This document shows, piece by piece, positions 1-32,942 of a stretch of 32,942 nucleotides of DNA (its first letter is position 1; every line of letters starts with the position of its first letter). Origin of the DNA: an uncultured Gammaproteobacteria bacterium (GTDB lineage Bacteria; Patescibacteriota; Patescibacteriia; UBA9570). A program made the position numbers and the translations under genes. The notes under the pieces were generated by a model, which was not told the DNA's origin, searched no databases, and was given only the letters and a program-made list of their open reading frames with translations. The stretch covers positions 1 through 32,942 of the forward strand of contig CAYYTZ010000001.1 of NCBI GenBank assembly GCA_964474735.1. The letters are read 5' to 3'.

Positions 1-7992: not shown

Positions 7993-10443
7993 TTACACGC
8001 GAGCGACGCTAGCCACTTGATCGTTGGCTATTTTAAAGCGCATTAAGCGGACGCCTTGGGTAGCGCGACCAATAATTGGCACGCTCTTTAACGGTAGGCG
8101 AATCACTTGGCCTTGTTTTGACATAATTAACAAATCGCTTTCGCGTTGAGCTTCGGTGACAACAAATCCTAATACGATTTTTCCGGTTTTATCGGTAATT
8201 TTTGCGGTTTTGATACCGGAGCCGCCGCGACCTTGAATTTTATAGGCTTTCAAATCACTACGTTTACCGTAACCATTGCGCATGACTATGCATAGTTCGG
8301 TATTTTTAGTGGCGGATTGATTGACAATATCCATTCCAACCACAGCATCATTTGGATGCAACCTGATACCACGCACACCGGCAGCCGCTCGGCCCATTTC
8401 GCGAATTTTTTGTTCGGGGAAACGAATGGATTGTCCATTGCTGGTAACTAAAATAATGTTATCAGTACCGGTTGATGGTTTAACCCATTCCAGAGCATTT
8501 TTGCCTTTTAAAGTGATGGCAATTAAGCCACTGCGCCGGACATTAGCAAACGCATCTAACTTAGTTTTTTTGATTGTGCCATTGCTGGTAACCATCACTA
8601 AATATTTGGAACCGGAAGATTTCATATCGGCTAAACTCAAGGCCGAGGTAACTTTTTCTTCCGGACCTAATTGCAGGAAGTTAACCACGGCCTGACCTTT
8701 GGCCGTGCGGCTGGCCACCGGGACTTCGTAAGCTTTTAATTGGAACACCCGACCGCGTGATGTAAAGAATAAGACATCAGCGTGCGTATTAGTAGAGAAG
8801 AGTTGGTCAACAATATCTTCTTCTTTGGCCGTTAAACCGATAATGCCTTTGCCGCCCCGATTTTGTTGTTTAAAGGTGTCGGGGGTTAGGCGTTTAATAT
8901 ATCCATCACGCGTAATCATGATGATAGCGGCTTCCTTAGGAATGAGATCTTCTTGGGAGAAAGAGCCAATTGGTTGAGCAATTACTTCGGTACGGCGCTC
9001 ATCGCCAAATTTAGCTTTTAATTCAATAATTTCGTTTTTTACAACGGTCTGAATAGTCTTTTTAGTAGAAAGGATGGCTTTTAATTCCTTGATCAGTTTT
9101 TTCTTTTCTTTCAATTCTTCCTCTACTTGAACACGTTCCAAATTGGCTAATTGGTGCAGTTTCATTTCCAAAATAGCCAGGGTTTGTTTTTCTGAGAAAT
9201 GGAATTTTTTAATTAAATTTGTTTTGGCCTCATCTTTATTTTTTGAGGCTTTGATGGTTTTAATGATGGCATCAATTTTTTCTAAAGCCATTACCAAACC
9301 TTCTAAAATATGGGCGCGATCTTCGGCTTTTAGTAAATCAAATTGAGTACGTCTGGTTACTACAATTTCTCGATGTTTGATATATTCTTCCAGCAACATT
9401 TTTAAGGTCAGTACGCGCGGTTGTAAGCCATCAATCAGCGCTACCATGTTGTAATGGAAAGTCTCTTGCAGCTGAGTAAGTTTGTATAAACGGTTTAATA
9501 TCTTCTTAGGGTAGGCATCACGCTTCAATTCAATCACTACCCGAATTCCGGTGCGATCCGACTCATCGCGCAAGTCCCTGATACCCTCAAGTTTTTTTTC
9601 TTTCACCAAGAAGGCTATTTTTTCTACTAAGGTGGCTTTGTTCACCTGATAGGGCAGCTCGGTAATAATAATAACGTGTCCACGATCATTTTCTTCAATC
9701 GTGGCGCGACCACGCATTACTACACCGCCCCGACCAGTGCTGTAGGCACTTTTTAAAGCCTGAATATCGTAAACCATACCGGCGGTTGGGAAATCTGGAC
9801 CTTTAACATATTCCATTAAATCTTCCACATCAGCGTCTGGATGATCAATTAAATGGCAGGTGGCATCACATAATTCCGATAAATTATGTGGAGGAATACT
9901 AGTGGCCATACCAACAGCAATACCAACCGTGCCGTTTAACAATAAATTTGGCAATTTGGCCGGCAAAGTAGTTGGTTCATCATGTGTCCCATCATAGTTA
10001 GGTCGGAAATCAACGGTGTTTTTATCAATATCCAGCAACATTTCTTCCGCAATTTTTTGTAGTTTGGCTTCCGTATACCGCATAGCTGCTGCCGAGTCAC
10101 CATCAATCGAACCAAAGTTACCTTGACCATGCACCAATGGATAGCGTAATGAGAAGTCTTGAGCCAAACGCACCAAAGTATCATAAACGGCCGTATCACC
10201 ATGGGGATGATATTTACCTAACACTTCACCAACTACCGTAGCTGATTTACGATATTTAGCGCTGGCTCGTAAGCCAATAGTCCACATGGCATACAAAATC
10301 CGACGATGAACCGGTTTTAAACCATCACGAACATCTGGGAGAGCCCGCATAACAATTACGCTCATGGCGTAATTTAAATACGACTCTTCCATTTCTCGGT
10401 TAATTGGTTGATCGATAATTTTATCGCGCGGAGCTTCGGCCAT
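7993..10443 (-). CDS. gyrA: DNA gyrase subunit A
   Basis: [29 protein letters not shown] is present, with the catalytic region [10 protein letters not shown] and C-terminal beta-pinwheel repeats. Confidence 0.97.
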
Positions 10444-10445
10444 GG

Positions 10446-11096
10446 TTATTGTAAATCAGAAAATAAATTATTAAGTTCATTATTAGTATCAGCGGGCGTG
10501 GTAACATTTGTATTCATATTAGCGTTTTGCTGGTCGGCTTGGCTAGCGATATTTGATATGGCGCCCATATTATCTTGCAGTTCCGAATAGTTTTGCTGGA
10601 GGTCGTTGACTAATGCATCAACCTGAGTGTTTTTTATACTTTCTGAAAAGGTGTTGGGTAACTGCTTAAAGTTACGTTGAGCGAGATAGAGCCAAAATAC
10701 AACGATGATAACTGTACAGGCCAATACGGCTAGCCAAAGTTGTAATCGACTCTGCCGTGGCGGCAATTCTTTATAAGCGACCGGCGACTCTGCCGCGGAA
10801 TAGGTAGATGCGTTTGGCAGATTGCCGGCGGCTGTAGGCATACCACTGGGGATAGCCGAAGCACTCATCGAAATTGGTGCTACTACCGGCAATGGGGTTG
10901 GCAACAGCGCGGACGAAACTGCAAATGAAGACGACGCCTTAATTGTTGCAGCAGCTTTAGTTTTTTTTACAGAACGTTTTTTACGAGCCGGAATTTTCTT
11001 TTTTCGGCTGACTATTTTCAGTTTCTTTTTTTTTGCCGTTGTTCGGTTTTTTTGAACCGACGTAATTTTTTTTATTTGCGTTTTGGCTTTTGGCAT
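10446..11096 (-). CDS. Hypothetical single-pass membrane protein with a Lys/Arg-rich N-terminus
   Basis: The ORF lies 2 nt upstream of gyrA. It has a basic N-terminal 55 aa, one TM helix ([20 protein letters not shown]) and an Asn/Gln-rich C-terminus. I recognise no family. Confidence 0.55.
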
Positions 11097-11123
11097 AATT
11101 TCTACCGCATTTCTTTCACGTAG

Positions 11124-11729
11124 TTAGGCTAGACTGGATTGTAAGACAATAACCGTAGTTTCTTCTTGAGGTAGATCTTTTTTCTTAATGCTATATTTTT
11201 CTTGCGGCTCAACTGATTTCACACCAAATTCTTTCAAAAACACATCCAGCGACTCAAGTTCAAGTTTAACCTTAGCTTGTTTATAGAGGTACGGAATCAC
11301 AATGCGCGGTTCAACCTGACTAATTAAGGTGGTGCGTTGTTCTTTTGATAATGTGCCAATCGGTACAAGTAAAATATCAACGCCTTCAATCGTTTCTAAT
11401 TGGTCATTGGTTAAACCGGTATCTAATGGCCCAAGAAAAGCTAAGCTCATGCCCTCGTCTTCAATGGTGAAGATGGTATTTGGAGCGGCTACACCATAAA
11501 CGAAACTTTGTTTGATTTCGTATTCGCCGGGTGTATCAATCAACATAAAATCACCGCTTAACCGTTTGGTGTTGTTGGCAATTTTATTTGTTTTGCTGGA
11601 AACCAAAACAATATCAGCCTTAAGTTTTGGCATAGTAACGCCAAGACTGTCGTCGAATGGATCGGTAATAATTACGCTGTTTTTAGTCTCAATGCGAAAG
11701 CTGCTGAGACCGGTCCATTGAATTTGCAT
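11124..11729 (-). CDS. Metallo-beta-lactamase-fold protein (COG2220/UPF0173-like) lacking the metal-binding histidines
   Basis: The strand pattern follows UPF0173: WTGLSSFRIET..VIITDPF...ADIVLVSS...TPGEYEI...VDILLVPIG...PRIVIPYLY. The His motifs are replaced. Confidence 0.65.
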   Translation of the reverse strand: MQIQWTGLSSFRIETKNSVIITDPFDDSLGVTMPKLKADIVLVSSKTNKIANNTKRLSGDFMLIDTPGEYEIKQSFVYGVAAPNTIFTIEDEGMSLAFLGPLDTGLTNDQLETIEGVDILLVPIGTLSKEQRTTLISQVEPRIVIPYLYKQAKVKLELESLDVFLKEFGVKSVEPQEKYSIKKKDLPQEETTVIVLQSSLA

Positions 11730-11738
11730 AGTAGACGT

Positions 11739-11767
11739 ACTATATCATCAATCGATCGCCATATCAA
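11739..11767 (-). promoter_or_regulatory. Promoter for the operon of the MBL-fold gene, the hypothetical gene and gyrA (near-leaderless)
   Basis: On the - strand, TTGATA (11767..11762) is followed by a 17-nt spacer and TATAGT (11744..11739). The ATG at 11729 follows 9 nt later. The -35 lies inside the 3' end of the upstream ORF. Confidence 0.55.
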
Positions 11768-12326
11768 TGAGGTCGTCTTCGGTCTTGGTTGGTGCAGCCG
11801 CGCCATTTGGCGTGGTTGATTTAAGCGGAGGGCTGTTGGGGTTAAGTTTGAGATTGGTGTGACCAAACGAACTTCCAACAAAATCATTTGTTACAGTTGC
11901 ACTGGTTTGATGTGTTTCCATTTGGCCGTTGGATAATTGCACGGCCCGAATCGGTTTTTTTATCACAACACCAGATTTGGCGGATGCTTTAGCTGTTTCA
12001 GCGGCTTTTTCTGCCGCATTTTCTTTAGTGCGTTCATCCACATTTTGTTTTTTGATCATTTCTTGACGGCGTTCTTCTTTAGCGAAACCTTTTTTTACAT
12101 AGGTAGTGGCATCGCTGGTGACTTTTCGCGCCAAACCCTCTTCTTTTAAACCGCGCATGATCTGGGTGGCTTTTTGTTTGGTAATATTTGCACCTTTCTT
12201 TAAGAAGCGATTGTTATCTGTGGCTTGCAGGTGTTTTTGGACCGAGGTCGATAAATACCCCTTGGTTCCACTGGCCTGCATTACCATTTTACGAAAGGTA
12301 TTACCGGTAATTTTGTTTAATGGCAT
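11748..12326 (-). CDS. Hypothetical protein (charged, Lys/Glu-rich centre)
   Basis: The ORF has its own promoter and coding-like composition. I recognise no family. Confidence 0.5.
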   Translation of the reverse strand: MPLNKITGNTFRKMVMQASGTKGYLSTSVQKHLQATDNNRFLKKGANITKQKATQIMRGLKEEGLARKVTSDATTYVKKGFAKEERRQEMIKKQNVDERTKENAAEKAAETAKASAKSGVVIKKPIRAVQLSNGQMETHQTSATVTNDFVGSSFGHTNLKLNPNSPPLKSTTPNGAAAPTKTEDDLIDMAID

Positions 12327-12332
12327 GTCTGT

Positions 12333-12360
12333 AGTATACCTTAAGCCCGGCCCTTGCCAA
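12333..12360 (-). promoter_or_regulatory. Promoter for ORF 11748..12326 (leaderless)
   Basis: On the - strand, TTGGCA (12360..12355) is followed by a 16-nt spacer and TATACT (12338..12333). The ATG at 12326 follows 6 nt later. Confidence 0.5.
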
Positions 12361-12382
12361 GATTCTAGTTGCCCAGTATAAT
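12354..12382 (+). promoter_or_regulatory. rpsA promoter
   Basis: TTGCCA (12354-12359) is followed by a 17-nt spacer and TATAAT (12377-12382). This predicts an SD-less leader of about 60 nt to the ATG at 12450. Confidence 0.6.
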
Positions 12383-12449
12383 CGTATAGCTCTATTTAAG
12401 TATTAACTATCTTGGCCTTGGTCAGGCTGAGTACATTAACTAGTAATAT

Positions 12450-13691
12450 ATGGCCAAATCTATTTCTTCGGCTCCAGCTAGCCTCATGGGGCAGCTGCTT
12501 GAGCAACATAACAATATTGCCTTACCAAACGTTAACGATACCGTTGACGGTATTGTCATTAGTACGGCAAAAAATGAGGTGTGCGTTGATATCAATGGTT
12601 TAACTGTTGGTGTAGTACGCGGGCCAGAGTTATTTGATGAATCTGGCGATTTTTCCAGTTTAAAAATCGGCGATAAAGTTACCACAACTGTTTTAGAGTT
12701 AGAAAATGAAAACGGACAACTTGAGTTATCGTTCCGTCAGGCTGGTCACAAAAAAGCTTGGGATAAATTGAAAGTCTTTCGAGAAAGTCATGAAGTGGTG
12801 GAAGCAAACATTGTTGATGCTAATAAGGGTGGTTTAATTATCCGAGTGGGACGAGTTTCTGGTTTCTTGCCGGTGTCTCAACTTTCGGTAGAACATTATC
12901 CGCGCGTAGAGGGTGGCAACAAAGCAAAAATTTTGGAACGCTTACAAGGATATATTACTCAGAACTTTAAGGTGAAAGTAATTGACGTTGATGAAGTGGA
13001 AGAGAAGTTGATTGTGTCAGAAAAAATGGCTAAGGCGGAACAACAGCAAGAAAAAATTTCTCAATACAAAGTCGGCGATAAAGTATCCGGAAAAATTACC
13101 GGCGTGGTAGATTTTGGCGCTTTTGTAGAATTTGGTGAGAATTTAGAAGGCTTGGTTCATATTTCTGAAATTGCTTGGCAACGAATTGATGATCCAAAAG
13201 ATTATGTCAAGGTCGGTGATGAAGTGAATGCCGAAATTATCAGTATCGATAATGGTAAAATTTCTTTGAGCATTCGTAATCTTATTAAAGACCCATGGGT
13301 AAATGTAGCTGAACGATACAAAATCAACGATACCGTAAAGGGTTTGGTTTTGAAACTCAATCCGTTTGGCGCCTTCGTAGAATTGGATCGCGATATTCAT
13401 GGCTTAGCGCACATTTCTGAATTATCGTATCGCAAGTTATCATCTCCATCAGAAATTCTTAAAATTGGTGATGTTTATGACTTCAAAGTAATCTCAATTG
13501 AGCCGGGCAAACATCGATTAGGATTATCATATAAATCTTTGCATGAGCAAAAGCCAGCCGAAACTAAACCGGCGGAATCGGCTGAGAAAAAAGCCGAGAC
13601 AGCACCAGCGGAACCAGCAGCATCAGCAGTTGAAGCAGCACCAGCCGAAGTGAAAGAAGTGCCAGTTGAAGCTAACGCTCCACAAGCGTAA
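12450..13691 (+). CDS. rpsA: 30S ribosomal protein S1 (four S1 domains plus an Ala/Pro/Glu tail)
   Basis: S1/OB motifs repeat (G.V..V..FGAFVE...GLVHISE). Confidence 0.9.
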   Translation: MAKSISSAPASLMGQLLEQHNNIALPNVNDTVDGIVISTAKNEVCVDINGLTVGVVRGPELFDESGDFSSLKIGDKVTTTVLELENENGQLELSFRQAGHKKAWDKLKVFRESHEVVEANIVDANKGGLIIRVGRVSGFLPVSQLSVEHYPRVEGGNKAKILERLQGYITQNFKVKVIDVDEVEEKLIVSEKMAKAEQQQEKISQYKVGDKVSGKITGVVDFGAFVEFGENLEGLVHISEIAWQRIDDPKDYVKVGDEVNAEIISIDNGKISLSIRNLIKDPWVNVAERYKINDTVKGLVLKLNPFGAFVELDRDIHGLAHISELSYRKLSSPSEILKIGDVYDFKVISIEPGKHRLGLSYKSLHEQKPAETKPAESAEKKAETAPAEPAASAVEAAPAEVKEVPVEANAPQA

Positions 13692-13700
13692 TATATAAGT

Positions 13701-15548
13701 ATGGCAACATCAACGCGACCGCAACGCGGCCCACAAATTTTCCGTCAAACTATCATTGTAATTCTAATTGTAGTGGCAATTGGTGCAGTGTTCAGTTTTC
13801 TTAATACACCCACCAAAGCGCCGGAAGAAGTTACACTAAGCACATTAGTTGAAAAGATTAAGGCCAATCAGGTTAAGGAAATTGAAGTAAAAGGCGAGCA
13901 AGCCATAGTGGTAACGTTGGCCGACGGCTCTGTGTTATCCACGCGCAAGGAAGCGGCGCAACCATTAACCGATTTATTAACGCAGTCTGGCGTTCCAGCC
14001 AAACAAATTAGCGAATTGAATATTTCTGTTAGCAGCAATACCGGTTTTATGTATTGGTTGTCCTTACTCTCGCCTGGTTTGATTAGCATCTTGGTGATAG
14101 GAGTTATTTTGTGGTTTATGTTCCGGCAAGTTCAAGGTGTAAATAATCGGGCGATGATGTTTGGCAAAGTCAGTAATCCAGAGCAAGAAAATAAAAAGAA
14201 GAATCGCGTAATGTTTAAAGATGTTGCTGGCGGATCGGAAGCCAAAGAAGAGTTGACTGAGGTAGTGGATTTTTTAAAGCATCCACAAAAATATACCGAA
14301 CTCGGAGCTAAAGTCCCTAAAGGCGTATTGTTAGTTGGCCCACCCGGTACCGGAAAAACTTTATTGGCCCGCGCTGTAGCTGGTGAAGCCAATGTACCGT
14401 TCTATCACATTTCTGGTTCGGAGTTCGTAGAAATGTTTGTGGGGGTTGGGGCTTCGCGGGTACGAGATTTATTCAAGAAAGCCAAACAAACAGCCCCGTC
14501 GATTGTGTTTGTGGATGAAATTGATGCGGTTGGTCGACAACGCGGTACTGGTTTAGGCGGTTCGCATGATGAGCGGGAACAAACCCTCAATCAAATATTG
14601 GTAGAAATGGACGGTTTTGATAATGACACCAAAGTTATTATTATTGCCGCAACCAATCGTCCGGACGTTTTAGATCCGGCATTATTACGACCAGGTCGAT
14701 TTGACCGGCATGTGACATTGGATTTACCAGATATTAAAGATCGCATGGCTATTTTAGAAGTGCATGCCAAAGGCAAACCACTAGAACCGGATGTTAAACT
14801 GGAAGTGATTGGTCAGCGCACACCTGGTTTCTCCGGTGCGGACTTAGCCAATGTGTTGAATGAAGCGGCAATATTTGCGGCTCGACAAAATAAAAAAACT
14901 ATTTCCATGTTAGATTGTATATCATCGATCGAAAAAGTAATGCTGGGGCCCGAACGAAAATCTTCGGTCATGGACGAACAAGAAAAGAAAATCACCGCTT
15001 ATCATGAAGCTGGCCATGCAATTGTGGCGCACTTTTCTAAAGCCGCTGATCCGGTGCACAAGATTTCGATAATTTCTCGTGGTCGGGCTGGTGGGTATAC
15101 CTTAAAATTGCCGGAGCGCGATAAACATTTACATAGTCAAGCCGAATTTATGGCTGACTTGGCAGTGATGTTGGGCGGACGTGTAGCGGAAGAAGAATTT
15201 TTTAAAGAAATTACATCTGGTGCCAGTAGTGATTTAGAGAAAGCTACTCATCTTGCCAGAAGGTTAGTGACGCAGTATGGTATGAGTAAGGAACTTGGTC
15301 CGCGCACTTTTGGACATCGTGAAGAAACTGTGTTTTTAGGCCGAGAAATAGCAGAAAGACGTGATTATTCTGAGGATACAGCCAAACAAATCGATGCGGC
15401 GGTTTCGGTATTTATTACCCAAGCTTACGATGAAGCGCGTAAGTTGATCAAGGGGAATACTAATAAAATTGAAGTCGTGGTGAAAGTGTTGATTGAAAAA
15501 GAAACCATCGAGCGTGAAGAGTTTGAAGCGCTCATGACTCAAAACTAA
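13701..15548 (+). CDS. ftsH: ATP-dependent zinc metalloprotease FtsH
   Basis: Two N-terminal TM helices are followed by the AAA Walker [12 protein letters not shown], Walker B IVFVDEID, the SRH and the HEAGH zinc motif. Confidence 0.97.
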
Positions 15549-15580
15549 AATCTTCTAAAAAAGTATCATCGCCAAAGTAT

Positions 15581-16546
15581 ATGAAGCTCTATAAAGACAT
15601 TCTAGTAACGGCCTGGCAAAAAACTATTCATCAGCCGTCGTTGTGGATTTTTGGTTTGTTTGCCGCATTTATTTTTGGTAATGCTGGTGAGCTCGATCGG
15701 TATCTGCGCTTTATGAACGGTATCGTCAGTGAAGGTAGCGTGATTAATCCACGGTTTTGGTTAGATCATCGCTGGGCGCAGTTTGTGGCCAGTGCATCGG
15801 AAAAAATTATTACTGGGGATATGACGGTAATCTTGTTAATGGTTGGATTGGCTGCTACTTTTATTTGGATCTTGATTATGATGAGTATTTCGGCCGGCGC
15901 ACTTATCAAGGCGGCCACATTACCAAATGTACGTTTTGTTGATGCGTTTGCCGCCGGAGCAAAACATTGGGTGGCACTATTAGTATTATTCGCTTCCGGA
16001 TATGGTGTGGTTATTTTAACTACTGTGATAATTGGTGGATTAATCTCTAAACTTAACGTTTCGGCTGAAACAGTCCAGCAAACTTTCATTTTGGTGGGTA
16101 GTATTTTATTTGTGCCATTGGTGATTGTAATTTCATTTTTAATTCGGTTTACCGCCCAAGGTATTGTGTTGAAAAATTTGCATATTTGGCCGGCAGTTTG
16201 TAACGCCGCAAAAATGTTAAAACAAGCATGGTTGGTTACCTTAGAGATGGCGATTGTTAATTTTTCAGTTGTCTTCATAATCAATTTATTTCTGTTGGTA
16301 GCCGTTGGATTATTATTTGCTCCGCAGTTTGCTACGGCATTGGGTTTGGAAACCGCCACGTCATTAGATCGGTTTTATTCAGTAGTTGTGGTGAGTGGTT
16401 TAGTATATGCTGTGTTGGTTGTTTTCGTTGGAGCAATTCTTTCCACTTGGCAATGGATAGCTTGGACATTATTGTTTGAACGGCTTCAAACTGAACAGCC
16501 AGCTAGCACATTGTTACGTTGGTTGCATTATCGCCGCAGTAAGTAA
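15581..16546 (+). CDS. Polytopic membrane protein of unknown function
   Basis: The 321-aa ORF has at least 6 hydrophobic helices and is co-oriented with rpsA and ftsH. Confidence 0.6.
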   Translation: MKLYKDILVTAWQKTIHQPSLWIFGLFAAFIFGNAGELDRYLRFMNGIVSEGSVINPRFWLDHRWAQFVASASEKIITGDMTVILLMVGLAATFIWILIMMSISAGALIKAATLPNVRFVDAFAAGAKHWVALLVLFASGYGVVILTTVIIGGLISKLNVSAETVQQTFILVGSILFVPLVIVISFLIRFTAQGIVLKNLHIWPAVCNAAKMLKQAWLVTLEMAIVNFSVVFIINLFLLVAVGLLFAPQFATALGLETATSLDRFYSVVVVSGLVYAVLVVFVGAILSTWQWIAWTLLFERLQTEQPASTLLRWLHYRRSK

Positions 16547-16551
16547 TGTAA

Positions 16552-16624
16552 GCTCCTATAGCTCAGCGGTCAGAGCACAGCCCTTATAAGGCTGGGGTCG
16601 ATGGTTCAAATCCATCTGGGAGCA
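16552..16624 (+). tRNA. tRNA-Ile, anticodon TAT (UAU); no encoded CCA
   Basis: The cloverleaf reads GCTCCTA/TA/GCTC-AGCGGTCA-GAGC/A/CAGCC-CTTATAA-GGCTG/GGGTC/GATGG-TTCAAAT-CCATC/TGGGAGC/A. Confidence 0.85.
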
Positions 16625-16652
16625 CCGGTTCTTTTGCACTTTTGCAAGTTTA

Positions 16653-16726
16653 GGGCATATAGCTCAGTTGGTTAGAGCGCCACCTCGACACGGTGGAGGT
16701 CTCAGGTTCGAATCCCGATGTGCCCA
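16653..16726 (+). tRNA. tRNA-Val, anticodon GAC; no encoded CCA; C at position 33
   Basis: The cloverleaf reads GGGCATA/TA/GCTC-AGTTGGTTA-GAGC/G/CCACC-TCGACAC-GGTGG/AGGTC/TCAGG-TTCGAAT-CCCGA/TGTGCCC/A. The T stem has one A-C mismatch. Confidence 0.8.
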
Positions 16727-16741
16727 CAATTATACATATTC

Positions 16742-16770
16742 TTGTGGATTGAGCAGTTTTCCACTACACT
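16742..16770 (+). promoter_or_regulatory. Promoter for the DUF475 gene (near-leaderless)
   Basis: TTGTGG (16742-47) is followed by a 17-nt spacer and TACACT (16765-70). The ATG at 16780 follows 9 nt later. Confidence 0.4.
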
Positions 16771-16779
16771 ATTTTTTAT

Positions 16780-17727
16780 ATGAACATAGTCGCTATTTTA
16801 CTCACTATTGCCGGGCTGGTCCTGTTTGAGGTGATCAGTAGTATTGATAACGCCATTATTAACGCCGAAGTGCTTTCGACCATGGGTAAAAAAGCTCGCC
16901 GCTGGTTTTTAGTCTATGGATTGTTTATTGCGGTTTTTATGATTAGAGGTTTATTACCATTTTTGATTGTCTGGTTTGTTAACCCAGGCCTAGGCCCTTG
17001 GCAGGCGGTTATGGCTACTTTTAGTAGTGACCCTAAAGTAGTTGAAGCGGTAGAATTATCGGCGCCAATTTTGTTAATTGGTGGCGGAACGTTTCTGATT
17101 TTTTTGTTTTTTCATTGGTTATTTTTGGAAACGAAACATTATGGTTTAATTGGCGAAAAGTTTATTTACTCGCAGGGAATTTGGTTTTATGCAGTGGTTT
17201 CAATATTATTAGCTGCGATTGTATATTTATCTATCAAAGTAAACCCTTCCATGGCATTTGGCGCTGTGGTTGGCTCAACGGCTTTTTTCATTACCCATGG
17301 CTTCAAACAAAATGCTGAGCAAAGTGAACAAAAATTGTTGCAAAAAGGTAATATGTCAGACATCAGTAAAATTCTTTATTTGGAAATCATTGATGCAACT
17401 TTTTCAATTGACGGTGTGTTGGGGGCTTTTGCCTTTACATTATCCGTGCCATTAATTTTGGTTGGTAATGGGATTGGCGCATTTGTGGTGCGAGAATTTA
17501 CCATTGGTAATATTGAGCGCATTAAACAGTACAAGTATTTAAAAAATGGCGCTATGTATTCGATTCTCTGTTTGGGTACTGTGATGTTACTGGATAGTTT
17601 TGGTGTACATATACCAAGTTGGGTATCACCAGTCCTCACCTTCATTATTGTTGGTTACTTTTTTTTCAAGTCTCGCGCTCAGGTAGAGCCACCGCTCGGC
17701 GTAACCGGATCATCATCACAGCAGTAA
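16780..17727 (+). CDS. DUF475/TerC-family integral membrane protein
   Basis: The N-terminus FEVISSIDNAIINAEVL and the repeated TM architecture are typical of DUF475/TerC-like proteins. Confidence 0.75.
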   Translation: MNIVAILLTIAGLVLFEVISSIDNAIINAEVLSTMGKKARRWFLVYGLFIAVFMIRGLLPFLIVWFVNPGLGPWQAVMATFSSDPKVVEAVELSAPILLIGGGTFLIFLFFHWLFLETKHYGLIGEKFIYSQGIWFYAVVSILLAAIVYLSIKVNPSMAFGAVVGSTAFFITHGFKQNAEQSEQKLLQKGNMSDISKILYLEIIDATFSIDGVLGAFAFTLSVPLILVGNGIGAFVVREFTIGNIERIKQYKYLKNGAMYSILCLGTVMLLDSFGVHIPSWVSPVLTFIIVGYFFFKSRAQVEPPLGVTGSSSQQ

Positions 17728-19120
17728 TTACTGCCATATAGACGGTGAACGTTATCACCAGCTGGTTAATGATGTTTATGTCGCTTAATAGATAAAAAAA
17801 GATGGCTATAAACACTAGAGATTTTGTTCGGATGACCAAACGAATTGGTTGACCAATTTTATTTAAACTAATCGTCAGCCATAACATCATAATATATAAT
17901 ACTAAGTAACTAGCACCCCAGACTGGTTGAATCCAAGATAAAGCAATTCCAACTAGGACGGCTGCCGAAAGTCCCAAAATATACATCATTATTTTTGTCA
18001 CGGCCGCTTCTTCACTGGCAGTATTTTGATAACGGGCCAGTGGCTCAGTCAAACTAGCTGTAATTAAATAAATAACAAATAGAAACACACTTAATTTTGG
18101 ATATAATTCAACACAGGCTACACTAGTAATGATGCCAATAATGCTTATAATATTAAATTTATATGGTGTGAAATTAAAATACGTTAAAAAATTCAGCAGT
18201 GGCCTTAAAATAAATTCGCGCCGTTTATGAAATTCTAAAACGGTTTCCTTTTCCGCTTCGCTATAGTAGTTAGTAAATTGATCGTCGTTTTGGTAAACTC
18301 GGCCTTCATACAAGCGAAAGGCTTTAACTAAGCTTTCTCGAACCACAGTATAGATTTTATAAAAACCAAGCCATAATTTAATATCCACTTCAGTTTCTTT
18401 AAACTGCTTACTCATAGTATGCGTCAGTGCCTGCCAAACAGCGGCTTCAGTTTGATTAATTGGGTCAGTTATTTCCATACCTGAGCCAATTTCTATTGGT
18501 AGATGTGCATCGGATCCGCCGGTATATAAGGTTACTTCTGGATATTTATAAAAGTCCTCTGGTAGGGCATTAGCCAGATTCATGGCAGCGCGTTTTTTTG
18601 GGAAAATATATCGTACACGAAAAGTATCAAAAAACCATTTTAATCCTTTAGCGTAAGCATTACTAATTTCTGCGCCACCAATTATACGGATAGCTTCAAT
18701 GGTTTTGGCTTTACCAATTTGATATTCACAACTTGAGTTTCCGAAGGTGCTAGGGTGGGCAATGCTTCCAACTAAGTGAGGCGAATTTTTTACATAACGA
18801 GCCATGTTTAATACATCTAATTGTTTTGGCACCATCAATTTTTGATGATAAAACAAAGTAGTATCCGGTGCCATGATAATAATATCAATACCTTCACTGG
18901 TCAGAGCTTCTAAGCCGGGGAAAATGAAGGTCTTAGCGCTGGCGGGACGTTCTTCATTTAATAAACGGTAGGCTCGTTCTGGATTTTTAAAAACATGTTC
19001 TGTAATAATAACTGCAGCTAAATTCATTTCGGCGAAGCGACGCCAAATCTCGCGACAGCGACGGCGCGCACTTAAATCATTCGTTGACAGGTTCGGGTGA
19101 AAATGATAATCTACTAGCAT
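17666..19120 (-). CDS. PHP-domain phosphoesterase fused to a degenerate CDP-alcohol-phosphatidyltransferase-like membrane domain
   Basis: The PHP motifs VDYHFHPN, ITEH and GGSDAH are present. The C-terminal region of about 200 aa is visibly paralogous to ORF 23692..24306 but lacks all catalytic Asp residues. The ATG at 19120 is preferred over the GTG at 19129, which overlaps the -10 element. Confidence 0.8.
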   Translation of the reverse strand: MLVDYHFHPNLSTNDLSARRRCREIWRRFAEMNLAAVIITEHVFKNPERAYRLLNEERPASAKTFIFPGLEALTSEGIDIIIMAPDTTLFYHQKLMVPKQLDVLNMARYVKNSPHLVGSIAHPSTFGNSSCEYQIGKAKTIEAIRIIGGAEISNAYAKGLKWFFDTFRVRYIFPKKRAAMNLANALPEDFYKYPEVTLYTGGSDAHLPIEIGSGMEITDPINQTEAAVWQALTHTMSKQFKETEVDIKLWLGFYKIYTVVRESLVKAFRLYEGRVYQNDDQFTNYYSEAEKETVLEFHKRREFILRPLLNFLTYFNFTPYKFNIISIIGIITSVACVELYPKLSVFLFVIYLITASLTEPLARYQNTASEEAAVTKIMMYILGLSAAVLVGIALSWIQPVWGASYLVLYIMMLWLTISLNKIGQPIRLVIRTKSLVFIAIFFYLLSDINIINQLVITFTVYMAVITAVMMIRLRRAVALPERET

Positions 19121-19127
19121 TATTCGC

Positions 19128-19156
19128 ACTTTAGATCATTTAGTTACATCTGACAA
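19128..19156 (-). promoter_or_regulatory. Promoter for the PHP-fusion gene (leaderless)
   Basis: On the - strand, TTGTCA (19156..19151) is followed by a 17-nt spacer and TAAAGT (19133..19128). The ATG at 19120 follows 7 nt later. Confidence 0.45.
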
Positions 19157-19905
19157 TGCCATATACACAGTCTGCGTCTCAAGCCAAAAATAACAATAAA
19201 AAAAATTCTCAACACAAAATTGCCAAGGCCCGAGGAGAAATAGTTCATCCGCACGATATCAATAAACGCGGCGGATCAGTTTCGTGGCGGATTTTTCGAA
19301 TAATGTCAGAACTGGTAGATGGCTACGAGTTTCTTTCTGGCCTGGAAAAGGAAATAACTATTTTTGGCTCGGCGCGCACCAAGCCAGGTACGCGGTATTA
19401 TTTAGAGGCAGAAAAACTTGGTCGGATGTTGGCTAGCGAAGGCTATACGTTAATTACAGGTGGTGGCCCAGGCATAATGGAAGCCGCCAATAAAGGGGCT
19501 TATGAAGCTGGTGGTGAATCATTAGGTTTAAATATTCAGTTGCCGCACGAACAACGAGCTAATCCATATGTGAAAAAAGGCATTGGCTTTCATTTTTTCT
19601 TCACTCGAAAAGTTATGCTGACTTCACCATCACAGGCTTTTGTTATTTTTCCTGGTGGCTTTGGTACACTGGATGAATTTTTTGAAGTGATCACGATAAT
19701 TCAAACCGGTAAAATGCCGCGCGTACCATTAATTGTGTTTGGCAAAGAATATTGGGGCGCTTTAGATAATTTTATCCGCAATGAAGTGTTAGCTCATCAT
19801 GAATCGGTTGATCCGGAAGATTTAAAACTTTATACGATTGTTGATACGGCCGATGAGGCAATACGCATCATTCGAAAAACTAAACCGAGTGATTACCTTA
19901 AATAA
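19156..19905 (+). CDS. LOG-family protein (TIGR00730; lysine-decarboxylase-like nucleotide phosphoribohydrolase), long form
   Basis: Motifs include WRIFRI..E.V.G, FGSART, GGGPGIMEAANKGA and PGGFGTLDEFFE. Confidence 0.88.
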   Translation: MPYTQSASQAKNNNKKNSQHKIAKARGEIVHPHDINKRGGSVSWRIFRIMSELVDGYEFLSGLEKEITIFGSARTKPGTRYYLEAEKLGRMLASEGYTLITGGGPGIMEAANKGAYEAGGESLGLNIQLPHEQRANPYVKKGIGFHFFFTRKVMLTSPSQAFVIFPGGFGTLDEFFEVITIIQTGKMPRVPLIVFGKEYWGALDNFIRNEVLAHHESVDPEDLKLYTIVDTADEAIRIIRKTKPSDYLK

Positions 19906-20629
19906 GATTGAGACAAAACCAATTGCTACGGCTAATTCTGCCGTGGTGATTCCGATTATTGCTGATACAGCAGACTACGTGGTAATTAATAAACCAGCGG
20001 GCGTGGTGATTCATCAAACGCAAGTTCATCCAGAACCAGATACGGTGGTTAATGGATTATTGGGTTTGTATCCCGAGTTAGCCGCAGTGGGCGATGATCC
20101 GCAACGACCGGGGATTGTGCAACGCTTAGATCAGTTTGTTTCTGGAGTAATGGTGGTGGCTAAAACTCAAACCATGTTTGAATATTTAAAAAGTCAGTTT
20201 CAACAGCATCATGTCTATAAAAGATATCTGGCTTTAGCGCATGGCAAGTTTTCACAAGCGGGAGGAGAGATTCGTTTTTCCATTGCGCGGTCGGAAAAGA
20301 ATTTTATTAAAATGGCAGCACGGCCGGACGATTCCGGGAAAGCCGCTGTAACGAAATATACGGTGCTTAAGCAATATCAACAATATACATATTTGGAGCT
20401 GGAAATCGCTACCGGGCGGACCCATCAAATTAGGGTCCATTTGAATGCTTTGGGGCATCCGTTGGTGGGCGAAACCGTGTATTTACCAAAGAATTTTCAT
20501 TCTCGCTTGCAACCTGGCCGGATATTTTTACATGCCGCCGACTTGCGTTTTACCCTGCCAAATGGGGAAAGTATGCATTATGCTGCCCCTTTACCACTGC
20601 CTTTACAAGCAATTCTTGACGGTTTTTAG
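19853..20629 (+). CDS. RluA/RluD-family pseudouridine synthase (no S4 domain)
   Basis: Motifs include VVINKPAGVVIH, the catalytic region VQRLDQFVSGVMVVAKT and GRTHQIRVHL. The start is uncertain. Candidates are TTG 19838, ATG 19853 and GTG 19889, and all three overlap the LOG gene. Confidence 0.8.
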   Translation: MRQYASFEKLNRVITLNKIETKPIATANSAVVIPIIADTADYVVINKPAGVVIHQTQVHPEPDTVVNGLLGLYPELAAVGDDPQRPGIVQRLDQFVSGVMVVAKTQTMFEYLKSQFQQHHVYKRYLALAHGKFSQAGGEIRFSIARSEKNFIKMAARPDDSGKAAVTKYTVLKQYQQYTYLELEIATGRTHQIRVHLNALGHPLVGETVYLPKNFHSRLQPGRIFLHAADLRFTLPNGESMHYAAPLPLPLQAILDGF

Positions 20630-20644
20630 CATTTACCGTATTAT
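20616..20644 (+). promoter_or_regulatory. Possible rplS promoter
   Basis: TTGACG (20616-21) is followed by a 17-nt spacer and TATTAT (20639-44). An overlapping TATAAT lies at 20642-47. Confidence 0.35.
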
Positions 20645-20677
20645 AATCAAGCTTTTAATTGCTTAACGTTTGTATTT

Positions 20678-20983
20678 ATGGATTTGCCAGAACTGAAGTC
20701 CGGCTATACCGTACGCTTACACTTACGGATTAGTGAAGGTAAAAAGGAACGCATTCAAATTTTTGAAGGTATTATTTTGAGCATTCACGGTAAATCTGCC
20801 GCTACGCGAACGATTATTGTTCGCAAAGAAACCAAAGGCTATGGAGTGGAAAAAATTATTCCATTAGCGATGCCAACCCTCGAAAAAATTGAAATCGTGA
20901 AAAAAGCTAAAGTACGCAAACAACGCCTCTACTATCTACGCGATTACAGAAAACGCCTTAAAGAGGAGCGCGTAGCAAACTAA
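20678..20983 (+). CDS. rplS: 50S ribosomal protein L19
   Basis: GYTVRLHLRISEGKKERIQIFEGIILSIHG...YYLRD is the L19 core. Confidence 0.93.
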   Translation: MDLPELKSGYTVRLHLRISEGKKERIQIFEGIILSIHGKSAATRTIIVRKETKGYGVEKIIPLAMPTLEKIEIVKKAKVRKQRLYYLRDYRKRLKEERVAN

Positions 20984-21062
20984 AATTTATAAGGTTCGGT
21001 TATTTGGCAGTTATTTGTTTTTTCAATATTGGTAGGCGCTATACTTTGAGGTTAGATCAAGT

Positions 21063-21719
21063 ATGAAAGCTAAAGGAAAAGTAAAATTGCAATGGACGTC
21101 GGGTCTAGCCTATGCCGTAGGTTTATTAACCACCGATGGTAATCTTTCGCCAGATGGCAGACACATTAGCTTTACTTCAAAGGATTTAGAATTGGCCCGG
21201 AAATTGCAAAGCGGTTTAGGTATTGCCGAACATATCGGTAAAAAAGGTAATGGCGCTAACAAGTTATTAAAGAAATACTACGTTGTTCAGTTTAGTGATA
21301 AACTTTTTTATCAATTTTTATTACAACTAGGCTTAATGCCAAATAAAACAAAAAAAATGCGTCAGCTGGCTATTCCGGACAAATATTTTTTCCATTTTTT
21401 ACGTGGGCACTTTGACGGGGACGGCAGTACGTATTCATATTATGATAAACGTTGGCCAGATAGTTACATGGTATATACAACATTTTGTTCAGCCAGCCAA
21501 CCCCATATACTATGGCTAAAACATGTAATTGAGCAAAAACTAGGTATAACTGGACATATTACAAAAAGCCAAGGTAATAGTTGTTATCAATTGAAATATG
21601 CAAAAACTGAGTCGTTACTGCTCGTAGCTAAACTGTATAAAACCAAGACGGTATTATATTTAACGCGTAAGTACTTGAAAATTCAAAGAGCATTCGCTAT
21701 ACTTGGCAAGCGTATTTAG
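21063..21719 (+). CDS. LAGLIDADG-family homing endonuclease (double-motif, free-standing)
   Basis: There are two LAGLIDADG-type motifs, LAYAVGLLTTDGNL and FLRGHFDGDGSTY. A GAGG SD lies 13 nt upstream and a GCTATACT -10 lies at 21038-21045. Confidence 0.85.
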   Translation: MKAKGKVKLQWTSGLAYAVGLLTTDGNLSPDGRHISFTSKDLELARKLQSGLGIAEHIGKKGNGANKLLKKYYVVQFSDKLFYQFLLQLGLMPNKTKKMRQLAIPDKYFFHFLRGHFDGDGSTYSYYDKRWPDSYMVYTTFCSASQPHILWLKHVIEQKLGITGHITKSQGNSCYQLKYAKTESLLLVAKLYKTKTVLYLTRKYLKIQRAFAILGKRI

Positions 21720-21737
21720 CAGATTGCTGTGTTTTAA

Positions 21738-21827
21738 GCGCGGGTGGAGAAATTGGTAAACTCGCAGGCTTGAGGTGCCTGTGCCAGTAAAAATGGCTTG
21801 GAGGTTCAAGTCCTCTTCCGCGCACCA
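21738..21827 (+). tRNA. tRNA-Leu, anticodon GAG (class II, long variable arm); CCA encoded
   Basis: The acceptor is GCGCGGG/TCCGCGC, the anticodon loop is TTGAGGT, the variable arm is GCCA-gtaaaaa-TGGC and the T loop is TTCAAGT. The 3' end is ACCA. Confidence 0.88.
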
Positions 21828-21918
21828 GAAGTAAGAAGTAATTGGAGAGTATTCCAATACAGTTTAAAATCATACAGTCTTGGTGCGCCTAACAGGCTAG
21901 CCTAATTATTGCTAGTAC

Positions 21919-21926
21919 GCTATACT
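21919..21926 (+). promoter_or_regulatory. -10 element (GCTATACT) upstream of the unit of tRNA-Val, small ORF and tRNA-Ala
   Basis: GCTATACT ends 13 nt before the tRNA-Val 5' end. The weak -35 candidate TAGCCT lies 17 nt upstream. Confidence 0.4.
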
Positions 21927-21939
21927 ATTTTCACTTTAA

Positions 21940-22015
21940 GGACGATTAGCTCAGTTGGTAGAGCGCCTCGTTTACACCGAGGATGTCGAGGGTTCGAGCC
22001 CCCCATCGTCCACCA
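21940..22015 (+). tRNA. tRNA-Val, anticodon TAC; CCA encoded
   Basis: The cloverleaf reads GGACGAT/TA/GCTC-AGTTGGTA-GAGC/G/CCTCG-TTTACAC-CGAGG/ATGTC/GAGGG-TTCGAGC-CCCCC/ATCGTCC/ACCA. The T stem has one A-C mismatch. Confidence 0.85.
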
Positions 22016-22017
22016 TT

Positions 22018-22254
22018 ATGTTGATGCGAGTATTAGTTGGTTTGGGAATAATTGCTTTTGGGGTTTTTTTAATTGTAAAAACCGAGTGGATGATTTCTGC
22101 CTTTGGCCGCATTGCTTGGGCCGAAGATAAACTTGGTGCCGAAGGTGGTACGCGGGTGTTCTATAAATTACTGGGCATGACTTCCATTGTCTTGGCATTT
22201 ATGATTATGTCTGGTAAGATATTCACGCTACTGGATTGGATATTTAAACGTTAG
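22018..22254 (+). CDS. Small (78 aa) two-helix membrane protein wedged between two tRNAs
   Basis: The ATG lies 2 nt after the tRNA-Val CCA, and the TAG stop shares its G with tRNA-Ala position 1. The protein has two hydrophobic helices flanking the loop AWAEDKLGAEGGTRVFYKL. The ORF-track start at 21955 lies inside the tRNA and is rejected. Confidence 0.55.
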   Translation: MLMRVLVGLGIIAFGVFLIVKTEWMISAFGRIAWAEDKLGAEGGTRVFYKLLGMTSIVLAFMIMSGKIFTLLDWIFKR

Positions 22255-22329
22255 GGCCCTTAGCTCATTTGGTAGAGCGCCTCGTTTGCACCGAGGAGGT
22301 GGGGAGTTCGAGCCTCCCAGGGTCCACCA
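22254..22329 (+). tRNA. tRNA-Ala, anticodon TGC; CCA encoded
   Basis: The acceptor GGGCCCT/AGGGTCC carries the G3:U70 alanine identity pair. The anticodon loop is TTTGCAC. Confidence 0.9.
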
Positions 22330-22338
22330 CCACACAAC

Positions 22339-22367
22339 TTGTAACCATGCAAATTTTGTGCTAGACT
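22339..22367 (+). promoter_or_regulatory. Promoter for the AAA+ ATPase gene (leaderless)
   Basis: TTGTAA (22339-44) is followed by a 17-nt spacer and TAGACT (22362-67). The ATG at 22374 follows 6 nt later. Confidence 0.45.
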
Positions 22368-22384
22368 TGAAATATGCATGGTTA
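22342..22384. repeat. Perfect 10-bp inverted repeat bracketing the promoter and start codon
   Basis: TAACCATGCA (22342-51) is the reverse complement of TGCATGGTTA (22375-84). The left arm overlaps the -35 and the right arm overlaps the ATG. Confidence 0.7.
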
Positions 22385-23546
22385 TGTTTCTCGAGCCATT
22401 GAACACAATATTAAAGGGGATCTTAAACAGTTCCCAGCTGTTGCTATATTAGGGCCTCGGCAATGCGGGAAATCGACTACCGCCCAAGAGATTGGGAAAC
22501 GGTACTCTAATTTTATCTATTTAGACTTAGAACGTCCATCTGATCAGCGTAAGTTGCGTGATCCGGAGTTATTTTTTAATAGTAATCAAGCGGCCTTAAT
22601 TTGTTTGGACGAGATTCAGCGTGTACCCAATATCTTTCCAGTGTTACGCAGTATCATTGATCAGAATAAGCGGCCAGGCCAATTTTTAATTCTTGGCTCG
22701 GCATCACGCGATTTATTAAAACAATCATCAGAAACTTTAGCTGGGCGGATTGCCTATAATGAATTAACGCCGTTTGTTTATAGTGAAATTTCAGCAGATC
22801 CAAAGATGAGTATCCAGCAATATTGGTTACGTGGTGGTTTTCCAAATAGCTTGTTAACGGACAGTAATACTAACAGCGCCCGGTGGCGTGAAAATTTTAT
22901 TCGTACCTATTTAGAACGTGACATTCCTCAAATGGGATTTAATATTACAGCAGAATCATTGCGCCGTTTATGGACAATGTGTGCTCATTATCATGGTCAG
23001 ATGTTAAACGCATCAGAGCTAGCTAATGCGCTCAATATATCGAGTACCACAGTGCGGTCTCATCTAGATATCCTTGAGCAAACCTTTACAGTGCGGTTAC
23101 TCAAGCCCTATATCAATAATACAAAAAAACGTTTGGTTAAATCCCCTAAGCTTTATATCCGTGATAGCGGACTGGTTCATGAACTATTGGAAGTAAGAGA
23201 TATAAACAATCTTTTAGCTCATCCTCGAGTCGGAGCATCTTGGGAGGGGTTGGTCTTAGAGAATATTATTACAACTTTACCGCAGTGGCGACCATCATTT
23301 TATCGTACAACGAATGGTGCCGAAATTGATCTAGTCCTTGAACGTGGACAAACTAGTTTAGCTTTTGAATTTAAGGCAGCTTCGAATCCAGATATAACGC
23401 GTGGTTTTTATAGCGCCATTGAAGATATTGGTATTGAACAGGCTTGGGTAGTTGTCCCAACAGGAGATGCCTCTCCAGTCAATAAACAGATCACAATTAG
23501 TAATTTGCAGGATTGTTTAGTGATACTGGCTCAACGATATTTGTAA
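22374..23546 (+). CDS. AAA+ ATPase with a C-terminal DUF4143-type domain
   Basis: Walker A is GPRQCGKST and Walker B is LICLDEIQ. The layout is typical of the AAA_14 plus DUF4143 family (YLERDI motif). Confidence 0.82.
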   Translation: MHGYVSRAIEHNIKGDLKQFPAVAILGPRQCGKSTTAQEIGKRYSNFIYLDLERPSDQRKLRDPELFFNSNQAALICLDEIQRVPNIFPVLRSIIDQNKRPGQFLILGSASRDLLKQSSETLAGRIAYNELTPFVYSEISADPKMSIQQYWLRGGFPNSLLTDSNTNSARWRENFIRTYLERDIPQMGFNITAESLRRLWTMCAHYHGQMLNASELANALNISSTTVRSHLDILEQTFTVRLLKPYINNTKKRLVKSPKLYIRDSGLVHELLEVRDINNLLAHPRVGASWEGLVLENIITTLPQWRPSFYRTTNGAEIDLVLERGQTSLAFEFKAASNPDITRGFYSAIEDIGIEQAWVVVPTGDASPVNKQITISNLQDCLVILAQRYL

Positions 23547-23600
23547 CGACCATAATATATACCGTTTCTTCAACTCCTCCATAATAAGGTTCCAACTGAT

Positions 23601-23614
23601 CCTCTTAGGGTCCA
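23601..23614 (+). repeat. Degenerate copy of the tRNA-Ala 3' end
   Basis: CCTCttAGGGTCCA here compares with CCTCccAGGGTCCA at 22313-22326, a 12/14 match. Confidence 0.3.
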
Positions 23615-23644
23615 TCGCTAGTCTATCTTTTTATGGTTTTGATA

Positions 23645-23653
23645 TGTTAAACT
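23645..23653 (+). promoter_or_regulatory. Possible extended -10 (TGtTAAACT) for the lipid gene pair
   Basis: It lies 38 nt upstream of the ATG at 23692. A GGAG SD lies 10 nt before the ATG, and the GATAGT/ACTATC/GATAGT repeats at 23656-23679 lie in between. Confidence 0.35.
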
Positions 23654-23691
23654 AAGATAGTTGATTTACTATCGATAGTGGAGTTTGGTAT

Positions 23692-24306
23692 ATGGACGAT
23701 AATAATTTATTAGATTTTTTTAGTGAGAAAGAAAGAGCTGCGCATACCAAATGGCGGAAACAGCGCACAACTTTTTTTAGCGGTATTTTAAAAATACTTA
23801 GCCGACTGGGTGTCTCAGCCAACAGTCTTTCTGTTGTAGGAATTTTGGCTGTGCTTTTATTCCCTTTTCTTGTTTCGAGACATCCATACTGGGCTATTTT
23901 TGTAGTTATTTGCCATTTATTCTTTGATGCCTTAGATGGCCCAATGGCCAGGTTTCAAAATAAACTTAATAAATTTGGATCGCTGTTGGATATTATCGCG
24001 GACCATACTGCTATGGTAATGGTGGTGGTTGGTCTGCTGGTATTAAAACTAGTGAATCCAATTGAGGCCGTTATATATGTCTACGTTTATATCATCCTGA
24101 TTGTTTTGATTATCGTGCGTAATATTGTAGGAAAATCACCTGGATTGATCATTAGGACAAAATATATTCTTTATATTAGTTATGTTGTTTTCGTGTTAAC
24201 GAATTGGCAAATTTATTCGATCCTGCTGCCGCTTTTTATTATCTTATCTATCATTCCGCTTGTTTCGTCATTAGTGGTTTTATCCAAATACTTTGCACAT
24301 GACTAA
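23692..24306 (+). CDS. CDP-alcohol phosphatidyltransferase family protein
   Basis: The signature D-x2-DG-x2-AR-x8-G-x3-D-x3-D is complete, as DALDGPMARFQNKLNKFGSLLDIIAD (nt 23926-24003). The protein has multiple TM helices. Confidence 0.85.
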   Translation: MDDNNLLDFFSEKERAAHTKWRKQRTTFFSGILKILSRLGVSANSLSVVGILAVLLFPFLVSRHPYWAIFVVICHLFFDALDGPMARFQNKLNKFGSLLDIIADHTAMVMVVVGLLVLKLVNPIEAVIYVYVYIILIVLIIVRNIVGKSPGLIIRTKYILYISYVVFVLTNWQIYSILLPLFIILSIIPLVSSLVVLSKYFAHD

Positions 24307-24823
24307 TCTTCTGCTGCAAACATTTTTATTTCTGTTACCGGCCGGAATGGCAAATATGGCCCCAGTGGTTTTCCGTTTTATCCCTTGGGGAAATCAACCG
24401 ATCGATTTTGGATACATGTTTCATGGAAGAAGAATGATTGGAAGCCAAAAAACCATTCGTGGTTTTGTTTCGGGGTCGATTATGGCAGTTACTGGCGTTT
24501 ATTTTATACGGTATTTATGGCCGGCTGCACTTTTAGAGCCAGCCATCCAAACACCCATATTATGGGGATTGGCGTTAGGTTTTGGTGCACTGACCGGAGA
24601 TGCCGTGAAAAGCTTTTTTAAACGACAAAGGGAGATTGCTTCAGGAAAATCGTGGCCACCATTTGATCAAATTGACTGGATATTTGGAGCGCTATTTTTT
24701 ACATTCCCATTTGGCGTAGTAACCTGGCCGTTGGCACTAACAGCATTACTGCTCTTTGGGCCATTGCATCCATTAATAAATATTATCGGGCGGTTGATAG
24801 GTCTAAAAAAGAATTGGTTATAG
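24293..24823 (+). CDS. CarS-like (DUF46/PF01864, CDP-archaeol-synthase family) membrane cytidylyltransferase
   Basis: LLPAGMANMAPVV...PIDFG...GRRMIGSQKTIRGF...GALTGDAVKSFFKRQ...PPFDQIDWIFGALFF matches the conserved blocks of archaeal CarS as I recall them. The gene overlaps the upstream gene by 14 nt. Confidence 0.72.
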   Translation: MHMTNLLLQTFLFLLPAGMANMAPVVFRFIPWGNQPIDFGYMFHGRRMIGSQKTIRGFVSGSIMAVTGVYFIRYLWPAALLEPAIQTPILWGLALGFGALTGDAVKSFFKRQREIASGKSWPPFDQIDWIFGALFFTFPFGVVTWPLALTALLLFGPLHPLINIIGRLIGLKKNWL

Positions 24824-25046
24824 GTCCAGGCGCATTATTACCTTTTACAGCTATAAAAAAAACGATGGCAAAATCCTTTTACTTGGCGTTGGACGTTTAG
24901 ACATTTTCCATTTCAACTTGATTATATTTTATTGCCGGAAGATTGCGCCATTGAAAGAAAGAAAATATTTAGGAAATCATTTGGCAGCGATCATCATCCC
25001 ATCATGGTAGAAATTTAGAGGCTTAAAATTTTTTTTATATTTGCTA

Positions 25047-25076
25047 TTGACATGTAAAATGACATCATCGTATACT
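25047..25076 (+). promoter_or_regulatory. Strong promoter for the Lys-rich microprotein
   Basis: TTGACA (25047-52) is followed by an 18-nt spacer and TATACT (25071-76). A GGAGGTGA SD lies at about 25118-25125. Confidence 0.6.
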
Positions 25077-25130
25077 ATAGGTACGTACAATCTCTCATTT
25101 AAAAAAATTTTACGAGAGGAGGTGAGAAAA

Positions 25131-25238
25131 ATGGCAAAGAAAAAAAAGGTTACCAAAAAAACTGCTAAGAAAAAAACAACGAAGCGTAAGGCTACGAAAA
25201 AGAAAACTGCAAAAAGAAAAACCAAGAAGCGTCGTTAG
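25131..25238 (+). CDS. 35-aa Lys/Arg/Thr-rich basic microprotein (histone-H1-tail-like composition)
   Basis: The protein is MAKKKKVTKKTAKKKTTKRKATKKKTAKRKTKKRR. It has the best SD in the window, its own promoter and its own terminator. The ORF-track start at 25041 precedes the SD and is rejected. Confidence 0.55.
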   Translation: MAKKKKVTKKTAKKKTTKRKATKKKTAKRKTKKRR

Positions 25239-25250
25239 TAAGCAGACATA

Positions 25251-25283
25251 AAAATCCCCTGACAAAATTTCAGGGGATTTTTA
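25251..25283. terminator. Bidirectional rho-independent terminator
   Basis: The stem AATCCCCTGA (25253-62) pairs with TCAGGGGATT (25270-79). An A-tract lies upstream and TTTTT downstream. It sits between the convergent microprotein and amidase genes. Confidence 0.8.
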
Positions 25284-25293
25284 GTTACAGCTA

Positions 25294-27069
25294 TTAGTTT
25301 TTATCAACGCGTAAACTATGTACGCTACGAGAGCCAGGAATCAAGGTACCATCTGCCGTCGCGAGTTGAATTTTTAAGGTGTAAGTGCCGGGTGCCAAAT
25401 TAGCTGCCACGGCATACGGTAATTCAAGGTTAAGCTCTTCCCCTGTGATTACGGCCTGTTTTATGGTTTTTTGAGTTGTGCCATTTACTAAGAGGGTAGT
25501 ACCAGCTGACCAATTGGCAGTGCCGGTATTTTGGGCGGAAAATGAGATAATTGGCGTCCAGCCAGTTTGAATGGCCAATGGCAAATTAACCGTGCCCAAA
25601 GTGGCTTCATACGCATTAGTGATAGTAATAGGATAGCGGTGGGTACTACCGGGAACAACCAGACCATGGCGATACAGTTTTGAAACCAAAGTGTAGGTGC
25701 CAGAATGTTTTGGTAAAATAGTAACTGCAGCAGAAAAAGTTTGAGTGGCATTAGCCGAAACCGTATTTAGTAAATCTACGCGTTGATGTTTACCTGTTTC
25801 AACAATAGAAAGCTGCAGCGCACTAGTGGTGGGTTTCCAGGCCAAACTTCCTACATTCGCATAGGTGAATGATAGGTTGGGTGTGTCTGTGCCAGCATAA
25901 GTTGTTGCTGTATCACTAGCTTGCCATTGAGCGCGGATAGCTTGATTGGCGGCTTGTAATAAAATATATTTGCTGTTGGCAGCCGAACGAATAGAATCAA
26001 GTTGGTTGTAGACAATTTCTCCCGGACAATAGGTGTAATCAACCGTGCGATGACCAATTATGTTTGGCGTTTTTTCACCGTGCCATTTTTTTGAGCCAGC
26101 CGGATCAAATTCAGCTGCATTAGCAACCGAACTAATTAGGTCGGTTAAAGCCGCATTGACTGTTTCGGTATATTCAGAAACGATTGAGCAAGCGCCGGTA
26201 GTTGTTTCAAAACAACCCAACAAAGAAATGCCCACGCTCCCGACATTATAATTTACATCGGTAATATCATTATAGGTGTGAGCACCAATCACCCCAGTAC
26301 CACCGGCTCGACCTTCATAAATATTACCTTGTTGATCAATTAGATAGTTATAACCAAGATCGCCCCAACCCAGTACTACGGCATGCCAATAATATATCCC
26401 ACGAACAGTGGCCGCCGGATCTTCAGCTCCACTACCGCCAGCCGTGTGATGAAGGATAATTTTTTTTGGCGTACTGTATTCGGGTTCCCAGGTCAGATAT
26501 GAATCGTCGGCGCCCCATTCGGCCCGACTAATAATTTTTGGTGAATCCGTTTGGAGTGAACGTTTAAGGCTGTGGGCGACGGTACTTAATAATGAACGTT
26601 GTGGTGCGGTGGTCGAATCAAAATACGTTAAACGAACATTACGCACTTTCGACGTGTCCGAACCAGTCAGACGATAGCGCAAGCGTTGACCGGAAGCAAA
26701 TAATGGAGCAGACGTAAAATATTCCGTTTCATCTTTGGCGTCCTCACCCTGCATGGCCAAAGTTTGCCAATCTTCGGCATCAACGGATAAAGCAAAAGTT
26801 ACGTCGGCATTTTGCGGTCCGCTCCAAGTTAAACCAACACCGTTGAATGGAAATTCTGCCGAAAATTCCGGAGAAATATATTCATTATTTGTACGGTCAG
26901 TTGCGTTAGCGCTGATCATGATATCGCTAGGGGTGTGGCTAATGCTGTTGGCGCGTGTACCGCTTTCGTCGGCGGCGGCGGTGTTAATAAGAGCAACAGC
27001 AAAAAATAATAAAAAAAGCCCGACGAAGCATGTAATAATCTGAATTGGCGAGCTAGTTTTTGTAGGCAT
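25294..27069 (-). CDS. Secreted N-acetylmuramoyl-L-alanine amidase (Amidase_2/PGRP domain) with C-terminal beta-rich repeats
   Basis: An N-terminal signal/TM segment is followed by the amidase_2 core ISRAEWGAD...IILHHTAGG...GWGDLGYNYLID..GNIYEGRAGG...GAHT...N..SVGISLLG. Confidence 0.82.
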   Translation of the reverse strand: MPTKTSSPIQIITCFVGLFLLFFAVALINTAAADESGTRANSISHTPSDIMISANATDRTNNEYISPEFSAEFPFNGVGLTWSGPQNADVTFALSVDAEDWQTLAMQGEDAKDETEYFTSAPLFASGQRLRYRLTGSDTSKVRNVRLTYFDSTTAPQRSLLSTVAHSLKRSLQTDSPKIISRAEWGADDSYLTWEPEYSTPKKIILHHTAGGSGAEDPAATVRGIYYWHAVVLGWGDLGYNYLIDQQGNIYEGRAGGTGVIGAHTYNDITDVNYNVGSVGISLLGCFETTTGACSIVSEYTETVNAALTDLISSVANAAEFDPAGSKKWHGEKTPNIIGHRTVDYTYCPGEIVYNQLDSIRSAANSKYILLQAANQAIRAQWQASDTATTYAGTDTPNLSFTYANVGSLAWKPTTSALQLSIVETGKHQRVDLLNTVSANATQTFSAAVTILPKHSGTYTLVSKLYRHGLVVPGSTHRYPITITNAYEATLGTVNLPLAIQTGWTPIISFSAQNTGTANWSAGTTLLVNGTTQKTIKQAVITGEELNLELPYAVAANLAPGTYTLKIQLATADGTLIPGSRSVHSLRVDKN

Positions 27070-27091
27070 TTTTTTATTTTTGAGTGCGAGC

Positions 27092-27120
27092 AGTATAGCA
27101 AAAAAAAGACCTTTCGTCTA
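27092..27120 (-). promoter_or_regulatory. Amidase promoter (copy A of the shared T8-GCTATACTG module)
   Basis: On the - strand, TAGACG is followed by a 17-nt spacer containing T8 and then TATACT. The leader TCAAAAATAAAAAA then runs to the ATG at 27069. Confidence 0.5.
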
Positions 27121-27143
27121 GGCCGCATGAGCACCAGATGTGT

Positions 27144-28310
27144 TCAATTTGTAGTGGGATGGATTGTCGTGTCTGCTAGTGTCAGAATAATCCAAAAAAC
27201 AATTGCCAAATCATTTTTGAAATATGGCACATCAACTAAGCCGTATATTAAGATGGCCACCATACCACACAGCAAAATAATTGCCGGACAATTTTTTACT
27301 ATAAGCAATCGCCAACCAAATCTACCGACTACAAAAATTAACCATAGTAGACCAACTAAACCTAATTCAACCCAAAAATCTAAAATAATATTGTGCGGGT
27401 ACAATAGCAGTTCCACATGGCGATCCAATTTATATTGAGCGTATAAATCTGGGAAACCCGCTAAGCCGGCACCGGTGAGCGGGTGGTGCAGCAGCAGATT
27501 AGCCGTTCCTTGCCATAAAGCTAAGCGTACTTCACCGGAAGTATTTTGCATTAAAATTATTTCACGGGTGGGCGTGAACAATAGCAGTGCAATGAACATA
27601 AGCGCAGAACCAAACACAACCCACCACCAGCGTGTGAACAGTAAACAAGAGGCCACTGCTGCGAACACGGCCACCACCGCACCATCACTGCGCGACCAAA
27701 CAACCGCCAGACAGCCCAGTAAAAAGATCGGCAAGAACCATTGTTTGTGTGTACCGCGCTGTAACAAATGAGCGGCCAGGAGTGCTAACAGTGGCGCTAG
27801 GGTTAAACCGACGGCATTTGGGTAATCATAAACACTAGTAATGCGAAATTCGTCACCGGGGATGTTCCAAGGTGCCGGGATACCGTAGCCGGTCAGTAAT
27901 TGCCATATACCTATAGTGCCTATAAACACAATTAGTAGCGCGAACGCTTGAAGGATGGCCTCAAGCCGTGGGCGGATGGTTAGAACCATTATACCTACCA
28001 ACATTGGCGCAATAATATAGCTTTTATAGAGACCAAGCGCGGCCATGGTGTTTGCTGATATGATTACCGCGATTAAACCAATTATCGCAAAACTACCCAT
28101 GATATATTTCCAAATTCCCATACATAATACTCCAAGACGCGCCTGACGATATAATAATATGCAAGTGAGAAAGCTCACAACTACAACCACATCTAACACA
28201 TTTAAGCGAATACCCGCAATTTCAAAACGAACCAGATAAGTTGGCAGCAAAACAATCAAGCTCTGCAGTAAACGTTCACCCCAGTATTTAGACGTTTTGT
28301 TTATCTCCAT
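27144..28310 (-). CDS. O-antigen-ligase/Wzy_C-family polytopic membrane protein
   Basis: The protein has at least 10 TM helices. It carries the Wzy_C-like block WSRSDGAVVAVFAAV ... RLALWQGTANLLLHHPLTGAGLAGF. Confidence 0.72.
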   Translation of the reverse strand: MEINKTSKYWGERLLQSLIVLLPTYLVRFEIAGIRLNVLDVVVVVSFLTCILLYRQARLGVLCMGIWKYIMGSFAIIGLIAVIISANTMAALGLYKSYIIAPMLVGIMVLTIRPRLEAILQAFALLIVFIGTIGIWQLLTGYGIPAPWNIPGDEFRITSVYDYPNAVGLTLAPLLALLAAHLLQRGTHKQWFLPIFLLGCLAVVWSRSDGAVVAVFAAVASCLLFTRWWWVVFGSALMFIALLLFTPTREIILMQNTSGEVRLALWQGTANLLLHHPLTGAGLAGFPDLYAQYKLDRHVELLLYPHNIILDFWVELGLVGLLWLIFVVGRFGWRLLIVKNCPAIILLCGMVAILIYGLVDVPYFKNDLAIVFWIILTLADTTIHPTTN

Positions 28311-29724
28311 GCAATATAATATTTTGAACGGTAATCAATAATCCAATCGTAAACCAGATGTGGGTGATATACAAGACCGAAAAAGTATTGTACTGCACCA
28401 AAATACCGCCAAGGGCTGCAGTTAAGCCTAATAACACGGCACGTAATAGCGGATCTTTCGTGGCGGTTAGCCAAGCTTTAATGGAGCGGGCAAACAACAT
28501 AAGCATAGCGATGCTAAAACAGACTAAACCCAGAATGCCAGTTTCCGCGAGTAATTCAATATATTCATTATTAACGATGGCATAACCCTCATTTGGAACA
28601 ATTCGTGGGTGGTAGGAAGAGTACGGACCAAAGCTACCGGGACCAATTCCAATCCAGGGGTGATTTACCCAAATAGTTTCGGCGCTTGAAAAAGTTTCAA
28701 CGCGTTCTTCATAAGAAGCGCCGCCGAATAAATTTGTGACGTGCGTGGCAAAGCTGGTCAACTGTTCGCCCACATTTAAAAAACGTAGTGCTAATAACGC
28801 AACGATGCCGCAGATAACTAACCCAGCTGTAATATTTCGTATAGTGAAGACTTGTTTAAAGTACGCCAGAACGATAACCATACAACTAGCGGCAAATGCA
28901 ATGTAACCACCACGCGAAACCGTAAGCACTAAATTTAATCCGGCAATAATAATTAAACCAAATAACCAATATGATTTTATTTTGCTGGCCCGACTAAACC
29001 AGAGCGTGGCCGCTAAACACAATGGAATCAGCAAGTAGTTGGCAAAATATAATGGCTCCAAAGCGGTTGATTGAATGCGTGGGAAACCTAAGATGTCTTT
29101 GGTGTATTGTTCGCGTAAGCCGGTTAAACTGGTAGGCAAACCAACCAAATCACCGGCAAATTGATAGAGGCCAAAAATACACACAACCGCCGCGCTGATT
29201 AGTAATATTTTTATTAGCATTGCTACTTGGTTGCGATGACGAATAACATTTGGCACAGCCATGGAAAGAATAACAGTAAAAAGTGTAAAACTAAAAACTA
29301 ACAGTGAGCGTTGCAAATATGGAGCATTGCTGAGGGCTAATACATTAATAATGAGAAAGGCGCAGATAGGAATGAAAATTGGGTAACTGCGCAGCTTAAA
29401 TTTTTGCAGCAGCAAGCCACGACCTAGCCAAGCCGTGAGGCTGAGGATAGCTAGCACCTGACTAATGCGAACAGTCATGCCACCAATATCAACCGAACCA
29501 ATGCGTTCGAACGGCAAAAAGAAAGCTAATAAATATAATCCAATAAGAGGGTTCACCACTGTGATTACACTAATTGCAAAACCGATAATAAACGCGACCA
29601 GGAGCTTGAATGGCAAAAAGACCACGCCATAACTTAATCCAATGGCTAGGGCTAGGGCGCCTAAACCAAGCGTGCTATAAAGCAGCCAGGGACGAATTTT
29701 AGCGGTTGCAAAAAAGCGCATCAT
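28288..29724 (-). CDS. O-antigen-ligase/Wzy_C-family polytopic membrane protein (paralogue)
   Basis: The Wzy_C-like block is TVSRGGYIAFAASCMV ... RVETFSSAETIWVNHPWIGIGPGSF. Confidence 0.72.
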   Translation of the reverse strand: MMRFFATAKIRPWLLYSTLGLGALALAIGLSYGVVFLPFKLLVAFIIGFAISVITVVNPLIGLYLLAFFLPFERIGSVDIGGMTVRISQVLAILSLTAWLGRGLLLQKFKLRSYPIFIPICAFLIINVLALSNAPYLQRSLLVFSFTLFTVILSMAVPNVIRHRNQVAMLIKILLISAAVVCIFGLYQFAGDLVGLPTSLTGLREQYTKDILGFPRIQSTALEPLYFANYLLIPLCLAATLWFSRASKIKSYWLFGLIIIAGLNLVLTVSRGGYIAFAASCMVIVLAYFKQVFTIRNITAGLVICGIVALLALRFLNVGEQLTSFATHVTNLFGGASYEERVETFSSAETIWVNHPWIGIGPGSFGPYSSYHPRIVPNEGYAIVNNEYIELLAETGILGLVCFSIAMLMLFARSIKAWLTATKDPLLRAVLLGLTAALGGILVQYNTFSVLYITHIWFTIGLLITVQNIILHGDKQNV

Positions 29725-30844
29725 ATTCTTGAATCATACGCTTTTCTTGGAAGAGCTCCAAAACTCGCACTCGCCCGCTACTGGCTTTATAAACAGCCAG
29801 TTGGTAGTTGGAGTACACATCTAACAGAGCCTCAGCTAAAGCCGCCGGCCGCTGTGGTGGCACTAACCAACCGTAACGATCAACTATTTCCGTTAGGCCG
29901 CCGGTAGTAGTAGCAACAACTGGTTTAACTGTGGCAAACGCTTCAATCATCACGATGCCAAAAGTTTCTCGCCGGGTTGATGGCAGCACTAATACATCAC
30001 ACTGCTTTATCCAGTAGGGGATGTTTTCTTGAAATCCGGCAAATTCTACAATATCGGAAATCTCTAATTCCTGGGTTAGTGCTTCAAGATCAGCTCGCCA
30101 ATCACCCTCACCCACTAACGTTAAATGGGCTTGTGGTAAAGTTGTTCTAATTTGAGCCACGGCGCGGAGCAAATCATCAATACCTTTTTCCGTAGCTAAA
30201 CGGCCAATAAAAAGAATGCGAAATTGCGTGTTTAATTCTACTACGTTTGATGGGCTGGGAGTGAAGGCTTTCACATCAACGGCATTATAAATTACGGCAA
30301 TACGTTTTTCCGGAACACCTAATTGTTTAAGTTGGTCTTTCACTGCTTCGACTACAGTAACCACAGTGGCGAACCGTGACCATAATATATACAAAACGCG
30401 TAGCGGGTTGGCAATAAGCCAGCGTTCAATTTGCAAGTGTTCCATCCAAATAACTTTAATACCAAGCAGTTTGGCCCACGGTGTTAGGAGAACTTTTTCA
30501 GTTAAAGATAAACAAAATAGGGTGTCGACATGAAAACGAATTTTGTAAACTAGTAGATAACGGAGTAGATTAGCTAAAATCAATGGAGCAGTAACAAAAA
30601 ACCACAACAGCGCCTGTGGCGTGACCGGTTCGGTACCAGCCCAGGCAGTGGCGGCTGGCCAGTGGCGTTTCTGGAATTCTTTCAATAAAACACTGCAAGT
30701 CGAAAGTAAATAAAAATCATGTTGATCACGTAATCGTTCAACTAGCGTGATGGTCTGTTTCTCACCCCCACCATAAGTTGATGAGTAAGGGAATTTGAGG
30801 ATCAAGATATGACGACGTTTTTTTGCTATACATGGTGTGGTCAT
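29699..30844 (-). CDS. GT4-family glycosyltransferase
   Basis: The GT-B C-terminal domain carries the E-x7-E region: VLVLPSTRRETFGIVMIEAFATVKPVVATTTGGLTEIV. Confidence 0.88.
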   Translation of the reverse strand: MTTPCIAKKRRHILILKFPYSSTYGGGEKQTITLVERLRDQHDFYLLSTCSVLLKEFQKRHWPAATAWAGTEPVTPQALLWFFVTAPLILANLLRYLLVYKIRFHVDTLFCLSLTEKVLLTPWAKLLGIKVIWMEHLQIERWLIANPLRVLYILWSRFATVVTVVEAVKDQLKQLGVPEKRIAVIYNAVDVKAFTPSPSNVVELNTQFRILFIGRLATEKGIDDLLRAVAQIRTTLPQAHLTLVGEGDWRADLEALTQELEISDIVEFAGFQENIPYWIKQCDVLVLPSTRRETFGIVMIEAFATVKPVVATTTGGLTEIVDRYGWLVPPQRPAALAEALLDVYSNYQLAVYKASSGRVRVLELFQEKRMIQEYDALFCNR

Positions 30845-32250
30845 AGGCGCAGAACGTCTTTAAGCTCGGTTATAGTAATGCCGCGCACACCAAGTAGCGC
30901 TCCTACATACACAACGGCGGCTACCGGAATAACCAACCAAACTAAAATGCCCATTATCCCTGTGGCGGCGGCAATTTTAGCTGGGCCAAGTAACTGGGGA
31001 CGAGCCTTAGTTGTGCGATAAATAAGCCAGCTAGCAATCAACACCATGGTGGTTTCTGAATACACTGTAACCGCGGCTGCACCATAATATGAGTAGGACG
31101 GAATCAGCCATAAATAGCCGCAGAGGGCAGTAGCGGCCACAAAGCCATAACCCCACAATATCGCTCGTTGCTGATTGATAATCACCACAACGTATCCAGT
31201 CAGCGTGCCAACAAAAATCATTCCAACCGCGATAATTAATACACTTAGTAATTGACCCAACACCAGCGGGTTATCGGTATAATCTTTACCAGCCACTAAT
31301 AGCATAATTGGTTGCGCTAAGATCATACTACCAACTACCATTGGCAGCGCCATAATCAATAAAAAATTAATTGAGCGGGCGTAGAGTTGGCGAAATTTTT
31401 CTATATTTCCAGCGACAAAAGCTTGGCTTAATACCGGCATCAACAACCCAACCACCATGGCGGGCAAGGTAATAAGCACTTCCAGCATTTTATAGGGAGC
31501 GCCATAAATACCTACCACTTTTTGTGAGTGAAATAAGGCTAATAACAGCGAATCGGATTTAAAATAAACCAGGTTTAGCGCAATCGCCAGTGCGACGGGC
31601 CAGCTTTCCATAAAGACTTGTCGCCAAATTTTGAAATCAAAGGCTAAACGCATAGTGGTGTAGCGGCGTAGACCGAACCAAAGAATCAGAGTTTGGGTGA
31701 AGCCACCAGCCACAATCGCGCCCATCACGGCTAATAATCCAGCTTGCCAAACATACACTACCAGCAGGGTTGAGAGGAACATGATGAATTTTCCGGCAAT
31801 CTCCGCTAACGCTACTCGTTTTAGGTTTTGACCTTGTTGGTAAACCGCCAAAAACAATTGATTGAGTGTGATAAATAAATAGTTGATGGCAACTACTACC
31901 ACAGCCAGTTTTACAATTTCTGGAAAATTTGGAATCAACCAGACCGTGGTACAGGCAATAAATAAAAATAACAAGGCGGTAACTAAACGAAAAGTAAAAA
32001 TATTATGAAAGAGCCGATGATCGGCATTGGCTTTTGTAGCGATGTGTTTGAGTAGAATAACATAGAGCCCTAAATCCATCACAATGCCGAACAACTGTAG
32101 ATATGTCATGGCTGTTATATAGTTGCCATTTTTTTCATCGCCCAAATAACGGTTTAATATAATAACAGCACCAAACCCTAAGGCGGTGCCGATAAATTTT
32201 CCGGCAAATTGGACAGCAGTGTTGCGCGCGACTTGGCGTAAAAGTGACAT
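30841..32250 (-). CDS. Wzx-type polysaccharide flippase (MOP superfamily)
   Basis: The protein has at least 12 TM helices and the N-terminus MSLLRQVARNTAVQFAGKFIG...ILNRYLG. The ATG at 32250 is preferred over the TTG at 32316 because a consensus promoter lies between them. Its stop overlaps the GT4 start (ATGA). Confidence 0.85.
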   Translation of the reverse strand: MSLLRQVARNTAVQFAGKFIGTALGFGAVIILNRYLGDEKNGNYITAMTYLQLFGIVMDLGLYVILLKHIATKANADHRLFHNIFTFRLVTALLFLFIACTTVWLIPNFPEIVKLAVVVVAINYLFITLNQLFLAVYQQGQNLKRVALAEIAGKFIMFLSTLLVVYVWQAGLLAVMGAIVAGGFTQTLILWFGLRRYTTMRLAFDFKIWRQVFMESWPVALAIALNLVYFKSDSLLLALFHSQKVVGIYGAPYKMLEVLITLPAMVVGLLMPVLSQAFVAGNIEKFRQLYARSINFLLIMALPMVVGSMILAQPIMLLVAGKDYTDNPLVLGQLLSVLIIAVGMIFVGTLTGYVVVIINQQRAILWGYGFVAATALCGYLWLIPSYSYYGAAAVTVYSETTMVLIASWLIYRTTKARPQLLGPAKIAAATGIMGILVWLVIPVAAVVYVGALLGVRGITITELKDVLRL

Positions 32251-32262
32251 AGAAACCTTGCT

Positions 32263-32291
32263 ACTATACCGATTTGCGTTGACTAAGTCAA
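32263..32291 (-). promoter_or_regulatory. Promoter of the operon encoding the flippase, GT4 and two Wzy-like proteins
   Basis: On the - strand, TTGACT (32291..32286) is followed by a 17-nt spacer and TATAGT (32268..32263). The ATG at 32250 follows 12 nt later. Confidence 0.6.
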
Positions 32292-32307
32292 TTTTTTTTG
32301 CTATACT
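32279..32307 (+). promoter_or_regulatory. Promoter of the SpoIID-like gene (copy B of the shared T8-GCTATACTG module)
   Basis: TTGACT (32279-84) is followed by a 17-nt spacer containing T8 and then TATACT (32302-07). The leader TCAAAAATAAAAATAAAT runs to the ATG at 32331. Confidence 0.6.
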
Positions 32308-32330
32308 GAGTTTCAAAAATAAAAATAAAT

Positions 32331-32909
32331 ATGCGATCTTTGGTTTTTACATTTACACTAGCTTTTACCAGTGTTATTTCGATGGCTGGCTTTTTAAATT
32401 TAGTTGAACAACATTTACTGCCGCAACCTGTGCAAGCTGAAAGCGAAATATCCAAAATGCCCGCTTATGAACAATACACTTCTGAGCGTCTGCCAGTAGA
32501 AACTATCCCAGCAGCGACTTTACCCGTAGCGGCCACGCGACCAAAAATGCGCATCGGACTATTTAGTAGTGATGAGCCGGTAACAATTTCAGTTGCAGCC
32601 GAAAGTCGTGTCTTGGCCGGTGCCGCTCATGCGAAACTAGGCACAATACCAGCTAATGAAGAAATAACTTTGACCTATGATCGGAGCACGGCGCTCTATA
32701 CTGTCAGCAGCAATTCTTTTAGTACAACCAGCGGTGATTACATTAAGATCAAACCAACGCGGGCGAACAAGGTAACTACCATAACTTCCTACACCAACCC
32801 ACCGGATTGGGATACAGCCATCAATGATAATACATTCTATGGAGCAGTTGAATTGCATTATGCCGCAACGACAGATACCATTTGGGTGATTAGACCTGTT
32901 GCCATTTAA
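32331..32909 (+). CDS. Exported protein resembling the N-terminal part of SpoIID/LytB-type proteins (function uncertain)
   Basis: A signal-like N-terminus is followed by MRIGLFSSDEPVTISV... and ...FYGAVELHY...IWVI, which resemble the pre-catalytic beta region of SpoIID family proteins. The ORF stops at 32909, before the conserved catalytic block would appear. Confidence 0.45.
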   Translation: MRSLVFTFTLAFTSVISMAGFLNLVEQHLLPQPVQAESEISKMPAYEQYTSERLPVETIPAATLPVAATRPKMRIGLFSSDEPVTISVAAESRVLAGAAHAKLGTIPANEEITLTYDRSTALYTVSSNSFSTTSGDYIKIKPTRANKVTTITSYTNPPDWDTAINDNTFYGAVELHYAATTDTIWVIRPVAI

Positions 32910-32942
32910 TCTATTCCACAAACAACCCGAACAGAACCGAAG

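What the first reader, a model, noticed from the sequence alone, without database searches (positions are those of the whole stretch)
17666..19120. PHP phosphoesterase fused to a catalytically dead paralogue of the nearby CDP-alcohol phosphatidyltransferase
Seen in sequence: the N-terminal part of about 225 aa (nt about 18455-19120) carries the PHP metal-binding motifs VDYHFHPN, ITEH and GGSDAH. The C-terminal part of about 200 aa (nt 17669-18268) is polytopic. It aligns by eye, block by block, with ORF 23692..24306:
- YYSEAEKE with FFSEKERA
- HKRREF with RKQRTTF
- EPLARYQN with GPMARFQN
- RLVIRTKSLVFIAIFFYLL with GLIIRTKYILYISYVVFVL
The transferase signature DALDGPMARFQNKLNKFGSLLDIIAD is replaced here by ASLTEPLARYQNTASEEAAVTKIMMY (nt 17981-18058). 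All four catalytic Asp residues and the Gly are lost, while the AR pair is kept.
Inference: this is a pseudo-transferase membrane module. It could retain lipid or dimer-interface function, since CDP-alcohol transferases are known dimers, and so tether a soluble phosphomonoesterase to the membrane. With the CarS-like gene and the active transferase at 23692-24823 it would complete a three-step route: CDP-activation of the lipid, transfer to a phosphorylated alcohol, then removal of the head-group phosphate. That last step is PGP- or PIP-phosphatase-like. I know of no characterised PHP-family lipid head-group phosphatase or PHP/pseudo-CAPT fusion.
Basis: partly seen in the sequence, partly recalled or inferred. 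Interest (0 to 1): 0.78.

Follow-up and report, generated by a model that had tools for sequence, protein, structure and literature searches.

The report
PHP phosphoesterase fused to dead lipid transferase
This gene from a tiny uncultured bacterium joins an apparently intact metal-dependent phosphoesterase to a membrane domain that descends from a phospholipid head-group transferase but has lost all four catalytic aspartates; in related genomes its unfused relatives sit directly beside working copies of that transferase and a CDP-lipid synthase, so it is a good candidate for a missing head-group phosphatase of phospholipid synthesis.

Summary
ORF 17666-19129 (-) encodes an N-terminal PHP-fold domain and a C-terminal 6-TM domain.

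- **PHP domain.** The HxH, EH, E, HP and GSDAH motifs are invariant in 39 family members. The best structural match is the RNase AM PHP domain.
- **C-terminal domain.** It is homologous to a subfamily of about 200-aa CDP-alcohol phosphatidyltransferases (CAPTs) that includes ORF 23692 (hhalign prob 99.3-100, E 1.5e-47; Foldseek hits PIP and PGP synthases). All four signature Asp are replaced in every orthologue examined. The domain is still under strong purifying selection (dN/dS 0.02-0.06).
- **New evidence for a shared pathway.** Unfused homologues of this PHP domain directly abut CAPT and/or CarS-like genes in 7 of 15 well-flanked loci from CPR bacteria, a DPANN archaeon and others. PHP-CAPT fusions with an intact signature also exist, next to CarS-like genes.

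PHP, CAPT and CarS therefore look like one pathway. The head-group phosphatase role fits best but is inferred, not shown.

- The dead domain is not a recent copy of ORF 23692. Its nearest catalytic relatives are operon-linked CAPTs.
- The AR pair is not conserved across the family.
- Within this clade only the window has CAPT/CarS nearby.

I found no literature describing this arrangement.

The parts
17666..19129 (-). Whole ORF, 487 aa from GTG. The probable true start is the ATG at 19120, giving 484 aa. It encodes the PHP-pseudoCAPT fusion protein.
   Evidence: There are 27 full-length orthologues at 46-76% identity with the same architecture, all starting at MLVDYHFHPN.
18380..19120 (-). PHP-fold phosphoesterase domain (residues 4-250). 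Motifs: D7-Y-H9-x-H11-P-N13, E44-H45, E74, D82, H125-P126, E154, G205-S-D207-A-H209.
   Evidence: AF2 domain model has pLDDT 92.6. Foldseek hits RNase AM PHP 7ug9 at E 9e-6, then 3o0f, 9etk and the Pol III PHP. The motif residues are invariant in 39 family members. Pfam PHP_C matches 25 of 27 orthologues, but the window protein is below the cut-off.
18179..18379 (-). C-terminal helix of the PHP domain plus the junction/juxtamembrane segment (residues 251-317). It contains KAFRLYEGxxYQNDDxFTNYYSEAEKE and is the most conserved part of the protein.
   Evidence: 70-96% identity between orthologues and dN/dS 0.045. The NYYSEAEKE part aligns with the N-terminal FFSEKER/NYFSEKEKE of catalytic subfamily members. 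AF2 confidence is low for residues 273-298.
17687..18178 (-). Six-helix membrane core of the pseudo-CAPT domain (residues 318-481).
   Evidence: hhalign prob 100, E 1.5e-47 against the catalytic subfamily. Foldseek hits 5d92, 7drj and 6h53 at prob 1.00 with TM 0.55-0.59 per target. dN/dS is 0.024-0.061.
17981..18058 (-). Degenerate CAPT signature ASLTEPLARYQNTASEEAAVTKIMMY, in place of D1xxD2GxxAR(x8)GxxxD3xxxD4.
   Evidence: all four Asp are replaced in all 11 pseudo-fusion sequences tabulated, and in all 27. D3 becomes K (N in one). D4 becomes Y, Q or H.
17822..17830 (-). Retained basic motif R434-T435-K436 at the TM4-TM5 junction. R434 is invariant.
   Evidence: It aligns with the RxxR motif of R. 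salmoninarum PIP synthase, which holds the acceptor-phosphate ligand R153. The register is uncertain by 1-3 residues.
23692..24306 (+). Catalytic CAPT of the same subfamily, with all eight signature residues intact.
   Evidence: PF01066 at E 9.8e-15. Its best NCBIfam models are AIP synthase and PIP synthase, both below cut-off. It is the first member of alignment A4.
24293..24823 (+). CarS-like CDP-lipid synthase gene. It overlaps the CAPT gene by 14 nt.
   Evidence: PF01864 at E 1.5e-28. NF003114 at 8.7e-37 (126.6 bits, below its 148-bit cut-off).

Best explanation
**Shown.**
- The gene encodes a two-domain inner-membrane protein.
- The N-terminal domain is cytoplasmic, has the PHP fold and keeps an intact metal-site signature.
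- The C-terminal 6-TM domain descends from a CDP-alcohol phosphatidyltransferase (CAPT) but has lost all four catalytic Asp. It is still kept under strong purifying selection.
- The PHP family it belongs to is repeatedly encoded in operons with, or fused to, catalytic CAPTs of the same subfamily and CarS-like CDP-lipid synthases. This holds in CPR bacteria, a DPANN archaeon and a few other lineages.

**Inferred mechanism.**
1. The CarS-like enzyme activates a (probably scavenged) lipid phosphate with CTP.
2. The catalytic CAPT (ORF 23692 in this genome) transfers the phosphatidyl group to a phosphorylated alcohol. The closest characterised relatives use inositol-1-phosphate; glycerol-3-phosphate is also possible.
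3. The PHP domain removes the terminal head-group phosphate. This is the role that PgpA/B/C or the PgpA-like PIP phosphatase play elsewhere.

**Inferred history and role of the dead domain.** The ancestor was an adjacent PHP->CAPT gene pair that became fused. In the Kerfeldbacteria-like clade the fused CAPT lost catalysis. It now serves to hold the PHP active site at the cytoplasmic membrane face. It probably still binds the lipid or its phosphorylated head group, or pairs with the catalytic CAPT, since CAPTs are dimers.
For: **Architecture and homology**
- establish the architecture and the CAPT homology.
- The profile search of 1.84e9 proteins with the pseudo-domain returned about 200-aa CAPTs at whole-library E down to 1e-33. 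All 26 that I aligned carry the full signature.

**Dead signature under selection**
-.

**PHP site intact**
- D7, Y8, H9, H11, P12, N13, E44, H45, K48, E74, H125, P126, E154 and G205-S-D207-A are invariant in 39 of 39 family members. H209 is present in 38 of 39.
- These map onto RNase AM ligands H13/H15, H45, E72, H198 and D255/H257.

**Linkage with CAPT and CarS**
- Operons or abutting genes occur in L019, L020, L022, L024 (an Undinarchaeales archaeon), L026, L028, L038 and L040.
- 7 of 15 standalone PHP loci with at least 2 kb on both flanks directly abut CAPT/CarS.
- The linked PHPs are scattered over the whole PHP tree.
- Fusions with an intact signature, P0186-P0188, converge on a CarS-like gene in three contigs. 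P0038 is a further one.
- All three nearest catalytic relatives of the dead domain that could be looked up sit in PHP/CAPT/CarS operons: P0037, P0039 and P0040.

**A phosphorylated acceptor is likely**
- All 26 subfamily members match the AIP-synthase and PIP-synthase models best.
- A basic R-S/T-K motif aligns with the RxxR acceptor motif of PIP synthase and is retained in the dead domain.

**The gap in knowledge is real**
- The PIP phosphatase is called 'as-yet-unidentified' in PMC4634129.
- The archaeal one is called unidentified in PMC9385802.
Against: - No biochemical data exist for any member of this PHP family.
- The PHP domain is very divergent. It is below the Pfam cut-offs in the window protein, and hhalign against E. 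coli RNase AM gives prob 0.8.
- Its nearest solved relatives act on nucleotides or RNA, not lipids.
- Two of the nine canonical ligands, D20 and H83 of RNase AM, have only putative substitutes (N13 or D18, and D82).
- About half of the unfused PHP homologues have no lipid gene nearby. Examples are P0032 and P0034.
- From the CarS side, only 2 of 80 metagenomic CarS-like loci carry this PHP.
- In the pseudo-fusion clade the gene sits in a conserved FtsH / LOG / RluD / L19 neighbourhood with no CAPT/CarS within 10 kb, except in this window.
- No inositol-phosphate synthase or G3P gene was seen near any triad, so the head group is unknown.
Confidence: 0.55

Rival explanations
1. Head-group salvage by a phosphodiesterase. 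The PHP domain cleaves the phosphodiester of host-derived phospholipids (phospholipase D/C-like) to give phosphatidic acid or an equivalent. The CarS-like enzyme and the catalytic CAPT then re-activate and re-decorate it. The dead CAPT domain binds the phospholipid and presents it.
For: - PHP enzymes include phosphodiesterases. The nearest solved relative, RNase AM, is one.
- The same gene linkage fits a PHP->CarS->CAPT order equally well.
- CPR and DPANN organisms are thought to depend on host lipids (own knowledge).
- The retained head-group pocket residues in the dead domain would suit binding of a finished phospholipid.
Against: - The CAPT subfamily resembles synthases that use phosphorylated acceptors. 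Those create a direct need for a monoesterase.
- I found no precedent for a PHP phospholipase in the literature.
Confidence: 0.15
2. The PHP domain acts on a soluble substrate of the same pathway. One option is that it dephosphorylates an alcohol phosphate to supply a free-alcohol acceptor. Another is that it removes the CMP product (or a related nucleotide) to pull the reversible CAPT reaction forward. The dead CAPT domain merely docks it to the catalytic CAPT.
For: - The best structural neighbours are nucleotide-directed TrpH-type PHP enzymes: 7ug9, 9etk, 2yb1 and 3o0f.
- Histidinol-phosphate phosphatases are PHP enzymes acting on small phospho-alcohols (own knowledge).
- The fusion and operon linkage is compatible with substrate channelling in either direction.
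Against: - A soluble-substrate enzyme would have little need for a 6-TM domain kept at dN/dS 0.02-0.06 with conserved polar pocket residues.
- In the pseudo-fusion, its own CAPT domain makes no CMP.
- R201 of RNase AM, which binds the 5' phosphate, has no counterpart here.
Confidence: 0.12
3. The C-terminal domain is only a membrane anchor. The protein has a function unrelated to CAPT/CarS chemistry, for example an RNase AM-like nuclease or phosphatase at the membrane, or a role tied to its conserved FtsH / LOG / RluD neighbours.
For: - In the clade that carries the dead domain, the conserved neighbours are FtsH, a 320-aa membrane protein, LOG, RluD and L19, not lipid genes.
- Several unfused PHP homologues have no lipid neighbours.
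Against: - A pure anchor would not keep subfamily-specific polar motifs (SEAEKE, NKxGxP, R-S/T-K, the basic C-terminus) or such a low dN/dS.
- The PHP family's linkage to CAPT/CarS is ancestral and recurrent.
- The synteny within one narrow clade can be mere inheritance.
Confidence: 0.08
4. The C-terminal domain is still catalytic through a re-wired site that uses the family-specific invariant E371, E373 and K379 and the acidic junction (D282, D283, E291, E293, E295). It would carry out a different transfer or hydrolysis on a lipid.
For: - New invariant acidic residues flank the former metal site (ESEAG). The junction is the best conserved segment.
Against: - All four Asp that bind the metal and act as base in every characterised CAPT are gone (PMC4634129).
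- The Arg of the AR pair is replaced in 7 of 27 orthologues.
- No precedent is known.
Confidence: 0.04

Closest known systems
Bifunctional IPCT-DIPPS of Archaeoglobus fulgidus (PDB 4mnd) and AF2299 (4o6m)
   Same: A cytoplasmic soluble domain is fused to the N-terminus of a 6-TM CAPT domain, and the two parts belong to one pathway. Both appear among the Foldseek and PDB hits.
   Different: There both domains are active and the soluble one acts upstream, as a cytidylyltransferase. Here the soluble domain is a PHP phosphoesterase and the CAPT domain has lost D1-D4.
Prokaryotic PIP/AIP synthases (RsPIPS 5d92, MtPgsA1 6h53) followed by a PIP phosphatase (PgpA-like BT_1525 in Bacteroides, PMC9246714)
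   Same: These are the closest characterised relatives of the CAPT subfamily. The pathway has two steps, a synthase and then a head-group phosphatase. In Bacteroides the phosphatase is clustered with the synthase gene.
   Different: The phosphatase candidate here has a PHP fold, unrelated to PgpA, PgpB (PAP2) or PgpC (HAD). The head group is unknown. The CDP-lipid synthase is CarS-like rather than CdsA.
TrpH-type PHP enzymes: RNase AM (7ug9, 9etk), Cv1693 (2yb1), BAD_1165 (3o0f)
   Same: They share the (beta/alpha)7 PHP barrel and are the best structural matches. The HxH, H, E, HP and DxH ligands are shared.
   Different: There is no detectable profile-sequence similarity (hhalign prob 0.8). 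The insertion domain and R201 are absent. D20 and H83 are replaced. The family signature DYHxHPN...EH..K is distinct. This domain ends in a C-terminal hydrophobic helix or a membrane domain.
PHP-CAPT fusions with an intact signature (P0186-P0188, P0038), found here
   Same: They have the same domain order and are co-linear with the window protein end to end (28% identity over 487 aa, E 2e-43).
   Different: They keep D1-D4 and lie next to CarS-like genes. The window's clade is the derived, catalytically dead version and has moved away from CarS.

Membership tests
PHP superfamily (PF02811 / PF13263) | [quoted passage not shown] | tested here: met
   The AF2 domain model has pLDDT 92.6 and pTM 0.90. 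The top Foldseek hits are all PHP domains: 7ug9 at E 9e-6 and TM 0.58 per target, then 3o0f, 9etk and 4jom.
PHP superfamily (PF02811 / PF13263) | Conserved metal-ligand motifs: HxH, H (motif 2), E, H (HP), DxH | tested here: met
   H9, H11, H45, E74, H125 and D207 are invariant in 39 of 39 family members. H209 is present in 38 of 39.
PHP superfamily (PF02811 / PF13263) | Full nine-ligand trinuclear site (RNase AM H13, H15, D20, H45, E72, H83, H198, D255, H257) | tested here: inconclusive
   Seven ligands have invariant counterparts. H83 may be replaced by D/E82 (39 of 39), and D20 by N13 (39 of 39) or D18 (variable).
PHP superfamily (PF02811 / PF13263) | Score above Pfam's gathering cut-off | tested here: not met
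   Window protein: PHP_C 20.5 bits against a cut-off of 21.3; PHP 14.8 bits against 26.4. PHP_C matches 25 of 27 orthologues at E<=0.01, best 1.1e-6.
CDP-alcohol phosphatidyltransferase, class I (PF01066) | Six-TM fold with homology to bona fide members | tested here: met
   hhalign prob 100, E 1.5e-47 against 26 catalytic members. Foldseek hits 5d92, 7drj and 6h53 at prob 1.00. Controls score 11-24 against 129 for the real pair.
CDP-alcohol phosphatidyltransferase, class I (PF01066) | Signature D1xxD2GxxAR...GxxxD3xxxD4 (eight absolutely conserved residues) | tested here: not met
   None of the four Asp is present in any pseudo-fusion sequence examined (27, 11 tabulated). G and R are variable. 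The domain is therefore a homologue but not a catalytic member, that is, a pseudoenzyme.
CDP-alcohol phosphatidyltransferase, class I (PF01066) | Detection by the Pfam model | tested here: not met
   There is no hit for the window protein even at E<=1. Weak hits occur in 5 of 27 orthologues, best E 0.002. hmmsearch of the family profile against PDB finds nothing.
Known PGP/PIP phosphatases (PgpA PF04608, PgpB/PAP2, PgpC/HAD) | Sequence homology to one of these families | tested here: not met
   No such Pfam or NCBIfam hit. If this protein is a head-group phosphatase, it is an analogue and not a member.
Known PGP/PIP phosphatases (PgpA PF04608, PgpB/PAP2, PgpC/HAD) | Hydrolysis of the terminal phosphate of PGP or PIP | not testable with these tools
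   This needs an enzyme assay or genetic complementation.
RNase AM / TrpH (COG0613) | Sequence-level family membership, insertion domain, R201 phosphate clamp | tested here: not met
   hhalign of A3 against E. coli RNase AM gives prob 0.8, and only the AHP region aligns. There is no Arg at the R201-equivalent position and no insertion domain.

The most novel reading that the evidence does not exclude
This divergent PHP family is the missing head-group phosphatase (archaetidyl-/phosphatidyl-inositol-phosphate or -glycerol-phosphate phosphatase) of DPANN archaea and CPR bacteria. It would form a minimal three-gene head-group installation module, CarS-CAPT-PHP, that lets lipid-scavenging symbionts re-decorate host lipids. 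In the Kerfeldbacteria-like clade the fused CAPT would have become a pseudoenzyme that presents the lipid substrate to the PHP site or pairs with the catalytic CAPT as a heterodimer.
Probability: 0.4. Interest if true: 0.78.

Novelty: new variant of a known kind. Interest (0 to 1): 0.64.

Why it matters
**A candidate for a missing enzyme.**
- The phosphatase that finishes PI/AI synthesis, and AG synthesis in archaea, after the CDP-alcohol transferase step is still unidentified in archaea and was long unidentified in bacteria (PMC4634129, PMC9385802). The one bacterial case solved is PgpA-like (PMC9246714).
- A PHP-fold enzyme linked genetically, and sometimes physically, to the synthase would be a non-homologous solution to this step. 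It gives a directly testable candidate.

**Relevance to ultra-small symbionts.** CPR and DPANN organisms lack de novo lipid synthesis, so it matters which lipid genes they keep. A compact CarS-CAPT-PHP module would explain how they install their own head groups on scavenged lipids.

**A clean pseudoenzyme case.** The dead CAPT domain is a membrane pseudoenzyme with a traceable history: an operon, then an active fusion, then a dead fusion.

**Annotation.** Standard pipelines call this protein hypothetical and miss the CAPT homology.

Tried and rejected
**Searches that found nothing useful**
- Direct Pfam and NCBIfam scans of the protein do not detect the CAPT domain.
- hmmsearch of the C-domain profile against PDB sequences found nothing. 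The link had to go through the catalytic subfamily.
- hhalign of the PHP profile against E. coli RNase AM failed (prob 0.8). Ligand mapping therefore rests on motif order plus the ligand list in PMC9410882, not on a residue-level alignment.
- The PDB sequence hit to PsfC (E 0.068) led nowhere.
- The search for homologous proteins with ORF 23692 returned only the query itself.

**Co-occurrence in the pseudo-fusion clade**
- The CarS-based scan returned 80 loci, none on a contig known to carry a pseudo-fusion.
- Whole-genome co-occurrence of the dead fusion with a catalytic CAPT therefore remains untested.

**Inconclusive or uninformative tests**
- I tested whether the C-terminal helix of the PHP domain is a membrane-binding amphipathic helix. 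The result was inconclusive: hydrophobic moment 0.53 against a 95% shuffle limit of 0.50 for the window, and lower for the others.
- The promoter and terminator scan was uninformative: 10 sites against 7.0 expected, and no terminators.

**Ideas considered and rejected**
- Assembly or frameshift artefact: rejected, because 27 independent full-length orthologues exist and the window contains no Ns.
- 'Recent duplicate of ORF 23692': rejected, because the dead domain groups with P0037/P0039/P0040/P0038-type CAPTs.
- Neighbours of the triads were scanned for inositol-phosphate synthase or G3P genes to identify the head group. None was found.


Full report
**What is there**

The ORF on the minus strand at 17666-19129 is 487 aa from a GTG. 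All 27 full-length orthologues, and the deposited 484-aa protein (MAG 'hypothetical protein ACD_43C00224G0002'), begin at the ATG at 19120 with MLVDYHFHPN. This includes the 26-residue stretch at nt 17981-18058.

The family is narrow. Orthologues are 46-76% identical. All come from Kerfeldbacteria-like or Patescibacteria MAGs, and nine are GTDB species representatives. In a library of 1.84e9 representative proteins the family collapses to two 50%-identity clusters.

**N-terminal half: a divergent but intact-looking PHP domain**

- Pfam hits are below the cut-offs for the window protein: PHP_C 20.5 bits against 21.3, and PHP 14.8 bits against 26.4. PHP_C does match 25 of 27 orthologues.
- An AlphaFold2 model of residues 1-261 is confident (pLDDT 92.6, pTM 0.90).
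- Its best PDB matches are all PHP domains of the TrpH type: RNase AM 7ug9 (E 9e-6, TM 0.58 per target), BAD_1165 3o0f, V. cholerae RNase AM, the Pol III PHP and Cv1693. The full-length model gave the same result.
- Profile-sequence comparison with E. coli RNase AM fails (hhalign prob 0.8), so this is a new and remote subfamily.
- Across 39 members, fused and unfused, the following are invariant: D7, Y8, H9, H11, P12, N13, E44, H45, K48, E74, H125, P126, E154, G205, S206, D207 and A208. H209 is present in 38 of 39, and position 82 is always D or E.
- The RNase AM ligands are H13(/H15), D20, H45, E72, H83, H198, D255 and H257 (PMC9410882). Against that list, seven of nine have invariant counterparts. 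H83 may be replaced by D82, and D20 by N13. I could not check the geometry.
- The signature is identical in the window protein and in the unfused or actively fused relatives, so nothing suggests that the PHP domain is dead.

**C-terminal half: a CAPT homologue with a dead signature**

- BLASTP against ORF 23692 gives 22% identity over 176 ungapped residues, E 4e-11.
- The 25-sequence family profile against ORF 23692 gives hhalign prob 99.3, E 4.6e-20.
- Against a 26-member alignment of catalytic subfamily members it gives prob 100, E 1.5e-47 over 211 columns.
- Controls: seven other polytopic proteins of this window score 11-18. Forty shuffles of ORF 23692 score at most 24.1. The reversed sequence scores 16.7. 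The real pair scores 129.3.
- The catalytic subfamily hits solved CAPTs: AF2299 at 1.8e-12, M. tuberculosis PIP synthase at 1.5e-11 and R. salmoninarum PIP synthase at 4.6e-10.
- Foldseek of the full model hits PIP synthase 5d92 and PGP synthase 7drj at prob 1.00, with TM 0.55-0.59 per target.
- The profile search of 1.84e9 proteins returned 396 hits. Almost all are about 200-aa proteins. The 26 I aligned all keep D79, D82, G83, R87, G96, D100 and D104.
- In contrast, every pseudo-fusion sequence lacks all four Asp. D1 becomes S, G, N or A. D2 becomes T, A or V. D3 becomes K (N once). D4 becomes Y, Q or H.
The Arg is replaced in 7 of 27 orthologues, counting the two with LERY.

**The dead domain is not decaying**

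- Between the closest pairs, dN/dS is 0.024 (L017/L018) and 0.061 (L010/L011). The PHP domain gives 0.089 and 0.054 for the same pairs.
- Subfamily-specific polar motifs survive: NYYSEAEKE in the juxtamembrane helix, Y408/Y412, NKxGxP, R434-S/T-K, and a basic residue near the C-terminus.
- The R-S/T-K motif aligns with the RxxR motif of PIP synthase, give or take a few residues. That motif contains R153, one of the two Arg that bind the acceptor's phosphate.
- The best conserved segment of the whole protein is the junction, residues 251-300 (70-96% identity, dN/dS 0.045). AF2 models part of it with low confidence.

**Evidence that PHP, CAPT and CarS belong together**

1. *Fusions with an intact signature exist.* P0038 is a fragment carrying DGLDGALARYQQRSSDRGALLDIVVDQ. 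P0186, P0187 and P0188 are 481-482 aa. P0187 is co-linear with the window protein from end to end (28% identity, E 2e-43). In three contigs these genes converge on, and overlap, a CarS-like gene. That gene is followed by GT4 and phosphoribosyltransferase genes, and in L008 by an amidohydrolase.
2. *Unfused PHP homologues sit beside the other two genes.* A scan of GTDB species genomes with the family alignment found unfused homologues of the PHP domain in other CPR lineages, DPANN archaea and a Planctomycetaceae MAG. My HMM searches of their ORFs show CAPT and/or CarS-like genes directly abutting the PHP gene in eight loci:
   - L019: PHP->CAPT<-CarS, followed by the same amidohydrolase/GT4/PRTase set as L008.
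   - L022 and L024 (an Undinarchaeales archaeon): CAPT->PHP->CarS.
   - L020, L026, L028, L038 and L040.
   - That is 7 of 15 loci with at least 2 kb on both flanks.
3. *The linkage looks ancestral.* The linked PHPs are scattered across the whole PHP tree, so the linkage predates the family's radiation.
4. *The nearest catalytic relatives are operon-linked.* All three that I could look up are in such operons:
   - P0037: PHP->CAPT->CarS, with overlapping genes.
   - P0040: PHP->CAPT->CarS.
   - P0039: CAPT->CAPT->CarS->PHP.

In the first two arrangements a single frameshift or stop loss would create the fusion.

**Limits of that evidence**

- About half of the unfused PHP genes have no lipid neighbours.
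- Only 2 of 80 metagenomic CarS-like loci carry this PHP, while about 40 carry a CAPT. Many of those loci are probably ordinary archaeal CarS genes.
- Inside the pseudo-fusion clade the gene lies in a conserved neighbourhood with no CAPT/CarS within 10 kb. The order is S1 / FtsH / 320-aa membrane protein / fusion, then divergently LOG / RluD / L19.
- The window is the exception. Its CAPT-CarS pair lies 4.5 kb away, in a segment that also holds a LAGLIDADG ORF, three tRNAs and a DUF4143 ATPase. That segment is absent from the syntenic locus L003.
- I could not establish whether other genomes with the dead fusion keep a catalytic CAPT.

**Evolutionary reading**

- The dead domain groups with the 'R-S-K' type CAPTs P0037, P0185, P0039, P0040 and the active fusion P0038 (24-29% identity). 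It does not group with ORF 23692 (21%).
- It is therefore a paralogue of ORF 23692 within one subfamily, but not a recent copy of it.
- The most economical history has three steps: an adjacent PHP->CAPT pair, then an active fusion, then loss of catalysis in the Kerfeldbacteria-like clade. A separate catalytic CAPT-CarS pair is present in at least this genome.
- Two CAPT paralogues side by side also occur in L125 and L038.

**Mechanism: inference, not shown**

- All 26 subfamily CAPTs match the archaetidylinositol-phosphate synthase and PIP synthase models best, though below their cut-offs. Both of those enzymes use a phosphorylated alcohol and leave a product that needs a phosphatase.
- That phosphatase is described as unidentified for PIP in prokaryotes generally (PMC4634129, 2015) and for archaea (PMC9385802, 2022). 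It is PgpA-like in Bacteroides (PMC9246714).
- A PHP phosphomonoesterase sitting at the cytoplasmic face is the simplest reading. It would be joined to the N-terminal juxtamembrane helix of a CAPT fold, whose cavity opens to the same side.
- The alternatives cannot be excluded: a phosphodiesterase for head-group salvage, a soluble-substrate phosphatase or nucleotidase, or an unrelated function.
- No inositol-phosphate synthase or G3P gene was found near any triad, so the head group is open.

**Novelty**

Full-text searches found no paper linking a PHP domain to PGP or PIP phosphatase activity, or to a CAPT fusion. The pathway logic is known: CDP activation, transfer, then dephosphorylation. 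Three things look new:
- the candidate phosphatase family;
- its recurrent operon and fusion linkage;
- the pseudoenzyme derivative.

I rate this as a new variant of a known kind.

- Confidence in the architecture (PHP domain plus dead CAPT homologue): about 0.95.
- Confidence in a functional link to CarS/CAPT lipid head-group chemistry: about 0.8.
- Confidence in the specific head-group phosphatase role: about 0.5.

Noticed in passing
window 16552-16626: A tRNA-Ile with anticodon TAT (UAU) sits next to a tRNA-Val(GAC). Most bacteria decode AUA with a lysidine-modified CAU tRNA, so a UAU tRNA-Ile is unusual.
   Followed up: no
window 21000-24900: This segment is absent from the otherwise syntenic locus L003, where L19 is followed by three small ORFs and then the amidase. 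It contains a free-standing LAGLIDADG ORF (21063-21719), three tRNAs (Leu-GAG, Val-TAC, Ala-TGC), a DUF4143/AAA_14 ATPase and the CAPT-CarS pair. It looks like a variable or inserted region.
   Followed up: partly
window 15581-16546: A 321-aa polytopic protein with no Pfam or NCBIfam match lies immediately after ftsH. Proteins of the same size and position occur in L001 and L003.
   Followed up: no
window 19120-19156: The fusion gene and the divergent LOG-like gene (19156-19905) are only about 27-36 nt apart. The same tight divergent pair occurs in L001 and L003. A promoter-like site (TTGTCA-17-TAAAGT) ends 7 nt before the ATG at 19120 and there is no Shine-Dalgarno sequence, so the mRNA may be leaderless.
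   Followed up: partly
window 17666-17727: The 3' end of the fusion gene overlaps the 3' end of the convergent DUF475/TerC-family gene (16780-17727) by 62 nt. That TerC gene is not present at this position in L001 or L003.
   Followed up: no
window 25041-25238: A small ORF encodes an extremely Lys/Arg-rich tail (KKKKVTKKTAKKKTTKRKATKKKTAKRKTKKRR). It lies between CarS and the amidase gene.
   Followed up: no
P0043, P0081, P0095, P0132, P0149: These members of the same CAPT subfamily carry a C-terminal extension of about 300 aa after an extra TM helix, presumably extracytoplasmic. This is a different fusion partner for the same transferase module.
   Followed up: no
L125:5397-7915; L038:1070-4590: Two CAPT paralogues lie in tandem in one operon with one CarS: the 'DW...AGFFPN' type and the 'R-S-K' type in L125. 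L125 has one PHP gene, and L038 has two CAPTs and two PHP genes. This suggests heterodimers or two head groups.
   Followed up: partly
P0186-P0188 and L019:10864-11469: These CAPTs carry a one-residue insertion in the signature, giving D-x3-DG instead of D-x2-DG (for example IDGFLDGALAR). The rest of the signature is intact.
   Followed up: no
L008:5179-8681; L019:11447-14941; 508-kb JGI contig: There is a conserved cluster downstream of the PHP/CAPT genes. In L008 and L019 it comprises CarS-like, Amidohydro_2, a GT4 glycosyltransferase and a ComF-like phosphoribosyltransferase. The JGI contig has CarS-like, GT4 and the phosphoribosyltransferase without the amidohydrolase. The GT4 hints that the dephosphorylated lipid is then glycosylated, as in the PimA step of PIM synthesis.
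   Followed up: partly
L022:3753-5741: A membrane H+-pyrophosphatase gene sits directly upstream of the CAPT->PHP->CarS operon. CarS-type enzymes release PPi.
   Followed up: no
window residues 273-298 (nt 18236-18313): AF2 gives its lowest confidence (pLDDT 33-45) to part of the most conserved segment of the protein, YEGxxYQNDDxFTNYYSEAEKE. Such a mismatch may point to a surface that is ordered only at the membrane or in a complex.
   Followed up: no
L010, L013, L014, L018: Several TPA assemblies that carry clear Kerfeldbacteria-type orthologues are titled 'uncultured Gammaproteobacteria bacterium'. This looks like a placeholder or a mislabel.
   Followed up: no

What the first reader, a model, noticed from the sequence alone, without database searches (positions are those of the whole stretch)
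23692..24823. Overlapping gene pair: an active CDP-alcohol phosphatidyltransferase plus an archaeal-type CarS (DUF46) cytidylyltransferase in a bacterial context
Seen in sequence: ORF 23692..24306 has a complete D-x2-DG-x2-AR-x8-G-x3-D-x3-D signature. ORF 24293..24823 overlaps it by 14 nt, which suggests translational coupling. The second ORF shows the conserved blocks I associate with CDP-archaeol synthase: LLPAxxANxxPV, PIDFG, G..xxGxxKTxRG, GDxxKSFxKR and FDQxDxxxGALxF.
Established knowledge: characterised PF01864 members are archaeal enzymes that activate unsaturated archaetidic acid with CTP. Bacteria normally use CdsA for the equivalent step.
Inference: this organism may activate its lipid precursor, or a scavenged lipid or polyprenyl phosphate, with a CarS-type enzyme. 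The product would pass directly to the co-translated transferase. The substrate could be diacyl, ether or polyprenyl, and the alcohol acceptor is unknown.
Basis: partly seen in the sequence, partly recalled or inferred. Interest (0 to 1): 0.66.

Follow-up and report, generated by a model that had tools for sequence, protein, structure and literature searches.

The report
CarS-type lipid head-group module in CPR bacterium
An ultra-small bacterium that probably cannot make its own lipids carries an overlapping gene pair, of the kind archaea use, that most likely activates a scavenged lipid with CTP and attaches a new head group; the same module is widespread in both bacterial and archaeal ultra-small symbionts.

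Summary
ORF1 (23692..24306) is a class-I CDP-alcohol phosphatidyltransferase with all eight signature residues. ORF2 (most likely 24299..24823) is a full-length CarS-family protein by Pfam PF01864, with only a partial CdsA match. Its predicted fold matches only Aeropyrum CarS (5GUF). The contig is clearly bacterial (Patescibacteria/CPR).

The pair is one instance of a conserved module. At least 555 species genomes encode a relative. In the best 80 loci, mostly CPR and some DPANN archaea, 61 have a CDP-alcohol transferase within 5 kb. About 34 also have a PHP phosphoesterase, usually in the order transferase-PHP-CarS. Some loci add a DAG-kinase-type lipid kinase.

These CarS proteins separate from the sampled canonical archaeal CarS (NJ bootstrap 196/200).

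In this window the pair and an ATPase form an insertion next to tRNA-Ala that three syntenic relatives lack. A conserved 487-aa protein 4.5 kb away fuses an intact PHP domain to a catalytically dead copy of the ORF1 fold.

Best reading: a minimal salvage or remodelling pathway from lipid phosphate to CDP-lipid to phospho-head-group lipid, followed by dephosphorylation. The lipid type and the acceptor are untested. I found no paper describing this.

The parts
23692..24306 (+). ORF1: class-I CDP-alcohol phosphatidyltransferase, 204 aa (EKD76291.1). It has six hydrophobic segments and an intact D79-x2-D82-G83-x2-A86-R87...G96-x3-D100-x3-D104 signature. It belongs to the inositol-phosphate-type branch of the family.
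   Evidence: PF01066 at E 9.8e-15. The best NCBIfam matches are archaetidylinositol-phosphate synthase (61 bits) and PIP synthase (47 bits), both below their cutoffs. A profile of its family best matches M. tuberculosis PgsA1 (6H53) and Renibacterium PIPS (5D92), E about 8e-18. Six hydrophobic segments are predicted.
24299..24823 (+). ORF2: CarS-family CTP:lipid-phosphate cytidylyltransferase, 174 aa (EKD76292.1). It belongs to the CPR/DPANN subfamily. An alternative TTG start lies at 24293.
   Evidence: PF01864 full length at 100.4 bits; PF01148 partial at 28.8 bits. NCBIfam PRK04032 scores 126.6 bits against a cutoff of 148. 5GUF matches by sequence at E 1.4e-17. The AlphaFold model has pLDDT 94, and Foldseek finds only 5GUF (E 5e-6, TM 0.71/0.78). 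All 17 residues conserved across the family are kept.
24299..24306 (+). An 8-nt overlap, ATGACTAA, in which the ORF2 start lies inside the end of ORF1. No Shine-Dalgarno sequence is visible upstream, so translational coupling by re-initiation is inferred.
   Evidence: Sequence read directly. Tight junctions between the transferase and CarS genes (overlaps of 4 to 11 nt or gaps of 0 to 6 nt) recur in relatives.
23680..23683 (+). GGAG, 8 nt upstream of the ORF1 ATG: a likely ribosome-binding site for the pair.
   Evidence: Sequence read directly. The consensus scan found no promoter upstream of ORF1.
17666..19129 (-). Conserved 484-487-aa protein (NCBI start at the ATG at 19120; EKD ACD_43C00224G0002). 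An N-terminal PHP phosphoesterase domain with intact metal ligands is fused to a C-terminal six-helix domain. That domain is a paralogue of ORF1 that has lost all four catalytic aspartates. It is the candidate membrane-anchored phosphatase of the pathway.
   Evidence: A local HMM of the ORF1 family hits residues 289-474 at E 5.6e-15. The motif is degenerate in all 27 family members, while LARYQ and PIRLVIRSK are kept. D6, H8, H10, E43, H44, E73, H124, D206 and H208 are invariant. Exhaustive HMMER shows the N-terminal half matching stand-alone PHP-like proteins and the C-terminal half matching ~200-aa transferases. Foldseek matches RNase AM PHP 7UG9 plus the PIPS and PgsA folds.
22374..23546 (+). 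AAA_14/DUF4143 ATPase, co-inserted with the pair. It is the first gene of the block that syntenic relatives lack. No functional link to lipid metabolism is shown.
   Evidence: Pfam. It has no counterpart in the collinear loci L086, L087 and L088.
22254..22329 (+). tRNA-Ala(TGC): the left boundary of the inserted block 22374..~25250.
   Evidence: ARAGORN. The same tRNA-Leu/Val/Ala cluster lies beside the amidase side in L087 and L088, without the ATPase, ORF1 or ORF2.
25249..25283 (.). A perfect 14-nt inverted repeat (TAAAAATCCCCTGA / TCAGGGGATTTTTA) between the inserted block and the convergent amidase gene. It is a likely bidirectional terminator and marks the right boundary.
   Evidence: the repeat finder pair I4.

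Best explanation
ORF2 and ORF1 encode two consecutive, translationally coupled membrane enzymes of a minimal phospholipid head-group pathway.

Step 1 (family, fold and conserved residues shown; activity inferred). ORF2 is a five-helix CarS-type cytidylyltransferase. It uses CTP to convert a membrane lipid phosphate into a CDP-lipid.

Step 2 (motif and family shown; acceptor inferred). ORF1 is a CDP-alcohol phosphatidyltransferase of the inositol-phosphate-type branch. It transfers the lipid-phosphate to a soluble alcohol, probably a phosphorylated polyol such as inositol-1-phosphate or glycerol-3-phosphate.

Step 3 (inferred from gene linkage and gene fusion). A PHP phosphoesterase removes the terminal phosphate. 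In most relatives its gene lies between the two genes. In this genome the candidate is a PHP domain fused to a dead copy of the ORF1 fold, 4.5 kb away.

Role (inferred). Patescibacteria are reported to lack lipid synthesis yet to have fatty-acyl membranes. The substrate here is therefore most likely scavenged phosphatidic acid. Diacylglycerol phosphorylated by a separate lipid kinase, as encoded in some relatives, is a further possible source. The DPANN homologues would do the same with scavenged archaeal lipids. The module would let a lipid-dependent symbiont rebuild or exchange head groups on borrowed lipids. In this genome the pair arrived as, or sits in, an insertion next to tRNA-Ala.
For: Family and fold of ORF2:
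- PF01864 matches full length and PF01148 only partially.
- 5GUF is the only PDB match, both by sequence and by fold.
- The 17 residues that are at least 90% conserved in both canonical and CPR/DPANN CarS are all present.

ORF1:
- The eight-residue signature is intact.
- The family profile is nearest to PIP synthases, AF2299 and DIPPS, and far from S. aureus PgsA.

Linkage:
- The CDPOH-PHP-CarS order occurs in Saccharibacteria and in a JGI contig, and CDPOH-CarS in Woesearchaeota.
- 61 of 80 genome loci have a transferase within 5 kb. 22 are colinear CDPOH>PHP>CarS>, and about 34 contain a PHP gene.
- Pairwise distances among the CarS proteins correlate with those among their partner transferases (Mantel r 0.49, p <= 0.001).

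Phosphoesterase as part of the module:
- PHP-transferase fusions exist, including P0280 with an intact transferase motif.
- PHP and an Exo_endo_phos enzyme occupy the same position in the Woesearchaeota loci L031 and L060, which are each other's closest relatives in the CarS tree.

Glycerolipid context:
- DAGK_cat/YegS_C lipid kinases lie between PHP and CarS in Levybacteria.
- PS decarboxylase occurs in DPANN loci, and PIG-L in Saccharibacteria loci.

Partner transferases of the PHP-containing operons score best against archaetidylinositol-phosphate synthase (93-151 bits), then PIP synthase.

Literature:
- CPR bacteria have acyl lipids but no synthesis pathway (PMC7242380).
- No lipid uptake or processing mechanism is known for them (PMC11665869).
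- The prokaryotic PIP phosphatase was still unidentified in 2015 (PMC4634129).
Against: - No activity, substrate or product has been measured.
- Characterised CarS (A. fulgidus) prefers DGGGP over phosphatidic acid and cannot complement an E. coli cdsA mutant (PMC9385802). Use of diacyl lipid therefore needs a changed specificity.
- ORF2 falls below NCBI's equivalog cutoff (126.6 against 148).
- ORF1 scores far below the AIPS and PIPS cutoffs. The second phosphate-binding arginine of PIP synthases (Rs R191) is not conserved in the window's clade, so an inositol-phosphate acceptor is uncertain here.
- In this window no PHP gene lies between the pair. The fusion gene is a syntenic core gene that is also present in relatives lacking the pair at this locus, so its link to ORF1/ORF2 is indirect.
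- PS-synthase-type partners in DPANN loci would not need a phosphatase, so the phosphoesterase may act upstream instead, for example as a phospholipase C.
- About a quarter of the loci have the CarS gene alone.
- An oral Saccharibacterium lacks the CarS gene altogether, and its single transferase is non-essential.
Confidence: 0.6

Rival explanations
1. The bacterium makes, or finishes, true archaeal-type ether lipids. ORF2 would be an authentic CDP-archaeol synthase acting on unsaturated archaetidic acid. ORF1 would be an archaetidyl-transferase, giving a mixed or archaeal-like membrane.
For: ORF2 and the partner transferases of related loci both score best against archaeal models: PRK04032, and archaetidylinositol-phosphate synthase ahead of PIP synthase. 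DPANN archaea carry the same clade of genes. Some Patescibacteria are reported to parasitise methanogenic archaea (titles of PMC10936435 and PMC12281837, listed).
Against: The window has no GGGP or DGGGP synthase, G1P dehydrogenase or isoprenoid genes. Lipidomics of a post-0.2-um CPR fraction found only acylglycerols (PMC7242380). ORF2 belongs to a clade separated from the sampled canonical archaeal CarS (196/200). It also has its own substitutions next to the catalytic DQxD, namely W119, P121, F122 and R54.
Confidence: 0.12
2. ORF2 is not a glycerolipid cytidylyltransferase. It would act on another lipid, such as a polyprenyl phosphate, or work as a CTP-dependent lipid kinase like dolichol or phytol kinases of the same superfamily. 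With ORF1 it would build a lipid anchor or carrier for a surface glycopolymer.
For: The pair lies beside envelope genes: Amidase_2, two Wzy_C, a GT4 glycosyltransferase and a Polysacc_synt flippase. PIG-L (GlcNAc-PI de-N-acetylase family) neighbours the module in 8 Saccharibacteria loci. ORF2 is below the CarS equivalog cutoff.
Against: The same envelope genes are present in the same order in L088 without the pair, so the adjacency results from insertion. A CDP-alcohol transferase partner needs a CDP-activated donor, which argues for cytidylyl transfer rather than kinase activity. Some relatives encode a separate DAGK-type lipid kinase in the same cluster. Pfam found no match to a dolichol-kinase family.
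Confidence: 0.13
3. ORF1 works like DIPP synthase or AF2299 on soluble CDP-alcohols, making a compatible solute such as di-myo-inositol phosphate. Its adjacency to ORF2 would then be incidental.
For: The ORF1 family profile also matches AF2299 and IPCT-DIPPS (E 1.6e-16 and 5e-12). NCBIfam lists the bifunctional IPCT/DIPPS model among the weak hits.
Against: ORF1 has no fused or neighbouring soluble cytidylyltransferase domain. Its conserved partner is a membrane CarS. Lipid kinase and PS decarboxylase neighbours point to lipids. Scores against PIP synthases are higher than against DIPPS.
Confidence: 0.05
4. The pair is recently acquired cargo with no role in this organism, or an assembly artefact joining archaeal DNA to a bacterial contig.
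For: The block 22374..~25250 is absent from three collinear relatives. Its left edge coincides with a contig boundary in the AMFJ01 deposit. It lies next to a tRNA cluster.
Against: ORF1, ORF2, the bacterial amidase and a partial O-antigen polymerase share one original contig. The window has no Ns, and both flanks keep the synteny of relatives. Both ORFs are intact with all catalytic and conserved residues. G+C is within the local range. No att-like direct repeat was found, and no viral copies.
Confidence: 0.05

Closest known systems
CDP-archaeol synthase CarS (A. fulgidus AF1740; A. pernix structure 5GUF), Pfam PF01864
   Same: The Pfam match is full length. The length is similar, and the predicted helical fold matches 5GUF (TM 0.71/0.78). 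Identity to ApCarS is about 31%. The PAxxAN, PxD, KTxxG, GDxxxSFxKR and DQxD blocks are conserved, and all 17 family-wide conserved residues are kept.
   Different: The host is a bacterium. The protein belongs to a clade of CPR and Woese-/Pace-/Nanoarchaeia sequences that separates from the sampled canonical CarS (196/200). The clade has its own residues: R54, W119, P121 and F122. The protein is below the NCBIfam equivalog cutoff. The likely lipid is diacyl rather than DGGGP, which is an inference.
Bacterial CDP-diacylglycerol synthase CdsA (PF01148; T. maritima 4Q2E)
   Same: It belongs to the same CTP-transferase superfamily and performs the analogous reaction, phosphatidate + CTP -> CDP-DAG. 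That is the reaction proposed here in a bacterial cell.
   Different: Only residues 52-115 of ORF2 match 62 of the 264 profile positions. ORF2 is about 100 residues shorter than the 264-position PF01148 profile. No CdsA structure was found by sequence or fold search.
Archaetidylinositol-phosphate synthase and bacterial PIP synthase (M. tuberculosis PgsA1 6H53, Renibacterium PIPS 5D91/5D92)
   Same: ORF1 shares the eight-residue signature and has six hydrophobic segments. These are its best NCBIfam and PDB matches. An arginine aligns with the first arginine of the RxxR motif that contains Rs R153.
   Different: Scores are far below the equivalog cutoffs (61 against 180; 47 against 170). The equivalent of Rs R191 is not conserved in the window's clade. 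The partner that activates the lipid is a CarS, not a CdsA.
IPCT-DIPPS (A. fulgidus AF0263, 4MND): a cytidylyltransferase coupled to a CDP-alcohol transferase
   Same: The activating cytidylyltransferase and the CDP-alcohol transferase are coupled genetically, and the acceptor is a phosphorylated inositol whose phosphate is later removed.
   Different: In IPCT-DIPPS the cytidylyltransferase is a soluble domain that activates inositol phosphate, and the product is a solute. Here the activating enzyme is an integral-membrane CarS acting on a lipid.
PHP-family phosphoesterases (RNase AM/TrpH 7UG9; 3',5'-nucleoside bisphosphate phosphatase)
   Same: The operon-encoded PHP proteins and the N-terminal domain of the 487-aa fusion share the fold and the metal ligands.
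   Different: All NCBIfam scores are below their cutoffs. Here the domain is linked or fused to a lipid head-group transferase, and no PHP enzyme is known to me as a PGP or PIP phosphatase.

Membership tests
CarS / PF01864 (CDP-archaeol synthase family) | Profile match above Pfam's gathering score over the whole domain | tested here: met
   100.4 bits against a cutoff of 22; residues 3-175 on profile positions 1-174 of 175.
CarS / PF01864 (CDP-archaeol synthase family) | NCBIfam equivalog PRK04032 (CDP-2,3-bis-(O-geranylgeranyl)-sn-glycerol synthase) trusted cutoff | tested here: not met
   126.6 bits against a cutoff of 148. This is family membership without equivalog-level assignment.
CarS / PF01864 (CDP-archaeol synthase family) | Five-helix CarS fold as in 5GUF | tested here: met
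   The AlphaFold model has pLDDT 94.1. Foldseek's only significant hit is 5GUF, E 5e-6, TM 0.71/0.78.
CarS / PF01864 (CDP-archaeol synthase family) | Residues conserved across the family, including D36, D101, K108, R109, D123 and Q124 in the cytoplasmic loops | tested here: met
   17 of 17 positions that are at least 90% conserved in both canonical and CPR/DPANN sequences are kept. I could not map them onto published ligand contacts because the structure paper is not held.
CarS / PF01864 (CDP-archaeol synthase family) | CTP + unsaturated archaetidic acid (DGGGP) -> CDP-archaeol activity | not testable with these tools
   This needs an enzyme assay. Characterised AfCarS is selective for DGGGP (PMC9385802).
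CdsA / PF01148 (CDP-diacylglycerol synthase) | Full-length match to the roughly 264-position profile | tested here: not met
   Only residues 52-115 match profile positions 169-230, at 28.8 bits. No CdsA structure was retrieved.
Class-I CDP-alcohol phosphatidyltransferase / PF01066 | D1xxD2G1xxAR...G2xxxD3xxxD4 signature and profile match | tested here: met
   The signature runs from D79 to D104. PF01066 scores 55.7 bits against a cutoff of 22.
Class-I CDP-alcohol phosphatidyltransferase / PF01066 | Six transmembrane helices (the architecture of members with soluble acceptors) | tested here: met
   Six hydrophobic segments by Kyte-Doolittle scan. The length of 204 aa leaves no room for the extra helices of CEPT-type enzymes.
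Archaetidylinositol-phosphate / PIP synthase (NF040950, NF045883) | Equivalog score cutoffs | tested here: not met
   61 bits against 180, and 47 bits against 170. These are still the best-scoring families.
Archaetidylinositol-phosphate / PIP synthase (NF040950, NF045883) | Two arginines that bind the phosphate of inositol phosphate (Rs R153 and R191) | tested here: inconclusive
   The arginine of ORF1's IIRTK aligns with the first arginine of RsPIPS's RSER motif. At the R191 position ORF1 has no arginine, and its closest relatives have lysine.
PHP phosphoesterase (for the 487-aa protein at 17666..19129) | PHP fold with conserved His, Asp and Glu metal ligands | tested here: met
   Pfam gives only PHP_C at 20.5 bits against 21.3, just below cutoff. 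However, D6, H8, H10, E43, H44, E73, H124, D206 and H208 are invariant in 27 relatives, and Foldseek's top hit is the RNase AM PHP domain, E 6e-5.

The most novel reading that the evidence does not exclude
Ultra-small symbionts of both domains, CPR bacteria and DPANN archaea, share one exchangeable head-group cassette. It consists of a CarS-type activator, an inositol-phosphate- or glycerol-phosphate-type transferase and a PHP or EEP phosphoesterase, sometimes with a DAG-type kinase. The cassette would re-tailor lipids stolen from hosts. Its CarS would have relaxed or switched specificity, working on bacterial diacyl lipids and so crossing the 'lipid divide' at the activation step. Its PHP enzyme would be the long-missing PIP/AIP (or PGP) phosphatase.
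Probability: 0.3. Interest if true: 0.85.

Novelty: new variant of a known kind. Interest (0 to 1): 0.62.

Why it matters
CarS is treated in the literature I could read as an archaeal enzyme that, together with CdsA, upholds the lipid divide (PMC4244643, PMC9385802). Patescibacteria are described as lacking lipid synthesis and as having no known way of taking up or processing lipids (PMC11665869).

A CarS clade that is widespread in CPR bacteria bears on both points. It is genetically welded to a head-group transferase and a phosphoesterase.
- It gives a concrete, testable route by which lipid-dependent episymbionts could rebuild phospholipids from scavenged precursors.
- It provides natural CarS variants in which to test substrate specificity for acyl against isoprenoid lipids.
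- It names a candidate, the PHP protein, for the phosphatase step of prokaryotic inositol-lipid synthesis.
- The PHP fusion to a dead transferase is a clean example of a pseudoenzyme domain, possibly reused as a membrane or substrate-binding anchor.

Tried and rejected
Literature. Ten full-text searches and several targeted reads found no paper that describes CarS in CPR bacteria. Coleman 2019 does not treat CarS. Villanueva 2020 reports CarS absent from the FCB genomes it studied. The ApCarS structure paper is not held, so published ligand residues could not be mapped.

CdsA elsewhere in the genome. This was not testable. No cdsA, pls, GGGPS, DGGGPS or MIPS gene lies in the window.

Mobility.
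- No att-like direct repeats flank the insertion.
- No CarS relative was found in IMG/VR viral contigs.
- No convincing promoter or terminator was found for the pair.

Direction of transfer. Inter-domain transfer between CPR and DPANN could not be resolved. Mixed subclades have bootstrap support of at most 26%, and the window's sister group is unresolved (55/200 with a Peribacteria sequence).

Look-ups. The window's own genes could not be found by exact look-up in the look-up of encoding contigs.

The 487-aa protein. I first considered it a simple relocated operon PHP. I rejected that because it is a syntenic core gene in relatives and is only 22% identical to the operon PHPs.

CarS-alone loci. 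I suspected that ~660-700-aa ORFs upstream of lone CarS genes formed a fourth component. They proved to be unrelated housekeeping genes: UvrD, RNase J, RecG and GyrB.

Coordinate error. My minus-strand references trimmed the wrong end, losing the Met and keeping the stop. This did not affect the Pfam results, but exact look-ups failed until I corrected it.
Full report
**1. Observation**

The ORF listing and the raw sequence show both ORFs exactly as described.

ORF1 (23692..24306, 204 aa) contains FFDALDGPMARFQNKLNKFGSLLDIIAD, which is the complete D-x2-DG-x2-AR-x8-G-x3-D-x3-D signature. It matches PF01066 at E 9.8e-15.

It matches PF01864 (CarS-like) from end to end (E 1.5e-28, 100.4 bits). 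PF01148 (CdsA) matches only residues 52-115, at 28.8 bits.

The ATG at 24299 is the better start. The public protein EKD76292.1 has 174 residues, and homologues start at the equivalent position. The overlap is then 8 nt, ATGACTAA, with no Shine-Dalgarno sequence in front. ORF1 has a GGAG 8 nt upstream of its start.

**2. Context**

The window is a Patescibacteria (CPR) contig from the ACD_43 bin. It encodes gyrA, ftsH, ribosomal proteins S1, S16 and L19, SMC, RNase III, NusB, TIM, a peptidoglycan amidase, two Wzy_C proteins, a GT4 glycosyltransferase and a flippase. It also has five tRNA genes. No other lipid gene is present in the window.

**3. Identity of ORF2**

- *Sequence.* The only PDB match by sequence is Aeropyrum pernix CarS, 5GUF (E 1.4e-17), with all motif blocks aligned.
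- *Fold.* An AlphaFold model built on 30 homologues is confident (pLDDT 94, pTM 0.88). Its only significant Foldseek hit is 5GUF (E 5e-6, TM 0.71/0.78).
- *Conserved residues.* I aligned 80 sequences of the window's group (the window plus 79 genome loci) with 26 canonical archaeal CarS. Seventeen positions are at least 90% conserved in both groups, and the window protein keeps all of them. Four positions are group-specific: R54, W119, P121 and F122, against E, A, L and L in canonical CarS. Three of these lie immediately before the DQxD block.
- *Equivalog level.* NCBI's equivalog model PRK04032 scores 126.6 bits, below its cutoff of 148.

ORF2 is therefore a CarS-family member, but not demonstrably an isofunctional CDP-archaeol synthase.

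**4. Distribution and phylogeny**

- A search of 5.8 billion proteins gave 581 hits. The named ones include Woesearchaeota, DHVE6, Saccharibacteria and Patescibacteria.
- A scan of one genome per GTDB species found at least 555 genomes with a relative.
- The best 80 loci are 60 CPR- or bacterium-named genomes, 10 DPANN-named genomes and 10 MAGs with implausible names. The CPR groups include Saccharibacteria, Peri-/Peregrinibacteria, Levy-, Collier- and Shapirobacteria, Microgenomates, WS6, Parcubacteria, Kerfeld-, Buchanan- and Sungbacteria. The DPANN groups are Woese-, Pace- and Nanoarchaeia.
- In a neighbour-joining tree, all of these sequences separate from canonical CarS of TACK, Euryarchaeota and Aenigmarchaeota. 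Bootstrap support for that split is 196/200.
- Sampling was biased towards the best hits of two queries, so intermediate sequences may exist.
- Inside the clade, CPR and DPANN sequences are intermixed, but support is low (at most 26%). The window's sister group is unresolved.

**5. The pair is part of a conserved module**

- In a Saccharibacteria genome and a JGI contig the order is CDP-alcohol transferase, PHP phosphoesterase, CarS, on one strand and overlapping. In a Woesearchaeon it is Exo_endo_phos, transferase, CarS.
- Across the 80 genome loci, local HMMs and clustering find a transferase within 5 kb in 61. The colinear transferase>PHP>CarS order occurs in 22. A PHP gene is present in about 34. 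CarS stands alone in 18-19.
- The lone CarS genes sit among ordinary bacterial housekeeping genes.
- Rarer neighbours were confirmed by Pfam and NCBIfam. A DAGK_cat/YegS_C lipid kinase occurs in 6 loci, and in Levybacteria it lies between PHP and CarS. Exo_endo_phos occurs in 5 loci. Phosphatidylserine decarboxylase occurs in 5 loci, four DPANN-named and one a MAG with an implausible name. PIG-L occurs in 8 Saccharibacteria loci.
- The Woesearchaeota loci L031 and L060, each other's closest relatives in the CarS tree, carry PSD-transferase-CarS-PHP and PSD-transferase-CarS-EEP respectively. One phosphoesterase has displaced the other at the same position.
- Distances among the CarS proteins correlate with distances among their partner transferases (Mantel r 0.49, p <= 0.001). 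This fits co-inheritance, although shared species phylogeny would give the same result.

**6. What ORF1 is**

- Its best NCBIfam models are archaetidylinositol-phosphate synthase (61 bits) and PIP synthase (47 bits), both far below their cutoffs.
- A profile of ORF1 and 10 relatives best matches M. tuberculosis PgsA1 and Renibacterium PIP synthase (E about 8e-18), then AF2299 and DIPPS. S. aureus PgsA scores only 1e-4.
- Partner transferases in the PHP operons reach 93-151 bits against the archaetidylinositol-phosphate synthase model. Other partners are PgsA-like, for example L063 at 105 bits and L004 at 71 bits.
- PIP synthases bind the acceptor's phosphate with two arginines (PMC4634129). 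The first has an equivalent in ORF1, in IIRTK. The second is arginine in the Saccharibacteria and Levybacteria partners but not in the window's clade.
- The acceptor of ORF1 is therefore uncertain. A phosphorylated polyol is the best guess.

**7. A second, unexpected component in the window**

- The 487-aa ORF at 17666..19129 on the minus strand has an N-terminal PHP-like domain. Its C-terminal domain (residues 289-474) matches an HMM of the ORF1 family at E 5.6e-15. That domain falls in ORF1's own subclade.
- It belongs to a conserved family of Patescibacteria 'hypothetical proteins': 26 further clusters, 46-76% identical to the window protein.
- In all 27 members, including the window protein, the four catalytic aspartates are lost, while LARYQ, G2 and PIRLVIRSK are kept. 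The PHP metal ligands are invariant.
- An exhaustive HMMER search shows the two halves matching stand-alone PHP-like proteins of about 270 aa and stand-alone transferases of about 200 aa. One distant full-length relative, P0280, keeps an intact transferase motif.
- The AlphaFold model (pLDDT 84.5, with a disordered linker at 273-296) matches the RNase AM PHP domain and the PIP/PGP synthase folds.
- Gene fusion is independent evidence that the PHP enzyme and this transferase family work together.

**8. Genomic history in this window**

- Three contigs that carry the fusion gene (L086-L088) are collinear with the window. L088 is collinear from TIM and gyrA to the polysaccharide genes, about 25 kb, and L086 and L087 over the parts their contigs cover. 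L087 and L088 include both tRNA clusters.
- Within the shared region the window-only genes are a LAGLIDADG ORF, the AAA_14/DUF4143 ATPase, ORF1 and ORF2.
- The block 22374..~25250 is therefore an insertion between tRNA-Ala(TGC) and the amidase gene.
- It is not a chimera on the right side. The original 5,273-bp NCBI contig holds the ATPase, ORF1, ORF2, the amidase and a partial O-antigen polymerase.
- The left edge coincides with a contig boundary in that deposit. It is continuous and N-free in the window and consistent with synteny.
- No flanking direct repeats and no viral copies were found.

**9. Mechanism**

The most economical reading is a three-step pathway, with four steps where a lipid kinase is present.
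1. A lipid phosphate is activated with CTP by the CarS-type enzyme.
2. The lipid-phosphate is transferred to a soluble, probably phosphorylated, alcohol by the CDP-alcohol transferase.
3. The product is dephosphorylated by the PHP enzyme, or by an EEP enzyme in some loci.
4. In some lineages a DAG-type kinase would feed phosphatidic acid into step 1.

The following are shown:
- the family, fold and conserved residues of both enzymes;
- their conserved linkage;
- the recurrence, displacement and fusion of the phosphoesterase.

The following are inferred:
- the activities themselves;
- the order of the steps;
- the acceptor alcohol;
- the nature of the lipid.

Diacyl lipid is favoured for two reasons. 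A CPR-enriched fraction contained only acylglycerols, and CPR genomes lack lipid synthesis (PMC7242380). This is an inference that runs against the DGGGP preference of the characterised AfCarS (PMC9385802).

The phosphoesterase could instead act upstream as a phospholipase C. That would better fit the PS-synthase-type partners in the DPANN loci.

**10. Comparison and novelty**

The enzymes are members of known families. NCBI already labels some CPR copies 'CDP-archaeol synthase', while the window's own proteins are labelled 'hypothetical'.

Four features appear to be undescribed in the literature I could search:
- the CPR/DPANN-specific CarS clade;
- its conserved operon with an inositol-phosphate-type transferase and a PHP enzyme;
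- the PHP-transferase fusions, including a pseudoenzyme form;
- the implication for lipid salvage in symbionts.

An oral Saccharibacterium studied by Tn-seq has one non-essential CDP-alcohol transferase. Its gene tables hold no PF01864, PF01148 or DAGK entries. The module is therefore not universal in the phylum.

I rate this a new variant of a known kind, with interest 0.62.

Noticed in passing
window 17666..19129 (-): A conserved 484-487-aa 'hypothetical protein' fuses an intact PHP phosphoesterase domain to a catalytically dead paralogue of the ORF1 CDP-alcohol transferase fold. It is a syntenic core gene in related Patescibacteria. A distant relative, P0280, keeps the active transferase motif.
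   Followed up: yes
window 22374..~25250, compared with L086, L087 and L088: The ATPase, ORF1 and ORF2 form an insertion between tRNA-Ala(TGC) and the amidase gene. Three otherwise collinear relatives lack it. The left edge coincides with a contig boundary in the AMFJ01 deposit.
   Followed up: yes
window 21063..21719 (+): A free-standing LAGLIDADG homing-endonuclease-like ORF lies between rplS (L19) and tRNA-Leu(GAG). It has no counterpart at the same place in the collinear relatives L086-L088.
   Followed up: partly
window 16552..16626 (+): tRNA-Ile with a UAU anticodon lies next to tRNA-Val(GAC). The same pair is conserved in L086-L088. This suggests AUA is decoded without lysidine, which I did not examine further.
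   Followed up: no
window 25131..25238 (+): A tiny, extremely lysine-rich ORF (MAKKKKVTKKTAKKKTTKRKATKKKTAKRKTKKRR) has a strong GAGGAGG ribosome-binding site. Its coding region shows a 15-nt periodic repeat (family D1). A perfect 14-nt inverted repeat follows at 25249..25283. This exact protein sequence was not found in the protein collection.
   Followed up: partly
L031 5557-6327 compared with L060 5557-6348 (Woesearchaeota): Two loci that are each other's closest relatives in the CarS tree read PSD-transferase-CarS-PHP and PSD-transferase-CarS-Exo_endo_phos. One phosphoesterase has replaced a non-orthologous one at the same position.
   Followed up: partly
L019, L037, L070 and L078 (Levybacteria); also L010 and L077: A DAGK_cat/YegS_C lipid kinase gene lies between the PHP and CarS genes in the four Levybacteria loci, and near the CarS gene in L010 and L077. 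This suggests diacylglycerol as an entry point to the pathway.
   Followed up: partly
L013, L017, L021, L025, L030, L034, L046, L050, L071 and L077: MAGs titled 'uncultured Gammaproteobacteria', 'Pseudomonadales' or 'Methanosarcinales' carry CPR/DPANN-type CarS loci. One (OZ246416.1) is a 0.886-Mb chromosome. The organism names are probably placeholders or mislabels.
   Followed up: no
L002 6509-7222 and seven other Saccharibacteria loci: A PIG-L (GlcNAc-PI de-N-acetylase/MshB family) gene lies convergent to the CarS gene. This hints at glycosylated inositol lipids or inositol conjugates.
   Followed up: partly
window 27144..29724 (-): Two tandem Wzy_C (O-antigen ligase/polymerase-like) paralogues are followed by a GT4 glycosyltransferase and a Polysacc_synt flippase. 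The arrangement is conserved in L088.
   Followed up: no
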